Source: Micrococcales bacterium (lineage in GTDB: Bacteria > Actinomycetota > Actinomycetes > Actinomycetales > Cellulomonadaceae). Taken from it: a DNA stretch of 64,000 bases. The position numbers and the translations under genes are program-made. Where the stretch lies: positions 21,987-85,986 of the forward strand of contig WQWY01000002.1 of the NCBI GenBank assembly GCA_009785115.1, read 5' to 3'. Position 1 is the first letter of the stretch, and each line of letters begins with the position of its first letter. The notes below the pieces were generated by a model. It did not search any database. It worked only from the letters and a program-made list of their open reading frames with translations, and had not been told where the DNA came from. Below, one piece after another: positions 1 through 64,000 of this stretch.

Positions 1-15
1 GATCAGCACCGAGGG

Positions 16-768
16 GTGAGACCGCTGCACCCCTCTGTCGAACCGCCGCCGTCTCCTAGGAGATCGACGTCCCCGCCCATGAGGTCGACGCCCCAGCCCG
101 CGAGGCCGTTGCGCGTGGTCGTCGCGGAGGACTCGGTGATCCTCCGCGACGGCCTCGTCGCGCTCTTGGGACGTCGCGGGCACACCGTCGTCGCCGAGGT
201 GGGCGACGGTGAGGCGCTCGTGCGCGAGGTGTCCCGGCTCGTAGAGGACGGCGAGCCCCCGGACGTCGTCGTCGCTGACATCCGCATGCCTCCGTCGCAC
301 ACCGACGAGGGCCTGCGTGCGGTGCTGACGCTGCGTGAGGCGCACCCCGCGCTGGCCGTCCTGCTGTTCTCCCAGCACGTCGAGACGCGCTACGCCTCGC
401 AGCTGTTGGCCGGGGGAGCGCAGGGTGTGGGCTACCTGCTCAAGGACCGGGTGGCGGACGTGGGCGACTTCCTCGACGCGCTCGCGAACGTGGCCGCCGG
501 GCAGACGGTGCTCGACCCCGAGGTGGTGACCCAGCTGCTAGGCGCCCGCCAGCGAGAGTCTGGTCTGGAGCGCCTGACCCCGCGCGAGCGCGAGGTGCTC
601 GAGCTCATGGCCCAAGGCCGCTCCAACGGCGCCATCGCTGAGACCCTGTTCCTCTCCTACGGCGCCGTAGAGAAGAACATCGCCTCGATCTTCACCAAGC
701 TCGACCTGGAACCCGACGCCGCCGACCACCGCCGCGTCCTCGCCGTCCTCCGCTACCTCGACCCCTGA
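16..768 (+). CDS. NarL/LuxR-family two-component response regulator (REC + LuxR HTH)
   Basis: REC core (LRVVVAEDSVILRDGL...VVVADIRMPP) and C-terminal LuxR HTH (LTPREREVLELMAQGRSNGAIAETLFLSYGAVEKNI). GTG16 overlaps TGA17-19 (GTGA), as if coupled to an upstream kinase gene cut by the window edge. ATG79 is an alternative start. Confidence 0.85.
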   Translation: MRPLHPSVEPPPSPRRSTSPPMRSTPQPARPLRVVVAEDSVILRDGLVALLGRRGHTVVAEVGDGEALVREVSRLVEDGEPPDVVVADIRMPPSHTDEGLRAVLTLREAHPALAVLLFSQHVETRYASQLLAGGAQGVGYLLKDRVADVGDFLDALANVAAGQTVLDPEVVTQLLGARQRESGLERLTPREREVLELMAQGRSNGAIAETLFLSYGAVEKNIASIFTKLDLEPDAADHRRVLAVLRYLDP

Positions 769-883
769 TCCCGACGGCCGGTCGCCGTTGGGCCGCTCTC
801 GCACCAGATAGACGGTCGCGTGCGTCTCACCGTCAGGCTCGATAGCCCGTGGGGTGTCGCTGGTGGAGGGAGTATCGCAAGAG

Positions 884-913
884 CATGTAAACATCGTGTA
901 CCATGTGGACATG
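884..913. promoter_or_regulatory. Operator-like CATGT..ACATG half-palindromes in the AT-richer stretch in front of the RHH antitoxin gene
   Basis: catgtaaacat (884-894) and catgtggacatg (902-913, overlapping ATG911). Local drop in GC. Typical position for TA autoregulation. Confidence 0.25.
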
Positions 914-1192
914 ACGGCGACTCTGGGACGTCCGATCTCCGTGCGACTGCCTGACGACCTTCGCGACCGGGTGGCGGCGCTGGCCAAGGCGACGCGCCGA
1001 AGCCAGGGCGACGTGGTGCGTGAGGTTCTCGAACGTGACCTACCGGCCCTGGAGTGGGAGCAGCGGATCGCCGACCGTGCCCGAGACCACCGCGCGGGTA
1101 CGGACGCTGCCGTCCCCGCTGCCGAGGTCGACCGGCTCCTCGGGCTCGAAGGCGAAGCCCCGGCTGACGGAGCGCTGGACTCGATCTCGTGA
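911..1192 (+). CDS. Ribbon-helix-helix (CopG/RelB/ParD-like) type II antitoxin
   Basis: MTATLGRPISVRLPDDLRDRVAALAKATRRSQGDVVREVLERDL is an RHH motif. The stop overlaps the start of the downstream toxin (GTGA at 1189-1192). The track ORF starts at 854, but ATG911 fits the domain better. Confidence 0.7.
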   Translation: MTATLGRPISVRLPDDLRDRVAALAKATRRSQGDVVREVLERDLPALEWEQRIADRARDHRAGTDAAVPAAEVDRLLGLEGEAPADGALDSIS

Positions 1193-1455
1193 CGTCCTGG
1201 CAGCTCGAGTACGCACCCGAGGTCGTCCGTTGGCTCCAGAAGGCTGACCGGCCTACGGCTCGCCGCGTCCGCGACGCCCTCACCGCTGTCGTCGATACCG
1301 GAGACCCCCGGTGCCGTGGGAAAGCGCTCACGGGTTCGCTGAGCGGCCTGTGGCGATACCGGGTCGGGGCCTACAGGATCATCTGCGACATCCAGGACAC
1401 CCGTCTGGTCGTGCTTGTCCTCGACGCAGGCAACCGAGACCACATCTACGGCTGA
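1189..1455 (+). CDS. RelE/ParE-family type II toxin
   Basis: 88 aa; ...LSGLWRYRVGAYRIICDIQDTRLVVLVLDAGNRDHIY is the RelE/ParE C-terminal signature. 4-bp overlap with the antitoxin. Confidence 0.8.
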   Translation: MTSWQLEYAPEVVRWLQKADRPTARRVRDALTAVVDTGDPRCRGKALTGSLSGLWRYRVGAYRIICDIQDTRLVVLVLDAGNRDHIYG

Positions 1456-1512
1456 GAAGTCGACAGCCTTGCAGGCCCGTGCCCGGAGGCGGGGACAGGC
1501 GTCGGTCATGGG

Positions 1513-1585
1513 TAGGCCCCGTGGGACTCGAACCCACAACCCACGGATTAAAAGTCCGTTGCTCTGCCAGTTGAGCTAGAGGCCC
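1513..1585 (-). tRNA. tRNA-Lys (anticodon UUU)
   Basis: The reverse complement folds as a 73-nt cloverleaf: acceptor GGGCCTC/GGGGCCT, D arm GCTC-AACTGGCA-GAGC, anticodon arm ACGGA-CTTTTAA-TCCGT, T arm GTGGG-TTCGAGT-CCCAC. CCA is not encoded. Confidence 0.9.
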
Positions 1586-1635
1586 ACTACGCGGAGGGGG
1601 TCCGCGTGGGCAGGACGAGAGTACCGGAGCGGGGG

Positions 1636-1836
1636 TCAGGAGAGGGCTGCGGCGATCTTCTCGAGGGTGGACCAGCTGTGGGCGGTGGCGGTGACCAGGA
1701 CGTTGCCGCTCTGGCCGATGGTCTGCACGTCGGTGAAGCCCGCGTCGGTCAGGGCGGCGCGCAGCCCGGCCATGGGTACGCGGTTGCGAGTGCCGACGTT
1801 GATGCCCCGAGGCAAGATCACGAGCCGTCGGGCCAC
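1636..1836 (-). pseudogene. Truncated DUF1697-family gene (N-terminal ~60 aa only)
   Basis: MARRLVILPRGINVGTRNRVPMAGLRAALTDAGFTDVQTIGQSGNV matches the DUF1697 N-terminus, and a strong RBS (GGGAGGA) precedes the GTG. The ORF stops after 66 aa, whereas I recall family members being about 180 aa. Only 50 nt remain before tRNA-Lys. Confidence 0.6.
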
Positions 1837-1869
1837 AGGTCCTCCCTCAGCGTGACGGTGCGCAGGGGC

Positions 1870-2991
1870 TCACTCCCAGCGGAAGAGGCGGAACGCCAGG
1901 AGGTACATCACCACGGACCAGCCGGCGATGAGGCCCAGCTGGGGTGCCACGGTGACGAGGCTGGCGTTCTCGGTCGTGATGAAGCGGATGCCGTCGACCA
2001 CGGGGGTCAGGGGCAGCCAGGTGGTGACGGACTGCAACCACTCGGGCATCAGGAAGCGAGGGAAGAAGGCCCCGGAGAGGAACATCATCGGGAAGGCGAC
2101 GATGTTGGTCAGGGGTGCGGCCTGGTTCTCGTTCTTCGCCCAGCCGCCGACCAGCAGGCCGAAGCCGATCATCAGCAGCAGGGAGGCGGAGACGAAGACG
2201 GCGAAGGTGAGCCAGTTCCCCCGCATGTCGAAGCCGAAGACGGTCAACCCGACGATGATCATCACGACGAGCGAGATCACGCCGAGGACGAAGAACTGCA
2301 GCCCGGTCCCGATCAGCAGCTTCGGTGCCTGGAACGGGGTGGCCCGGATGCGTCGCAGCGCTCCCTGCTTCTTGGCGGCAGGCAGGGCGTTCGCCAGGCC
2401 GAACACCCCCAGGGACAGGATGGAGAAGCCGAGCAGCCCGGAGAAGGTGTAGTCGAACTGGGTCAGCCCCGCGGTCGCGGTGGGCTCCTGCTGGACCGTG
2501 AGCGGGTCGACGAAGCCGGTGGTCTCCCTGTTGATGCCGTCGGTGATCGAGCGCATCACCGCCGCGACGGTCTGGCCGGCCTGGGGGCTCGACTCCTGGT
2601 AGAACACGATCATCTCGCCCGACGGCGCGTGGATCGTCTCGCCCGCCGACGTGAGGATGCCGCTCACCGGTGCGATCTCACCGAACCCCGAGGTCAGCTC
2701 GATGATCGAGTCGAGCTGACCACGCTCCATCTGCGTCTTGGCGTCGTCGTAGGACTCGACGTCGATCACGGTGAACAGGTCCGCGTCGTGCATCTGGTCC
2801 TGGAACTGCTGGGCGAACTCGGTGCCGGCGCGGTCGATCACCGCCACCCGGAAGTTCGTCTCGGTGTTGCGGAAGATCGACCCGAACACCACGAGGAAGA
2901 TCAAGGGGAGCGCGATGACGAAGAACATCGCGACCGGGTCGCGGAAGAACGCGCGGATCTGCGTGGCGGCGTAGGTGCCTATGGCTCTCAT
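1870..2991 (-). CDS. ABC-2 type transporter permease
   Basis: 373 aa with an N-terminal TM, a large extracytoplasmic loop, then 5 C-terminal TM segments. Sits immediately downstream of an ABC ATPase gene with a 2-nt gap. Confidence 0.85.
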   Translation of the reverse strand: MRAIGTYAATQIRAFFRDPVAMFFVIALPLIFLVVFGSIFRNTETNFRVAVIDRAGTEFAQQFQDQMHDADLFTVIDVESYDDAKTQMERGQLDSIIELTSGFGEIAPVSGILTSAGETIHAPSGEMIVFYQESSPQAGQTVAAVMRSITDGINRETTGFVDPLTVQQEPTATAGLTQFDYTFSGLLGFSILSLGVFGLANALPAAKKQGALRRIRATPFQAPKLLIGTGLQFFVLGVISLVVMIIVGLTVFGFDMRGNWLTFAVFVSASLLLMIGFGLLVGGWAKNENQAAPLTNIVAFPMMFLSGAFFPRFLMPEWLQSVTTWLPLTPVVDGIRFITTENASLVTVAPQLGLIAGWSVVMYLLAFRLFRWE

Positions 2992-2993
2992 CG

Positions 2994-3821
2994 TCAGTCA
3001 CGCAGCCCTTTCCCGGTGAGGTCGATGTAGACGTCCTCCAGGTCGGCCCGCTCGACCGACGCCGCCTTGCTGAAACCACGGTCCAGCAGGTCGGAGATCA
3101 TCTGCGCCGGGGAGTCCAGCGCGATGATCTTCCCGCTGTCCATGATCGCCAGGCGGTCGCAGAGGGTCTGCGCCTCTTCCATGTAGTGCGAGGTCAGCAC
3201 GATGGTGATGCCCCGGGCACGGATGTCGCGCACCAGGTCCCACAGGTGGCGCCGGGCCTGGGGGTCCAGGCCGGTGGTCGGCTCGTCCAGGAACAGCACC
3301 CGCGGGGTGTTGATCATCGCGGTGGCGATGGAGAACCGCTGCCGCTGCCCGCCGGACAGCTTCTCGGGGTACGCCTTGGCCTTCTCGACCAGGTCGACCG
3401 CGCCCAGCAGCTCCATCGGGTCGACCTTGACCCCGTAGAACGACGCGAACATGCGGATCTGCTCGGTCAGGGTGATCTTCTCGAAGAAGGTCGAGGACTG
3501 CAGCTGGATACCGATGATCGAACGGACCTTCTGCGGCTGACGCGCCACGTCGATGCCGTCGACGCTCACCGTGCCCTCGTCGATGGGGCGCAGCGCCTCG
3601 ATCATCTCCAGCGTGGTGGTCTTGCCCGCGCCGTTCGGGCCGAGGATGCCGAAGATCTCCCCCTCGCGCACCGTGAGGTCGATGTGGTCCACCACAGCCA
3701 CGCCGTCGTACGACTTCGTCAGGCCACGCACGACGATGATGTCGTCCGTGGTGCCGGTCGTCTCGTCTGGCGCCGGTTCGGTCGGCCCGGTCTTCTCGTC
3801 CGGCACAGGCTCGGTCGACAT
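2994..3821 (-). CDS. ABC transporter ATP-binding protein (DrrA/ABC-2 type)
   Basis: Walker A GPNGAGKTT, signature LSGGQRQR, Walker B LFLDEPTTGLD. ATG at 3821 is preceded by a GGAGGAGAGCC RBS. The upstream part of the track ORF (to 4439) is antisense to vsr and not credible. Confidence 0.9.
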   Translation of the reverse strand: MSTEPVPDEKTGPTEPAPDETTGTTDDIIVVRGLTKSYDGVAVVDHIDLTVREGEIFGILGPNGAGKTTTLEMIEALRPIDEGTVSVDGIDVARQPQKVRSIIGIQLQSSTFFEKITLTEQIRMFASFYGVKVDPMELLGAVDLVEKAKAYPEKLSGGQRQRFSIATAMINTPRVLFLDEPTTGLDPQARRHLWDLVRDIRARGITIVLTSHYMEEAQTLCDRLAIMDSGKIIALDSPAQMISDLLDRGFSKAASVERADLEDVYIDLTGKGLRD

Positions 3822-3884
3822 CGGCTCTCCTCCGCATAGGGACGGCTCCCCGCCAAACTGTGCCACACCCTCCGCCCGTCGCCG

Positions 3885-4382
3885 GTGCGCCGGGCCTGGG
3901 TGGCGGCCGCCGGAACCACGGTGAGCCAGACTGTGCCCATGGCCGTCGAGCCTCCGGTCCCGCAGCACGTCCCCGCGCACCCAGGCGCGTCGTCGCCTGC
4001 CGTGTCGCGCCGCATGAGCACGGCCAAGCGCCGCGACACCGCCGCCGAGCTGGCGCTGCGGCAGCTGCTGCACGCGCAGGGTCTGCGCTACCGGGTCGCC
4101 TACCCCGTCCCCGGGCAGCGCCGCCGCACCATCGATGTGGCCTTCACCAGGGCGAGGGTCGCGGTGTTCGTCGACGGGTGCTTCTGGCACGGGTGCCCCG
4201 AGCACGGAACCCGGCCCCGGTCGAACAGCGACTGGTGGACGACGAAGCTCGCCGCGAACCGCGCCCGCGACCTCGACACCGACCGTCTGCTCGGCGAGCT
4301 CGGCTGGACGGTCGTGCGCGTCTGGGAGCACGAGGAGCCCGACGCGGCCGCGCTGCGCGTGCGCCAGGCGATCACCCGGTGA
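3885..4382 (+). CDS. vsr: Very-short-patch repair endonuclease (Vsr family)
   Basis: MSTAKRRDTAAELALRQLLHAQGLRYRV...VAVFVDGCFWHGCPEHGTRPRSNSDWWTTKLAANRARDLDTDRLLGELGWTVVRVWEHE aligns to the E. coli Vsr motifs (DTxxE, FVDGCFWH, W...K...N..RD, GW.V..WE). Start uncertain (3885 or ATG3939). Confidence 0.85.
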   Translation: MRRAWVAAAGTTVSQTVPMAVEPPVPQHVPAHPGASSPAVSRRMSTAKRRDTAAELALRQLLHAQGLRYRVAYPVPGQRRRTIDVAFTRARVAVFVDGCFWHGCPEHGTRPRSNSDWWTTKLAANRARDLDTDRLLGELGWTVVRVWEHEEPDAAALRVRQAITR

Positions 4383-4437
4383 CGTGTCACGCCGTGGCGC
4401 TCCTGCGTCTGCGGGCGGGGAGGGCCAGACTGGGGCC

Positions 4438-5997
4438 ATGTCCAGCGAGACCGATCTCGTCGCCGTCGAGGACGATCTCGACGCGACCTTCGCCGCCTAT
4501 GTCGGCGCGGGCCACGCACCCGGTCTCGTCTACGGGCTGGTCGGGCCGGAGGGCCTGACCCACAGCCTCGGGGTGGGGTGTGCTGATGACAGCGGGCGCC
4601 TCCTGGACGAGCGCACGCGCTTCCCGGTCGCGTCGATCTCCAAGGGCATGACCGGCGCGATGCTGCTGATCTGCCGCGAACGCGGTCTGCTCGGGCTGGA
4701 CGACCCGATCACCGCCTGGGTGCCCGAGCTGCGCCTGACCGGCCCGGGTGCTGGTGGGCTGGGTGCGGACGGGTTGGATACGGTCGACCCGCCGACCCTG
4801 CGCCAGCTGGCGTCCATGTCGGGAGGGCTCACCGAGGACAACTCCTGGACCGACGTGCAGATCGACATGGCGCCCGAGACGCTGGCCGCACGGCTGGCCG
4901 CCGGGGTGCGTCTGACCGGTGCGCCGGGTGTCGCCTTCGACTATGCCAACCTCGGCTACGCGCTGCTCCAGCTGGCTGTCGAACGGGCCGCCGGCGAGCC
5001 CTTCGGGCCTCTGGTCACGGCCGAGCTGTTCGAGCCGCTGGGCCTGGCCGACACGTCCTTCTCGCCGACCTCGCACGGGGTCGAGCGGCTGGCTGTCGGC
5101 CATGTCCGTGACGAGGGGCGCTGGGTGGGGTTGCCTCCGCTGGAGGCCCGCGCGTTCGCGGGGGCCGCCGGTGCGGTCTCCAGCGTCGCTGACCTCGCCC
5201 GCTGGGTGGCCTGGCTGGCCGACGGGTTCGCCACCGACGGGCCGGATCGCGGGCCGCTGCGACGCGCGGCCCGCCGGGAGCTCCAGCGCGTCGAGACCGT
5301 CATCCCGCCCCAGGTCTCCGCCCAGCCTGAGGGGACCTGGGCGTTCCAGGTGGCTGGTTACGGGCTCGGGCTGGTGGTCGAGCACGACCTGCGCCACGGG
5401 GTGGTCGTCTCTCACACCGGCGGCCTGCCCGGGTACCGGCTGCACGTGCGGTGGCACGCGTCCGGTCTGGGCCTGGTGGTCGCGACCACCTCCCACCGTG
5501 GCGACCCGATCACGCTGGCCGTGCGGGCTCTCTCCCGGCTGCTCGTCGCCCGCGACGTGCCGGCCCGCACGGTGCGGCTGTGGCCGGAGACGGTCGCCGC
5601 TCGCCGCGATGTCGAGCTGTTGGTACGAGGCTGGGACGACGCGGTGGCCTCACGGCTGTTCGCCGAGAACGTCGAGGTCGACCGTCCGCTGCTCGAGCGT
5701 CGGGCGCAGATCGAGCGGCTGGTGGCCGAGGTCGGCCCGCTGCGCGACCCGCTGCCCGCCGCCGACGTGATCGGTGCGGCCTCGCCCGCCGAGGTGACCT
5801 GGTCGATCCCCGGGGAGCGTGGCGAGCTGGTCTGCATGGTGCACCTCACCGGTACCGAGCCGCCGGCCGTCCAGGAGATGGTGGTGCGTGCTCGCGTCGG
5901 TGGTGCTGCTCGGTCAGGTGCGCCGGGTGACGTCTCCGAGCGGCGCTCGTCAGGCCCGAGCCTGACGGCTCAGAAGTACCTCCAGGTGGTGACCTGA
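4438..5997 (+). CDS. Serine hydrolase, beta-lactamase/PBP4-like (class C fold) with ~140-aa C-terminal extension
   Basis: SxxK motif ASISKGMTG near the N-terminus, and the overall pattern is beta-lactamase-family. ATG4438 chosen; the track ORF from 4135 overlaps vsr in another frame. Confidence 0.8.
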   Translation: MSSETDLVAVEDDLDATFAAYVGAGHAPGLVYGLVGPEGLTHSLGVGCADDSGRLLDERTRFPVASISKGMTGAMLLICRERGLLGLDDPITAWVPELRLTGPGAGGLGADGLDTVDPPTLRQLASMSGGLTEDNSWTDVQIDMAPETLAARLAAGVRLTGAPGVAFDYANLGYALLQLAVERAAGEPFGPLVTAELFEPLGLADTSFSPTSHGVERLAVGHVRDEGRWVGLPPLEARAFAGAAGAVSSVADLARWVAWLADGFATDGPDRGPLRRAARRELQRVETVIPPQVSAQPEGTWAFQVAGYGLGLVVEHDLRHGVVVSHTGGLPGYRLHVRWHASGLGLVVATTSHRGDPITLAVRALSRLLVARDVPARTVRLWPETVAARRDVELLVRGWDDAVASRLFAENVEVDRPLLERRAQIERLVAEVGPLRDPLPAADVIGAASPAEVTWSIPGERGELVCMVHLTGTEPPAVQEMVVRARVGGAARSGAPGDVSERRSSGPSLTAQKYLQVVT

Positions 5998-6199
5998 TGG
6001 CGGACGTGTGCCTGCCGGGCGAGGTCGTAGGACGGCTGTCGAGCGAGGCGGGAGGTGGTGAGGCCCAGCGCGGTGCGGTGTGTCCGTCCCTCGCCCGCGG
6101 GCCTCGCAGACGCTGTAGCATTCGGCTGTTCGTGCGAATCGCCCTGTTTCGTCCTTCGGTTCTACCCCGGATGAGGTACCGGGCATGGAGGATGGAGTC

Positions 6200-8513
<2,314 letters not shown>

Positions 8514-8526
8514 CCCGCAGGTCAGC

Positions 8527-8570
8527 GCTGGGCCAGGGACGAGCACAGACCGGCTCGTCCCTGGCCCAGC
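8527..8570. terminator. Bidirectional stem-loop between convergent gdhA and the DUF488 gene
   Basis: Perfect 18-bp inverted repeat GCTGGGCCAGGGACGAGC (8527-8544) / GCTCGTCCCTGGCCCAGC (8553-8570) with an 8-nt loop. Confidence 0.6.
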
Positions 8571-8571
8571 G

Positions 8572-8940
8572 TCACCGCGTCGGGTCGTCGTGCTCGAGCA
8601 ACCAGTCGCGGAGCACCACGGCGTGGTTCACCCGCGGGTCGCGCGCCGCGTACAGCAGCGTCACCCGCGGGTGCTCACGCCGCAGGCCCGTGAGGGTGTC
8701 GACAGCGGGGTTGTGGTCGAGCTCGGCCCGGTAGCGCTCGGTGAACTCTGCGAGGCGCTCCGGGTCGTGGCCCCACCAGGTGCGCAGCCCTGGGCTGGGC
8801 GCGACGTCCTTGAGCCAGGTGTCCAGGCTGGCCCGTTCGCGAGAGACACCGCGAGGCCAGAGCCGGTCCACGAGCACCCGGCAGCCGTCGTCCGACGCGG
8901 GCGGGTCGTAGACACGTCTGGTCCGCAGCTCTCCGGCCAT
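8572..8940 (-). CDS. DUF488 (YeaO-like) family protein
   Basis: 122 aa; RVLVDRLWPRGVSRE...WLKDVAPSPGLRTWWGHDPERLAEFTERYRAEL is the DUF488 signature. Confidence 0.75.
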   Translation of the reverse strand: MAGELRTRRVYDPPASDDGCRVLVDRLWPRGVSRERASLDTWLKDVAPSPGLRTWWGHDPERLAEFTERYRAELDHNPAVDTLTGLRREHPRVTLLYAARDPRVNHAVVLRDWLLEHDDPTR

Positions 8941-9192
8941 CGGTGCGAGGGGTCCTCTCTCGTGCTCGTCACCATCGTCGATCGGCTCAGACCGACGAGC
9001 AACTTCGTCCCCTCTCGTTCTCGACGGAACCGTCCGTCGGGGACGATCTCGAAGATCGCGGGGGCAGGCTGCCGATGGGTGACAGGTGCAGATCTCGACG
9101 GCTGCGATGACAGTCCGCCGGTGGCGTCGCTACGGCGCCGACCGCGTCTTCGGGGGTGCCGCAGCGGTGGGGGTGTGAGGGATGATGACGAG

Positions 9193-9822
9193 ATGAGCAG
9201 CGAGGGACGGCGCCCGCGTCGGCCTGGACGGCTGAGCGACCCCGAGACGATCCCGGGCGCGGTCGACCCGGCCGAGCTGACCGAGGCGGCGCACACCACG
9301 GCGCAGGCTCTCGTGCACCGGGGCAGGACGAGCCACGACCCCGAGGTCGTCGCACGGCTCGTCGCCCTGGTCGACACCGAGGGCATGGAGACCGTCGCTG
9401 AGCTGTGGGCGGGTTGCCCTCCCGACTCCTTGCCGGGCGTGCTGTGGCGGCTCTACGCGCTGCGCGCCTGGGTGCGTGCCGACGCCCGCATCGTCGCCGA
9501 CCGCTACCGGCAGGGCACGGAGGCCGCGGCGGTGCACGACGTGGTCGCGGGCGTCGCTCAGGTGCCCACCGCCCAGGACGTGCAACAGCTGGTGGACCAG
9601 GTGCTCACCGGGGTGTACACCCGTGACCTGGACGTGGCGCTGGAGCGGGCCGCGGCGTTCTGCCGGGTGGTGGCCACCGGCACGGCGTTCGACGCCGACC
9701 ATCTGGACGTCGTGGACTCCACCGGGGCGGACAGGGCCACGCGCAGCGCCTCGGCCCTGCTGCGCACCGCGGACGAGCTGGCTCGCGCGGCCGAGCTCTG
9801 GCGCTCGGGTCAGCTCGAGTAG
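9193..9822 (+). CDS. Conserved hypothetical protein (no recognisable motif)
   Basis: 209 aa from ATG9193 with protein-like composition and high GC3. The upstream 380 codons of the track ORF (from 8047) run through gdhA and the DUF488 gene and are spurious. Confidence 0.55.
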   Translation: MSSEGRRPRRPGRLSDPETIPGAVDPAELTEAAHTTAQALVHRGRTSHDPEVVARLVALVDTEGMETVAELWAGCPPDSLPGVLWRLYALRAWVRADARIVADRYRQGTEAAAVHDVVAGVAQVPTAQDVQQLVDQVLTGVYTRDLDVALERAAAFCRVVATGTAFDADHLDVVDSTGADRATRSASALLRTADELARAAELWRSGQLE

Positions 9823-9823
9823 A

Positions 9824-9934
9824 GCGTGTCTCATCACCCCGTGTGCGAGCGTGCCGGACCTGCCGCAGCGTGCGCGGGGTCATGAGACACGCCCGAGAGG
9901 CGAGCGGGGACGCCGGGCCGGGAGCGCCTCTCGG
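9824..9934. terminator. Two consecutive long hairpins in a convergent intergenic region
   Basis: Hairpin 1: GCGTGTCTCATCACCCCG (9824-9841) / CGGGGTCATGAGACACGC (9875-9892), 17 of 18 bp. Hairpin 2: CCGAGAGGCG (9893-9902) / CGCCTCTCGG (9925-9934). Begins 2 nt after the stop codon. Confidence 0.4.
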
Positions 9935-10101
9935 CGCGTGGCCGCTCGAAGCGGCTGGGATTGGAGCCCGGGGCTACCGCGACCCGGCGTCGACGACCAG
10001 TGTACGGCGCCCTCCGTCCCCACCGGCTCGCGATACCCCCTCTGGCGGTCGGTGCGGGGCTCCGCCGCGTCGGGCTCCCGACGAGGTGGCGGGGAGCGAG
10101 G

Positions 10102-11067
10102 TCAGGCCTGGGGGTCGAAGGACTGGGCGGCGACGACGCGCGGCCCCTTCGAGGTCTGGGCGACGTGGGCGACCAGGGCGTGCCCGGGGCGCAGGAAGGG
10201 GTCGGCGGACGGCAGGGAGTCCGCGACGGGGCGGGAGGCGTGGGCGGCCAGCACGTCGAGCACGGTGGGCAGCACCGGACGGTGGGTGCACAGCAGGGAG
10301 TCCTCGCCGGCGGTCAGCAGCCGTTGGACCTCGGCGGCGACCTGTGCGGGAGACTGCGCGTGGGCCTTCTCGGTGAGCTGGTCGCTGACCTGCGCGCTCA
10401 GCCCGCTGGCGCGCGTGTACGGCTGCACCGTCTGCAGGCAGCGCTCCCAGCGGCTGGTCACCACCTGCGACACACCGAAGGCCGACGCCAACGGTGCCAG
10501 CGCCGACGCCTGGGTCTGGCCCACGGGGGTCAGCGGGCGGTCTTGCTCGGTGCCTGACCAGGCGGCGCGTTTGCGGGCACGCCCGTGGCGGACGACCATC
10601 AGCGCCCTGGTGGCCAGCGTCCCGTCACGGTGAGCGTCGTCCAGGGCTCGCAACGGCTCGCGGTCGGAGCGCCGGGTGAGCCTGCGGGCGGCCTCGTCGG
10701 TGCCGAACCACTGCACGTCGTCGATCTCGTCGGTGCCGGTGCGGGGCACCGGGGTGCGGGCGGCCATCGCCGCGTCGCAGCGCCCGGCGACCTGAGCGGC
10801 CCAGTAGTGCACCTGCTTGGGCTGCCCGCTCGCCATGTACGACAGCCCGGGCAGCGGGACGCCGAGCACGACGTCCAGCCCGGTCTCCTCGCCGACCTCG
10901 CGTATCGCGGTCGCGACCAGCGACTCCCCGGGCTCTACCTTGCCTTTCGGCCACGACCAGTCCTTGTAGCGGGGGCGGTGCACCAGGGCGACCTGGAGGT
11001 GCCCGGTGCGCACGCGCCAGACCAGGGCCCCCGCCGCGCGCACGACCCCGTTCGTCGGGGCGCTCAC
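10102..11067 (-). CDS. mutT1: Nudix hydrolase fused to a histidine-phosphatase (SixA-like) domain, MutT1-type
   Basis: Nudix box [28 protein letters not shown], then RHG-type phosphatase motif [10 protein letters not shown]. The GTG start overlaps the ppk1 stop (GTGA at 11064-11067). Same architecture and neighbour as mycobacterial MutT1. Confidence 0.8.
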
Positions 11068-13298
11068 CGGCGCGGCCGGCGTTGACGCGCGATGAGCAGG
11101 GCCTGGAGGTCGACCAGCGGCTGCCCCTGCTCGTCACGGTGATGACGGGTCCAGGTGCCGTCAGGCTCCAACCACCACGACGAGGTGGAGTCGGCCACCC
11201 CGAGGTCCACCAGCTCCAGGCATTGCTCGATGTGGTCAGGCGCTGTGATGCGGATCAGGGCCTCGACCCGGCGGTCGAGGTTGCGGTGCATGAGGTCGGC
11301 CGAGCCGATCAGCACCTCCGGGCCGACGAGCTCGTCCTCTGGGCTCGGCACGGCGTTCGCGAAGGCGAAGATGCGGGAGTGCTCCAGGAACCGGCCGAGC
11401 ACCGACCGTACCCGGATGGTCTCGCTCAGGCCGGGCACCCCAGCGCGCAGGGCACAGATGCCGCGCACGTTGATGTCGATGGGCACCCCGGCCTCCGACG
11501 CCCGGTACAGCGCGTCGAGGACGGCCTCGTCCACCATGGAGTTGACCTTGATCTTGATCCAGGCCTCGTGCCCGGCACGGGCCGCGGCGGCCTCGCGCTC
11601 GATCCGCTCGATGAGCCCGGTGCGGATCTGACGCGGGGCCACCAGCAGGCGCTGGAAGCGGCTGCGCGGGGCGTACCCCGACAGCTGGTTGAACAGGCGG
11701 GTCAGGTCTTGGCCGACCTCCGGGTCGCAGGTCAGCAGCCCCAGGTCTGTGTACAGCCGGGCGGTCTTCGGGTGGTAGTTGCCGGTGCCGACGTGCGAGT
11801 ACCGCCGCAGGCCGTCCGACTCCTGCCGCACCACCAGCGACAGCTTGCAGTGGGTCTTCAGCCCGACGATGCCATACACCACGTGCACCCCGGCCTGCTC
11901 GAGCTTGCGGGCCCACTCGATGTTGTTCTGCTCGTCGAAGCGCGCCTTGATCTCGACCAGGGCGAGCACCTGCTTGCCCGCCTGGGCGGCGTCGATCAGC
12001 GCGTCCACGATGGGGGAGTCGCCCGACGTGCGGTACAGCGTCTGCTTGATGGCGAGAACTGCCGGGTCGGCCGCCGCCTGCTCCAAGAACTGCTGCACCG
12101 AGGTGGAGAACGAGTCGTACGGGTGGTGCAGCAGGACGTCACGGGCCCGGATCGCGGCGAAGATGTCCGTCGGGGTGGCCGACTCGACCTCGGCCAGGTG
12201 CCGGTGGGTGGTCGGCACGAACGGGGGGTAGTGCAGCTCGGGCCGGTCCAGGTCCGCGATGACGTTCAGGCCGACGGCGTCCAGCGGGGCAGGCAGGTCG
12301 TAGACGTCCTCCGGGCCGATCCTCAGCTCGCGGGTGAGCAGCTTGCGCACCCGGTCGCTGGTGCCCGCGGCCAGCTCCAGGCGCACCGGCGGGCCGAAGC
12401 GCCGTCGCAGCAGCTCCTTCTCCATGGCCTTGAGGAGGTTCTCCGCGTCGTCCTCCTCGACCTCGACGTCCTCGTTGCGAGTGACCCGGAAGGTGTGGAA
12501 CTCCTGCACCTCCATGCCGGGGAACAGGTAGTACAGGTGCTCGGCGATGACGTCTTCGATCGGGACGAACGAGATGGGCCCCCGCTCGCGAGCGGCGCTG
12601 TGCTCGTCGGGCACCGACGGCTTGCCCTTGGCGTCCACCGCGAGGTAGCGCGGCAGCAGGGGCGGCACCTTGACGCGGGCGAAGTGCTCCTTGCCGCTGG
12701 TCGGGTTGACCAGGCTGATCGCGAGGTTCAGCGACAGCCCGGAGATGTAGGGGAACGGGTGCGCCGGGTCGACCGCGAGCGGGGTGAGCACCGGGAACAG
12801 GCGCTTGCGGAAGTACTTGGTCAGCCGCTCCTGCTCGCTGGTACCCAGGTCAGACCAGCGCACGATGGTGATGCCCTCGGTGGCCAGCGCGGGCTGCACC
12901 TGGTCGGTGAACACGGCGGCGTGCCGGGCCATCAGCCGCTGGGCCTCGGTGCTGATCGCCTCCAGCACCTCCCGGGGGGACTGGCCGGCGGCCGACGTGA
13001 CCGCCAGACCGGTGGCGATGCGACGCTTGAGCCCCGCGACACGCACCATGAAGAACTCGTCGAGGTTCGAGGCGAAGATCGCCAGGAACCGCACCCGCTC
13101 CAGCAGCGGCACGTCGGTGTCCTCGGCCAGCTCGAGCACCCGCTGGTTGAACGCCAGCCACGACAGCTCGCGGTCGCCGAACCGGTCGGACGGCAGCGGG
13201 GCGAGGTCCTGGGTCGCCAGGTCAGGGGTCGGGACGTCCGCGACGTGCTCGGCGATGTGGGCGGCCAGCTCGTCGCCGAGCGGCAGGGCTCCGGTCAT
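11064..13298 (-). CDS. ppk: Polyphosphate kinase 1
   Basis: 744 aa with full PPK1 architecture, including the two PLD-like HKD regions (...[13 protein letters not shown]..., ...RFLEHSRIF...). Confidence 0.95.
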
Positions 13299-13468
13299 GC
13301 CCCCATGGTGTCATCACACGCGGCCGCATGATCGGTCTGTGGACCTACCGTCTCGCACGTCGGGCAGCGGGTCGCACGGTGCGTGTCGACGGGGCGCGAT
13401 CAGCGGGCGGTCGGTGAGACGCTCTCGGTGCTGGTGCGACGCTTGCCGGCGTCTGTCTGGTACGCGTC

Positions 13469-14413
13469 TCAGCGGCTGCGGTCCGCGGTGAGGCGGTAGC
13501 GGGTGTGGACGGTCTCACGGGTGAACCCGGCGGCTCGGTAGGTGGCCACGGCCACGGTGTTGCCCGCGTCCACGAACAACGCCGCACGGCTCACGCCCAG
13601 CCTGGCCAGGTGCGCGAGCCCGGCCTCGGTCAACGCCCGGCCCAGACCCATGCCCTGCGCGTCCGGGTCGATCCCGAGCACGTAGATCTCCCCGACGCCT
13701 CCGGCACCCATCGCACCAGGGGCGTGCACCTTGGTCCACACCGACCCGAGAAGCCGCTCGTCCAAGGACGCGAGCAGGAACCCGTCAGCGGAGAACCACG
13801 GTTCGCGCTCGCGGGCTCGCAGATCGCTCAGCGTGATGCGGCCCTGCTCGGGATGGTCGGCGAAGGCGCGGGCGTTGACCGCCAACCAGGCCGCCTCGTC
13901 CACCCCGACACGGAACGACCGCAGCACCACCCCCGTCGGCAGCGCGGCAGCGTCGCCGCTTGTGCCACGGGGGGAGCCCTCGCTCCCGGCGACATGCCCG
14001 AGGTCGCGCCCCATCACCCACAGCTCGCGCACCGGCCGTGCCCCGACCGTGGCGAGCAGCGCCCGCGCGGCCGGCAGGTCCCCGTGCGCCCAGACCTCCA
14101 CCGTCCCGCCCGCCGTCTCCAGCGCCTTGTCCAGCAGAGCCGACCCGATCCGGCGACGACGCCACCCCGGGTCCACGACCACCTCGGCGACAGACGTCGC
14201 CCCGTCGTCGCGCACCTGCCCATACCCGACCAGCCGACGCCCGCGCCGCACCACCAGGTGCGTCGCCCGAGCACCGCCCCGCGTGGTGAGCAGCGTCGCC
14301 TCGTCCAGCGGTGCCACCCCGTCGACCCGCGCGGCCCGAGCCGCCAACGCCCGCACCGCCCCACCATGAACCCGCGAGACGATCTCGACATCCCCCGGAG
14401 CGGTCGTCACCAT
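13469..14413 (-). CDS. mshD: Mycothiol synthase-like tandem-GNAT acetyltransferase
   Basis: Two GNAT folds (...RRRRIGSALLDKAL... and ...QGMGLGRALTEAGLAHL...). ATG14413 is preceded by GGAGGAAG and gives 314 aa, the MshD size as I recall. The track ORF starts 27 codons earlier. Confidence 0.75.
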   Translation of the reverse strand: MVTTAPGDVEIVSRVHGGAVRALAARAARVDGVAPLDEATLLTTRGGARATHLVVRRGRRLVGYGQVRDDGATSVAEVVVDPGWRRRRIGSALLDKALETAGGTVEVWAHGDLPAARALLATVGARPVRELWVMGRDLGHVAGSEGSPRGTSGDAAALPTGVVLRSFRVGVDEAAWLAVNARAFADHPEQGRITLSDLRAREREPWFSADGFLLASLDERLLGSVWTKVHAPGAMGAGGVGEIYVLGIDPDAQGMGLGRALTEAGLAHLARLGVSRAALFVDAGNTVAVATYRAAGFTRETVHTRYRLTADRSR

Positions 14414-14554
14414 GCCCCCATCTTCCTCCAGACGCGCGCGGAGGCTCGGCGGGACTGGTTCGCGACGGCTGGTCGGGAGCGTCTGAGGCGACAAGACACG
14501 GATGGACAGGGTCTGGTCTAGTCAGGTCTGGTCAAATATCGATACGATGGAGCC

Positions 14555-14791
14555 ATGCCGACCCAGGATGTGCCCATCTACGAGGCCAAGACCTCTCTGT
14601 CGCGGCTCGTGGTGCGGGTCGAGCGAGGGGAAGAGATCGGGATCACCAGGCATGGACGGCTGGTCGCACGTCTGGTGCCACCACGGCCCCGGCCGACCCG
14701 ACAGGTGGGGATGCTCGACGGCCAGGGCCGGGTGCCTGACGGTTGGGACGATCTCACCGATGCCGATCTCGCAGACTGGTACGGCGCATGA
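14555..14791 (+). CDS. Phd/YefM-family antitoxin
   Basis: MPTQDVPIYEAKTSLSRLVVRVERGEEIGITRHGRLVARLVPP is the Phd/YefM N-terminal fold. ATGA overlap with the downstream PIN toxin. Confidence 0.8.
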   Translation: MPTQDVPIYEAKTSLSRLVVRVERGEEIGITRHGRLVARLVPPRPRPTRQVGMLDGQGRVPDGWDDLTDADLADWYGA

Positions 14792-15162
14792 GCCGGGTCC
14801 TGCTCGACACCAACGTGCTGATCTGGGCGACCGTGTCCTCGTCGCGGCTCACGCCCGCCTGGCGAGACCTGCTGCTGGACCCGAGCAACGACGTGTTCTT
14901 CTCCTCGGTGTCGGTGGCCGAGATCTCGATCAAGGCGTCGCTGGGCAAGCTCGACATGCCCGACGAGTATGTGGCGGTGCTGGCCCGCTCCGGCTATGAA
15001 GAGCTGACGCTGACCGCCTCCCATGCCCAGGCGTTGCGCACGCTGCCCTGGCACCACCGCGACCCGTTCGACCGCCTCATCGTCGCCCAGGCGCTCGTCG
15101 AAGACCTCGCCGTGATGACGTCAGACGCCGCTTTCGCGCAGTACGGGACGGCGCTGGTCTGA
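14788..15162 (+). CDS. vapC: VapC-family PIN-domain toxin
   Basis: MSRVLLDTNVLIW...SVAEISIK...HRDPFDRLIVAQA...MTSD carries the PIN acidic residues in the usual order. ATG14788 overlaps the antitoxin stop. Confidence 0.85.
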   Translation: MSRVLLDTNVLIWATVSSSRLTPAWRDLLLDPSNDVFFSSVSVAEISIKASLGKLDMPDEYVAVLARSGYEELTLTASHAQALRTLPWHHRDPFDRLIVAQALVEDLAVMTSDAAFAQYGTALV

Positions 15163-15190
15163 GGCGACGCCCCCGTGGACCGGGGTGCGT

Positions 15191-15469
15191 CTAGGCGTGG
15201 TAGGCGTCGCGACGGTGGTCGATGTCGACGACGATGACGCGGCGCTGTTCCTCGTCGATCCGGTATCGGACTCGGTACTCGCCCCGCCGTGCGCGGTAGT
15301 AACCCGCGAAGGGGGCTCGCAGAGGGGCGCCTACCCGGCGTGGGTTGTCCGCGAGCGGGCCAGCGACGAACTCGTACGCGGCGAACGCGGCCGAGGGCGG
15401 GAGCGTCTCGGACAGGGCTCGGCGTGCGCCTGGAGCCAGGACGACCTCGTAGCGGTCGTCACCGGGCAT
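15191..15469 (-). CDS. RelE/ParE-family toxin
   Basis: 92 aa; ...PFAGYYRARRGEYRVRYRIDEEQRRVIVVDIDHRRDAY. Overlaps the upstream antitoxin by 11 nt. Confidence 0.8.
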   Translation of the reverse strand: MPGDDRYEVVLAPGARRALSETLPPSAAFAAYEFVAGPLADNPRRVGAPLRAPFAGYYRARRGEYRVRYRIDEEQRRVIVVDIDHRRDAYHA

Positions 15470-15746
15470 GGCGGCGGCGCTCGGCCATCAGGGCGGCCAT
15501 CTCGTCGAGCGTGGTGGTCTGGCCGTGTGCGACATCCTCTTCCGCCTGGGCGATCCGGGCCTGCGCGTCCGGGTCTGAGAGCAGCTCGAGCGTCGCCTCC
15601 ATGGACTCCAAGTCCTCGGCTGACATGATCACGACGTACTTGCGGCCGTTCCGCGTGACGTTGACACGATCATGCGTGCGGAAGACCTCGTCGGCGATCT
15701 CCGAGAGGCGAGCCTTCGCCTCGGCCAAGGGCAGCACAACGCTCAT
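15459..15746 (-). CDS. Phd/YefM-family antitoxin
   Basis: MSVVLPLAEAKARLSEIADEVFRTHDRVNVTRNGRKYVVIMSAEDLESMEATLELL is a classic YefM pattern. ATG15746 chosen over the track start at 15815. Confidence 0.85.
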   Translation of the reverse strand: MSVVLPLAEAKARLSEIADEVFRTHDRVNVTRNGRKYVVIMSAEDLESMEATLELLSDPDAQARIAQAEEDVAHGQTTTLDEMAALMAERRRHAR

Positions 15747-15764
15747 AGACCAGAATTGTAGTCT
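15747..15764. promoter_or_regulatory. Imperfect palindrome and TACAAT -10 box abutting the phd start codon (probable operator, near-leaderless transcript)
   Basis: agaccagaattgtagtct is a 7-of-9 half-site palindrome centred on AATT. On the coding strand, TACAAT lies 9-14 nt before the ATG. Confidence 0.35.
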
Positions 15765-15925
15765 GTCCGTTGAGGGTGGGCAAGGAGGTCCCTCAGCCTG
15801 TGTGATCGACGACACCCTCGGGCAGCGCTGTCGCTGGCGCCGGGGGCCAGGCGTGCTGTGGGTTCGCCGCCCCCGATTTCACGCTTCCGTGTCGTGCGGT
15901 AGCCCGATAAGCTGAGGTCGGCACG

Positions 15926-18268
15926 ATGGCAGACAGGAGGTGTGCGGTGGCTCGGTGGGCGACGATCAGCAACGACAGCCCTACCGTGATCGACGCCTTG
16001 GACCGGGGTGCGCTGGTGGATCGCATCGTGGGCCTCGTGGAGGAGGTGCAGGCACCGTTCACGCTGGGGGTGTACGGGGGCTGGGGGTCGGGCAAGTCGT
16101 CCATCATGAAACGGGTGCGGTGGCGGCTGGACCCGCCGCGTGACGGTCGCCCGCTGGCCGGACCGCCTCGCGGGGCACCGGTGTCGGAGCCCGCCGGCGA
16201 GGACGACCTGCGGTGGCGTCGCACCGTGTGGTTCAACGCCTGGGAGCACCAGAACGACACCGACCCGGCGGTGGCGCTGCTGCAAGAGGCCCGCCGGATG
16301 CTGCGCCCGTCGTTGTGGAACCGGTGGCGCATGCGCAAGTGGTTCCGGATTCTTCGGGACGCCATCGGCCCGGCGCTGGAGAAGGCCGGGCAGCCGGTCG
16401 CGGCGGTCGGTGGCCCGTTGACCGCCTGGCGCCAGTCGGTCGAGCGGGTCAACCGCGACCTGTTCGCCGTCCAGGAAGACCAGGTGCGCAAGCGCGAGGC
16501 CTTCACCGAGATCGTGAACCTGCTCGCCAAACGCGCCGACAGGGGCAAGATCATCATCTTCATCGACGACCTCGACAGGTGCGACGACGACAAAGTGGCC
16601 CGGCGTCTGCTCGACGACATCAAGACCTACCTCGACCACTCCCGGTGCGTCTTCGTCGTCGGGGTCAACTCGGCCAAGCTGCGCGCCCAGCGCGACGATG
16701 CCCAGGATGACGGTTCCCAGGGGGCGGGGCACCGAGGGGAAAGCCTGGGAGAGGATCGCCTCAACAAGATCATCAACTACCCGTTCTACGTCCCCCCGCT
16801 GGAGAAGGAACAGTACGGCCACTTCGTCGTGCGGATGCTGAAGGAATGCTTCGGGTGGGAGAGCGGCAACGCGGGAGGCGACAGCACGAAGCCCCCGCCC
16901 GACCACCGGCTGGACGTACCGCAGATCCAGAAGGTCGCTGACATCCTGAAGGAGATCCTGGCCGCCCGCTCAGCCTCTGTGCGCGAGACGGTGCGCCTGT
17001 GCAACGTTTTCATCGTCAACCACGAGCTCACGAGCAGCTCCTTCGGCGAGACCGGTCTGTGGGGCGACTACCGCCCCGAGGCCGTCGCTGTCCTCTCAGC
17101 CGTCCAGGCGTTCTACCCCGAGGCGCACGAGTGGCTGTGCAGCGAACAGGACTGGCCAGCAGACAAGGCAGAGACGTCGGCCGCCGAGGGGAAGCTGCGG
17201 TGGCTGTTCGGCAGCACCTCGACCCCTGTGGAGGCTCTTCGAGGCGGTATGTCGTTGAGGGGCACCAAGGTGCTCGATCAGGCCCGCCGGGTCGTGAAAC
17301 TGCCTGAGGGCCGAGAGCGTCTGCCGCTGTACCTCAGCATGTGGGGCCACCCCCACCAGTCCTTCGACAGGCACAACAGCCGGTGGAACCACGAATATCG
17401 GGCGCGCCAAGACATGGACCTCGTCCAGACGTTGGAGTGGATCAGGAGCCCGCAGGGCCGGGTCGCGGGCAAATCGGCCTGGGAAACGGGCGACCTGCGC
17501 GTCGTCAAGCTGGGCAAGCACTGGTGGTGGGTCGTCACCGACGACGAGCGATTGAAGCAGGAGATAGAAGACCTCAGAAAGGAGCGCTCTGGTCTCGACG
17601 GCGAGAATGAGGGCGACCGGGAGCGGATGAGCGGGATCGACAGGGCCATCGCAGCCCGGGAAGAAGCGCTCGCCTCGTTCGAGGGAGAGGTGCCCCGTGC
17701 GCTGTTGCTGTCCGAGGGCATGGTGGACGCCATGCAGTATGACAGCGAGGCTCACAGTTTTTCCGAGTGGAGAGACGCGAAGCCGGGTGCCGAGCTCAAG
17801 GGAGCCCTGTGGAGAGACTCGACGCTGCGGCACTGGTTGCGCACCGACTTCGCCGACGACCACCTTCCGGCTGACGTTCGAGATGCCGTGCTCACAGTCA
17901 CCACGACGACTGAGACCGACTGGGCTGGGCCAGAGAAGTTTCAGAACTGGGACGAGAAGGCAAAGAACGAGCAGAGAGGCGAGGCGCTCGCAAAAGACAA
18001 GCGGGACGACGAGACGATCTTCTTGCTCAAATGGGAAGAGGTGTTCCCGGAGGGCTCCCCCTTTGTCTTGGGCGAAGTAGATGTGGACGCGCGTGGACCG
18101 GACGGCGCTGTGAGCTTCTGGTGGTTGCGCTCGCCTGGCAGCTACCCAATCTACGCCTTGGGGGTGCTGCCTTCCTCGCTCGCGGGCCCCGACCTCCGCC
18201 GCAGCCTTTTCTGGGCTGGGGGCTGGGCTGGGGTCCGCCCTGCTTTTTGGCTCAATCTTGAATCTTGA
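15926..18268 (+). CDS. KAP-family P-loop NTPase (no inserted TM helices) fused to a Trp-rich DUF6273-like C-terminal module
   Basis: Walker A GGWGSGKSS (aa 51-59), VWFNAWEHQ, Walker B IIIFIDDLDRC (aa 209-219): the KAP signature. aa ~515-780 carry HWWWVV, ALLLSEG, LWRDSTLRHWL, ETIFLLKWEEVF, FWWLRSPG and GVRPAFWLNL, split by a charged coiled-coil (aa 541-590). GTG15947, 7 nt after AGGAGG, is an alternative start. Confidence 0.8.
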   Translation: MADRRCAVARWATISNDSPTVIDALDRGALVDRIVGLVEEVQAPFTLGVYGGWGSGKSSIMKRVRWRLDPPRDGRPLAGPPRGAPVSEPAGEDDLRWRRTVWFNAWEHQNDTDPAVALLQEARRMLRPSLWNRWRMRKWFRILRDAIGPALEKAGQPVAAVGGPLTAWRQSVERVNRDLFAVQEDQVRKREAFTEIVNLLAKRADRGKIIIFIDDLDRCDDDKVARRLLDDIKTYLDHSRCVFVVGVNSAKLRAQRDDAQDDGSQGAGHRGESLGEDRLNKIINYPFYVPPLEKEQYGHFVVRMLKECFGWESGNAGGDSTKPPPDHRLDVPQIQKVADILKEILAARSASVRETVRLCNVFIVNHELTSSSFGETGLWGDYRPEAVAVLSAVQAFYPEAHEWLCSEQDWPADKAETSAAEGKLRWLFGSTSTPVEALRGGMSLRGTKVLDQARRVVKLPEGRERLPLYLSMWGHPHQSFDRHNSRWNHEYRARQDMDLVQTLEWIRSPQGRVAGKSAWETGDLRVVKLGKHWWWVVTDDERLKQEIEDLRKERSGLDGENEGDRERMSGIDRAIAAREEALASFEGEVPRALLLSEGMVDAMQYDSEAHSFSEWRDAKPGAELKGALWRDSTLRHWLRTDFADDHLPADVRDAVLTVTTTTETDWAGPEKFQNWDEKAKNEQRGEALAKDKRDDETIFLLKWEEVFPEGSPFVLGEVDVDARGPDGAVSFWWLRSPGSYPIYALGVLPSSLAGPDLRRSLFWAGGWAGVRPAFWLNLES

Positions 18269-18272
18269 ATCC
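18254..18272. repeat. Tandem heptamer AATCTTG x2.7 spanning the KAP stop codon
   Basis: aatcttg aatcttg aatcc at 18254-18272, with TGA at 18266-18268. Preceded by a 12-nt tandem ctgggctggggg/ctgggctggggt at 18211-18234. Confidence 0.7.
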
Positions 18273-18281
18273 TTTAATCCG

Positions 18282-18461
18282 ATGGCTCCGTCAGGCGTCA
18301 TCTTTTGCCGCCAGCAGGCGGCTCGAACTATTTTCTTAGACGGAGTGTCTGTGGCTGGGCAGGGCGAGTTTGCGGTGGTGACCAAGACCAAAGAGCTCTG
18401 CCAGTACGTCGTGACGATTGCAGAAAATTCGTCGAAGCGGTCTAGAAAAGAGGTGGTATAG
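18282..18461 (+). CDS. Possible small ORF (59 aa) in an AT-rich spacer; may be non-coding or a gene remnant
   Basis: ATG18282 to TAG18461, ending 1 nt before the next gene's GTG. Codon usage is atypical (many A/T-ending codons). A GC hairpin plus U-rich tract (18307-18338) lies inside it, which argues against translation. Confidence 0.25.
   Translation: MAPSGVIFCRQQAARTIFLDGVSVAGQGEFAVVTKTKELCQYVVTIAENSSKRSRKEVV
18307..18338 (+). terminator. Candidate intrinsic terminator/attenuator after the KAP gene
   Basis: GCCGCC-AGCA-GGCGGC hairpin (18307-18322) followed by TCGAACTATTTTCTTA. The U tract is displaced by 6 nt, so the signal is weak. Confidence 0.3.
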
Positions 18462-19496
18462 GTGGTCGACGCCCCTGGTGACGACCAGAAGGTTCCTGGT
18501 ACCCCGGCCCTTGCCCTGTTCCGGCCGTGGTTCGTCGGTCAGCTCACGGTGGTCCCGTTCCTGGTGGGCCTGTGGTTGCCTCGCGCTGGGCTGAGTCTCA
18601 AGTGGTCCCTCTGGGTGGGGGTGGGTGCTGCTGTCCTCTCCTTCGTCGTGCTCGGTGTCGTCGTGGAACGGAGGGGGAAACGGCGCGCTGGCGCATGGTT
18701 CCGTGTGCTCTCGGCCCCGGCACCAGAGGCGACACAGGGGGGCCGTCGGAGGTTGGGAGACCGTCCGGCGATGGTTGCGAGGGCGGTATGGGCTCTGCTG
18801 AAGGTGCTGTTCGTCGCTGTCGAGCTGGTAGTTCTCGGGTTCGTCGGGTGGTTGGCGCTGAGGGAGGTGTTCAGCACGCTCGGCTGGACAGGAGTGGATG
18901 CCCTGATGGTCGCCGTCGTGGTCTGTGTCGCTGTCGCCCTGGTCGGGCTGACGAGCAGCAGCTGGGGCAGGTCCGCCGCGAGCGTACGGCCGTCGTCTGC
19001 TGTGCCCTACACGTGGAAGCCGTCTGCGATGGCGAACCTCTTCGTGGGGCTGGCAGTGGCGGTGCTGGTGTGGGGGAGCGTGGTGGCGGCGCTGGCCTGG
19101 GGTGGTCTGGGTGAGGTCATCGATCCGGTCGGCGCCCCCTCAGGTTGGTCGCTGCCTGTAGGGATCGGGCTGCTGGTGTGTGCCGTGCTCGTCGTGCCGT
19201 GGCTGTTCTGGGCGGGCGACTACTCCCGGCACGTCGACCAGGATGCCCCTCGTGGCTCGGTCACGGGGTGGGTGGCACTCGGCGGTGCGCTGCCCAGCGT
19301 CGTCTTGATGGTCGCTGGGATCGTCATCGCCTCCCGCCAGGAGGTGCCCGACCACCTGCTCGGCTACGTCGACCTGTTCGGCCACCTCGATGCGCTCTCC
19401 TGGGGCTGGGCCATCGTGGTGCCCCTGACCCTCGCGCTTCTCGCCACCGTCTACCTGCGCGCCGCCGCCATCCCGGCGGCTGTGCGTACCGCCTGA
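18462..19496 (+). CDS. Polytopic membrane protein (about 8 TM segments), no recognisable family
   Basis: GTG18462 sits 5 nt after GAGGTGG. The 344-aa sequence alternates long hydrophobic runs (e.g. WSLWVGVGAAVLSFVVLGVVV, ALLKVLFVAVELVVLGFVGWLAL, GVDALMVAVVVCVAVALVGL) with Arg-rich loops. High GC3. Confidence 0.6.
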   Translation: MVDAPGDDQKVPGTPALALFRPWFVGQLTVVPFLVGLWLPRAGLSLKWSLWVGVGAAVLSFVVLGVVVERRGKRRAGAWFRVLSAPAPEATQGGRRRLGDRPAMVARAVWALLKVLFVAVELVVLGFVGWLALREVFSTLGWTGVDALMVAVVVCVAVALVGLTSSSWGRSAASVRPSSAVPYTWKPSAMANLFVGLAVAVLVWGSVVAALAWGGLGEVIDPVGAPSGWSLPVGIGLLVCAVLVVPWLFWAGDYSRHVDQDAPRGSVTGWVALGGALPSVVLMVAGIVIASRQEVPDHLLGYVDLFGHLDALSWGWAIVVPLTLALLATVYLRAAAIPAAVRTA

Positions 19497-19544
19497 GCGG
19501 CAGCCTCACCGCCTGTGCATGGCTCGAGCGTCGTGCTATCGTGT

Positions 19545-19565
19545 ATATCCATAAAGAATATCCAT
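19545..19565. promoter_or_regulatory. Direct repeat ATATCCAT-N5-ATATCCAT upstream of vapB (candidate operator/promoter)
   Basis: 19545-19552 and 19558-19565, in the only AT-rich patch of the 93-bp intergenic region, about 25 nt before ATG19590. Confidence 0.3.
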
Positions 19566-19589
19566 GAGATCGAACCGCCAGGAGGGACG

Positions 19590-19829
19590 ATGAGCACCGA
19601 GACCACTGTGTTCCGCTCCAACCGCACCCAGGCGGTGCGTCTGCCCAAGGCCATCGCGTTCCCCGAGTCGGTCACCCGTGTGAGGATCACCACCGTGGGG
19701 ACATCCCGGCTCGTCACCCCGGTGGTGCCGACCTGGGACGAGTGGTTCGCGCGCACACAGGGCGTCACCGACGACTTCATGAGCGAGGGGCGATACCAGG
19801 GTCCCGACGCCGAACGCGTCCACCTGTGA
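19590..19829 (+). CDS. vapB: VapB antitoxin (AbrB/SpoVT-type)
   Basis: MSTETTVFRSNRTQAVRLPKAIAFPESVTRVRITTVGTSRLVTPVVPTWDEWF parallels enterobacterial VapB. RBS CAGGAGGGA. GTGA overlap with vapC. Confidence 0.85.
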   Translation: MSTETTVFRSNRTQAVRLPKAIAFPESVTRVRITTVGTSRLVTPVVPTWDEWFARTQGVTDDFMSEGRYQGPDAERVHL

Positions 19830-20236
19830 CGGGCTACCTGCTGGACACCTGCACCTTGGTCGACCTGCTGCGAGCGAAGGACAGGCTCGCGGCCGAGCGG
19901 TTCGCCGCTGCTCAGGGTCAGGTCTTCGCCTCGACCGTGAGCGTGATGGAGCTGGTGTGCGGGGCTGAACGCTCCGCCGACCCTGTGGGCAACCGCGCCC
20001 AGATCGAGGCTCTGCTCACCCTCGTCCGCACCGTGGACTTCGACATGGCCGCCGCCGAGCAGGCTGCTGTCGTCCGCGCCTCCCTGCTGTCCGCAGGAAC
20101 CCCGATCGGTCCCTACGACGTCCAGATCGCCGGGCACGCCCTGGCCCTCGGGATGACGGTGATCACCGCCAACACCGACGAGTTCTCCAGGGTCCCAGGC
20201 CTGACGGTCGAGAGCTGGCGCGCACACCAGAGGTGA
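19826..20236 (+). CDS. vapC: VapC PIN-domain toxin
   Basis: VTGYLLDTCTLVDLLR...SVMELVCGAE...GPYDVQIAGHALALGMTVITANTDEF shows the PIN motifs. GTG19826 overlaps the vapB stop. Confidence 0.85.
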   Translation: MTGYLLDTCTLVDLLRAKDRLAAERFAAAQGQVFASTVSVMELVCGAERSADPVGNRAQIEALLTLVRTVDFDMAAAEQAAVVRASLLSAGTPIGPYDVQIAGHALALGMTVITANTDEFSRVPGLTVESWRAHQR

Positions 20237-20245
20237 GTGAAGGCG

Positions 20246-20279
20246 ACCGTCGCCTGGCCGCGACCGAGCAGGCGACGGT
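20246..20279. terminator. Stem-loop between convergent vapC and the helicase-like gene
   Basis: ACCGTCGCC (20246-20254) / GGCGACGGT (20271-20279), a 9-bp stem with a 16-nt loop. Confidence 0.35.
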
Positions 20280-20290
20280 TCTGGGCGGTC

Positions 20291-23200
20291 TCAGCCGAGG
20301 GCGCGGATCACGGCGGCGCGGATGACGGTGTTGGTCCGCTTGCTGCGGCGGGTGATGCCCAGCTCGGTGCGCAGCTCGGCGGACAGCATCGCGTGGGTGC
20401 GTTCTTGGCCGTCGGAGAGCAGCCACGCGGCCAGGGCGTCGAGCTGGTCGTCGCTGTAGGCGCCGATGGCCAGGCCGTGAGGCACGTCGGGGCGGGCGGC
20501 TGCGGGCAGGACCAGCGACGGTTGAGCGGGCTCGAGCGGGACGTCCTGGCTCTCGGTGGAGGCCTCGGGCGCTGTCTGGCTCGGCTCGGCCTTCGGCTCA
20601 GGCTGGTCGGACGTGTCCGTGGCTCGCGTCGGCTCGGCCTCGTGGGTCGGGCTGGCCGTCGGGGCCGAGCCGACTGGTTCTTCGAGGCTCGAGCCCGCGA
20701 GCAGGTCGACCGGTGCGAAGGCATCCGGGTCGTGTGCTGGCTGGACGGTCGACGAGGCGGCGTCCTGGGGCGGTGCGGCGTGGGCAGATGCGCCCTCAGC
20801 CTCGGTCCTTCCCAGCGACGGGTGCGACCTCACCAGGTCGGCGTACAACGGGGAGGTGAGAGGCGGCAGCGGCTCGTCCTTCGCCTTCACCTCGGGCTCG
20901 ACCTCGACCGGTTCCAGCGACGGGTACGCCTTCACCAGCTCGGCATACACCGGGGACGTGGCTGGAGCCGTGGAAGAGAGCGCGCTCGTCGCCACGAGTG
21001 TCTCGGGGCCCAGCATCGAGGCGTACACCGGGAGGTCGACCGTGAACGGTCGGCCAGACAGCGGGGCGACGTCGGGGATGTCCAGCTGCCTGGTCGGTGT
21101 GAACGCCTCCATCATCGAGCTGGCGGCGTGAGCGGGCAGCTGTCGGGTCGGGGGCATGCCCATCTCCGCGGGCAGCAGGGCGTGCAGAGCCCGGCGCACC
21201 CGGTCCACCTCGGCCTGAGGGTCGAGGAAGGCCGCCGCCGACCAGATCCGTACCACGGTCCAGCCCAGCGCCCTCAGACGGTCGGCCACCAGGCGGTCAC
21301 GGGTGCGCACGGAGGGCTCGGCGACGTACGCCTCGTCGTCGGTGAGCACCGCCACCAAGAAGCGGCCCGGCAGGGCCGGGTGCCCCACCACCAGCGGGAT
21401 GTGCACCCCGCCGGGCAGGCCGTGGTCGAGCTCGACGTCCAGGCCGTGGCGCCACAGCCGTTCGGCGATGTCCAGCAGCAGAGGGTCAGCACCGGCCGTC
21501 GGTGCGCCGTCGTTGTTGCCGACCGTGTCGGTGTTCACCTCGGTCTCGCCCTCGCCCCGGCGGCGGGCGAAGTCCAGCAGGTCGGCCAGCAGCCTCGGGC
21601 CCCCGCTGCGCACCCGCTGGTGGTCCAGGTCGTCGGCGCTGAAGCAGGAGACCACGTCCAGCCGGTGCCGGGCCGAGCCCAGCGCGTCCAGCAGCAGGGC
21701 GTCCCCACCGGGCTCGGAGATCGGGCCGAAGGTGTGCAGCACACGCCGGTGCGGGGTGCGGCCCAGGCCCAGCGACAGCACCACGGCGTCACGGGTCAGG
21801 CCGGCCACCGAGGGAAGATCCACCACGACGAAGGGCTCGGCGCGTCCCGCGTCGAAGAACGCCGCCAGCCTCGGGTTCTCCCGCACCTGGGCGAGCACCG
21901 CGTCCCGCACCGCGTCGGCGTGCCGGAAGGTCGCGGTGACCACCGCCAACGACTCGTCAGGGCGGGTCAGGGTGTGGGTGAGCACCATCTCGACCACCGC
22001 GTCGACCTCCGCGCGGGTCGAGTCCACGATGCCCGCCGCCCCGTCCGGCATCCCCCGGCCGTCCACCAGGCGCAGCGTGACCAGGGGGGTCGCGTCGGGC
22101 AGCGGCACCGGGGTGAGCACCCCCGCATAGCCGTGCGCCGCGAGGAACGCGGTCAGGTGCGGGTCACGCCGGGCCCCGTCGGCCCGCAGCGGCACGACAG
22201 GCAGCACCTGCGCCAGCTCGCGGACGGCGCTGCGCGACGCGCACCGGGCGTCCCCGACCACCACCACCTGCCGGCCACGGGCCAGCGCCGGCACCGCGAC
22301 CTCCGTCGGCAGGTGCCCGGCGGCGTCGACCACCACCAGGTCTGCCTGCCGGGCTGGCGGTGCCACGGCGGGCACCAGCATGGGGCTGGCGGCGAGCACC
22401 GGGCGCAGGTACCGGGCGACGTCCGGGTACTTGTCGCTGGCCTCGCGCAGAGAGCCCATCGACTCCTCGACCATCTCCACGAACAGCGACTCGCCCTGCT
22501 CGCGGTGGCGACGCAGACGGGTCTGCAGCCCGGTCACCACGTCGCGCAGCAGCGGGGCGGAACGGGTCGCGACCAGCTCCCGGTCCAGGGCCGCGTACTG
22601 CTCCGACAGCGCCTCGAGAGTCGCGCCGTCGTACCCGGCGAGCGCCGGGTCGAGGTTGAGCACCTGCTCGAACACCGTGCTCCACCAGGCCAGGTCGAGC
22701 TCGGGCGCCGCCAGCCCAGGGGTCACGGCGCGCTGACGCAGGTCCTCGATCAGCGGGCCCAGCCCCGCCGCCTCGGCCTTCGCCAGCAACGTGGTCCGCT
22801 CGGGCAGGCCCTTCAGCGACCTGGCGTCGAAACGCAGCAGGCTCAACCGGTCGGTCAGCTCGTTCAGCGGCAGGTCTGACAGCCGCCGCCCGTGGCTGGG
22901 CAGCACGGCCTCGAGCGCCTCCACGTCGCGGCGCACCGTGGCGAACTCGTCCTCGATCAGCTCGAAGCTCTCCGGCAGGCGCGGCCAGCCACCGGCGGGA
23001 CAGTGCGTGCGCCACGCCTCGCGGCGGGTCTCCACCTCGCGCAGGGCCACGTGCAGGTCAGTGACCGGGCGGCCCGGGCGCACCATGTCCTTGGCCTGCT
23101 TGCGCAGCCGACGCCGCGCCCAACGGGTCATCTCCACATGGTGAGCGGCCCGCCACGCCTTCGGTGCCGTGGCGGCGACCATGTCGGCGGGGCTGCGCTC

Positions 23201-25021
23201 GAACACCTCGGGCAAGAACACGTCGAGAGACGCGCACACGTCAGACAGCACCCGCAGCTGCTCGGCCCAGGCCGTCAGCGACTCGGCCGGGGTCAGCCCC
23301 GTCTCGGCGGCGACCTGGTCGCGGCGCTCGGTCAGCGCGGGCAGGTGGGTGTCCAGCAGGCGTTCCACCCGCCGCAGAGCGACCTCGGCATCGGTGTCCG
23401 TGTGCAGGTCGGCGCCGTACCAGGCGGTGTCGCTCGGACGCACCGTGAACGCGCCCAGCTCGCCCGCGCGGCGCAGGTCAGCCCCCAGCTCGGCACGCCG
23501 GTCGGTGTCGATGACGCGCGCGGCCTCGGTGCTGAGCCGTGCCTTGGTGCGAGGCACCGGGCGTGACGCGGTCAGCGCCGCCAGGTGCTGCAACGCGTCG
23601 AACGCCGACACCCCCCACGGCTCGCGGGGCGTGTGCAGAGCGGTGATGTACGCGGCGAGCTGGTCACGCAGGGCCGTGGTCTGCTGCTGCAGGCCGGTCA
23701 GCGCGTCGGCGTCGATCTCGGGCTCGGCCAGCGTCATCGCACCCAGCAGACGCCTGGTCATGGTGACCCGCCAGCTCGGGCCGCCCGGCACGTCCAGCAG
23801 CAGGTCGTCCAGGCCGAGCCGGGCCAGCGCGCCGTGCAGCGCCAAGGTGCCGCGCCGGCTGCCCGGCACGTACAGCACCGTCTTGCCGGCGGCGGCGGCC
23901 TCGGCGACGATCCCGGCGACAGTCCCGGCCACGTCGGCCCCGGTCGGGGCGTCCACGAAGACGTGCGCACCCGAGGCGACCACGTCCAGCACGTGTCGCT
24001 GCGCGTCGTCCAGATCACCGACGCCGCGCTCGGTCGTCAGGTCCCGGTCGCCGTGGGGTGGGGCGGGCAGGTCAGCAGCGAGCTCGGCGATGGCGTCCTC
24101 GTCGCCGGCCAGGGCCGCGACCACCTCGTGACGGTCCAGCCCGGCCAGCCCGTCCAGGTCGTCCACGAGCACCTGACCGGGGTGCACGAACGTCCCGACC
24201 ACCCGCCGGTCCACCAGCTCGAAGTCAGGGAGCACCGCCTCGCCCAGGGCGGTCAGGCGCGCGAGCGCCGCGCGCGGGTCGAACCCGCCGTCAGCGAACG
24301 TCGCCGCTGCCAGCGACGTCGGGTCGAGCAGAGCGCCCCGCGCCCGCAGGGTGCGGGCCAGCACCGGGTTCACCTCGACGGTGGGTTCCAGGGTGAGCTC
24401 GTAGTCGCTCTGCGCCGACCCGCGGGCCTGGACGGTGACCGGGCGCAGCAGCACCGGCACCCGGACCGTCTGCGGAGGGTCGGCAGGCTCGGCCGTGGCG
24501 TCGCAGGAGGGGACCGTCGGGGTGGAGGACGTCGCCGCGGCCAGGGCCCCGACGTCGTCGGTCTGCGTGGTCTCAGCATTGACCGTCCAGGTCGCCACGC
24601 CGATGGCCAGCGAGGTCGGTGCCAGGCCGTAGCGCTGCGTGGTGACGTCGGCCCGTGCCGCCACGGCGCGGGCACGACGACGGGCCGTCGCGAGGGTCAC
24701 ACCGTCGCGCACCAGGTTCGACAGCCTGGTGGGTCGCCCGGCGAACAGCTGGGCCATGCCCGAGGGGTGCGCGGACGTCAGGTCGAGCGCGGCGTCGGCG
24801 AGCAGGTCGATGTCGCTGCGGGCTGAGCCGCCGGCCTCGTCGACCAGGGCTTCGCGCCATGCGGCCACGGCCTTGTCGACCAGCTCGCTGCGCGACAGGG
24901 TGGAGACCAGCGCGACGGGGCGGGTCTCGTCGGTCTCGGGCTGGTCGTGGTCCGACGCCGGGGTGTGCGCAGGCGCGCTCGCACCCGGCACGTTCACACC
25001 AGAGACATTCACACGCAGCAC
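20291..25021 (-). CDS. Giant DUF4011 / Upf1-like SF1 helicase-fold / DUF559-type REase-fold / DUF3320 protein with degenerate catalytic motifs
   Basis: 1576-aa uninterrupted ORF with high GC3. The domain order is recognised from conserved blocks (e.g. ...AAAAGKTVLYVPG..., ...QVVVVGDAR..., ...LGWTVVRIWSAAAFLDP..., ...LRTELGITRRSKRTNTVIRAAVIRALG). The GTG start at 25021 is uncertain. Confidence 0.8.
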   Translation of the reverse strand: MLRVNVSGVNVPGASAPAHTPASDHDQPETDETRPVALVSTLSRSELVDKAVAAWREALVDEAGGSARSDIDLLADAALDLTSAHPSGMAQLFAGRPTRLSNLVRDGVTLATARRRARAVAARADVTTQRYGLAPTSLAIGVATWTVNAETTQTDDVGALAAATSSTPTVPSCDATAEPADPPQTVRVPVLLRPVTVQARGSAQSDYELTLEPTVEVNPVLARTLRARGALLDPTSLAAATFADGGFDPRAALARLTALGEAVLPDFELVDRRVVGTFVHPGQVLVDDLDGLAGLDRHEVVAALAGDEDAIAELAADLPAPPHGDRDLTTERGVGDLDDAQRHVLDVVASGAHVFVDAPTGADVAGTVAGIVAEAAAAGKTVLYVPGSRRGTLALHGALARLGLDDLLLDVPGGPSWRVTMTRRLLGAMTLAEPEIDADALTGLQQQTTALRDQLAAYITALHTPREPWGVSAFDALQHLAALTASRPVPRTKARLSTEAARVIDTDRRAELGADLRRAGELGAFTVRPSDTAWYGADLHTDTDAEVALRRVERLLDTHLPALTERRDQVAAETGLTPAESLTAWAEQLRVLSDVCASLDVFLPEVFERSPADMVAATAPKAWRAAHHVEMTRWARRRLRKQAKDMVRPGRPVTDLHVALREVETRREAWRTHCPAGGWPRLPESFELIEDEFATVRRDVEALEAVLPSHGRRLSDLPLNELTDRLSLLRFDARSLKGLPERTTLLAKAEAAGLGPLIEDLRQRAVTPGLAAPELDLAWWSTVFEQVLNLDPALAGYDGATLEALSEQYAALDRELVATRSAPLLRDVVTGLQTRLRRHREQGESLFVEMVEESMGSLREASDKYPDVARYLRPVLAASPMLVPAVAPPARQADLVVVDAAGHLPTEVAVPALARGRQVVVVGDARCASRSAVRELAQVLPVVPLRADGARRDPHLTAFLAAHGYAGVLTPVPLPDATPLVTLRLVDGRGMPDGAAGIVDSTRAEVDAVVEMVLTHTLTRPDESLAVVTATFRHADAVRDAVLAQVRENPRLAAFFDAGRAEPFVVVDLPSVAGLTRDAVVLSLGLGRTPHRRVLHTFGPISEPGGDALLLDALGSARHRLDVVSCFSADDLDHQRVRSGGPRLLADLLDFARRRGEGETEVNTDTVGNNDGAPTAGADPLLLDIAERLWRHGLDVELDHGLPGGVHIPLVVGHPALPGRFLVAVLTDDEAYVAEPSVRTRDRLVADRLRALGWTVVRIWSAAAFLDPQAEVDRVRRALHALLPAEMGMPPTRQLPAHAASSMMEAFTPTRQLDIPDVAPLSGRPFTVDLPVYASMLGPETLVATSALSSTAPATSPVYAELVKAYPSLEPVEVEPEVKAKDEPLPPLTSPLYADLVRSHPSLGRTEAEGASAHAAPPQDAASSTVQPAHDPDAFAPVDLLAGSSLEEPVGSAPTASPTHEAEPTRATDTSDQPEPKAEPSQTAPEASTESQDVPLEPAQPSLVLPAAARPDVPHGLAIGAYSDDQLDALAAWLLSDGQERTHAMLSAELRTELGITRRSKRTNTVIRAAVIRALG
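20812..20956 (-). repeat. Internal 43-bp imperfect duplication, 102 bp apart, encoding SP[VL]YA[ED]LV[KR]x[YH]PSL
   Basis: ccagcgacgggtgcgacctcaccaggtcggcgtacaacgggga (20812-20854) versus ccagcgacgggtacgccttcaccagctcggcatacaccgggga (20914-20956). Confidence 0.65.
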
Positions 25022-25415
25022 GCTAGACCCGAGCGATTCCTTCGCCCGGGTGGCACGCCGCGCAGAGGCCCAGTCCGCCCGTCAGGCCTGAGCCCCGGAC
25101 GGGGCGACGGAGCGCGCCACACGGGGGGGATAGGCGGCGCGCCCCGTCGGACGGTGCCTCGACCCGCCGGGGTGTGTGGCCAGCAGGGAAGCTCCGTCAC
25201 GAACCAGTGTCGTAGACGCGAGCCCCGCGACACAAGTCCCTGCTCGGTGCTGCTCCCCAGGGTGGGGTGCTGAGAAGGGCGCTGAGGAGACGAAGGTCTC
25301 AGACGGTGCGTCCGCCGTCAGAGAGCACCAGGAGGATCAGCCGGGTGCCCGTCGTTCCTGGGACGAGAACGGTCGTGCTGGGGGTGCGTGACCTCTGCCG
25401 ATGCCTGTCAGGTGG

Positions 25416-25982
25416 TCACACGGCGGTGGGCTGGGGCTGCCGTGGGAGCGGGCAGGCGACCTCGCCGGAGAGGCGGCGGACCAGGGCGTAGGCGAGCAGG
25501 GCGATCCCGGCGCCGGCGAGCCAGGGCTGGACGGGTGCGAACCACTGGATCGCGCCGGCGTAGCCGAGGGCGACGAGGGCGAGCTTGTTGCACACCGGGC
25601 AGCCGACAGCCAGGTAGGTGAGGAAGGCCCCGACCATGCCGGCCCGGCCCGAGCGGGGGTTGTCGGGTGCGGTCGCGGAACGCGGGGCGGAGACGTAGGT
25701 GGCGAACACCAGCCCGGAGAGCAGCGCGGTCACCACGAGCGTCGGCCACGCCCAGGCCGTCACGCCGATGTCCCGCCCGAACACCGGGTTCGGGATCATG
25801 GCGGTCGGCACGGCCACCACCAGGAGAGTCCCGACCGCGGCCAGGGCCGACACGACGTGCCGACGCGTCGGCCAGGCCCGCCACGCCTGCCCGGCCTGCC
25901 TCAGGTGCTCCCGTGCGATCACCTGACGAAGATACCCGACCGGGTATCGGTCAGGGGTGCGGTCGTCGGGAGGTGTTCGCAC
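25416..25982 (-). CDS. Integral membrane protein with intramembrane CPVC motif
   Basis: 188 aa with 4 hydrophobic segments and a GCPVCNKLALVALG motif in the third. Family not recognised. Confidence 0.6.
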   Translation of the reverse strand: MRTPPDDRTPDRYPVGYLRQVIAREHLRQAGQAWRAWPTRRHVVSALAAVGTLLVVAVPTAMIPNPVFGRDIGVTAWAWPTLVVTALLSGLVFATYVSAPRSATAPDNPRSGRAGMVGAFLTYLAVGCPVCNKLALVALGYAGAIQWFAPVQPWLAGAGIALLAYALVRRLSGEVACPLPRQPQPTAV

Positions 25983-26003
25983 GGGGAGGTGCTGGGGCGC
26001 GAG

Positions 26004-26294
26004 CTACCAGTGCGGGGGGCGCTCTCGGAGCAGGTGCTCGTCCGACCGGTCGGGCGGCTCGCCCCAGCCGTGGTCGGTGTCGTCGGCCGCGCGCGACGCC
26101 GTCGCCGGGTGGTCGCCCCCGGTGGTCAGGGCCGTCCCGTCTCGCGTCGGTGCCGTGCCGGATGTCGCTCGTGCCGGGTCTGGTGCGGCTTCCCGCTGCA
26201 CCGTCTCTTGCTGCACCGCCGGCAGGACGTGGCGCAGCGGGGCGTCCCCGCCGACCGTCCCTGCTCGCCGCACAGCCCGCCGACGGTTCGTCAC
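26004..26294 (-). CDS. Possible small acidic, disordered protein
   Basis: 96 aa. By my hand count most third positions are G/C (coding-like), but composition is low-complexity and there is no motif. Confidence 0.35.
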   Translation of the reverse strand: MTNRRRAVRRAGTVGGDAPLRHVLPAVQQETVQREAAPDPARATSGTAPTRDGTALTTGGDHPATASRAADDTDHGWGEPPDRSDEHLLRERPPHW

Positions 26295-26375
26295 GAGAGG
26301 TTGCCGACCAGCGCGGCGGGGGTGGTCGTTCCTTCTCCGTGGGTGGGGGACGGTGACGAGACCATGGCAACGAGA

Positions 26376-27032
26376 CTAGGGCACGACGAAGGCGCTCAGG
26401 GTGGCGTCGACGGCGCCGGACAGGGCGTAGACCTCCTCGGGGTCGACGGCGAGCACTACGGCGGTGGGGCTCTCGCCGCACGCCCCGAGCAGCCCAGGGG
26501 CGGCGCCGCGCTCCGGGGAGGGCAGCACCAGGGCGCGTCGTGCCACGACGGTGCCCGCACCGCCGACCGCCGGTGCGGCCAGGACGTCGACATGGTCGCC
26601 GGGGGACAGGAGCGCGACCATCTGGGGGTCGGCCAGCCGCACCGTGGCCACGACGGTGCCTGGCGGCCCGTACGGCGTGGTGACGAGCAGGCTCGTGCTC
26701 AGCGGGGTGCCCGCGGGCAGGTCCACGACCACCGCACGGCCCGCCACGTCGGTGAGCAAGACCGCCGAGCCCTCAGGTGCCGCGGCTCGAGGCACCGAGA
26801 CGTTGCGCAGGTCGGTGAGGGTCAGCGTCTGCCCGGCGACGAGATCTCGGGCGGCCACGACCACCTGGACGCTGCCCGCCGGGAGAGGACGTAGCGCGCT
26901 GGCCGCGGTGAGCGCGGCGAGGGTGAGCAGGACCGCGGCGACGGGGAGGCGGTATCGCCAGACCAGGGCTCGGGCCTGGACGCGCCACCCGGTACGCGGC
27001 GGGGGCAACGGTGGGGGGTGAAGGGTCGACAC
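26376..27032 (-). CDS. SAF-domain / CpaB-like membrane-anchored protein
   Basis: N-terminal anchor (LPVAAVLLTLAALTAASAL) followed by VVVAARDLVAGQTLTLTDL, a SAF-type pattern. Confidence 0.65.
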   Translation of the reverse strand: MSTLHPPPLPPPRTGWRVQARALVWRYRLPVAAVLLTLAALTAASALRPLPAGSVQVVVAARDLVAGQTLTLTDLRNVSVPRAAAPEGSAVLLTDVAGRAVVVDLPAGTPLSTSLLVTTPYGPPGTVVATVRLADPQMVALLSPGDHVDVLAAPAVGGAGTVVARRALVLPSPERGAAPGLLGACGESPTAVVLAVDPEEVYALSGAVDATLSAFVVP

Positions 27033-27133
27033 CTCGGCGAGGCTAGGTGCCCCCGGCGCCCGGGCGGATCAGGCCACGAGCGTCGCGCGAGCGTCGACAG
27101 GCCACCAGGGGCTGGGGACGGGTGGTGACGACC

Positions 27134-27457
27134 TCAGCCCGTGGTCGTCGTGGCAGGCGTCGAGGAGGACGAGGAGGACGAGGAGGACGACGACGAGCCT
27201 GACGAGGACGAGGTGCTCGACGAGGAGGAGGTGCCCGACGAGGACGACCCGCTCGCGGGCATCGACGAGCCACCACCAGAGCCCCGGGCGTCCGTGCGGT
27301 AGAAGCCCGACCCACGGAACACCACACCCACCGGGGAGAACACCTTGCGCAGCAGGCCCTCGCACGACGGGCACACCGTCAACGGGTCGTCGTGAAAGGC
27401 CTGCTGGATGTCGAAGGCGTGCTGGCACGCGGTGCAGCGGTACGAGTAGGTCGGCAC
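27134..27457 (-). CDS. FmdB-family CxxC-CxxC zinc-ribbon protein with poly-Ser tail (Rv0991c/Ruc-like architecture)
   Basis: VPTYSYRCTACQHAFDIQQAFHDDPLTVCPSCEG..LRKVF, then about 45 aa of mostly Ser. GTG27457 sits 7 nt after AGGAGA. The rest of the track ORF (to 27862) is upstream read-through. Confidence 0.85.
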   Translation of the reverse strand: MPTYSYRCTACQHAFDIQQAFHDDPLTVCPSCEGLLRKVFSPVGVVFRGSGFYRTDARGSGGGSSMPASGSSSSGTSSSSSTSSSSGSSSSSSSSSSSSTPATTTTG

Positions 27458-27665
27458 GTCAGCGTCTCCTGTGGTCGCGCCAGCGGGCGTCCCGCACCCT
27501 GGCGCTCGGCGGTTCCGGGTGCAGACGATACATCCCGCCCTCGTCGCCGTGCGCCCCCTCGGGGGCGACCAGACCCGATCGGGTGCGACATCGACGCCGC
27601 ACCGCGCCCCGTCTCGAGGATGCTCGGCCTGCCAGCGGCCACCCGCACCGTCATAGACTGCTTCG

Positions 27666-30221
27666 ATGACCCGCCGTCGTGTAGCCCGCCGTGCGCTGAT
27701 CAGCCTCGGGGTCGTCCTCGCTCTGCTCCTGGCGAGCGTCGCCGGGACCGCGGCGGTGATGATCCGACGCCCTCTGCCGACCCACGCGGGAGAGCTGACG
27801 ATCTCCGGCCTCAGCGACACGGTCATCGTGCTGCGCGACGCCCGTGGCGTGCCGACGATCACCGCCTCGTCGGCCCACGACCTGTTCCTGGCCCAGGGCT
27901 ACACCGACGCCCAAGACCGCTTCTTCCTCATGGACTACCGCCGTCGCGCCGCCTCGGGCACCCTCTCGGCGCTGGTCGGGCCCCACGACGCGGTGCTGCA
28001 CTCGGACATGGTGGTGCGCACCATGGGCTGGCGTCAGGTGGCCGAGCAGGAGTGGGAGCTGCTCAGACCAGCCACCCGCCAGCACCTTCAGTCCTACGCC
28101 GACGGTGTCAACGCCTACCTGGCGGGACGCTCGGCCCGCGAGGTCGCCGTGGAGTACACCGTCCTCGGCCTGCGGGTCCCGATCTCCGCCCCGAAACGCT
28201 GGGAGCCCGTCGACTCGCTGGTCTGGCTCAAGGCGATGGCCTGGGACCTGAGCTCCAGCTTCCACGACGAGCTCTCCCGTGCCGCGGCCTACCAGACGCT
28301 GCAGGACGTGGCCCTGGTCGACCAGCTGTTCCCCGCCTACCCCGAGGACGTCAACGCCCCGATCCTGTCCACGGCGGACGTCCCGATCACCATGTACGCG
28401 GCAGCACCCGAGAGCGTCGACCTGACCAGCGTGCCGGTGCTGGCGGCGCTGGCGTCGACGCGCGAGAACCTCGACGCGCTGCCCCCCCTGCTGGGCACCG
28501 GAGAGGGCGTCGGGTCCAACTCCTGGGCGGTGTCCGGGCGTCACACCGCGTCTGGCAAGCCCCTGCTCGCGAACGACCCCCACCTGGCGATCTCCCAGCC
28601 GGGCGTCTGGTCCCAGGTCGGGCTGCGCTGCGCCGAGGTGTCCCAGGACTGCCCGTTCGACGTCTCCGGCTTCTCCTTCGCCGGGTTCCCCGGCGTCATC
28701 ATCGGCCACAACCAGACCCTGGCCTGGGGGCTGACCAACCTCGGCGCCGACGTCACCGACTTCTTCGTCGAGCGTGTCGTCAGCGGTGACGGGGTCCTGG
28801 TCGACGGCGTCGTGCGGCCGATGCAGGTGCGCGAGGAGACCATCGAGATCGCCGGGGCCGACCCGGTGACGATCGAGGTCCGCACCACCGGGCACGGGCC
28901 CATCGTCTCCGACGTGCTCGGGATGGACGCCGTCAGCGCCGTCCCGCTCGGCGGCGGCAGGGGGACCTACGAGGTGGCGCTCGCCTGGACGGCGCTCGAG
29001 CCCGGGGTCACCGCCGACGCGGTGTTCGCCCTGAGCACCGCGGTCGACGCCGCCGACGTCCAGGCCGCGGCGGCGGCGTTCGAGGTGCCGTCGCAGAACA
29101 TCGTGTTCGCCACCACCGACGGCCACATCGGCTACCAGGCCCCAGGTCGCATCCCCGTGCGTGCCCACGTGGTGGGCGCAGAGCTGCCGTCCGACGGCAC
29201 CTGGCCACGGCCGGGCTGGGACAGCGCCTACGACTGGCAGGGCTACGTCGACCCCGCCGACATGCCTCGCGTGCTCGACCCCGAGGAGGGGTTCATCGTC
29301 GCGGCGAACCAGGCCGTCACCCCGGCTGGGGTGGGCCCGCCCCTGTCCAGGGACTGGGACTACGGCTACCGCTCCCAGCGGATCCGCGACCTGCTGCTCG
29401 AGACGATCGAGCAGGGCGGCGTGACGGTCACGGACATGGAGCGCATCGCCATCGACAAGCACTCCGCCGCCGCGGACCTGCTGGTGCCGCTGCTGCTGGA
29501 GCAGGACGTCGGCGACGGGTTCGACGCCGACGGCCAGGCCCTGCTGCGCGACTGGGACAGGCAGATGGACGCCGACTCGGCCGCGGCGATGTACTTCGCC
29601 GCGGTCTGGGCAGAGGTGCTCATGCGCACCTACTCCGACGAGCTGCCCGAGGCCTTCGAGCTGAGCGGAGACTCCCGCTCGGTGGAGCTGATCCGCCAGA
29701 TCATCGACTCTCCGGACTCCCGGTGGTGGGACGACGTCTCCACGCCGCGCGTCGTCGAGAACCGCGACGAGGTGCTGTCCCGGGCGCTGGTCAACGCTCG
29801 CCGAGAGCTGACCGCCCAGCTGGGCAGCGCCCCGACGTCGTGGCGGTGGGGCACCCTGCACCGCGCCACCCCACGGCACCCCGTGCTCGGCGGTGACGAC
29901 GTGCCGGCGCTGGTCAGGGCGCTGGTCAACCCGGCCCCGCGCTCCGTCGGAGGAGGGTCGTCCGTGGTGGACGCGACCGCGTGGGACGCGGCGTCGGGCT
30001 CCTACGAGGTGCGGTCGGGCCCGTCCGCGCGCATGGTCGTGGACCTGTCGGACCTGGACTCCTCGACGTGGGTGAACCTCACCGGTACCTCAGGCCACCC
30101 GGCGAGCGTCCACTACTCCGACCAGCTCGCCGCGTGGGCCGACGGGAGGTCGTACCCGTGGCCGTTCACCCCGGCGGCGGTGCGCGCCGACGCCGAGCTC
30201 ACGCTTCGTCTGAGCCCGTGA
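27666..30221 (+). CDS. Penicillin/AHL acylase-family Ntn hydrolase
   Basis: 851 aa with an N-terminal signal/anchor. The GVGSNSWAV nucleophile motif at the alpha/beta junction and the overall pattern are penicillin-amidase-like. Confidence 0.9.
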   Translation: MTRRRVARRALISLGVVLALLLASVAGTAAVMIRRPLPTHAGELTISGLSDTVIVLRDARGVPTITASSAHDLFLAQGYTDAQDRFFLMDYRRRAASGTLSALVGPHDAVLHSDMVVRTMGWRQVAEQEWELLRPATRQHLQSYADGVNAYLAGRSAREVAVEYTVLGLRVPISAPKRWEPVDSLVWLKAMAWDLSSSFHDELSRAAAYQTLQDVALVDQLFPAYPEDVNAPILSTADVPITMYAAAPESVDLTSVPVLAALASTRENLDALPPLLGTGEGVGSNSWAVSGRHTASGKPLLANDPHLAISQPGVWSQVGLRCAEVSQDCPFDVSGFSFAGFPGVIIGHNQTLAWGLTNLGADVTDFFVERVVSGDGVLVDGVVRPMQVREETIEIAGADPVTIEVRTTGHGPIVSDVLGMDAVSAVPLGGGRGTYEVALAWTALEPGVTADAVFALSTAVDAADVQAAAAAFEVPSQNIVFATTDGHIGYQAPGRIPVRAHVVGAELPSDGTWPRPGWDSAYDWQGYVDPADMPRVLDPEEGFIVAANQAVTPAGVGPPLSRDWDYGYRSQRIRDLLLETIEQGGVTVTDMERIAIDKHSAAADLLVPLLLEQDVGDGFDADGQALLRDWDRQMDADSAAAMYFAAVWAEVLMRTYSDELPEAFELSGDSRSVELIRQIIDSPDSRWWDDVSTPRVVENRDEVLSRALVNARRELTAQLGSAPTSWRWGTLHRATPRHPVLGGDDVPALVRALVNPAPRSVGGGSSVVDATAWDAASGSYEVRSGPSARMVVDLSDLDSSTWVNLTGTSGHPASVHYSDQLAAWADGRSYPWPFTPAAVRADAELTLRLSP

Positions 30222-30864
30222 GCTCGTCCGGGGCCGTGAGCCGCCAGCGCTGAGGGGTCGCCACGGCACGGACCCGCTGGTCGTGGGTCTCGTCGGGCAA
30301 GGGGCGACGGGTCGCGTCGTACAGCTCGGTCTCGAAGACGATCGCGACGCTCAGCGCGTCGGGCCTGGCCAGCGTCAGCGCCCTGTCGTACCAGCCGCCG
30401 CCCTGGCCGATCCTGCGCCCCGTCGTGTCGATGGCCAGCGCGGGCACGAGGATCACGTCGGCCTCGGTGACCGCCTCGGCCCCGAGCGCCGGCCCGGGCG
30501 GCTCGGGAGGACGACCTGGCGCCCTGACCACGAGCTTGACGCTGGGGTCGTAGACCGCCCACTGACGGGCCAGGCGCTCGCCGAGCACCGGCAGCAGCAC
30601 CCTCACCCCGTCAGCGACCAGGGCCTCCAGCAGCGGGCCGGTGGGCGGCTCGTCCTTGCGAGACACGTACGCCGCCACGGTCCCGGCCGCCGTGACCTGG
30701 GGGATCTCACGCACGACGTGCGCCAGCCCGGCGCCGGCCTCGTCCAGCCGACGGGTCGAGCGTCTGGCCCGCACCTGGCGGATCGCGGTGCGGAAGCGCT
30801 CCTTGTGATCGCCTGGTTCGTCGGTCTCGTGCGCGGCCGGATATGGCTGGGCCCTGTGCGGCAT
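30199..30864 (-). CDS. 5-formyltetrahydrofolate cyclo-ligase
   Basis: ...AAYVSRKDEPPT...LLPV...VILVPALAIDTTGRRIGQGGGWYDR shows the 5-FCL motifs. ATG30864. The 3' end overlaps the acylase gene convergently by 23 nt. Confidence 0.8.
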   Translation of the reverse strand: MPHRAQPYPAAHETDEPGDHKERFRTAIRQVRARRSTRRLDEAGAGLAHVVREIPQVTAAGTVAAYVSRKDEPPTGPLLEALVADGVRVLLPVLGERLARQWAVYDPSVKLVVRAPGRPPEPPGPALGAEAVTEADVILVPALAIDTTGRRIGQGGGWYDRALTLARPDALSVAIVFETELYDATRRPLPDETHDQRVRAVATPQRWRLTAPDELTGSDEA

Positions 30865-30924
30865 GGTCCCAGTGTGACGTGTCCGCGGCGGCGACACTCC
30901 GGGTCTCGTGGGCAGAATGCCGTC

Positions 30925-32145
30925 ATGAGATCTGTCCAGGACCACCTTGCCGCCGTCCTCGCCACGGTCGCCCCGGTCAGACCGCTGGACGTGGCGCTGC
31001 GCGACACGGCCGGCTGCGTTCTCGCCGCTGATGTGGTCGCCGCCGCCGACGTGCCCCCGTTCGCGGTGGCCGACTGCGACGGGTACGCCGTGGCCGCGAC
31101 CGACACACTCGTGCCAGGCACCGGGACGCTGCCGGTGGCCCACGACGTGCGCCCCGGCACCGGCCAGCCGCCGCGCCTGGTCTCAGGCCAGGCGATCCGG
31201 GTCTCCGCCGGTGCCCCCATGCCGCCCGGGGCGAACGCCGTGGTGCCGGTCGAGCAGACGGACCGGGCCGACGTCATGGTGACCGTGCCGCACGACGTCG
31301 CCCCCGGCACGCACGTGCGCCCCGCCGGGCACGACGCGCGTGGCGGCACCGTGGTGCTGGCGGCCGGCACCCGGCTGTGCGCCCGCCAGCTGAGCCTGGC
31401 CGCGGCGATCGGCCGGTCGCGCCTGTGGGTGCACCCAGCCCCTCGGGTGGTGCTGCTCGCTGTCGGTGACGAGCTGGTCGAGCCGGGCACCCGGGCACAG
31501 CCGGGTCAGGTCTACGAGTCCAACCGGTTCGCCATGGAGGCGGCGGTGCGTGACGCCGGGTGCACCCCGATCCGGGTGCCGATCGTCGGCGACGACAGGG
31601 CACGGCTGCGAGAGACCATCGAGGACCAGCTGGTCCGTGCCGACGTGGTGGTCGTCACCGGTGGGCTGTCCGAGCTGGTGGACGACACGGTCAAGGACGT
31701 CCTGCCGCTGCTGGGCGACGTCCGCATCGACCGGGTAGCGATGACCCCCGGCGGGCGTCAGGGCCTCGGGGTGCTCGGTGAGATCACCGGGATCGACCGG
31801 GAGGTCCCCGTCTTCGCGCTGCCCGGCGACCCGGTCGCGGCCCTGACCGCGTTCGAGGTGTTCGTCCGCCCGGCGCTGTGCACCATGGCCGGCCTGGACA
31901 CGATCCACCGTCCGTCGGTGCCGGCCGGGGTGTCGCGGGGGTGGCGCTCGCCGGAGGGGCTGCGTCAGTTCGTGCCGGCGACGCTGGTCGGTGACCCGGA
32001 GACCGGGTACGAGGCGACCGTGCTGGGCGACCCCTTCCGCCCCTCGCTGGCCGACGTGGCATGCGCCGACGCCTTCGTCGTGGTGAGCGAGGCCGAGCTG
32101 GTCGTCAACCCCGGCCGGGTGCTGCAGGCCATGGTGCTCAGGTGA
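30925..32145 (+). CDS. moeA: Molybdopterin molybdenumtransferase
   Basis: MRSVQDHLAAVL...DGYAV...VVVVTGGLSELVDDTVKDVL...PGDPVAALTAFEVFVRP shows MoeA domains. ATG30925. Confidence 0.9.
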   Translation: MRSVQDHLAAVLATVAPVRPLDVALRDTAGCVLAADVVAAADVPPFAVADCDGYAVAATDTLVPGTGTLPVAHDVRPGTGQPPRLVSGQAIRVSAGAPMPPGANAVVPVEQTDRADVMVTVPHDVAPGTHVRPAGHDARGGTVVLAAGTRLCARQLSLAAAIGRSRLWVHPAPRVVLLAVGDELVEPGTRAQPGQVYESNRFAMEAAVRDAGCTPIRVPIVGDDRARLRETIEDQLVRADVVVVTGGLSELVDDTVKDVLPLLGDVRIDRVAMTPGGRQGLGVLGEITGIDREVPVFALPGDPVAALTAFEVFVRPALCTMAGLDTIHRPSVPAGVSRGWRSPEGLRQFVPATLVGDPETGYEATVLGDPFRPSLADVACADAFVVVSEAELVVNPGRVLQAMVLR

Positions 32146-32738
32146 ACGCCGCCTGGCCGGTCGAGCTCGTCGACCACGACGTGGGCCTGCGTCCGCTGCG
32201 ACGATCCGACCAAGAGCGGTGGATGGCCCTGCGCACCGACAACGCGGCCTGGCTGGACCCGTGGGACGCGACCAGCCCGGTACCGGTCACCGGCCGGGCA
32301 CCGACCTTCGCCGGCTTCGTCCGCTCGCTCTCGGCCCAGGCCCGCGCGGGCGAGCAGCTGCCGTTCGCCGTGACCTGGGGGGGAGACCTCGTCGGTCAGC
32401 TCACGGTCTCGTCGATCACCTACGGCTCGTTGCGCTCGGCCTCGATCGGGTACTGGGTGTCCCAGCACGTCGCGGGGCGAGGAATCATCCCGACCGCCGT
32501 CGCGCTGGCCACCGACCACTGTTTCTTCACGCTCGGGCTGCACCGCATCGAGATCAACGTCCGCCCCGAGAACGAGCGGTCGTTGCGGGTGGTCGCCAAG
32601 CTCGGCTTCCGTGAGGAGGGCCTGCGCGAGCGGTACCTGCACATCGGCGGCCGCTGGACCGACCACCGCAGCTTCGCCCTCACCGTCGAAGAGGTCCCCG
32701 AGGGTCTGCTCGCTCGGTGGCACGCCCGGTCGACGTGA
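32142..32738 (+). CDS. GNAT N-acetyltransferase, RimJ/RimL-like
   Basis: LRPLRRSDQERW...IGYWVSQHVAGRGIIPTAVALATDHCFFTLGLHRIEINVRPENERSLRVVAKLGFREEG. GTG32142 overlaps the moeA stop (GTGA). Confidence 0.85.
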   Translation: MNAAWPVELVDHDVGLRPLRRSDQERWMALRTDNAAWLDPWDATSPVPVTGRAPTFAGFVRSLSAQARAGEQLPFAVTWGGDLVGQLTVSSITYGSLRSASIGYWVSQHVAGRGIIPTAVALATDHCFFTLGLHRIEINVRPENERSLRVVAKLGFREEGLRERYLHIGGRWTDHRSFALTVEEVPEGLLARWHARST

Positions 32739-32779
32739 GAGACGGTCTGCGGTGACGGACAAGGCGACACGCCGCCGGG

Positions 32780-33997
32780 GTGCTGGGGCACGGGGCGCAG
32801 GGCGCCTACCGTCGTCAGGTGCAAGGTCTCGCAAGCCCGGCGGCGCTCGCGCTGGTGGGCTTGTGGGTGGTGTTCTTGGTCCCGCAGGTGCTGCGGCAAC
32901 GTCAGCAGCTGCTCGACTCGTGCGCTGACGACCGGTACTCCCGGTGGTTGCGCGTGGTGGCGGTGACGCCTCGGCGCCCCGTCCGGCGAGGGTCTGCCCG
33001 GCAGGTCCGGACGGCCCGCCCGCCGTCCCGGGTGCGCCCGGTGGCCTGTCACCGGACCAGGTCCGCCACCGGGCTGCTGACGCCCGGACGAGGTCAGAGC
33101 ATCGCCGTCTCGTCTGAAGGAGAGGCCGTGGACCGACCCCACGCCGCAGCGGAGCGCGTCAGCGCCGACGCCGCCCGCCAGGTCGCCCGGATGCGCGCCG
33201 GGTTCGCCGCCGCACAGGCGCGCCGGGCCGCCGCCGCGCGGCGACGTGGCGCGCTCGCGGTCCTCCTGGTCGTCGCCTCGGTCGGCGGCTGGGTCGCGCT
33301 CGTCCTGGCACCGACGATGTCCGTCCTGCTCGCCGCGCTCCCGAGCGTCCTGCTCGCCGTGGTCATGGTGACCGGGCGCACCGCGGTGGTCGCGGGGCAA
33401 CGCAACGACGAACGGTGGCGCGGGCTCATCACCGAGGCCGAGGCCGAGGCTCGCGTGCGCACCGGTGCGACACGAGCCCTCACTCCGCGCACCGGCACGC
33501 GCCGGATGGTCCCCACCCCGCGAGCCCCGGTCAGCGGCCCTGTGGTGCGCCGTCCCGAGCCAGCCCGCCGCCCGGCAGACACCGCGGCACGGCGGACCGC
33601 CTCCGGACCAGCCCGGCCCCGGGCCGACCTGGCCACCACCGCCCTGCCGGCAACCCCGCCGGTGGGCCGTGCGGTGCACCCCTCGGAGCAGATGACGGAC
33701 GTGTTCGACGCGATCGTCTCCGACCGGGGGGAGACCGGCTCGTCGGTGAGGCACGCCTCCGTCCCCACCCCGACGGTCGGCAAGGCCAAGACTGACGCCA
33801 CCTGGTCGCCCGTCCAGGTGCCCCCGCCGCCCTACACGCTCAAGCCCCCCGCACCGCGCATCGTGCCCGTCCCGCTGGAAGACGGCCAGGCGTCCGCGGT
33901 CGCGACCCTGCCGGCCCCGGCCGAGCCCGTCCCTCAGACCAGCGGCAGCATCGACCTCGACGCGGTGCTGGAACGTCGCCGCGCCTCCGGCCTGTAG
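32780..33997 (+). CDS. Membrane-anchored Pro/Arg-rich hypothetical protein
   Basis: 405 aa with TM segments (LALVGLWVVFLVPQVL; ALAVLLVVASVGGWVALVLAPTMSVLLAALPSVLLAVVMV), codon bias consistent with coding, and a position equivalent to the membrane protein after rimJ in mycobacteria. Confidence 0.5.
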   Translation: MLGHGAQGAYRRQVQGLASPAALALVGLWVVFLVPQVLRQRQQLLDSCADDRYSRWLRVVAVTPRRPVRRGSARQVRTARPPSRVRPVACHRTRSATGLLTPGRGQSIAVSSEGEAVDRPHAAAERVSADAARQVARMRAGFAAAQARRAAAARRRGALAVLLVVASVGGWVALVLAPTMSVLLAALPSVLLAVVMVTGRTAVVAGQRNDERWRGLITEAEAEARVRTGATRALTPRTGTRRMVPTPRAPVSGPVVRRPEPARRPADTAARRTASGPARPRADLATTALPATPPVGRAVHPSEQMTDVFDAIVSDRGETGSSVRHASVPTPTVGKAKTDATWSPVQVPPPPYTLKPPAPRIVPVPLEDGQASAVATLPAPAEPVPQTSGSIDLDAVLERRRASGL

Positions 33998-34047
33998 GCC
34001 GGTGTGACCTCGCCAGGATTCAGGTGCTAGCCTGTTCCCTGCTTCTT

Positions 34048-34120
34048 GGGGCTGTGGCGCAGCTGGTAGCGCGACTCGTTCGCAACGAGTAGGTCGCCGG
34101 TTCGAGTCCGGTCAGCTCCA
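34048..34120 (+). tRNA. tRNA-Ala (anticodon CGC)
   Basis: 73-nt cloverleaf: acceptor GGGGCTG/CAGCTCC with the G3:U70 Ala identity pair, anticodon arm ACTCG-TTCGCAA-CGAGT, T arm GCCGG-TTCGAGT-CCGGC. CCA is not encoded. Confidence 0.9.
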
Positions 34121-34205
34121 CTCTGCTTTCTCTCTCTAGACTTCACCGAGACCCTCGACCACATCATCTTGACCCTAGAGTGTCATCTCGTTTTCGTTAT
34201 ACGAT

Positions 34206-34475
34206 ATGGGGATGGCAGAGACAGAGACGATCAACGGTCAGCCCGTCACGCAGGAGCAGATCGCGACGTGGGCTGCCGAGGCTGAGGCGGGCTATGACGT
34301 GGCCGCGCTGAAGAGGCGTGGGCGGGGTCGGCCTGGACGGGGATCGGAACCGTCGCAGATCGTGGCGCTGCGCCTCACTGTGGCTGAGCTGGCAGAACTT
34401 GACGACCGGGCCCACCGGGAAGGCAAGACTCGTTCGGACATCATCCGCGAGGCGCTGGCGGCGTCGGCCGCGTGA
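34206..34475 (+). CDS. Ribbon-helix-helix (CopG-like) putative antitoxin
   Basis: C-terminal SQIVALRLTVAELAELDDRAHREGKTRSDIIREALAA is an RHH motif. 4-nt overlap with the next ORF. Confidence 0.6.
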   Translation: MGMAETETINGQPVTQEQIATWAAEAEAGYDVAALKRRGRGRPGRGSEPSQIVALRLTVAELAELDDRAHREGKTRSDIIREALAASAA

Positions 34476-34711
34476 AGGTCCACGACTCGGCGCTGCGGCA
34501 CGGGATCGACCGTGAGGACGCGACCCAGGCGGCTACCTGGTCGTTGTGGGTCGAAGACCTCGACGAGGAGAGCCCTGCCCGCCAGCTGCGGCTCGGTTTT
34601 GACACCCGTGGCCGCCTCCTGGAGACGGTCGTGCTCGTGTTCGACAGCGGGAACGAGCTGGTGATCCACGCGATGAAGGCACGACCTCAGATGATCGAGC
34701 TGCTCCCGTAG
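34472..34711 (+). CDS. BrnT/DUF497-like putative toxin
   Basis: ...ALRHGIDREDATQA...RLGFDTRGRLLETVVLVFDSGNELVIHAMKARP parallels the BrnT core (HG..eeA ... G....GrlL.vv......iriISARkA). The N-terminal part of the family is missing and the gene order is reversed relative to brnTA. Confidence 0.5.
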   Translation: MKVHDSALRHGIDREDATQAATWSLWVEDLDEESPARQLRLGFDTRGRLLETVVLVFDSGNELVIHAMKARPQMIELLP

Positions 34712-35047
34712 CCGTCGCCGTGGGCTGAGGCCGGCCGCTCACGGTTGTTCTTGTGCTTCGGTGCTGATCTGGTCGGCGTCGAGGCGGGTGAGGGCTGTGG
34801 TGAGCAGCTCCACGCTGTTCCCTCCTGCCCAGCGTCCCCGTCCTGCCAGGTGCGCCAGCCTGACCGCTGTGCGGGCTTCTCGTGCACTCGCGACACCGAC
34901 GGCGCGACCACCGCGGCCAAGCTATGTCCCATCGTGACGATGTGCCAGCTCTGGCGTCCGGTCGATCGCTGCGCTCGACACCCTCGATCGGCTCGACAGG
35001 ACGTGGCGAGCTCGCTCTGTTCTCGCCTCAGCCTCGGGCTGGTCGCT

Positions 35048-35069
35048 GTTCTCGAAGTGTTCACCTTCT
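35048..35069. promoter_or_regulatory. Candidate PHO box (two 11-nt direct repeat units GTTCTCGAAGT GTTCACCTTCT) upstream of phnG
   Basis: GTTC-initiated units with 11-nt periodicity, 84-105 nt before ATG35153. A third GTTCCG lies at 35074. The 8-mer GTTCACCT recurs upstream of phnD. Confidence 0.3.
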
Positions 35070-35152
35070 GGATGTTCCGAGCTCTCCGGGCGCTCTCCGG
35101 GCGCGGATAGCGTCCCGCTGTCTTGGTCAAGGAGGCAGCTTGTGAGGGTGGG

Positions 35153-35662
35153 ATGAACGACACGGCAACAGCGCCCGTCGTGGTGCAGGGGTGGCGGCAG
35201 CGGGCGGCACGTGCGCTCGCGCTCGCCGACGCCTCCCAGCTGGCCGCGCACTGGGCCGCCTGGCCCGACGCCCCCGAGGTCGAGTACCTCCGGGGCCCAG
35301 AGGCGGGGCTCGTCATGGTCCAGGGGCGGATCGGCGGCAGCGGAGACCGGTTCAACCTCGGCGAGGCGACCGTGACCCGGGCGACGGCAGTCCTGCGCGG
35401 CGGCGGTCTGAGCGCCGAGCGGGTCGGCACCAGCTACGTCCTCGGCTCCGACCCGGAGCACGCCGGGCTGGCAGCGATCTTCGACGCGCTCCTGACGGAC
35501 CTCGCGACCGCGCCACGTGTGCTGAGCGACGTCGTCGAACCGCTCGAGCGTGAGCAGGACGGCGACGACGCGCGCTCGCGTGCTGAGGCTCGGGCCACAC
35601 AGGTCAGCTTCCTCACGGTCGCCAGAGAGAACAGCAGCGACATGGAGGACGACGACGAATGA
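35153..35662 (+). CDS. phnG: C-P lyase core complex subunit PhnG
   Basis: ...YLRGPEAGLVMVQGRIGGSGDRFNLGEATVTRA... is the PhnG signature. ATG35153 preferred over the track start at 35123. Confidence 0.85.
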   Translation: MNDTATAPVVVQGWRQRAARALALADASQLAAHWAAWPDAPEVEYLRGPEAGLVMVQGRIGGSGDRFNLGEATVTRATAVLRGGGLSAERVGTSYVLGSDPEHAGLAAIFDALLTDLATAPRVLSDVVEPLEREQDGDDARSRAEARATQVSFLTVARENSSDMEDDDE

Positions 35663-36354
35663 GCTCCCAGACCGACCTCGAGCAGCCTGTCACGGGCTTT
35701 GCTGCCGACAGCGAGGCCGTCGGCACGACGGTCCGCATCCCCGCACCCGGCTTCACGGACCGGGTCCACGGAGCCCAGCAGACCTTCCGGGCTCTGCTCG
35801 ACGCGTGCGGCCGCCCGACGACGACGGTCACCCTGCCGTGCGAGGTCTCGGCTCCAGGCTTGCTGACCCGGAGCGCCGCGGCGTTCCTCCTGACGCTCGC
35901 GGACGACTCCTCGCCGCTGTGGCTCGACAGCACGCTGGCGAGCGACCCGGACGTCACCGCATGGATCGAGTTCCACACGGGTGCGCCCCTCGTCGCCGAC
36001 CGCTCGTCGGCCGCGTTCGCGCTCGTCGCGGCACCGGAGAGGCTGCCCACGCTGGACTCCTTCGCGCTCGGCAGCGACGAGGCGCCGCACACCTCGACCA
36101 CGGTCGTCGTCATGACCGACCCGGAGCTGGACCGTACGGTCGATGGGCTCTGGGGTGTCGACGGGCCAGGTTTCCCCGAGCCCGCGATCTGGGACGCACC
36201 AGCCCTGCCCGTGGACTTCGCGGCCCAGTGGGCCCGCAACGGGGCGCTCTTCCCCCGTGGTGTGGACCTGGTGCTCGCCAGCGACGACGCGTTCGTCGCC
36301 CTGCCGCGCACCACCCGGCTGACCACGGTCGACCAGATGGTGGAGGTGGCCTGA
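35659..36354 (+). CDS. phnH: C-P lyase core complex subunit PhnH
   Basis: ...DRVHGAQQTFRALLDACGRPTTTVTL... is the PhnH motif. ATGA overlap with phnG. Confidence 0.85.
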   Translation: MSSQTDLEQPVTGFAADSEAVGTTVRIPAPGFTDRVHGAQQTFRALLDACGRPTTTVTLPCEVSAPGLLTRSAAAFLLTLADDSSPLWLDSTLASDPDVTAWIEFHTGAPLVADRSSAAFALVAAPERLPTLDSFALGSDEAPHTSTTVVVMTDPELDRTVDGLWGVDGPGFPEPAIWDAPALPVDFAAQWARNGALFPRGVDLVLASDDAFVALPRTTRLTTVDQMVEVA

Positions 36355-37472
36355 TGTACGTCGCCGTCAAGGGCGGTGAGCAGGCGATCGCGAACGCTCA
36401 CGCCCTGCTCGCCAAGCGCGGCCGTGGGGACCGGTCGACTCCCCGGCTGACCCCTGCGCAGGTGCGCGACCAGCTCGGGGTGCTCGTGTCCCGCGTCATG
36501 ACCGAGGGTTCGCTGTACGACGAGGACCTCGCGGCCCGAGCCATCGTGCAGAGCCAGGGCGACGTGCTCGAGGCCATCACCCTCGTGCGCACCTACCGCA
36601 CGACGCTTCCCCGGTTCGGCACCACCCTCGCGGTCGACACCGCGAGGCTCCCCTCGGAGCGCCGGGTCTCGGCCACGTTCAAGGACATCCCTGGCGGCCA
36701 GCAGCTCGGTGCGACCTTCGACTACACGCACCGCCTGCTGTCCGACCCGACCGACGCGGACGTGAGCGTCGACCTCGACGAGGGCGAGCCGATGCCGAGA
36801 GTGACTGACCTGCTCGGCGCCTCCGCTCTCATCGAGCCCGTCAGCACCCACGGCCCCGACGAGGACCCTGACCCGGCCGACCTGACCCGCGAGCCCACCG
36901 TGTTCCCCATGACCCGGGCCGAGCGGATGCAGGCCCTCGCCCGGGGGGACGAGGGCTTCCTGCTCGGCATGGGCTACTCGACCCTGCGGGGCTACGGCGG
37001 CGCTCACCCGTTCGTCGGTGAGGTCCGGGTCGGTGAGGTGGAGGTCGAGCTCGACGTCCCCGAGCTCGGGTTCGCCGTGTGCATCGGCCGTGTCGAGGTC
37101 ACCGAGTGCCAGATGGTCGCGCAGTTCGTCGGCAGCTCACAGGTCGAGCCGACGTTCACCCGAGGCTACGGGCTCGCCTTCGGTCGCTCCGAGCGCAAGG
37201 CCATGTCGATGTCGCTCGTGGACCGCGCGATGCGCGCCGAAGAGCTCGGGGAGCGCAAGATCGCCCCCGCCAACGACGAGGAGTTCGTCGTCGAGCACGC
37301 CGACAACGTCCAGGCGACGGGTTTCGTCGAGCACCTCAAGCTGCCGCACTACGTGGACTTCCAGGCAGAGCTCGCGCTGATCCGCTCCATGCACGAAGAG
37401 ATCCGGTTGAGGCGAGAGGCGGACGAGCTCGTCCGCCCGGCCGAGGCGACCCAGGAGCAGGAGACACCATGA
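36354..37472 (+). CDS. phnI: C-P lyase core complex subunit PhnI
   Basis: MYVAVKGGEQAIANAHALL... is the PhnI N-terminus; 372 aa. The ATG overlaps the phnH stop. Confidence 0.9.
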   Translation: MYVAVKGGEQAIANAHALLAKRGRGDRSTPRLTPAQVRDQLGVLVSRVMTEGSLYDEDLAARAIVQSQGDVLEAITLVRTYRTTLPRFGTTLAVDTARLPSERRVSATFKDIPGGQQLGATFDYTHRLLSDPTDADVSVDLDEGEPMPRVTDLLGASALIEPVSTHGPDEDPDPADLTREPTVFPMTRAERMQALARGDEGFLLGMGYSTLRGYGGAHPFVGEVRVGEVEVELDVPELGFAVCIGRVEVTECQMVAQFVGSSQVEPTFTRGYGLAFGRSERKAMSMSLVDRAMRAEELGERKIAPANDEEFVVEHADNVQATGFVEHLKLPHYVDFQAELALIRSMHEEIRLRREADELVRPAEATQEQETP

Positions 37473-38473
37473 CCGTTCAACAGACGACGACCGTCCAGCA
37501 AGCAGCGACCTTCCGGCAGACGACGAGCGCCGCGCCGGCGGAGCACGGCACCCGCATCGAGTACAACGAGGCGTACCTGGACGAACAGACCAAGCGCGTC
37601 ATCCGGCGGGCGCTGCTCAAGGGTCTGGCCATCCCGGGCTTCCAGGTGCCGTTCGCGAGCCGCGAGGTCCCGATGCCGCGCGGGTGGGGGACCGGCGGCG
37701 TCCAGGTCACCGCCTCGGTGATCGGCCCGGACGACACCCTCAAGGTGATCGACCAGGGCGCGGACGACACCACCAACGCGGTGAGCATCCGCCAGTTCTT
37801 CGCCCGGGTCGCCTCCTGCGCCTCCACGACGCGCACCGACGAGGCGACGGTGATCCAGACGCGGCACCGCATCCCGGAGATGCCGCTGCTCGAGGGCCAG
37901 ATCATGGTCTACCAGGTGCCCACGCCGGAGCCGCTGCGCTGGTTGGAGCCCCGCGAGTCGGAGACCCGCCGCCTGCACGCCCTCGAGGACTACGGCCTGA
38001 TGTACGTCAAGCTGTACGAGGACATCGCGCGGTTCGGCCACATCGCGAAGACCTACGACTACCCGGTCATCGTCAACGGCCGCTACATGATGGCGCCCTC
38101 GCCGATCCCGAGCTTCGACAACCCCAAGCTCCACCGCTCGCCCGCGATGCACCTGTTCGGTGCCGGGCGTGAGAAGCGCATCTACGCGGTGCCGCCGTAC
38201 ACCGACGTCGTGAGCATCGACTTCGAGGACTTCCCCTTCGAGCCGCAGCGGTTCTCCACGCCGTGCGCGATCTGCGGGTCCGTCGGGGTCTACATGGACG
38301 AGGTGATCGTGGACGACTCCGGCCGCTCGATCTTCGTGTGCTCGGACACCGACCACTGCGAGCGCACCGTCGCCTGCTGCGACGACACCGCCGACTGCTG
38401 CGGACAGGACCAGCAGGAACAGACCCAGCCCGAGCAGACCCAGCCCGAGCAGACCTGGCAGGAGACCGCATGA
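37469..38473 (+). CDS. phnJ: C-P lyase catalytic subunit PhnJ with an unusual Cys/Gln-rich C-terminal tail
   Basis: ...YNEAYLDEQTKRVIRRALLKGLAIPGFQVPFASREVPMPRGWGTGG..., cluster cysteines CAICGS...VCSDTDHC, and a tail VACCDDTADCCGQDQQEQTQPEQTQPEQTWQETA. Confidence 0.9.
   Translation: MTVQQTTTVQQAATFRQTTSAAPAEHGTRIEYNEAYLDEQTKRVIRRALLKGLAIPGFQVPFASREVPMPRGWGTGGVQVTASVIGPDDTLKVIDQGADDTTNAVSIRQFFARVASCASTTRTDEATVIQTRHRIPEMPLLEGQIMVYQVPTPEPLRWLEPRESETRRLHALEDYGLMYVKLYEDIARFGHIAKTYDYPVIVNGRYMMAPSPIPSFDNPKLHRSPAMHLFGAGREKRIYAVPPYTDVVSIDFEDFPFEPQRFSTPCAICGSVGVYMDEVIVDDSGRSIFVCSDTDHCERTVACCDDTADCCGQDQQEQTQPEQTQPEQTWQETA
38420..38455 (+). repeat. 15-bp tandem repeat CAGACCCAGCCCGAG x2.4 inside the phnJ tail
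   Basis: 38420-38434 and 38435-38449 are identical, followed by a partial copy to 38455. Encodes (EQTQP)n. Confidence 0.75.
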
Positions 38474-39267
38474 CCAGCAACGACACCGGACCCCTCCTGT
38501 CCGTCACCGACGCGGGGCACCGCTACGGCGACCGCTTCGGCTGCCGGGGCGTGACGTTCGACCTGTGGCCCGGCGAGGTGCTCGCCGTCGTCGGGGAGTC
38601 GGGCTCGGGCAAGTCGACGCTGCTGGGGATGCTCTCCCAGCGGTTGAGCACCGACACCGGGTCGATCCGTTATCGCATCGGGTCGGGGGAGCGTGCCGAC
38701 GAGCTCGTCTCGCTCGCGGACCTGACCGAGCGTGAGGTGCGCTCGCTGTGGCGCACCCACTGGGGCTTCGTGCACCAGGACGCCGCCGACGGGCTGCGCA
38801 TGCACGTCAGCGCAGGCGGCAACATCGGTGAGCCCCTCATGGCGACCGGCTGGCGCCACTACGGCGACATCCGAGCGAAGGCCGCCGAGTGGCTCGCGAA
38901 GGTCGAGATCCCCGCCGACCGGATCGACGACGCCCCCGCGACCTTCTCCGGCGGTATGCGACAGCGGTTGCAGATCGCCCGGAACCTCGTGGTCGGCCCG
39001 CGCCTGGTCTTCATGGACGAGCCCACCAGCGGTCTGGACGTCTCGGTCCAGGCGCGCCTGCTGGACCTCGTCCGCTCGCTGGTCGCCGAGCTCGGCCTGG
39101 CCGTCGTGATCGTCACCCACGACCTGGCGGTGGCCCGGCTGATCTCGCACCGGACCCTCGTGATGAAGGACGGCGAGGTGGTCGAGTCGGGCTTGACCGA
39201 CCGGGTGCTCGACGACCCGCAGGCCGCCTACACCCAGCTGCTCGTCTCCTCGATCTTGCAAGGATGA
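38470..39267 (+). CDS. phnK: C-P lyase system ATP-binding protein PhnK
   Basis: Walker A GESGSGKST, signature FSGGMRQR, Walker B VFMDEPTSGLD. ATGA overlap with phnJ. Confidence 0.9.
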   Translation: MTSNDTGPLLSVTDAGHRYGDRFGCRGVTFDLWPGEVLAVVGESGSGKSTLLGMLSQRLSTDTGSIRYRIGSGERADELVSLADLTEREVRSLWRTHWGFVHQDAADGLRMHVSAGGNIGEPLMATGWRHYGDIRAKAAEWLAKVEIPADRIDDAPATFSGGMRQRLQIARNLVVGPRLVFMDEPTSGLDVSVQARLLDLVRSLVAELGLAVVIVTHDLAVARLISHRTLVMKDGEVVESGLTDRVLDDPQAAYTQLLVSSILQG

Positions 39268-40004
39268 CCATGACCTACACCTCGATCTCCTCCACCCCCG
39301 TCCTGTCGGTGCGTGGCGTCGACAAGAGCTTCACCATGCACCTGCAGGGCGGCCAGCTGCTGCCCGTCCTGCACGGACTGACCTTCGACGTCGGGCGGGG
39401 CGAGTGCGTCGTGCTCGCCGGCGAGTCCGGCGCCGGCAAGAGCTCGGTGCTGAAGATGGTGTTCGGCAGCTACAGCGTGGAGGCCGGCTCGATCTGGCTC
39501 GACCAGGCGTCCGGCCCGGTCGACCTCGCCACCGCCAGCCCGCGCGAGGTGCTCGCCGCCCGGCGCGACACGATCGGCTACGTCAGCCAGTTCCTGCGGG
39601 CCGTGCCCCGGGTTCCGGCGCTGCAGGTGGTCGCCGAGCCGCTGGTCTCCCGAGGTGAACCTCGTGCCGACGCGGAGGAGCGCGCTGCCGCTCTGCTCGC
39701 CCGGCTGAACATCCCCGAACGGTTGTGGGCCCTGCCGCCCGCGACGTTCTCCGGCGGTGAGCAGCAGCGCGTCAACATCGCACGAGGCTTCATCACCGGG
39801 CACCCGATGCTGCTGCTGGACGAGCCGACGGCCTCGTTGGACGCCCGCAACCGAGAGGTTGTCATCGAGATGATCCGGGCCGAGCTCGACCGCGGTGTCG
39901 GGATGCTCGCCATCTTCCACGACGCCGACGTCCGCGAGGCGGTAGCCGACCGCATGGTCGACGTCGCGGCGTTCGCGGGCCGGCCTGTGGGCGTGGCCGC
40001 ATGA
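39264..40004 (+). CDS. phnL: C-P lyase system ATP-binding protein PhnL
   Basis: Walker A GESGAGKSS, FSGGEQQR, LLLDEPTASLD. ATGA overlap with phnK. Confidence 0.9.
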   Translation: MTMTYTSISSTPVLSVRGVDKSFTMHLQGGQLLPVLHGLTFDVGRGECVVLAGESGAGKSSVLKMVFGSYSVEAGSIWLDQASGPVDLATASPREVLAARRDTIGYVSQFLRAVPRVPALQVVAEPLVSRGEPRADAEERAAALLARLNIPERLWALPPATFSGGEQQRVNIARGFITGHPMLLLDEPTASLDARNREVVIEMIRAELDRGVGMLAIFHDADVREAVADRMVDVAAFAGRPVGVAA

Positions 40005-40801
40005 GTGCCCGCTACGCGGTCTACGCCCTGCCGGGGGCGCTCTCGCCCGACCCGGTGCGGCCGCTCGCCGAGGCGTGGCTCGGTCGTTCAGCAGACGGTC
40101 AGCCCGTCACCGGGGCGGTCCCGACGGGCTGGACGCGCGCCGAGGTCGACGCGATCACCGTCGACGCCCGTCGCTACGGGTTCCACGCCACCCTCAAGGC
40201 GCCGTTCCGGCTCGCGGACGGTGTCGCTGAGGGCAGTCTCTACGCGCGGGCGTCCGAGCTCGCGAGCAGGACGGCCCCGGTGACGATCCCTCGCGTCCGG
40301 CTGCACCGGCTCGACGGGTTCTACGCCCTCGTGCCCGGGGCCCCCGCGCCGGAGGTGGACGCGCTGGCCGGCACCGTCGTGCGCGCGTTCGACGACCTGC
40401 GTGCGCCGCTGACCGACGCCGAGCGCGCACGCCGCCGCCCAGAGCGGCTCACGACTCGCCAGCGCGAGCTTCTCGACACGTGGGGGTACCCCTACGTGCT
40501 CGACGAGCTCCGCGTGCACCTCACCCTGACCGACCAGGTCCCGCAGCGAGACCAGACGCGCGTCGAGGCGGCGCTCGTCGAGCACTTCGGCGGGTACCTC
40601 TCCGAGCCTTTCGCCGGCTTCCTCGGCCGAGACATGCTGGTCGACGCCCTGTGCGTCTATGCCGAGCCCGAGCCTGGCGCCCCCTTCGTCCTGCGGTCCG
40701 TGCACCCCCTCGAGGGCTCCAGGTCCGTGACGCCCCCTTCCCCGAGCACGCCTGTGGCGGCGGCGGCCTTCGCTGTCCCCGCCTTCGGGAACCACCCCTG
40801 A
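40001..40801 (+). CDS. DUF1045 phosphonate-metabolism protein (2H phosphoesterase fold; probable functional substitute for PhnP)
   Basis: Two HxT/S motifs (GFHATLKAPF and RVHLTLTD) and the pattern MSARYAVYALP... Embedded between phnL and phnM with an ATGA overlap. Confidence 0.8.
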   Translation: MSARYAVYALPGALSPDPVRPLAEAWLGRSADGQPVTGAVPTGWTRAEVDAITVDARRYGFHATLKAPFRLADGVAEGSLYARASELASRTAPVTIPRVRLHRLDGFYALVPGAPAPEVDALAGTVVRAFDDLRAPLTDAERARRRPERLTTRQRELLDTWGYPYVLDELRVHLTLTDQVPQRDQTRVEAALVEHFGGYLSEPFAGFLGRDMLVDALCVYAEPEPGAPFVLRSVHPLEGSRSVTPPSPSTPVAAAAFAVPAFGNHP

Positions 40802-40812
40802 GAGGAACACCC

Positions 40813-42024
40813 ATGAGCACCCAGACCATGCCCCGTCGCACCCCGTGTGACCAGGTCGCGGCCGGCGAGACCGTGCTGACCAACGCCCGTGTCGTCCTGC
40901 CCGAGACCGTCGTCACCGGGACCGTCGTCGTGCGCGACGGTCGCATCGCCGAGATCATCGAGGGCACGGTGACGTGCGGCGAGGACCTCGGCGGAGACTG
41001 GTTGATGCCCGGCGTCGTCGAGCTGCACACCGACCACCTCGAGTACCACTTCGAGCCGCGCCCCGGCACCCGTTGGGACCCGGTGCCGGCCGTGCTCTCC
41101 CACGACGCCCAGCTCACCTCGGCGGGTGTGACCACCGTGTTCGACGCGGTGCGCGTCGGCTCGTCGCCCGGCTCGAAGGACCCGGCTCCGGCCAACGCCC
41201 ACCGCCTCGCCGAGGCCATCACCCACGCCGCGGTGGCCGGGGTGCTGCGCGCGGACCACTACATCCACCTGCGCTGCGAGGTCTCCGCCCCGGACTGCCT
41301 GGAGTCGTTCGAGTCGTTCACCGACGACCCGTACGTGCGGCTCGCGTCGCTGATGGACCACACGCCCGGCGAGCGCCAGTACGCGGACATCGAGGCGTTC
41401 CGCACCTACATCATCGGGAAGCGCCACGTCAGCGACGCCGAGCTCGACCGCCACATCGCGATCCTGAAAGAGACCTCGGCGCTGTACGCCGACGCGCACC
41501 GGCAGGCCATCGCCAGCCGCGCCCGAGAGCTCGGGATCACCCTGGCCGCGCACGACGACGCGACGCGGGCGCACGTCGAGGAGTCGGTGGCGCTCGGGGT
41601 CGGTATCTCCGAGTTCCCGACCACCGTCGAGGCGGCTCGTGCCGCCGCGGAGGCCGGGCAGTCCATCATCATGGGCGCGCCGAACATCGTCCGTGGCGGT
41701 TCGCAGTCGGGCAACGTCGCGGCGACCGACCTGCTCGAGCTCGGGCTGCTGCACATCCTGTCGTCCGACTACGTGCCGGCCAGCCCCTTGCAGGCGGTCG
41801 TCCAGCTCGCCGCGACGGGTGCGCTGTCGATCGAGGAAGGTGCGCGGCTGCTGAGCACCAACCCGGCCCGCGCCGTCGGCCTGGACGACCGCGGCGAGAT
41901 CGCCGACGGTCTGCGGGCCGACCTGGTGCGGGTGGGCCAGCACGCGGTCAGGTCCGCTGCTGACCCGGCGCTGCACGTCCCCGTCGTGCGCAGCGTGTGG
42001 CGGGAAGGTCGCCGGGTCGCATGA
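40813..42024 (+). CDS. phnM: Alpha-D-ribose 1-methylphosphonate 5-triphosphate diphosphatase PhnM (amidohydrolase fold)
   Basis: ...PGVVELHTDHLE... metal-binding HxH-type motif, ...AHDD..., ...ILSSDYVP...; 403 aa from ATG40813. Confidence 0.85.
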   Translation: MSTQTMPRRTPCDQVAAGETVLTNARVVLPETVVTGTVVVRDGRIAEIIEGTVTCGEDLGGDWLMPGVVELHTDHLEYHFEPRPGTRWDPVPAVLSHDAQLTSAGVTTVFDAVRVGSSPGSKDPAPANAHRLAEAITHAAVAGVLRADHYIHLRCEVSAPDCLESFESFTDDPYVRLASLMDHTPGERQYADIEAFRTYIIGKRHVSDAELDRHIAILKETSALYADAHRQAIASRARELGITLAAHDDATRAHVEESVALGVGISEFPTTVEAARAAAEAGQSIIMGAPNIVRGGSQSGNVAATDLLELGLLHILSSDYVPASPLQAVVQLAATGALSIEEGARLLSTNPARAVGLDDRGEIADGLRADLVRVGQHAVRSAADPALHVPVVRSVWREGRRVA

Positions 42025-42701
42025 GCTCGCACGGCGCTCTGGCCGCTGAGGTCGAGACCCGTCCGAGGCCAGAGCGAGAGGAGCCCGTCCGCTCGGCCGA
42101 GCCGGTCGAGCAGGACGGCGAGCACAGGACGGGCGTCCGCCTGATCGGGCCGGGGGTGTTCGTCGCCGTCGTCGGGCCTAGCGGTGCGGGCAAGGACTCC
42201 GTCATCGGCTGTGCGAGCGAGAGCCTCGGGGCGCTCGTCACCGTGCCGAGGCGCGTCGTCACCCGCCCGCCCGGCCCTGGGGAGGATCACCTGCCGGCCA
42301 CCGAGCGTGAGTTCGCCGAGGTGCGGGCGTCCGGGGGGTATGCCTGCCACTGGGACGCTCACGGGCTGCGCTACGGCCTGCCGACCTGCGTCGACGAGGT
42401 GGTGCGAGCCGGTGGCGTCGTCCTCGCGAACGTGTCGCGCACGGCGCTCGACGAGCTCGAGCGGCGCTATGCCGACTTTCGCGTCGTGCTCGTGACGGCC
42501 TCCGACGAGGTCCGCGCCCGACGGCTCGCCCAGCGGGGGCGCGAGAGCCACGACGACGTCGCCCGCCGGGTCGCTCGCCTCGACCCGGCGCCCGGCCGTC
42601 GGGTCGACCTCGTGATCGTCAACGACGGTGCCCTCGCCGAGGCAGGCGACGCACTGACGGCATTTCTGCGTGCCGCTGCCGGTCGAGATGGAGACAGGTA
42701 G
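42021..42701 (+). CDS. phnN: Ribose 1,5-bisphosphate phosphokinase PhnN
   Basis: P-loop VVGPSGAGKDSVI and guanylate-kinase-like layout. ATG42021 overlaps the phnM stop. The first ~40 aa are an acidic extension, so a later start is possible. Confidence 0.8.
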   Translation: MSSHGALAAEVETRPRPEREEPVRSAEPVEQDGEHRTGVRLIGPGVFVAVVGPSGAGKDSVIGCASESLGALVTVPRRVVTRPPGPGEDHLPATEREFAEVRASGGYACHWDAHGLRYGLPTCVDEVVRAGGVVLANVSRTALDELERRYADFRVVLVTASDEVRARRLAQRGRESHDDVARRVARLDPAPGRRVDLVIVNDGALAEAGDALTAFLRAAAGRDGDR

Positions 42702-42714
42702 AGCGGTCTGACGG

Positions 42715-42749
42715 GAAGGGCCTTCGACAGTGAGCGTCGAAGGCCCTTC
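42715..42749 (+). terminator. Stem-loop terminator after phnN
   Basis: GAAGGGCCTTCGAC (42715-42728) / GTCGAAGGCCCTTC (42736-42749), a perfect 14-bp stem with a 7-nt loop, followed by TCT. Confidence 0.6.
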
Positions 42750-42819
42750 TCTGCTGCCCTCTCGATGGTGTTCTCCATGATCTCTGATGCCCTGCGGCGA
42801 GAGGAACCAGCACGGAGAT

Positions 42820-42841
42820 GTTCACCTCGGCGCAACCTGGC
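42820..42841. promoter_or_regulatory. Second candidate PHO-box element (GTTCACCTCGG...) upstream of phnD
   Basis: GTTCACCT at 42820 is identical to the 8-mer upstream of phnG. A GTTCTC also lies at 42770. About 85-105 nt before ATG42926. Confidence 0.25.
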
Positions 42842-42925
42842 CGTGGTCGTGCTGTCGCTCGCACTCCCTAGTTTCATCGCCGACACATGGCTCGCCGCAT
42901 GAGCCTGTGCAGGACTGAAAGGCTC

Positions 42926-43891
42926 ATGATGCACCTGTCTCGCACCACGCGGGTGGCAGCGACCGCCGCTGCGGCGCTGATCGCTCTCGTTCTCGCCGGC
43001 TGTTCCGACAGCGAGGCCGGGTCTGGCGGCACCGCCGGGCCGGGCACCTGGGCGAAGGCCGAGGGCACGATCATCTTCGGCGCCGTGCCCGACAAGGCCG
43101 GCTCGGACATGAACAACAGGCCGCTGCAGGACTACATCGCCCAGCAGACCGGCTACAAGGTCGAGTACTACCCGACCGCCGACTACACCGCGCTGATCGC
43201 CGCCGCCGTCGCGGGCAAGATCGACGTGATGTCGTCCGGTGCCCTCCAGTACGTCATCGCCAGCAACAAGGGCGCCGAGCTGGAGCCGGTCGCGGCGATG
43301 ATCTCCTCGCCCGGGCTGGAAGAGCCTGGCTACTACTCCCAGGGTGTCGCGGCAGCGGGCTCGCCGATCACCTCGCTCGCCGACATCGCGGGCAAGAAGG
43401 TCTGCTTCGTCGACCCGAACTCGACCTCGGGCTTCCTGTTCGGCCTCTACCAGCTCAAGGAGGCCGGCTACGACGTGGACCCGTCGGGCACCGACGTCAA
43501 CGGTGACCCGACCTTCGAGGAGTTCACGCCCGTCTTCGCCGGTGCGCACGACAAGGTGATCCAGTCCATCGTGACCGGCCAGTGCGACGTCGGTTTCGTC
43601 GAGGACACCGTGGCCCAGGCGGCCGCCGCGAAGGGCGAGGTCGCCGTGGTCTCCGAGGCGCACGTGCCCGGCGGCCCGCTGTCGATCTCCTCGGCCCTGC
43701 CCGAGAGCGTCAAGGACGAGCTCAGGACGGTTCTCCAGGGCGCGACGCTCGAGGCGGTCACGGCGTCCGGCGTGACCCTCACCGACGGCTTCAAGGACAG
43801 CTTCTTCGGTGCGCGGGCGAGGGACGCCGCGTACTACCAGGAGGTCGTCGACCTGTGCTCGTCCATCCCCGCCGCCAAGTGCGCGGCCTGA
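42926..43891 (+). CDS. phnD: Phosphonate ABC transporter substrate-binding lipoprotein PhnD
   Basis: Signal peptide with lipobox LVLAGC. ...GAVPDK...YYPTADYTALIAA...VDPNSTSG... is the PhnD pattern. ATG42926 follows GAAAGG. The track start is 42887. Confidence 0.85.
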   Translation: MMHLSRTTRVAATAAAALIALVLAGCSDSEAGSGGTAGPGTWAKAEGTIIFGAVPDKAGSDMNNRPLQDYIAQQTGYKVEYYPTADYTALIAAAVAGKIDVMSSGALQYVIASNKGAELEPVAAMISSPGLEEPGYYSQGVAAAGSPITSLADIAGKKVCFVDPNSTSGFLFGLYQLKEAGYDVDPSGTDVNGDPTFEEFTPVFAGAHDKVIQSIVTGQCDVGFVEDTVAQAAAAKGEVAVVSEAHVPGGPLSISSALPESVKDELRTVLQGATLEAVTASGVTLTDGFKDSFFGARARDAAYYQEVVDLCSSIPAAKCAA

Positions 43892-43920
43892 TCTGACCCT
43901 GCTAGCGAAGAGGTGAAGGC

Positions 43921-44772
43921 ATGAACAGCACGACGACCTCCCCCGTCATCTCGGTCTCGAAGGTCACGAAGCGTTTCAGCCAGACGAGGGCGCTCCATGA
44001 CGTCTCCCTGACCGTGAACCCCGGGGAGGTCGTCGTGCTGCTCGGCCTGTCTGGGTCAGGAAAGTCGACCCTGCTGCGGCATCTCAACGGCCTCGAGCGC
44101 CCGACCGAGGGCACGGTCGAGGTCCTCGGGCAGACCGTGCCGGAGCTGGGGCAGAAGGAGCTTCGGGCTCTGCGCTGCCGTGTCGCGATGATCTTCCAGC
44201 AGTTCGAGCTGGTGCCGTCGTTGACGGTGCTCGAGAACGTGCTGACCGGTGCGCTCGGCCGCCTCCGGGGTCCGCGCCTGGGTCTGTGGTCGTACCCCCG
44301 GGCGCTGCGGCTCGACGCGCTGGCAAAGCTTGATCGTGTCGGTCTGCTCGAGAAGGCCTACCAGAGGGCCGACGAGCTCTCTGGCGGTCAGCAGCAGCGC
44401 GTGGCGATAGCCCGCGCGCTGATGCAGAACCCGCACGTCCTGCTGGCCGACGAGCCCGTGGCGAGCCTGGACCCCGAGTCGAGCGCGCAGGTCATGAGGC
44501 TGATCCGTGAGATCGCCGCCGCTGACGGCCTGACCGTCGTGTGCAGCCTGCACCAGGTCGACATCGCCCTGGGCTGGGCTGATCGTGTCATCGGCCTGCG
44601 CAGCGGCGAGGTCGTGCTGGACACCCGCAACGAGCACCTGAGCAAGACGCAGGTGATGGAGATCTATCGCGGCCTGGACCCGGCTGACGTCGCGGACCTG
44701 GCGGCGCTCGACAGCGAGCTGGCCGGCGTGCAGCTGGTCGGCACCGCCGGGCCCGGGAGCGTCGTCGCGTGA
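43921..44772 (+). CDS. phnC: Phosphonate ABC transporter ATP-binding protein PhnC
   Basis: GLSGSGKSTLLRHLNGL, LSGGQQQRVAIARAL, LLADEPVASLDP. Confidence 0.9.
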   Translation: MNSTTTSPVISVSKVTKRFSQTRALHDVSLTVNPGEVVVLLGLSGSGKSTLLRHLNGLERPTEGTVEVLGQTVPELGQKELRALRCRVAMIFQQFELVPSLTVLENVLTGALGRLRGPRLGLWSYPRALRLDALAKLDRVGLLEKAYQRADELSGGQQQRVAIARALMQNPHVLLADEPVASLDPESSAQVMRLIREIAAADGLTVVCSLHQVDIALGWADRVIGLRSGEVVLDTRNEHLSKTQVMEIYRGLDPADVADLAALDSELAGVQLVGTAGPGSVVA

Positions 44773-46523
44773 CGATCCTCAAGGACGCGCCGCCGCCTGC
44801 CGACGCCGCGTCCGCGGACGTCGCCGCGCGCGCTCCGCGCCCACGGTTCCCCGTCGACAAGGTCGCCGGTCTCGGCGTCATCGGCGCGATGATCGTCTTC
44901 GGGCTCCACGCGCTGTCGAGCCTGGACTTCTCGTGGTCCAGCATCAGGGGCAGCATCGACAACGCCACGACGACGTTCAGCCGCATGGACCCGATCAGCT
45001 TCCCGGCGTTCGGCGACCTGGTGTACCTCATCGGCATGACGGTCGGGATCGTCGTCCTCGGCACGCTGCTGGCGGCGCTGCTCTCGATCCCGGTCGCGTG
45101 GTGCATGGCCGTCGACACCTCGCCGGCGCCGTGGCTGCGCTGGCTCGGACGCACCATCAGCGTCGTCACGCGAGCCGTCCCTGACGTCGTCCTGGCGATG
45201 GCCTTCGCGATGGCGTTCGCGCTCGGCAGCCCCATCCCCGGCATCCTCGCGCTGGGCATCCACTCGGTCGGCATGATCTCCAAGCTGTTCGCGGACGCGA
45301 TCGAGCAGTCTGACGACGGACCGCGCCGAGCCGTGCGTGCCGCCGGAGGGTCGCGGGCGCAAGAGTTCTGGTCGGCGACGTTCCCGCAGGTGCTGCCGGC
45401 GTGGATCGCGACGGTCCTGCACCGCTTCGACATCAACCTGCGAGTCTCAGCGATCCTCGGCTATGCGGGCGTGGGCGGCCTCGGCTACGCGATGCGCATC
45501 GCGTTCCAGCAGTTCCCCGAAGGCTACGGGCGCGGCCTCGGCATCGCGATCGTCATCTTCGTGCTCTGCGTCGTCCTGGAGGTCGTCTCCTCGACCATCC
45601 GTCGTCACCTGCTCGGCACCGACCCGGCAGGCAGAGGCATCGGAGGGCGCATCGTGCGTGCCGCGACGCGCGACCGCTCCCGCGAGGCCTCGGTGCACGA
45701 GAGCGCCATCACCGAGCCGGCGCGTGCCGTCACGGTCGACCAGATGCTCAAGCGCCCGTGGACCACCACCCGCGTCCGCAACGTCACCTGGGGCTGGGGA
45801 GCCGTGGCGCTGGTCGGCGCGAGCTGGTGGTGGGCCGACGTCGACTTCTCGCAGATCCACTGGGAGTACGTGCTCCCGATGGTCCAGAGCTTCTGGCCGC
45901 CGAGCTTTGGCTCCTACGACTTCGCCGTGTTCGCGCAGGCCATGCTCGTGACGATCCAGGTCGCGTTCGCCGCTGCTCTTCTGTCGCTGGTGCTCTCCCT
46001 GATCTTCGGTGCGCTCGCGGCCCGCAACGTGGCCCCGAGCCCGGGCGTGCGGAACTTCTTCCGTGTCACCCTCGTCGTCTTCCGCGGAGTGCCGGAGCTG
46101 GTGCTGGCGATCTTCCTCATCATGATCACCGGGCTCGGCAACCAGGCCGGTGTCGTGGCGCTCGCGTTCGGCGGCATCGGCCTGCTCGGCAAGCTGATCG
46201 CCGACTCCTTCGAGGAGGTTCCGCGCGGGGTCGAGCGAGCCGTGACCACCACCGGGGCGACGCGCAACCAGCGTTTCTTCGCCAGCACCTGGCCGGTGGG
46301 TTTCCGGGCGCTGGTCAGCAACTCGCTCTACCTCGTCGACACCAACATCCGCGCGGCGACGATCCTCGGCATCGTCGGTGGTGGCGGCATCGGCTTCTAC
46401 CTCACCCAGGCGTCGACGGTCATGAGCCTGCACGGGCAGGTGACGACGCTCGTCGCCATGGTCGTCGTCACCGTGCTCGTCGTCGAGGGCGTCTCCACGT
46501 GGTTGCGCCGCGTGTTCCGCTGA
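44769..46523 (+). CDS. phnE: Phosphonate ABC transporter permease, fused tandem PhnE-PhnE
   Basis: 584 aa with two successive permease modules, each ending in the EAA-like loop (...IEQSDDGPRRAVRAAGGSR... and ...FEEVPRGVERAVTTTGATR...). GTGA overlap with phnC. Confidence 0.85.
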   Translation: MTILKDAPPPADAASADVAARAPRPRFPVDKVAGLGVIGAMIVFGLHALSSLDFSWSSIRGSIDNATTTFSRMDPISFPAFGDLVYLIGMTVGIVVLGTLLAALLSIPVAWCMAVDTSPAPWLRWLGRTISVVTRAVPDVVLAMAFAMAFALGSPIPGILALGIHSVGMISKLFADAIEQSDDGPRRAVRAAGGSRAQEFWSATFPQVLPAWIATVLHRFDINLRVSAILGYAGVGGLGYAMRIAFQQFPEGYGRGLGIAIVIFVLCVVLEVVSSTIRRHLLGTDPAGRGIGGRIVRAATRDRSREASVHESAITEPARAVTVDQMLKRPWTTTRVRNVTWGWGAVALVGASWWWADVDFSQIHWEYVLPMVQSFWPPSFGSYDFAVFAQAMLVTIQVAFAAALLSLVLSLIFGALAARNVAPSPGVRNFFRVTLVVFRGVPELVLAIFLIMITGLGNQAGVVALAFGGIGLLGKLIADSFEEVPRGVERAVTTTGATRNQRFFASTWPVGFRALVSNSLYLVDTNIRAATILGIVGGGGIGFYLTQASTVMSLHGQVTTLVAMVVVTVLVVEGVSTWLRRVFR

Positions 46524-46547
46524 CGGTGCCAGCCCGCACCGGGGTGA

Positions 46548-47576
46548 TCAGCTCAGCTTGATGACGGTGAGGCTCGAGCAGATCGCGGACGGGCTGCTCG
46601 AGACGTGGACGAGGGGGAAGAGGCTGGTGTTCACCATCCGCAGACGAGCGCCGTCGGAGGTGACGGTGACGAGCATGGTGTGTGCCATGCTCAGCTCGAG
46701 GACGGGGTTCTTCGCCGTGACGGACTGGATCTCAGAACCGGGGATCATCGTGCCGTCGAGAGAGAGCGCGACCGACATCGTCTTCTCCGAGTCGCTGCCG
46801 TCCGGGTATGCCTGGAGGTAGTAGGAGATCAGATAGGTGCCGGCGCTCAGGGTCACCGAGTCGCTGGAGGCACGTGCGATCGCGGTCCCGACGACCGCCT
46901 GACCGGTCCCGACAGGCACGGTGGCCCCCTGCGCCACCGTGCCTGTCCCCGAGACGCTCTGCCAGAAATACCCCGAGTTCTCCGAGAGAACCCCGGGGGG
47001 CCCCTGGATCCCTTGGAGCCCTTGCACTCCCTGCGGGCCGGTCTGACCCGTCGCGCCGGGAACGCCGCCGGCTCCGGCGAGGCCTGTGGCCCCCGTGAGG
47101 CCGACGAGGCCCTGTGGCCCTGCCGGCCCTTGTGGCCCGGTCAGGCCTGGTGGGCCTTCTGGACCTTGTGCCCCCATCGGGCCCTGGAGCCCTGCCGGCC
47201 CTTGCGGTCCCGCTGGACCCTGTTCGCCGGTCAGGCCTTGTGCCCCTGCCGGCCCTTGCGTTCCAGCGGCTCCTGGTGGCCCCGCCGGGCCTTGTGCTCC
47301 AGCGCTTCCCTGGGGGCCTCGGGCGCCGACGACGCCTTGCGGCGCCGGCGCGATGTCGCCGGCCAGCACCTGAGACTGTGGCTCGCCGGGCAGCGTGCTG
47401 CCGGTGCTCCCGGTGGGGTACCACGGGCCCTGGAGCCCGAGCTGTTGGTGGGGCCCGTCGTCGGCTGCCGCCGACAAGGCGACCAGCGAGGTAGCGACGG
47501 TGAGGACGAGCGTCGTCGACGTGCTGACGACGCGCACGTGCGCGGTGCGCCTCGTGGGGTGGTGAGCTCTGCTCAT
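46548..47576 (-). CDS. Collagen-like triple-helix repeat protein with BclA/C1q-TNF-like C-terminal domain
   Basis: ATG47576 sits 6 nt after GAGGAGG. Hydrophobic signal/anchor, 38 uninterrupted G-X-Y triplets, then a ~147-aa beta-rich CTD (...[17 protein letters not shown]...SLTVIKLS). The track ORF extends spuriously to 48206. Confidence 0.85.
46992..47336 (-). repeat. G-X-Y collagen repeat region (coding, 9-bp periodic)
   Basis: aa 81-195 of the protein: [22 protein letters not shown]...[10 protein letters not shown]. Confidence 0.85.
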
Positions 47577-47587
47577 CGGTATCCTCC

Positions 47588-48154
47588 TCATCGCGCCGGG
47601 ACGGGCGAGCCGTTCTCGACGAGCCGACGGGCCTCGCCCGCGGTGGGGGAGAAGACCTCTACCTGGAACGCGGCCCCGGGGAAGGTGAGGTAGGTGCTCG
47701 CGGGATGGCTGCTGAAGGTGGCCGCCACAGCCCCGGTCCTCGTCTCGAGGAGCTCGGCCTCCTCGTTCTCGATCGCCTCTCGCAGACCCTCGTGCCCGGC
47801 CGACACCCGGTACGTCGCGACCGTGAGGTACTCCTCCGAGGCCCCGGCCCGCACACCCTGCGGCAGGTAGCGCACGAACACGGTGTCGTCGTAGACCACC
47901 GTGACCTCCAGCTGGGTGCCGTCGCGCTCGCCGAGCCAGTACAGCGGGTCGACGCTCGCGCCGAGGTCCGTGAGCTCTTTCGCGCTGAGGATCGTCGGTA
48001 CCCCGAGCGTGAGGCCTGGCCTCTCCTGGGCGCTCGCACCCGTGTCGCCGTCCGTCCTGGTGGTGAGGGTAGCGACGCCCCACGAGGTCGCCGCGGAGAC
48101 GGCGACGACAGCGCCGAGACCGATCACGACGATCCTGCCGAGCCTGAGCGCCAT
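47588..48154 (-). CDS. N-terminally anchored hypothetical protein, upstream partner of the collagen-like gene
   Basis: 188 aa with an anchor [21 protein letters not shown]. Stop lies 11 nt before the collagen gene start, on the same strand. Preceded by an AT-rich promoter-like region (48160-48230). Confidence 0.55.
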
Positions 48155-48299
48155 GGGGTCCTGTCATCCTTCCAGAGGCACGACGAATGCAAGTCACGAA
48201 TGTCATGACTAAGTTAGACGCTGTCGTGACGAACCGCCATCGGCCGGCCGGTCGCCGGCGGTCCCCGAGGTAGCGACAGGTTCCGAGGGTCCGCGAGCC

Positions 48300-49916
48300 T
48301 CACACCCAGGAGGGCAGCCACATCCGCAGGCGCCAGTGGTCGTAGGGGATGACCCAGGCTGTCCAGACCGGGTAGAAGAACGCCGACACCGCGACGACCA
48401 GCAGCACCACGACGGCCACGGCCCTGATGGTCGTCTTGCGGGTGGCGGGGTCCATGGCCTCCTTCGGCCCGATCAGCAGCCCGATCGTGTAGGTCAGGGC
48501 GAGCACCACCCAGGGCAGGAAGGCGATCGAGTAGAACGTGAAGATCGTGCGGTGGGTGTACAGCATCCACGGCAGCCAGCCGGCCACGACCCCCGACAGC
48601 ACCGCCGAGGCCCTCCAGTCCCGGTACAGGACCAGCCAGACGAGGGCGACGAGCAGGCCCGCCGCACCGAGCCACCAGATCAGCGGGTTGCCCAACGAGG
48701 TGATCGCCTGGGAGCACAGGTTCGCGCCGCAGGCCTCCTGAGCCTCGGCCCCGCGCAGCCCGGAGACCTCGCTCGGGTAGTAGAACGACGTGGGGCGCCA
48801 CTGCACGACCCAGCCCAGCGGGTGCGCCTCGTACGGGTGCGGGGTGTCCAGGTTGCTGTGGAACGTCCACATCTGGAGGTGGTACTGCCACAGCGACCGC
48901 AGCGCGGGGGGCAGCCAGGTCACCCCCTCGCCGGGGTGCTGCTCGGCCCACCGGCGGCCCCACGCGTCCTCAGAGGCGAACCACGAGGTCCAGGTGGCCA
49001 CGTAGGTCGCCGCGGCGATCCCCACCATGGCGACCCCGGCGACCAGTCCGTCACGCACCACGCCGCCGACGAACCAGCGGCGCACGCCGACGGTGCGCCG
49101 GGCCGTGACGTCCCACAGCACCGACAGCACCCCGAGCACCGCGAGGAAGTAGATGCCCGACCACTTGGTGCCGCAGGCCAGGCCCAGCAGCACCGCCGCG
49201 CCCAGCCGCCACCAGCGCACTCCCAACATGGGCCCCATGGCCGGCAGCGTCTGGCCGGCGTCGAGGATCGCGGCGGTGCGCACCGCCAGCCGTCGTCGGG
49301 CCTGTTCTCGGTCGAGCAGCAGCAGACCGAACGCGCCCAGCGCGAAGACCATGAGGAAGGGGTCGAGCAGGCTGGTGCGGGACATGACGATCGCCATCCC
49401 GTCGACCGCCAGGAACAGCCCGGCCAGCGTTCCCAGCGCGGTCGAGGCGAGCAGGCGCCGGGCGACCCGGGCGAGCATGAGCACCGCGAGCGTGCCGGCG
49501 ACAGCCACGGCCAGCCGCCAGGCGACCGCGCTCGTCTGGCCACCGCCCAGGTGGATGCCGAACGCGATCAACCACTTGCCGACCGGCGGGTGCACCACAT
49601 ACTCGGCCAGCACACCCAGGCCTGAGGTGTCGCCGGCCTCGAACGCCGGGTTGGGGTCGGCGCCCCAGCCGGCCTCGTACCCGCGCACCAGCAGCGAGTA
49701 CGCGTTCTTCACGTAGTACGTCTCGTCGAACACCAGGTGGTGCGGGCGGCCCAGGTTCCAGAAGCGCAGCACGCCCCCGAGCAGCGCCACGGCCAGCGGC
49801 CCGGCCCAGCCGAGCAGCCTCGCCCGGGGCGTCGCGTCGAGCAGCATCGTGGACGTGCCGAGCAGGCGTCGGGTCAGACGGGTCGCGGTGGGCTCGGCCG
49901 GGTCTTCCCCGGGCAT
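48300..49916 (-). CDS. pmt: Dolichyl/polyprenyl-phosphate-mannose protein O-mannosyltransferase (GT39, Pmt)
   Basis: ...LRFWNLGRPHHLVFDETYYVKNAYSLL... has the DE motif in loop 1, and the protein is polytopic. ATG49916 gives ~35 aa before TM1. The track ORF continues to 50888 across the divergent rsmI gene, which is not credible. A GTG at 50159 is a possible longer start. Confidence 0.8.
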   Translation of the reverse strand: MPGEDPAEPTATRLTRRLLGTSTMLLDATPRARLLGWAGPLAVALLGGVLRFWNLGRPHHLVFDETYYVKNAYSLLVRGYEAGWGADPNPAFEAGDTSGLGVLAEYVVHPPVGKWLIAFGIHLGGGQTSAVAWRLAVAVAGTLAVLMLARVARRLLASTALGTLAGLFLAVDGMAIVMSRTSLLDPFLMVFALGAFGLLLLDREQARRRLAVRTAAILDAGQTLPAMGPMLGVRWWRLGAAVLLGLACGTKWSGIYFLAVLGVLSVLWDVTARRTVGVRRWFVGGVVRDGLVAGVAMVGIAAATYVATWTSWFASEDAWGRRWAEQHPGEGVTWLPPALRSLWQYHLQMWTFHSNLDTPHPYEAHPLGWVVQWRPTSFYYPSEVSGLRGAEAQEACGANLCSQAITSLGNPLIWWLGAAGLLVALVWLVLYRDWRASAVLSGVVAGWLPWMLYTHRTIFTFYSIAFLPWVVLALTYTIGLLIGPKEAMDPATRKTTIRAVAVVVLLVVAVSAFFYPVWTAWVIPYDHWRLRMWLPSWV

Positions 49917-50206
49917 CGGCGCGGGTGTGGGGCGCGGGCGGCGCCGAGACGGTGCGACGGGCGCGGCGGCTGAGGCGCTGGTCGGGTCGTGAGCGCCGTC
50001 TGGTGCGGCAGGGGCGGTCGGTGAGAGTGCCTGAGAGAGGTCCTCCTCCGGCAGCCAGCCCCCGTCAGACGGTTCGTCTCCCACGGTCAGAGAGGTGAGG
50101 TCCGGGTCGTCGGAGGCCGGGGCCGGTGTCCCAGGCTGCTCCGGTGATCGGTCGGGCACCTGGTCATGGTAGGTCTGCTCGTCGTGGTGGGTGGCAGTCT
50201 TGGCCC

Positions 50207-51046
50207 ATGAGCTCTGGAGCGCTCGTGCTGTGCGCCACCCCCATCGGCAACGTCGAGGACGCCTCGCCGCGCCTGCGTCGTCTGCTCGCCGAGGCCGACG
50301 TCGTCGCCGCCGAGGACACCCGACGCGTCCGCGCGCTGGCCGCCCGTCTCGACGTGCGGATCGGTGGCCGGGTGGTGTCGGCCCACGACCACAACGAGGC
50401 GGCCCGGGCGCAAGCCCTGCTGGACGAGGTGGCGGCGGGTGCCACGGTGGTCGTGGTGACCGACGCGGGGATGCCGTCGGTCTCCGACCCCGGCTTTCGC
50501 CTGGTGGCCGCTGCTGTGGACGCCGGCCTGCCGGTGACCGTGGCGCCTGGCCCGTCGGCGGTGCTCGCCGCGCTCGCGGTGTCGGGTCTGCCCACCGACC
50601 GCTTCTGCTTCGAGGGTTTCTTGCCGCGCCGCCCCGGCGAGCGCGCCCGGGCCCTGGCCGGCCTGGCCACCGAGCCCCGCACCATGGTCGTGTTCGAGGC
50701 CCCGCACCGTCTGGCGACGCTGCTCGCGGCCATGGTCGAGGCCTTCGGTGCCGACCGCCCCGCCGCGGTGTGCCGCGAGCTGACGAAACTTCACGAGGAG
50801 GTGGCTCGCGGCGGGCTGGGCGAGCTGGTCGCGTGGGCGACCTCGAAGGAGGTCCGAGGGGAGGTCGTCGTGGTGGTCGGCGGCGCACCGAGCACCGGCG
50901 GCGTGATCGACGACGCGACGGTAGCCACCGTGCTCGCCCGCGTGGAGGACGGCGAACGCCTCAAGGACGCCGTGGCGCACGTGGCGGGGGAGGCGCGGGT
51001 GTCTCGTCGCGAGCTCTACGACGCTGCCACCGCCGCCCGGCGGTAG
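50207..51046 (+). CDS. rsmI: 16S rRNA (cytidine1402-2'-O)-methyltransferase
   Basis: MSSGALVLCATPIGNVEDASPRLRRLLAEADVVAAEDTRR... is the RsmI tetrapyrrole-methylase-fold signature. Confidence 0.9.
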   Translation: MSSGALVLCATPIGNVEDASPRLRRLLAEADVVAAEDTRRVRALAARLDVRIGGRVVSAHDHNEAARAQALLDEVAAGATVVVVTDAGMPSVSDPGFRLVAAAVDAGLPVTVAPGPSAVLAALAVSGLPTDRFCFEGFLPRRPGERARALAGLATEPRTMVVFEAPHRLATLLAAMVEAFGADRPAAVCRELTKLHEEVARGGLGELVAWATSKEVRGEVVVVVGGAPSTGGVIDDATVATVLARVEDGERLKDAVAHVAGEARVSRRELYDAATAARR

Positions 51047-51053
51047 GAGCGGG

Positions 51054-51338
51054 TCAGAGCACCGTCAGGGTGACGTCGACCGGCTCGCCGACGGTCAGGG
51101 CCTCTGCTGTGGCGACCTTGCGCGCGACGAGCAGCAAGAAGCTCTCCTTGTCGGGGAAGACGGTGGTCTTCCACGTGGTCGCCCCGATGGTCGCCTCGAC
51201 CTTGACCCCCTGGAACCCGACGCGCGGCACCTGGAGGTCGTTGATCAGGTCTGACACGTCCTCGGGCAGGAACACCACGAGGTAGGTCGCCCGTCCGTGG
51301 GGCAACGCCTGCAACGGGGCCGAGAGCTGGACGCGCAC
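51054..51338 (-). CDS. DUF1905 domain protein
   Basis: 94 aa; ...VKVEATIGATTWKTTVFPDKESFLLLVARKV... is the DUF1905 pattern. Confidence 0.7.
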   Translation of the reverse strand: MRVQLSAPLQALPHGRATYLVVFLPEDVSDLINDLQVPRVGFQGVKVEATIGATTWKTTVFPDKESFLLLVARKVATAEALTVGEPVDVTLTVL

Positions 51339-51548
51339 CGCACCATCTTCCCAGGAGGCGACGGGCTCTCAGGCTGCGACGCCCGACACCCTCGGTCGCC
51401 TCTTCGCCTCGGACGGGCACGCCTGCCCGCTGGGCTCCCTCTCGGAGATCGGCGTGTCGGTCTGGAGGAGGCCGGCGTCCCGGTTTACGGTCATTCGGGG
51501 TGGTCTCGCCTGGGGCGCACCTGACGACGACGAGCACTGAGGGGCCCG

Positions 51549-51716
51549 ATGCCAGCCAAGATCAAGACCTGGGTGATCTGGTTGATCGTCGCGTTCCTGG
51601 TGTACGCGGTGGTCAAGAACCCCGACCGTGCCGCGACCGTCGTCCGCTCCATCTGGGACCTGATCTACGCCACCGTCGAAGGCGTCCTCAGGTTCTTCGG
51701 GAGCCTCGCGGGATGA
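51549..51716 (+). CDS. Small membrane protein (55 aa; below the ORF-track size cut-off)
   Basis: Own translation: [55 protein letters not shown]. One TM segment. The stop overlaps the next gene's ATG (ATGA at 51713-51716). Confidence 0.4.
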   Translation: MPAKIKTWVIWLIVAFLVYAVVKNPDRAATVVRSIWDLIYATVEGVLRFFGSLAG

Positions 51717-52591
51717 CCGCGCCCCCCGTCCCGGTCCCAGAGAAGGGCAAGAAGGCCTTCTCTCGGTACCTGGCCGAGGGCGAAGAGTTCGTGCTGCTCA
51801 CCCGCAAGCACTGGATCACCATCGCTGAGCCGGTCGCGACCGGTGCGGGCAGCTTCGTCCTCATGGTCGTCCTGATCGCACGCATGGAGCAGACGGCCGG
51901 TGACGCCGCGTACATCCTCTTCCTGATCTGGTTGGTCATCGCCGCCCGGACGCTGTACCGCATCGTGGAGTGGCGGATGCGGTGGTTCGGGTCCACCAAG
52001 CGTCGCCTGATGCTTCAGACGGGGGTGATCGTCCGCAAGATGGCGATGATGCCCTTGGAGAAGGTCACCGACATGAACTACGCCGAGACCCCGCTCGGGA
52101 AGGTCCTCGGCTATGGGCAGTACGTCATGGAGTCGGCCGGCCAGGACCAGGCGCTGCGGGTGGTCGACCGCGTCCCGCACTCTGACGTGTACTACCGGAT
52201 CCTCATCGGGACGATGTTCGGCCCCAAGGACGAGCCCGCGACGCCTGCCCCCCAGCCCGAGCCCGCGCACGACGGTCTCCCCGAGGTGCCGGACTGGCCG
52301 CCGCGCTACACCCGCGAGGAGTGGGAGGCCCGCGAGCGCGAGGAGTTCGACCAGCAGAAGCTCGAGCGGTGGGAGCCCGTCACGCCGTACGACAAGCTGC
52401 CACCGACGTTCCCGCCCCCCGGGCCCGCGGAGGCAGAGCCCCAGGCAGCGCCCCAGCCGGTGCCGTCAGACGCCCCCACCCAGGTGATCGACATCACCGA
52501 CCCGGTCCAGCTGCTCAAGGACCCCTGGGCAGACGCCCACCTCGCCGAGGAGGCCAAGGGGGTCGCCTCGAGCGACTCGAAGAAGGACTGA
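51713..52591 (+). CDS. Bacterial PH-domain (bPH_2/YdbS-like) membrane protein with Pro-rich tail
   Basis: ...[19 protein letters not shown]..., two TM segments, ...[39 protein letters not shown]..., then a PE-rich C-terminus. Confidence 0.65.
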
Positions 52592-52658
52592 CCTGAGCTC
52601 CAGGCTGGCCGGAGACCTCACGGCACCACCTGCCCACCCGACCTCTAGGATCGGGGGC

Positions 52659-54443
52659 ATGGCTCGCATCCTCTCCGCCGTCGCCTGGCCGTACGCCAAC
52701 GGGCCCCGACACATCGGTCACGTCGCCGGTTTCGGGGTCCCCTCCGACGTGTTCTCCCGGTACATGCGCATGGCGGGCCACGACGTGCTCATGGTGTCCG
52801 GCACCGACGAGCACGGCACGCCGATCCTGGTGCAGGCCGAGCAGGAGGGTGTCACCCCGCAACAGCTGGCCGACAGGTACAACCGGGTGATCGTGGAGGA
52901 CCTGGCCGCGCTCGGTCTCTCCTACGACCTGTTCACCCGCACCACGACGCTCAACCACCACGCGGTGGCCCAAGAGATGTTCCGCACGGTGCACCGCAAC
53001 GGCTACATGGTCGAGCGCACCACCATGGGGGCTATCAGCCCCTCGACCGGCCGCACCCTGCCCGACCGGTACATCGAGGGCACCTGCCCCATCTGCGGGT
53101 ACGACGGCGCGCGCGGCGACCAGTGCGACAGCTGCGGCAACCAGCTCGACGCGATCGACCTCGTCAAGCCCCGTTCGCGCGTCGACGGCGAGGTCCCGAC
53201 GTTCGTCGAGTCGTCGCACTTCTTCCTCGACCTGCCGGCGTTCGTCGAGGCGCTGGGCCAGTGGTTGCGCACCCGCACCGCCTGGCGTCCCAACGTGCTG
53301 AAGTTCTCCCTCAACCTGCTGGACGACGTGCGCCCGCGCGCGATGACCAGGGATATCGACTGGGGCATCCCCGTGCCGCTGCCGGGCTGGGAGGAGAACC
53401 CCGGCAAGCGCCTGTACGTGTGGTTCGACGCGGTGATCGGGTACCTCTCGGCCTCGATCGAGTGGGCGCGGCGTACCGGCGACGACGAGGCGTGGCGCTC
53501 GTGGTGGAACGACACCGACGCGCTGGCCTACTACTTCATGGGTAAGGACAACATCACCTTTCACTCTCAGATCTGGCCGGCCGAGCTGCTCGGCTATGCC
53601 GGGCGCGGCTCACGAGGGGGCGAGCCCGGTATCTACGGAGAGCTCAACCTGCCCACCGAGGTCGTCTCCAGCGAGTTCCTCAACGTCGAGGGCAAGCAGC
53701 TCTCGACCTCGCGCGGTGTGGTGATCCACGTGCGCGACTTCCTGGCTCGCTACCAGCCCGACGCGCTGCGCTACTACCTGTCGATCGCCGGGCCGGAGTC
53801 CCAGGACGTCGACTTCACCTGGTCAGAGTTCTACCGGCGCACCAACGACGAGCTGGTCGCCGGGTGGGGCAACCTCGTCAACCGCACCGCCAGCATGGTC
53901 GCCGCCAGCTTCGGCGAGATCCCCGCCCCGGGGGTGCGCACGCCGCGCGACGAGGAGCTGCTGGCCGCCACGACGTCCGCGTACGGTCGGGTCGGGGACC
54001 TGATCGGCGCCCACCGGCAGCGTCAGGCCCTCGGTGAGGCGATGCGGGTGGTCGGTGAGGCGAACCGCTACGTCTCGGACACCGAGCCGTGGAAGCTCAA
54101 GACCGACCCGGACCGTCAGGCCACGGTGCTGCACACGCTGACCCAGGCGGTCGCCGACCTGAACCGGCTGCTCGCGCCGTTCCTGCCGCACTCGGCCCAG
54201 CAGGTGCACCAGACGCTGGGCGGCACCGGCGCGTTCTCCCCGCAGCCGCGCATCGACGAGGTGACCGACCTGGACGACCCGTCGCGTCGCTACCCGGTCA
54301 TCACCGGCGACTACACGGACGTGCCCGGCTGGGCGCCCGAGCCCGTGGTGCCCGGAACCCCGGTCGGCAAGCCGACGCCCATCTTCCGCAAGCTCGACGA
54401 GGCTGGCATCGCTGAGGAGCTGGCTCGGCTGACCGACGGCTAG
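52659..54443 (+). CDS. metG: Methionine--tRNA ligase
   Basis: [14 protein letters not shown] (HIGH motif), zinc knuckle CPICG...CDSCG, and a KMSKS-like GKQLSTSRG. Confidence 0.95.
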
Positions 54444-54446
54444 CGC

Positions 54447-55361
54447 ATGCCTCGCGACAGTCGCTGGCCGCCCGCGCCCGAGCCGCTGCCGGGCGAGGTG
54501 ATCGACAACCACACCCACCTGCGGATGGCCGTGGGGTGGACCGCCGAGGGCTGGCCTGGCGGCGAGACCCGTGACCTGGGGGGCCATCTCGCCCTGGCGG
54601 CGTCGGTCGGGGTGGGTCGGGTGGTCGAGGTCGGTTGCGACCTCGACTCGCTCGAGACCACCGTGGCGCTCGCTGACGCGCACGCGGGCGTGCTGGGCGC
54701 GGTGGCGATCCACCCCAACGAGGCGGTGCTGCACGCGGGCGTGCGCGAGACCGCGCCCGACGGGCTCGACCCCCGGGCCGAGCCGCGTCACGACGTGCCG
54801 CTGGACGAGGCGCTGGCCGCCGTCGCTCGTGCGGCGTCCGGTGCGGGCCGGGTGCGAGCGATCGGTGAGACCGGGCTGGACTACTTCCGTGCCGGGCCGC
54901 GGGGCCGTGCCGCGCAGCGTGAGGCGTTCAGGGCGCACGTCGCCCTTGCCAAAGAGCTGGGCCTGGCCTTGCAGATCCACGACAGGGACGCGCACGCCGA
55001 CGTGGTGGCCACCCTGCTCGCCGACGGCGCTCCCGAGCGGACCGTCCTGCACTGTTTCTCTGGCGACGTCGAGCTGGCCCGCACGTGCGCCGAGCAGGGC
55101 TGGGTCTGCTCGTTCGCCGGCCCCCTGACCCACAAGGCGAACGACGAGCTGCGGGCGGCCGCCGCGGTGCTGCCTGACCACCTGGTGGTCGTGGAGACCG
55201 ACGCGCCGTACCTGACCCCGGTGCCCCACCGAGGGCAGCCGAACTCCTCGTACGTGATGCCGCTCACGGTGCGTGCGCTGGCCCAGGTGCGGCAGGCCGA
55301 CCTGGAGCGGACGTGCGCGCTCGTCACCGCGAACGCCGAACGCCTGTACGGGCCGTGGTGA
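54447..55361 (+). CDS. tatD: TatD-family metal-dependent hydrolase
   Basis: VIDNHTHL..., GETGLDY..., LQIHDRDAH..., HCFSG..., VETDAPYLTP. Confidence 0.9.
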   Translation: MPRDSRWPPAPEPLPGEVIDNHTHLRMAVGWTAEGWPGGETRDLGGHLALAASVGVGRVVEVGCDLDSLETTVALADAHAGVLGAVAIHPNEAVLHAGVRETAPDGLDPRAEPRHDVPLDEALAAVARAASGAGRVRAIGETGLDYFRAGPRGRAAQREAFRAHVALAKELGLALQIHDRDAHADVVATLLADGAPERTVLHCFSGDVELARTCAEQGWVCSFAGPLTHKANDELRAAAAVLPDHLVVVETDAPYLTPVPHRGQPNSSYVMPLTVRALAQVRQADLERTCALVTANAERLYGPW

Positions 55362-55494
55362 GATTCACACCCGTTTGCCCCGGAAAATGTGCCCCAGGAG
55401 GGTCACGGATCGGTTACGGTCGTTCGATCAGCTTCGCGCCCGTGCAACCGATCGGGTCTGCGGACGGCACGAGATCGGGGAGGGACGGCGGCAG

Positions 55495-56679
55495 GTGGCC
55501 AGGCATCGGTCAGCGCACCGTGCGCCGTCGCGCCGTGCCCGAGGGCCGCGCCTCGTCGGCCAGCTCCTGGTGCTCGGGCTCGTGGTCGCCTCGACCAGCG
55601 CGTTCGCGATGCTGCACACGTCAGCGACCGTCGAGGTGGACGGCCGGCCGATCAAGGTCGAGGGTTTCGCCCGCACGGTCGGTGACCTGCTCGCCGCCGA
55701 GGGCATCGAGGTCGGCGAGCACGATCTGGTGATCCCGTCGCTCGACCAGCCGGTGGCCACGAACATCGTGGTGCGCCACGCGCGTGAGATCACCGTGGAG
55801 ATCGACGGGCAGGCACGGACGGTGTGGTCCACGGCCGGGTCCGTGGGCGAGGCGGTCGAGGAGCTCGGGCTGCGTGAGTCCGACGTGCGGCTGTCAGCGT
55901 CCCGCTCGGCCGCGCTGGGGGACGGGGACTCCCTGCGCGTCTCGACGCGCAAGACGGTGCACGTCGCCGTGGACGGGCAGACGATCGACGCCTCGACCAG
56001 CGGCGCCACCGTGCGTGACGCCATGCTCGACGTCGGCCTGGTGCTCGCCGAGGGCGACCGGCTCTCGGTGCCCCTGGACGCCACCGCTGTGAGCGGTCTG
56101 GTGGTCGTGGTCACCCGGGCCGCCTCCACCGGGGAGACCTCGACCGAGGCGGTGCCGTACGAGACGCGAGAGGTCGAGGACCCGACGCTGCCGCGAGGCG
56201 AGAGAAGGGTGGGCACCCGTGGCAAGGCCGGGGTGCAGATCACGACCTACAGGGTCGAGAGGATCGGGGGCGCGGTCGTCTCCAGGACCCCGATCAGGTC
56301 GGTGGTGACGACGGCCCCGGTCGCCGAGGTGGTCCACGTCGGCACGGGGACGGTGCCGCCGGTGGGCCCCGTGGACCCGGGGTCGGCGCAGGCGATCGCC
56401 CAGGCGATGATGCCCTCCTACGGCTGGGACGACCAGCAGTTCGCCTGCCTCGTCCAGCTGTGGCACAAGGAGAGCGGCTGGCGTGTGAACGCCGAGAACA
56501 GGTCGTCGGGCGCCTACGGCATCCCGCAGGCGCTGCCGGGCTCGAAGATGGCCTCGGCGGGCGCGGACTGGCGTACCAACCCCGCCACCCAGATCACCTG
56601 GGGCCTGGGCTACATCAAGGGCCGCTACACCACCCCCTGCGGCGCCTGGTCGCACTTCCTGAGCAAGAACTGGTACTGA
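55495..56679 (+). CDS. RpfB-architecture paralogue: 3x DUF348 + G5 + lysozyme-like (non-Rpf) transglycosylase domain
   Basis: TM anchor, three DUF348 repeats, a G5 domain (...EDPTLPRGERRVGTRGKAGV...), and a C-terminus LWHKESGWRVNAENRSSGAYGIPQALPGSKMASAG... GTG55495 follows GGGGAGGGA. Confidence 0.8.
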   Translation: MARHRSAHRAPSRRARGPRLVGQLLVLGLVVASTSAFAMLHTSATVEVDGRPIKVEGFARTVGDLLAAEGIEVGEHDLVIPSLDQPVATNIVVRHAREITVEIDGQARTVWSTAGSVGEAVEELGLRESDVRLSASRSAALGDGDSLRVSTRKTVHVAVDGQTIDASTSGATVRDAMLDVGLVLAEGDRLSVPLDATAVSGLVVVVTRAASTGETSTEAVPYETREVEDPTLPRGERRVGTRGKAGVQITTYRVERIGGAVVSRTPIRSVVTTAPVAEVVHVGTGTVPPVGPVDPGSAQAIAQAMMPSYGWDDQQFACLVQLWHKESGWRVNAENRSSGAYGIPQALPGSKMASAGADWRTNPATQITWGLGYIKGRYTTPCGAWSHFLSKNWY

Positions 56680-56710
56680 GCCGCACGCGGCGATGTTCCT
56701 AGCGCGTCGT

Positions 56711-56741
56711 TTGACATCGTAGGTAACGTTCTGGTTACGAT
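56711..56741 (+). promoter_or_regulatory. SigA-type promoter: -35 TTGACA (56711-56716), -10 TACGAT (56736-56741)
   Basis: Perfect -35 hexamer, 19-nt spacer, TAnnnT -10, in the AT-richest part of the 276-nt intergenic region. Predicts a TSS near 56748. Confidence 0.5.
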
Positions 56742-56745
56742 CTAA

Positions 56746-56952
56746 CGTCGCTTCTGAATGCGAGCCGGACTCGTCCGAACGGGTCATGGTCGCCTCGGCG
56801 ACGGGTGAGGTTGCGAATCTCACCTTGACAGCCGGATCGGGAGGTCCGGGGTCGCACAGGTGCCTGCGGCACCAGGACGTCGTCTGGGAGCCCCAGAAGA
56901 CGTCGCGGCCCCGCGACGAACCCCCGTGCCCGGGACCTGCGAAGGCTGGAGC
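56746..56952 (+). ncRNA. ~205-nt structured 5' leader of rpfB; candidate ydaO-type (cyclic-di-AMP) or other riboswitch
   Basis: Runs from the predicted TSS to the RBS. Contains CGCUUCUGAAUGCGAGCC, ACGGGUGAGGUUGCGAAUC, GGGAGGUCCGGGGUC and CGAACCCCCGUGCCCGGGACCUGCGAAGGC, which partly echo ydaO conserved blocks. The 5' GCUUC can pair with the 3' GAAGGC next to GGAG. Confidence 0.3.
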
Positions 56953-56955
56953 CTC

Positions 56956-58155
56956 GTGCAACGTCTGACCGAAACCCTGCGTGCCCTCACCGCCGTCGAG
57001 ACCACCAGCGATCTCGACGCCTCACCACGGAGGGGACGACGGTTCGGTCGCCCCTGGGTGGTCGGCGTCATCGCCGGAGCGCTCGTGCTGACCACCGGAG
57101 GGGTCGCTGTGGCCTCCGCGCACAAGACCATCGACCTCGACGTCGACGGCGAGGTGCGCACCGTGTCGACGTTCGCCGGGTCTGTGCCCGGTCTGCTGCG
57201 GCAGGAGGGCGTGACCCTCGGCGAGCACGACACGGTCTCCGTGAACGGCCGTCTGCACGACGGCGCGACGATCGTCGTGCGCCACGCCAAGCTGTTGCAC
57301 ATCGCCTCTGGCGACACCGTGACCGAGGTGTGGAGCACCGCGCTGAGCGCCGAAGAGGCGCTGGCACCGCTGAGCGAGGACGCGGCGCTGCTGGTCTCCC
57401 GGGCCAGCTCCGACGGCCGTCCGGTGTTCCCGCTGGACCTGGCCAAGGAAGGGCCGGCCCGTGTCGTGGCCGACGGCACGACGACCCCCCTGGACTCCGG
57501 CGACGTCTCGGTCGCGCAGGCGCTGGTCTCCGCCGAGGTCGAGCTCGGAGCCCTGGACGAGCTTCAGGTCGTCTCGGGCTCTGAGGGCGTGCACGTGGTG
57601 GTGACGCGCGTGGTCGTCGAGCAGGTCACCACGACCGAGGAGATCCCGTTCACCTCGAGCACCACGAACGACGCCAACCGCACGGTCGGTACCAGGGTGG
57701 TCGTCACGGCCGGCGTGCCGGGCGTGCGCACCGTGGTCGCCACGGTCACCACCGCCGACGGGGTCGAGCGTGAGCGGGTGGTGCTCTCCGACGAGATCAC
57801 CGCCGAGCCGGTCCACGAGGTGGTCGCGGTCGGCACCAAGCCGAAGCCCCAGCCTGCCCCGGCGGCCAGGCCCGCGACCGGTGGCGACGTGCCCGCGAGC
57901 ACGGGCCGGTCGTCCGCGGGCCTGAACTGGGCCGCGCTCGCGGCCTGCGAGTCCGGCGGCAACCCGACCATCGTGTCGAAGAGCGGCAAGTACCACGGCC
58001 TGTACCAGTTCTCGGTGGCGACCTGGCAGTCGGTCGGCGGCACGGGTCTGCCGTCGCAGGCGTCGGCCGCTGAGCAGACGATGCGCGCCCAGATGCTCTA
58101 CGAGCGCTCTGGCGCCGGTCAGTGGCCGCACTGTGGTCCGCGCCTGTTCCGGTAG
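56956..58155 (+). CDS. rpfB: Resuscitation-promoting factor RpfB (3x DUF348 + G5 + Rpf domain)
   Basis: C-terminal Rpf domain LNWAALAACESGGNPTIVSKSGKYHGLYQFSVATWQSVGG...QWPHCG. GTG56956 chosen; the track ORF starts at 56860. Confidence 0.85.
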   Translation: MQRLTETLRALTAVETTSDLDASPRRGRRFGRPWVVGVIAGALVLTTGGVAVASAHKTIDLDVDGEVRTVSTFAGSVPGLLRQEGVTLGEHDTVSVNGRLHDGATIVVRHAKLLHIASGDTVTEVWSTALSAEEALAPLSEDAALLVSRASSDGRPVFPLDLAKEGPARVVADGTTTPLDSGDVSVAQALVSAEVELGALDELQVVSGSEGVHVVVTRVVVEQVTTTEEIPFTSSTTNDANRTVGTRVVVTAGVPGVRTVVATVTTADGVERERVVLSDEITAEPVHEVVAVGTKPKPQPAPAARPATGGDVPASTGRSSAGLNWAALAACESGGNPTIVSKSGKYHGLYQFSVATWQSVGGTGLPSQASAAEQTMRAQMLYERSGAGQWPHCGPRLFR

Positions 58156-58163
58156 GTCTGGCT

Positions 58164-58207
58164 GAGGGAGGGGGTCGCGTCGTCACGACGACGCGACCCC
58201 CTCCCTC
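58164..58207 (+). terminator. Very strong stem-loop between rpfB and rsmA
   Basis: GAGGGAGGGGGTCGCGTCGTC (58164-58184) / GACGACGCGACCCCCTCCCTC (58187-58207), 21 complementary nt, starting 9 nt after the rpfB stop. Confidence 0.6.
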
Positions 58208-58260
58208 GTCTCTGGTGACCGGAGGCCGAGAGGGGCGGAGCAGTCCGCTAGCGTGGGTGC

Positions 58261-59223
58261 GTGACGTCCGAGGTGCCGGTGCTGCTGACCCCGGCACGCG
58301 TGCGTGAGCTGGCAGCCTCGGCGGGGGTGCGCCCGACCAAGACGCTGGGGCAGAACTTCGTCATCGACCCGGGCACGGTCCGCAAGATCGTCCGCCAGGC
58401 CGAGGTCTCGTCTGGTGAGCAGGTGGTCGAGATCGGCCCCGGGCTGGGCTCCCTCACCCTCGGGCTGCTGGAGGCCGGGGCGGACGTCGTCGCCGTGGAG
58501 ATCGACCCGGTGCTGGCGCGGCTGCTGCCGGCCACGGTGGCCCAGCAGGCACCCGGGTGGCAGGCCGGCGAGGACGTGGTGCTGGACTCTGACGGTCGGG
58601 TGCGTCTGCGGGTCGTGACCGCCGACGCCCTCGACGTCGACACCCTGCCGGGACCGCCGTCGACCGCCCTGGTCGCGAACCTGCCCTACAACGTGGCCGT
58701 GCCGGTGCTGCTGACCTTCTTGGAGCGGTTCACCTCGTGGCGCCGAGGGCTGGTCATGGTGCAGTCGGAGGTCGCCGACCGGTTGGTCGCCGCCCCCGGT
58801 TCCCGGGTCTACGGGGTGCCGAGCGTCAAGACGGCCTGGTACGCCCAGGCCCGGCGCACCGCGACCGTCGGCCCTCGCGTGTTCTGGCCGGTGCCCAACG
58901 TCGACTCGGCTCTGGTGCGGCTCGACCGTCGTGACCCCCCGCCGACCTCCGCGACCCGGGTGCAGGTGTTCGCCACGGTGGACGCGGCCTTCGCCCAGCG
59001 TCGCAAGATGCTGCGGTCCGCGCTGGCGACGCTGGCGGGGTCCGGTGAGGCGGCCGCCGAGGCGCTCACCGCCGCCGGGCTGGACCCGACCGACCGTGGC
59101 GAACGCGTCGACGTGGCCGGTCTCGCCCGGCTGGCCGAACGTCTGCCTCCGGTCGAGCACCTGCCTCCTCTCGGGTCTCGCGCTTCCCACGGACGCGGCG
59201 AGCCTGGCACAGTGGCGCCGTGA
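58261..59223 (+). CDS. rsmA: 16S rRNA (adenine1518/1519-N6)-dimethyltransferase
   Basis: ...KTLGQNFVIDPGTVRKIV...VVEIGPGLGSLT...ANLPYNV... shows the KsgA motifs. GTG start. Confidence 0.9.
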   Translation: MTSEVPVLLTPARVRELAASAGVRPTKTLGQNFVIDPGTVRKIVRQAEVSSGEQVVEIGPGLGSLTLGLLEAGADVVAVEIDPVLARLLPATVAQQAPGWQAGEDVVLDSDGRVRLRVVTADALDVDTLPGPPSTALVANLPYNVAVPVLLTFLERFTSWRRGLVMVQSEVADRLVAAPGSRVYGVPSVKTAWYAQARRTATVGPRVFWPVPNVDSALVRLDRRDPPPTSATRVQVFATVDAAFAQRRKMLRSALATLAGSGEAAAEALTAAGLDPTDRGERVDVAGLARLAERLPPVEHLPPLGSRASHGRGEPGTVAP

Positions 59224-60146
59224 CGTCCGCCTGGGTAGAGCCGCCCGACTGGGTGCGTGCGCACGCACCCGCCAAGATCAACCTCTCGCTGCGCGCGGGC
59301 TCCCCGAGGTCGGACGGCTACCACCCGCTGGTCACCGTGTTCCAGGCGGTCTCGCTGTTCGAGGAGGTCACCGCCACGGCGGACGACGACGTGCGGGTCA
59401 CGGTCAGCGGCGAGCAGGCCGACCGGGTGCCCACGGACGAGTCCAACCTCGCGGTGCGGGCCGCACGTCTGCTCGCCCGCCGGGCGGGGATCACGGACGG
59501 GGTCCACCTGCACCTGTCCAAGGCGGTCCCGGTGGCCGGGGGGATGGCCGGGGGCTCGGCCGACGCCGCCGCGACCCTGGTCGCCGTCGACGAGCTGTGG
59601 GGCACCGGCGCGTCGCGCGACGACCTGCTCGACCTGGCTCGCGAGCTGGGCGCCGACGTGCCGTTCGCCCTGGTCGGGCACACCGCCGTGGGCACCGGCC
59701 GTGGGGACGTGCTCACCCCGGCGATGGTGCGCGGCGAGTTCCACTGGGTGCTCGCACTCTCCGACCACGGCCTGTCCACGCCCGCGGTGTTCGGCGCGCT
59801 CGACCGGCTGCGCGACGGTGCGCACGTCGAGCCGAACCCGGAGGCCGACGTGGCCGTCATGCAGGCGCTGCGCTCCGGCGACCCGCACCAGCTGGGCGAG
59901 GCCCTGCACAACGACCTGGAGCCCGCCGCGCTGCACCTGGCCCCGCGCCTGGCCGCCGTCCAGGCCGCCGCCCGCGACGCCGGCGCCCTGGGCGTGGTGG
60001 TCTCCGGCTCTGGCCCCACCGTCGCCGCCTTGGCTCGCAGCGAGTCTCACGCCAAGATCGTCGCCACCACCCTCACCTTGGCTGGTGTCGCTGACCGCCT
60101 CCTCGTCGCCACAGGCCCCGCCCCCGGCGCCCGTCTGCTCCCCTGA
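59220..60146 (+). CDS. ispE: 4-(cytidine 5'-diphospho)-2-C-methyl-D-erythritol kinase
   Basis: APAKINLSLRAG...DGYHPL..., GHMP motif PVAGGMAGGSADAAA. GTGA overlap with rsmA. Confidence 0.9.
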   Translation: MTSAWVEPPDWVRAHAPAKINLSLRAGSPRSDGYHPLVTVFQAVSLFEEVTATADDDVRVTVSGEQADRVPTDESNLAVRAARLLARRAGITDGVHLHLSKAVPVAGGMAGGSADAAATLVAVDELWGTGASRDDLLDLARELGADVPFALVGHTAVGTGRGDVLTPAMVRGEFHWVLALSDHGLSTPAVFGALDRLRDGAHVEPNPEADVAVMQALRSGDPHQLGEALHNDLEPAALHLAPRLAAVQAAARDAGALGVVVSGSGPTVAALARSESHAKIVATTLTLAGVADRLLVATGPAPGARLLP

Positions 60147-60207
60147 CCGACGCAGCGGTCAGACGACCCGGCTGGCTGCCGGGAACAGTCGGAGCCGGCG
60201 GCATAGC

Positions 60208-61116
60208 ATGGCGGGCGTGATCGCGCTGGAGCATGTGAGCAAGAGGTTCGGGGACCGGGTCGCGCTGGACGATGTCGGGTTCGAGGTGCGGTCTGGGCGC
60301 CTGACCGGGTTCGTGGGGGGCAACGGGGCGGGGAAGACGACCGCGATGCGCATCCTCATGGGGGTGCTGACGGCCGACTCGGGACAGGTCCTCATCGACG
60401 GGCGGCCGTTGGACGGTGCGACGCGTCGCGGGTTCGGCTACATGCCCGAGGAGCGTGGGCTGTACCCCAAGATGAAGGTCCTCGAGCACCTCGCCTACCT
60501 CGCCAGGCTGCACGGGTACGACGACCAGGCCGCGAGGCAGCGTGCCCAGGCGCTGCTGGAGCGTCTAGGCCTGGCGGCCCGCGCGAACGACCCGGTGGAC
60601 GCGCTGTCGCTGGGCAACCAGCAGCGCGCGCAGATCGCCGCCGCGCTCGTGCACGACCCGGAGGTGCTCGTGCTGGACGAGCCCTTCTCCGGGCTGGACC
60701 CGATCGCCGTGGACGCGGTCGTCGCGGTGCTCAAGGAGCGGGCCGCCGGGGGTGTGCCCGTGCTGTTCAGCTCCCACCAGCTCGACGTGGTGGAGAGGCT
60801 GTGCGACGACCTGGTCATCATCGCCGGCGGCACCATCCGCGCCGCCGGAGAGCGTGAGGAGCTGCGTGCCCAGTTCAGCACCTCCCGGTTCGAGCTGAGC
60901 GCCTCTGACCTCGGCTGGCTGCGGGCCGAGCCCGGCGTGACCGTGGTCGACCTCACCGACGGCGAGGTCGTGTTCGACGCGGACGAGGCGACGGCCCAGC
61001 GGGTGCTGGGCTCGGCCCTGGACCGCGGCCCCGTGGCACGCTTCGCCCCCGTCACCCCGTCCCTCGCCGAGATCTTCCGCGAGGTCATGGCCGACTCTCA
61101 GGAGGTGCGCGCATGA
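60208..61116 (+). CDS. ABC transporter ATP-binding protein (ABC-2 subfamily)
   Basis: GGNGAGKTT, LSLGNQQR, LVLDEPFSGLDP. ATG60208. The track ORF from 59257 runs through ispE in another frame. Confidence 0.9.
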   Translation: MAGVIALEHVSKRFGDRVALDDVGFEVRSGRLTGFVGGNGAGKTTAMRILMGVLTADSGQVLIDGRPLDGATRRGFGYMPEERGLYPKMKVLEHLAYLARLHGYDDQAARQRAQALLERLGLAARANDPVDALSLGNQQRAQIAAALVHDPEVLVLDEPFSGLDPIAVDAVVAVLKERAAGGVPVLFSSHQLDVVERLCDDLVIIAGGTIRAAGEREELRAQFSTSRFELSASDLGWLRAEPGVTVVDLTDGEVVFDADEATAQRVLGSALDRGPVARFAPVTPSLAEIFREVMADSQEVRA

Positions 61117-62234
61117 GCGCCACGTCGTTCCCGGTCCGGTCGACCTCGCCCCGGCCGCCCCGACCGACCGTCGTGCGTCTGGTCACGCTGGTCGCCCGGC
61201 GGGAGATCCTGGCCCACGTGCGCACCAGGTCGTTCTGGGTGTCCACGGCGATCCTGCTGGCCCTGGTGCTCGGTGGCATCCTCGCCTCGTCGTTCCTCGG
61301 GGAGAAGATCGGCCAGCCGCCCAAGGTCGCCGCGGTGCCCGAGGTGGTCGCGCACGTCGAGGCCGTCGGGCTCACCTACGTCGAGGTGCCCGACCAGGTC
61401 GCCGCCGAGCGGGCGGTCCGTGACAAGACGGTCGGTGCGGCGGTGCTGCTCGGTGCTGACGGCGCGCTGGTCGTCGTCGGCCTGGACGCCTGGCCGACGA
61501 CGGTCGCCCAGACGCTGGCCGTCCTGCCGAAGATGCAGACCCTGGAGCCGGTCAAGACCGACGAGGGCATGCGCTTCCTGGTCTCGATCGCGTTCGGCAT
61601 CGTCTTCGCGATGGCCGCCGTCACCTTCGGGATGACGATCGCCCAGAACACGGTGACCGAGAAGCAGACCAGGGTGGTGGAGATCCTGCTGTCCGCGGTG
61701 CCCACACGTGCGCTGCTCGCCGGCAAGGTGATCGGCAACTCTGTGCTCGCGCTGGGGCAGACGACGGCGATCGCGGCGGTGGCCGTCCTCGGCCTCGTCG
61801 TCACCCAGCGGGACGCCCTGCTCGGCCAGATCGGTGCGCCGGTGGCGTGGTTCGTGCTGTTCTTCGCCGTCGGTTTCGTGCTGCTGGCGTCGATGTTCGC
61901 GGCCTCGGCGGCTCTGGTCTCCCGGCAGGAAGACCTGAGCGCGGTGGTCCAGCCGGTGACCTGGTTGGTGATGACGCCGTACCTGCTGGTGGTGTTCTTC
62001 AACTCCAACCCCATGGTGCTGACCGTGATGTCCTACGTGCCGTTCAGCGCCCCGGTCGGGATGCCGGTGCGGCTGTTCCTGGGCGAGGCCTCCTGGTGGG
62101 AGCCGCTGCTGAGCCTGGTGGTGCTCGTCGCCTCGACCGTCCTCGTCGTCGGGGTCGGGGCCAGGGTGTATGAGCGCTCGGTGCTGCGCATGGGCACCCG
62201 AGTGCGTCTCGGTGAGGCGCTGCGCGCCCGCTGA
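61113..62234 (+). CDS. ABC-2 transporter permease
   Basis: 373 aa with an N-terminal TM, an extracytoplasmic loop and 5 C-terminal TM segments. ATGA overlap with the ATPase gene. Confidence 0.8.
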   Translation: MSATSFPVRSTSPRPPRPTVVRLVTLVARREILAHVRTRSFWVSTAILLALVLGGILASSFLGEKIGQPPKVAAVPEVVAHVEAVGLTYVEVPDQVAAERAVRDKTVGAAVLLGADGALVVVGLDAWPTTVAQTLAVLPKMQTLEPVKTDEGMRFLVSIAFGIVFAMAAVTFGMTIAQNTVTEKQTRVVEILLSAVPTRALLAGKVIGNSVLALGQTTAIAAVAVLGLVVTQRDALLGQIGAPVAWFVLFFAVGFVLLASMFAASAALVSRQEDLSAVVQPVTWLVMTPYLLVVFFNSNPMVLTVMSYVPFSAPVGMPVRLFLGEASWWEPLLSLVVLVASTVLVVGVGARVYERSVLRMGTRVRLGEALRAR

Positions 62235-62366
62235 CAGGGGCGGTGCCTCGTCACGTCGGCTCATCCTCAGGGTGGAGGCCGACCCGACCAGACATCGGTC
62301 GCGGAACCGATCCGCGAGACCTGGTGCGGCCGGTAGCGTTCAGGGCCTGGATCGAGGCGAAGGTGG

Positions 62367-63704
62367 GTGTGCGTGAGCGTCGCGATGTCCTTGGGTGCCG
62401 TGCGCCCGCTGACGGAGCTGGAGGTGCGAGGGCACGGTCGCGTCCGTCGGTATCTCGTGGCTCACCCGCGGGTGATGGACGCGCTGGTCGTGACGATCGT
62501 CGGGCTCAACGCGCTGTTCGGGATCGTGCTCCAGCTTCTCAGTCCCGCCCCTTCGGCTGGCGAGATCGCCTGGGGAACCTTGGTCGGGCTGGTGTGCACG
62601 GGCGCGATCTGGTTCCGTCGGCACCGCCCCGTCCTGGTGCTGACGGCGATCACCCTGGTGACGGTGAGCACCCTGCTGGTCCCGTGGCAGGGAGGCGAGC
62701 TGGGGTCGACCGGGGCGTACCCGATGGCTCTGTACGCCGTCGCCGTCTACCGTCGGCCGGCGCTCGCCTGGGTGGGGGCGGGGGTGAGCTTTGCCTCGCT
62801 CGTGGGGGCCGCGCTGCTCGGGAACCTGGTCTTCGACTCCGTCGCCTCCGCTGGGCACTCGATCGGCTTCCACTGGTCCGTGATGGTGCCCGCCTGGACC
62901 CTGGACGCCTGGCTGTCCCGGCTGGTCGAGTGCCTGGTGCTCGGGCTGGCCGCGCTCGCCGGGGGAGTCTCCGTGCACGGACAGCGCGAGCACCTCGCCG
63001 AGCTGGTGCGGCGCATGGCCGCGCTGGTCGCGGCGGGGGAGCAGAACGCGAGTCTGGCGTCGATGCAAGAGCGTTCCCGGATCGCCCGGGAGATGCACGA
63101 CGTCGTCGCGCACTCCCTGTCGGTGATGATCGCCCTGGTCGACGGTGCCCGTGCGGCGGCATCCACCTCTCCGAAGGCGTCCGCCGAGGCCCTGGACCTG
63201 CTCGCGGAGACAGGGCGCACCGCGTTGACGGACATGCGCCGGATGCTCGGGGTGCTGCGTGACGGGGACACGCCGATGGCGCCGCAGCCGACGGAGGCTG
63301 ACGCCGTCGCCGGGCTGGTCGAGGTGTTCGCCAGGGTGGGTCTGGTGGTGCGGCTGCGGGCCGACGACCTCCCAGAGCACTCGGGCCTGCGGCTGACGGT
63401 GTTCCGGCTGGTGCAGGAGGCGTTGACGAACGTGCTGCGGCACGCTCCGCAGGCCACCGCCGCCGAGGTCGAGGTGGTGGTGCACCAGGGCTCACGGGTG
63501 GAGGTCACGGTGCGTGACGACGGGGGGCAGGTCACCGAGCCTGTCGGTACTGGTGGGAAAGGGCTGGTCGGGATGCGTGAGCGTGCTGCGATGTACGCCG
63601 GTGAGGTCGAGGCGGGCCCCGTGCCCGGGGGGTGGAAGGTGCACGCGGTGCTCGCGGTGCCACCGCCCGACCCGTCGAACCTGGCGTGGGTGAGGCCGGT
63701 ATGA
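62367..63704 (+). CDS. Sensor histidine kinase (HisKA_3/NarX-LiaS type)
   Basis: Multi-TM sensor region, H-box RIAREMHDVVAHSLSV, and HATPase_c (...LTNVLRHAP..., ...DDGG..., GKGLVGMRERA). Start uncertain (GTG62367, GTG62373 or ATG62385). Confidence 0.85.
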   Translation: MCVSVAMSLGAVRPLTELEVRGHGRVRRYLVAHPRVMDALVVTIVGLNALFGIVLQLLSPAPSAGEIAWGTLVGLVCTGAIWFRRHRPVLVLTAITLVTVSTLLVPWQGGELGSTGAYPMALYAVAVYRRPALAWVGAGVSFASLVGAALLGNLVFDSVASAGHSIGFHWSVMVPAWTLDAWLSRLVECLVLGLAALAGGVSVHGQREHLAELVRRMAALVAAGEQNASLASMQERSRIAREMHDVVAHSLSVMIALVDGARAAASTSPKASAEALDLLAETGRTALTDMRRMLGVLRDGDTPMAPQPTEADAVAGLVEVFARVGLVVRLRADDLPEHSGLRLTVFRLVQEALTNVLRHAPQATAAEVEVVVHQGSRVEVTVRDDGGQVTEPVGTGGKGLVGMRERAAMYAGEVEAGPVPGGWKVHAVLAVPPPDPSNLAWVRPV

Positions 63705-64000
63705 GCCTGGTGCGGGTGCTGCTGGTCGATGACCAGCCGCTGATACGCATGGGGTTCCGCCTGGTTCTCGACGTGGAGCCCGACCTGGAGGTGGTCGGTG
63801 AGGCCGGGGACGGTGACGCGGCGCTGACGCAGGTCGCGGCCCTGCGCCCTGACGTCGTGCTGATGGACGTGCGGATGCCCCGGATGAACGGGATCGAGGC
63901 CACGGCCCGTCTGCTGACGGCCGAGCCGACGACGAAGGTGCTGATCCTGACCACGTTCGACCTGGACGAGTACGCCTTCGGGGCGCTGAGGGCGGGGGCC
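63701..64000 (+). CDS. NarL/LuxR-family response regulator (5' partial, runs off the window)
   Basis: MSLVRVLLVDDQPLIRMGF...DVVLMDVRMPRMNGIEA...KVLILTTFD is a REC domain. ATGA overlap with the kinase gene. Confidence 0.85.
   Translation, partial: MSLVRVLLVDDQPLIRMGFRLVLDVEPDLEVVGEAGDGDAALTQVAALRPDVVLMDVRMPRMNGIEATARLLTAEPTTKVLILTTFDLDEYAFGALRAGA

Follow-up and report, generated by a model that had tools for sequence, protein, structure and literature searches.

A KAP NTPase-DUF6273 gene and its membrane-protein neighbour as the probable remains of a diversity-generating retroelement (DGR) cassette

Results

The DNA analysed here, referred to as the window, is a 64-kb stretch in which a KAP NTPase-DUF6273 gene is followed on the same strand by a gene for a membrane protein (Table 1). 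Both genes are bracketed by toxin-antitoxin pairs, as had been proposed from the sequence. Three such pairs are supported by Pfam, with a weak match for the MazE-like antitoxin (18.2 bits against a cut-off of 24.7). The locus is variable accessory DNA, with relatives that lie in unrelated genomic contexts, and the G+C counts of 49/60 and 33/60 that had been cited for a chimeric composition of the KAP gene are exact.

Table 1. Features of the locus, in window coordinates
Feature	Position	Strand	Basis or remark
Phd/YefM antitoxin and PIN toxin pair	14555..15162	+	Pfam
ParE/RelE-type toxin and Phd/YefM antitoxin pair	15191..15815	-	Pfam
KAP NTPase-DUF6273 gene, putative former DGR target	15926..18268	+	780-aa ORF, Pfam
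Walker A, GGWGSGKSS	16076..16102	+	motif; identical in 8/8 homologues
Walker B, IIIFIDDLDRC	16550..16582	+	motif; DDLDRC invariant among homologues
DUF6273 (C-type-lectin-like) module, aa 523-780	17492..18265	+	motif alignment, Pfam
Charged helical insert, lineage-specific, aa 541-590	17546..17695	+	splits the DUF6273 module
Variable repeat (VR), no local template	18109..18245	+	aligned to the L001 and L002 TRs
Post-VR flank ending in hairpin HP1	18246..18302	+	conserved among target loci
Hairpin HP2, GCCGCC-AGCA-GGCGGC	18307..18322	+	T-rich tract 7 nt downstream
avd remnant	18351..18461	+	first ~32 codons, then junction-derived codons and stop TAG 18459-18461
Deletion junction	18443..18465		blastn and junction alignments against L001
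Membrane protein, 344 aa, ~8 TM	18462..19496	+	hydropathy, homologues, hhalign to NCS1
MazE/AbrB-like antitoxin and PIN toxin pair	19515..20236	+	Pfam

The fusion of a KAP NTPase to a lectin-like C-terminal DUF6273 module holds up in Pfam, where both domains score above threshold: KAP_NTPase at aa 38-362 (E=2.9e-22, 79.7 bits; cut-off 20 bits) and DUF6273 at aa 624-777 (E=9.4e-8, 32.5 bits; cut-off 23.5 bits). The KAP signature is intact, with GGWGSGKSS at aa 51-59 (including K57), VWFNAWEHQ at 101-109 and IIIFIDDLDRC at 209-219. As predicted, the NTPase is soluble, the highest 19-residue Kyte-Doolittle mean reaching 0.55 in the stretch from Walker A to Walker B and 1.04 in the whole protein. 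The ordered DUF6273 motifs are likewise in place: HWWWVV (532-537), ALLLSEG (592-598), LWRDSTLRHWL (628-638), ETIFLLKWEEVF (696-707), FWWLRSPG (731-738) and GVRPAFWLNL (769-778). In alignment, the module matches the canonical DUF6273 proteins P0068 and P0069 motif by motif; PF19789 is matched by all 11 aligned members, and the profile matches the N-terminal DUF6273 domain of the IgA protease 9qa6 (E=7e-8). AlphaFold models, with a pLDDT of 53-56 and no Foldseek matches, did not confirm the lectin fold. The insert that splits the module is charged as described (24/50 residues) and is shared with P0002, while 6/8 homologues lack it. Full-length homologues number eight, all of them Micrococcales-type. 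In PADLOC, the KAP part matches PDC-S20, QatA and PifA; these matches and those in NCBIfam are partial and far under the family cut-offs (QatA, 70.7 bits against 600). The true start of the gene is probably the GTG at 15947, which gives 773 aa; it is preferred since AGGAGG lies 6 nt upstream, similarity to the relatives starts from 15946 and the protein is 773 aa long in the database too (P0001). This start would shift the KAP residue numbers used here by 7.

[quoted passage not shown] The L001 products are the KAP protein, bAvd, RVT_1 and a membrane protein of 411 aa (P0065). The full-length Avd relatives match Pfam bAvd at 5e-8 and 6e-9, under the curated cut-off, and the RTs contain LGNQTSQ and YMDD motifs. 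Mismatches between TR and VR are almost confined to TR adenines in both loci: 9/20 adenine sites against 0/117 other sites in L001, and 13/19 against 2/121 in L002. Further members of the family depart from this layout. L018 has independently lost the same DGR core, via different junctions, and keeps the KAP target, the membrane gene, HP1 and the last 55 RT codons. P0005, a remote target within the family, is from the same MAG as L002 and on another contig; it differs from the L002 TR at 11 positions in 139 nt and has a run of template Asn codons left unmutated. The whole family comprises about nine known loci, and statistics drawn from it are thin; a similar locus was not found in viral contigs.

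The organizing principle of the locus, which the original prediction missed, is a DGR, visible in the window as a VR, an avd stub and a deletion scar. The VR encodes aa 728-774, 47 residues near the C-terminus of the KAP protein. Compared with the L001 TR, it differs at 13/20 TR-adenine sites and at 15/117 other sites (p=2e-6). Asn codons of the TR peptide fall exactly where the protein alignment is hypervariable and correspond to S739, Y740, I742, Y743 and L757-L761 of the window protein. No second VR- or TR-like copy occurs within the 64-kb window.

Downstream of the VR, the flank and HP1 are kept at 7/8 target loci, solitary ones included, where the proteins are just 44-67% identical. HP1 (18281-18302) has a 9-pair G+C-rich stem with a GTCA loop and one U·C mismatch that is seen only in the window copy. 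Its form matches that of the DGR target-site hairpin/cruciform (PMC3240598), and we regard it as a putative element of this kind. The GC hairpin previously suggested to uncouple the two genes is present at 18307-18322; it is, however, the second of two (HP2), HP1 being more widely conserved. HP2 is shared by the window, L001, L002 and L006, the L002 copy having compensatory changes in its stem, and was not flagged by a terminator scan.

What had been taken for a 194-nt spacer between the two genes holds the avd remnant and a scar where TR and RT once stood. The stub is 72% identical to aa 1-32 of the L001 Avd (tblastn, E=4e-10) and 70% identical to the L002 Avd. By blastn, window 15946-18439 corresponds to L001 5749-8249 and window 18482-18658 to L001 10105-10281; the counterpart of L001 8250-10104, about 1.85 kb comprising the remaining avd, TR and RT, is missing. 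RT is absent from the whole 64-kb window (tblastn, best E=0.12). Later insertion of the avd-TR-RT block into an ancestral KAP-stub-membrane arrangement is unlikely, because fragments of avd and RT sit at the scars.

The membrane gene opens with a GTG that follows immediately on the avd remnant's stop codon. The ORF of 344 aa is favored over a 241-aa database call because homology extends from aa 8, and its predicted eight or so TM segments comprise seven that are clear by hydropathy and a weaker N-terminal one. Pfam (PF02133 included), PADLOC and NCBIfam returned no match to it. Although no motif had been recognized in this protein, it has two in common with NCS1 nucleobase:cation symporters (Transp_cyt_pur, PF02133), namely LFxPWFxx(N/Q)x(S/T)V in TM1 and (A/G)DYSR(Y/H). 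Aligned to NCS1 by hhalign, it scores a probability of 98.5% (E=2.6e-15, 235 columns), against ≤1.6% for reversed and shuffled controls. It differs from the symporters in having ~8 rather than 12 TM segments, a middle region that is not alignable and a long Arg-rich cytoplasmic loop; it is a truncated, very remote NCS1 permease homologue. Homologues are P0065, P0066, P0070 and P0071. Among 1.84 billion representative proteins, the family, with about five known loci, is essentially confined to DGR cassettes or their scars. As a partner of the KAP gene it is real and conserved, with KAP upstream on the same strand in 4/4 readable loci (on the membrane-gene contig L014, the 195 nt readable upstream hold no RT or avd). 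Four other loci, however, have the KAP-DUF6273 gene alone, so that the two genes need not occur together in cis.

Discussion

We consider it rather likely that a DGR cassette has decayed here and left a fossil in which a KAP-lectin sensor persists with its membrane partner. In close relatives the unit consists of the target gene (KAP NTPase-DUF6273, its VR at the C-terminal end), avd, TR, RT and the NCS1-like membrane protein. There, RT and Avd make cDNA from the TR, miscopying its adenines, and the VR is overwritten with the product, so that the final ~50 residues of the lectin-like domain have about 10 randomized codons, for roughly 4x10^10 potential protein variants (15^8 x 4 x 4). In the window, a deletion of ~1.85 kb took the 3' part of avd, TR and RT. 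The VR keeps its adenine-mutagenesis scars and, since it has no local template, would be fixed in a single state. The KAP gene (dN/dS 0.37 against the L001 copy) and the membrane gene are both intact and under purifying selection. The KAP-lectin protein could act as a cytoplasmic ligand sensor without an effector domain of its own, in which a ligand at the variable lectin surface triggers the NTPase switch and the output is routed through the co-inherited membrane protein. From domain analogy and genomic context we infer a defence role for the sensor and its partner, most likely an anti-phage or other conflict function. With the diversifier gone, the strain would retain a 'hard-wired' receptor specificity.

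The original prediction saw instead a self-contained, undescribed two-gene abortive-infection module, an NTPase switch with a membrane effector unrelated to named systems. The pair did stay intact and together while the DGR core was lost twice independently, its KAP part resembles defence NTPases, and the accessory context is rich in toxin-antitoxin pairs. This reading is nevertheless unlikely, as the pair is demonstrably the two ends of a DGR cassette of an architecture class already published, NCS1-like proteins have no known effector activity, and the four solitary KAP genes lack it altogether.

Alternatively, the target might still be live, its VR mutated in trans by a DGR elsewhere in the genome, beyond the 64 kb. 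Remote targets such as P0005, close to the L002 TR, exist in the family, and the post-VR flank and hairpins needed for targeting are still in the window. Against this stand the lack of RT and of a TR-like copy in the window, the stem mismatch unique to its HP1, and a scar that marks a former core of its own with no hint of a second one; we hold a live target to be quite improbable.

Least probable of all, by a little, is that the membrane gene is a passenger functionally unconnected to KAP, the degenerate relic of a nucleobase permease or a retroelement accessory. Its relationship to NCS1 transporters, cut to ~2/3 of their fold, would suit a passenger, as would the solitary KAP paralogues, and where the cassette is intact an overlap of 4-7 nt couples it to RT rather than to KAP. 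An RT accessory would, however, be expected to decay along with RT, whereas this gene (dN/dS 0.41) was retained in two lineages that dropped RT, and its family is all but exclusive to these cassettes.

As a decayed DGR cassette, the locus does not belong to an unnamed class as had been thought. DGR-diversified 'antigen sensors' of NTPase and C-type-lectin domains, with KAP NTPases explicitly included, have been described in DGR clade 5D (Doré et al. 2024, PMC10907252), and NTPase-bearing DGR targets were catalogued earlier (categories b7-b11 and g1; Wu et al. 2018, PMC5758913). DUF6273 is an established lectin-like DGR target with a C-terminal VR, and some phages have lost the DGR and kept their DUF6273 targets (PMC10743442, PMC11792537, bioRxiv 10.1101/2024.10.15.618418). 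The locus is an actinobacterial form of the published NTPase-lectin class, here a fossil, and the variant is new. It shares with the clade 5D sensors a cytoplasmic P-loop NTPase, of the KAP type given there as an alternative, a C-terminal lectin-type domain tipped by the VR, a cassette of avd, TR and RT when intact, and more than one target per DGR. It differs in its lectin module (DUF6273 rather than the FGE-sulfatase type), its host (Micrococcales rather than multicellular Proteobacteria or Cyanobacteria), a truncated NCS1-like membrane protein translationally coupled to RT in place of an adaptor/protease effector, and the loss of avd, TR and RT from the window copy.

The DUF6273 targets of phages (tentaclins and Mtd-like proteins from gut phages) have the same Pfam domain, a VR at the C-terminal end and an identical FWWLRSPG...VRPAFWLNL frame. 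They are, however, extracellular receptor-binding or decoration proteins with Ig-like fusions, from phages of Firmicutes, whereas the window protein joins the domain to an intracellular KAP NTPase and is encoded on an actinobacterial chromosome. KAP NTPases with varied C-terminal regions provide Walker-B-dependent phage defence, and the KAP-type defence proteins include Tmn and PifA (PMC13552941, bioRxiv 10.1101/2022.08.21.504612). With PifA of the F plasmid, Tmn, QatA of QatABCD and EF_KAP, the window protein has in common a KAP P-loop domain in which Walker A and Walker B are intact, a variable, function-determining C-terminal region and a link to the membrane. In contrast to these proteins, it scores far under the family cut-offs and has no QatB, QatC or QatD neighbours; its NTPase is without inserted TM helices, the membrane component being a separate gene, and its sensor domain is, now or formerly, diversified by a retroelement.

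The KAP NTPase-DUF6273 protein

The first gene of the locus encodes a soluble KAP NTPase joined to a C-terminal DUF6273 module. Both domains, originally predicted from motifs, score above their Pfam gathering thresholds: KAP_NTPase (PF07693) at aa 38-362 (E=2.9e-22, 79.7 bits with a cut-off at 20) and DUF6273 (PF19789) at aa 624-777 (E=9.4e-8, 32.5 bits against 23.5), the latter also being matched by 11 of 11 aligned relatives. Every motif listed in the original prediction lies at the residue given there, and the Walker A (GGWGSGKSS) and Walker B (DDLDRC) motifs are intact and invariant across the family. Insertion of transmembrane (TM) helices into the NTPase domain is common, not universal, among KAP proteins. 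None was found here (highest 19-residue hydropathy mean between Walker A and B, 0.55), and no segment comes near transmembrane hydrophobicity, so the protein was rightly called soluble. The regional G+C counts reported within the gene are exact; window G+C, about 71% overall, dips to 0.64 over 17-19 kb. The true start is probably GTG 15947 rather than 15926: it is preceded by AGGAGG, homology sets in at 15946, and the protein is 773 aa long in its database version (P0001).

Features of the KAP NTPase-DUF6273 locus, in window coordinates
Feature	Position	Strand	Description
KAP-DUF6273 ORF	15926-18268	+	780 aa
Variable repeat (VR)	18109-18245	+	encodes aa 728-774 of 780; within Pfam DUF6273
Hairpin HP1	18281-18302		9-pair stem, 4-nt loop GTCA; one stem mismatch in window
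Hairpin HP2	18307-18322		common to four loci; T-rich tract 7 nt downstream
avd remnant	18351-18446	+	first ~32 codons, 72% identity to L001; then stop TAG 18459-18461
Membrane ORF	18462-19496	+	7 clear hydrophobic segments and 1 weaker

A charged, helical insert of 50 residues (aa 541-590, 17546-17695) splits DUF6273 after its first strands and is confined to the window and the lineage of its closest homologue, P0002; with the insert excised, the DUF6273 score rises to 37.6 bits. The AlphaFold2 model of the C-terminal 281 aa (pLDDT 52.9) is confident only in this helix (pLDDT >90), and an insert-excised DUF6273 construct gave pLDDT 56.2 and pTM 0.54. Foldseek against the PDB, queried with these low-pLDDT models, gave no match, only noise at E>4. 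The assignment of a C-type-lectin-like fold to DUF6273 rests on published models.

Identity with the defence protein QatA was rejected, since the NCBIfam match covers the N-terminus only and scores 70.7 bits where the cut-off is 600. A QatABCD system was rejected as well, the neighbours being toxin-antitoxin genes and a membrane ORF without a PADLOC match. PifA and PDC-S20 were likewise rejected, their matches being N-terminal and partial.

Intact retroelement cassettes in relatives

The closest copies of the protein are P0002 (67% identical, contig L001) and P0003 (50% identical, contigs L002 and L003). On these contigs the KAP gene is followed by a bAvd-like gene (avd, accessory variability determinant), a non-coding gap, a reverse transcriptase (RT) gene of the RVT_1 family and a membrane-protein gene. 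The RTs match RVT_1 at 1e-13 and 9e-16 and carry the motifs LGNQTSQ and YMDD; the membrane gene (384-411 aa) overlaps the RT stop codon by 4-7 nt, and its product in L001, P0065, is a homologue of the window membrane ORF. Repeat analysis located a second copy of the KAP gene's 3'-terminal ~140 nt in the gap between avd and RT. When this template repeat (TR) is compared with the VR, the L001 mismatches affect 9 of 20 template adenines and none of the 117 remaining positions; in L002 they affect 13 of 19 adenines and 2 of the 121 remaining positions. The template encodes the peptide ...SPGNNPNNAWAVLPS..PDNHNNNFWAG..., and its Asn codons coincide exactly with the hypervariable columns of the protein alignment. 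Repeat analysis thereby confirms L001 and L002 as active-looking diversity-generating retroelements (DGRs) with the KAP-DUF6273 protein as their target. The relatives combine complete DGR architecture with adenine-specific differences of the type that mutagenic retrohoming produces; in the window this machinery has been lost.

Loss of the retroelement core

As in other DGR target genes, the window VR lies at the 3' end of the gene within a lectin-type domain. It differs from the L001 TR at 13 of 20 adenine sites and at 15 of 117 others (p=2e-6), and this adenine enrichment indicates that the window VR passed through adenine mutagenesis. Homology to L001 is unbroken from 15946 to 18439, spanning the gene, the conserved flank beyond the VR and the beginning of avd, and resumes at 18482, codon 12 of the membrane gene, whose GTG directly follows the stop codon of the avd stub. 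The window lacks any counterpart of the 1.85 kb that lie between these points in L001 and comprise the remainder of avd, the TR and the entire RT. Within the 64 kb, tblastn with the L001 and L002 RTs found no RT (best E=0.12), no second VR/TR-like copy was detected, and avd at the locus is reduced to its stub of ~32 codons; a complete autonomous DGR cassette in the window is thereby ruled out. Given the homology break and the absence of an RT and of a second VR copy, the 194-nt 'spacer' between the two genes is a deletion scar, and we consider it highly probable that the locus is a fossil DGR. Both outer genes appear to have remained under constraint in the window lineage, with dN/dS against L001 of 0.37 for the KAP gene (0.70 for the VR segment) and 0.41 for the membrane gene.

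The core has been lost more than once. Searching 1.84 billion representative proteins with a profile of the membrane family yielded one further member, P0071, on contig L018, where the order is KAP-DUF6273 gene with VR, conserved flank with HP1, the last 55 RT codons (62% identical to the L002 RT) and the membrane gene. The junctions differ from those in the window and the outcome is one, the core gone and both outer genes retained; this is an independent event. Upstream of a fifth copy of the membrane gene, the DNA up to the contig end (L014 1-195) becomes A/T-rich and bears no relation to RT or avd; it may reflect a third, different rearrangement or else an insertion.

HP1 lies ~36 nt beyond the end of TR/VR homology. 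Seven of the eight target loci share it together with the A/T-rich flank preceding it, solitary loci without avd downstream among them. In phage BPP-1 a target-site hairpin/cruciform is needed for retrohoming (PMC3240598). HP1 is alike in form; its GTCA loop departs from the phage consensus GRNA, and its distance falls just past the reported range of 4-34 bp. HP2 is the hairpin that, together with a U-rich tract, was suggested earlier as possibly uncoupling the two genes. Hairpin and T-rich tract are indeed present, but a terminator scan did not flag them, and a simple intrinsic terminator was rejected on this ground and on the 7-nt distance of the tract; HP2 may act as a transcription terminator.

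The membrane protein

The ORF of about eight TM segments noticed downstream of the KAP gene was recovered with seven clear segments and a weaker one. It has no match in Pfam, PADLOC or NCBIfam. The description of a protein without any recognised motif needs correction: two motifs, LFxPWFxx(N/Q)x(S/T)V and (A/G)DYSR(Y/H), anchor an alignment to NCS1 permeases. The family comprises about five known loci (window, L001, L002/L003, L014 and L018). Its next-best library matches are NCS1 permeases (Pfam Transp_cyt_pur, E 2.5e-5 to 8.8e-4), and profile-profile comparison to NCS1 gives 98.5% probability (E=2.6e-15, 235 columns) against at most 1.6% in reversed and column-shuffled controls. Membership in the NCS1 permease family itself (PF02133) was rejected, as none of the five members has a direct Pfam match and ~8 TM segments stand against the 12 of the LeuT-type architecture; the membrane profile had no match among PDB sequences. 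These comparisons support a remote, shortened NCS1 derivative of ~8 TM segments.

The public gene call for the window ORF, P0064, has 241 aa and starts at Met104. Since P0065, P0070 and P0071 are homologous to the 344-aa ORF from its residue 8 onwards, the database annotation misses TM helices 1 and 2. In the window protein, aa 69-114 form an Arg/Lys-rich loop that should be cytoplasmic. Variability within the family is greatest in the TM2-TM3 cytoplasmic loop; in P0070 (L002 13511-14665) this loop carries, at aa ~95-115, a CxxC...CxxC pattern (LCERCRARPATLCEQCAAR) that resembles a zinc knuckle and that the window protein lacks.

Relation to known systems and proposed mechanism

DGR-diversified NTPase-lectin proteins form a published class (PMC10907252, PMC5758913), so the module does not represent the undescribed class that was suggested for it. 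For such proteins, those of KAP type among them, a role as antigen sensors in conflict systems has been proposed (PMC10907252). In gut phages DUF6273 is already known as a domain targeted by DGRs (PMC10743442, PMC11792537, bioRxiv 10.1101/2024.10.15.618418), and targets that outlast their DGR have been noted in some phages. KAP NTPases with diverse C-terminal regions provide Walker-B-dependent phage resistance, and Tmn and PifA are KAP defence proteins linked to the membrane (PMC13552941, bioRxiv 10.1101/2022.08.21.504612). Three aspects of the locus look new: that DUF6273 is joined, in Micrococcales, to a KAP NTPase of the soluble kind; that a conserved membrane gene, NCS1-like and truncated, is coupled to the RT; and that the core was deleted twice independently while the outer genes stayed in place. 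We found no literature linking DGRs with an NCS1-like membrane protein.

A rare actinobacterial lineage joins the recently proposed DGR-diversified intracellular NTPase sensors, a class predicted computationally only, from which it differs in having DUF6273 as its lectin module and KAP as its NTPase. The spent hypermutation system can be recognised in raw sequence by an intact target gene with adenine-mutagenesis scars in its last ~140 nt, a conserved hairpin beyond the VR, and avd or RT stubs at the deletion scar; such fossil targets are invisible to DGR surveys that look for RT. The truncated NCS1-like protein is an undescribed cassette component that has outlived the retroelement in two independent lineages, and is a candidate output or anchor of the soluble NTPase. 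The intact L001 and L002 and the deleted window and L018 offer natural controls for the contribution of diversification.

The KAP-lectin protein would be cytoplasmic and without an effector domain, and its variable lectin-like tip could form a ligand-binding surface. On these grounds, and with the KAP defence analogues and the antigen-sensor proposal in mind, we favour a model in which the tip would act as sensor, the NTPase as switch and the NCS1-like protein as membrane partner, with the receptor frozen in the window strain. By analogy, a defence role with such a membrane partner is a real but tentative possibility, to which we give slightly less than an even chance. That the two proteins form a two-component anti-phage sensor-effector pair, whose sensor owes its receptor surface to somatic-style hypermutation and whose diversifier was repeatedly deleted once a specificity proved useful, leaving a fixed receptor in the window, strikes us as rather unlikely. 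If true, diversifier deletion would make a hard-wired, 'innate' receptor out of an 'adaptive' one, and a protein derived from a transporter would serve KAP NTPases as a defence effector or membrane dock of a new kind.

Distribution and genomic context

The full KAP-DUF6273 architecture is restricted to eight proteins among 5.8 billion protein clusters (44-100% identical), those with names all coming from Micrococcales or Cellulomonas MAGs. A genome collection of 185k species contained only 3 loci in 2 MAGs, and a metagenome scan with the membrane-protein alignment returned two contigs, both already known; P0004 had no contig placement. Viral contigs gave no exact match to the VR frame and one unrelated KAP NTPase, which is encoded at 1180-1941 of the IMG/VR contig L017, is 28% identical to window aa 35-301 and has no DUF6273.

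The predicted pairing of KAP-DUF6273 and membrane genes holds in the window, L001, L002/L003 and L018, but at four loci (L005/L006, L007/L008, L009 and L010) the KAP gene is solitary, with neither DGR core nor membrane gene. P0005, from a solitary locus in the MAG that also carries the L002 cassette, has a VR with 11 mismatches in 139 nt to the L002 TR and retains a run of template Asn codons still unmutated; judged by this resemblance, it is probably a second, remote target. The solitary-paralogue neighbourhood is syntenic in Micrococcales and Cellulomonas MAGs (lpdA-like, PGM, Macro, KAP, flavodoxin-like, TetR), which suggests a vertically inherited second copy. Solitary paralogues adjoin the Macro-domain gene at L005/L006 7323-10310, L007 5510-8416 and L010 1002-4319.

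Conservation of the locus as core DNA, which would have spoken against the original prediction, was not seen. The cassettes are mobile or accessory DNA, because their contexts are unrelated: the cassette follows dnaE in L001 and a DEAD-box helicase gene in L002, and in the window it lies between mshD and a large helicase gene. The toxin-antitoxin pairs described around the locus are borne out by Pfam (Phd+PIN, ParE/RelE+Phd and MazE-like+PIN, the MazE-like match being weak), and farther out lie the housekeeping genes ppk1, mshD, gdh and a NUDIX/phosphatase gene. A prophage origin was rejected, the flanks being housekeeping in character (penicillin amidase included) with no phage genes seen.

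Beside the toxin-antitoxin nest, 20291-25021 on the minus strand encodes a 1576-aa protein whose C-terminal helicase region matches PADLOC PDC-S37 (1e-96) and Hhe. It reaches 331 bits against a cut-off of 1500 for NCBIfam anti-phage ProA, and carries a REase_MTES_1575 domain at aa 1184-1279. This could be either a helicase-nuclease of the defence type or a gene conserved in actinobacteria. In L002, from a termite-gut MAG, the intact cassette is followed at 14718-15553 by a small two-gene pair encoding a 140-aa protein and a DUF5615 protein, possibly toxin-antitoxin-like and echoing the flanks in the window.
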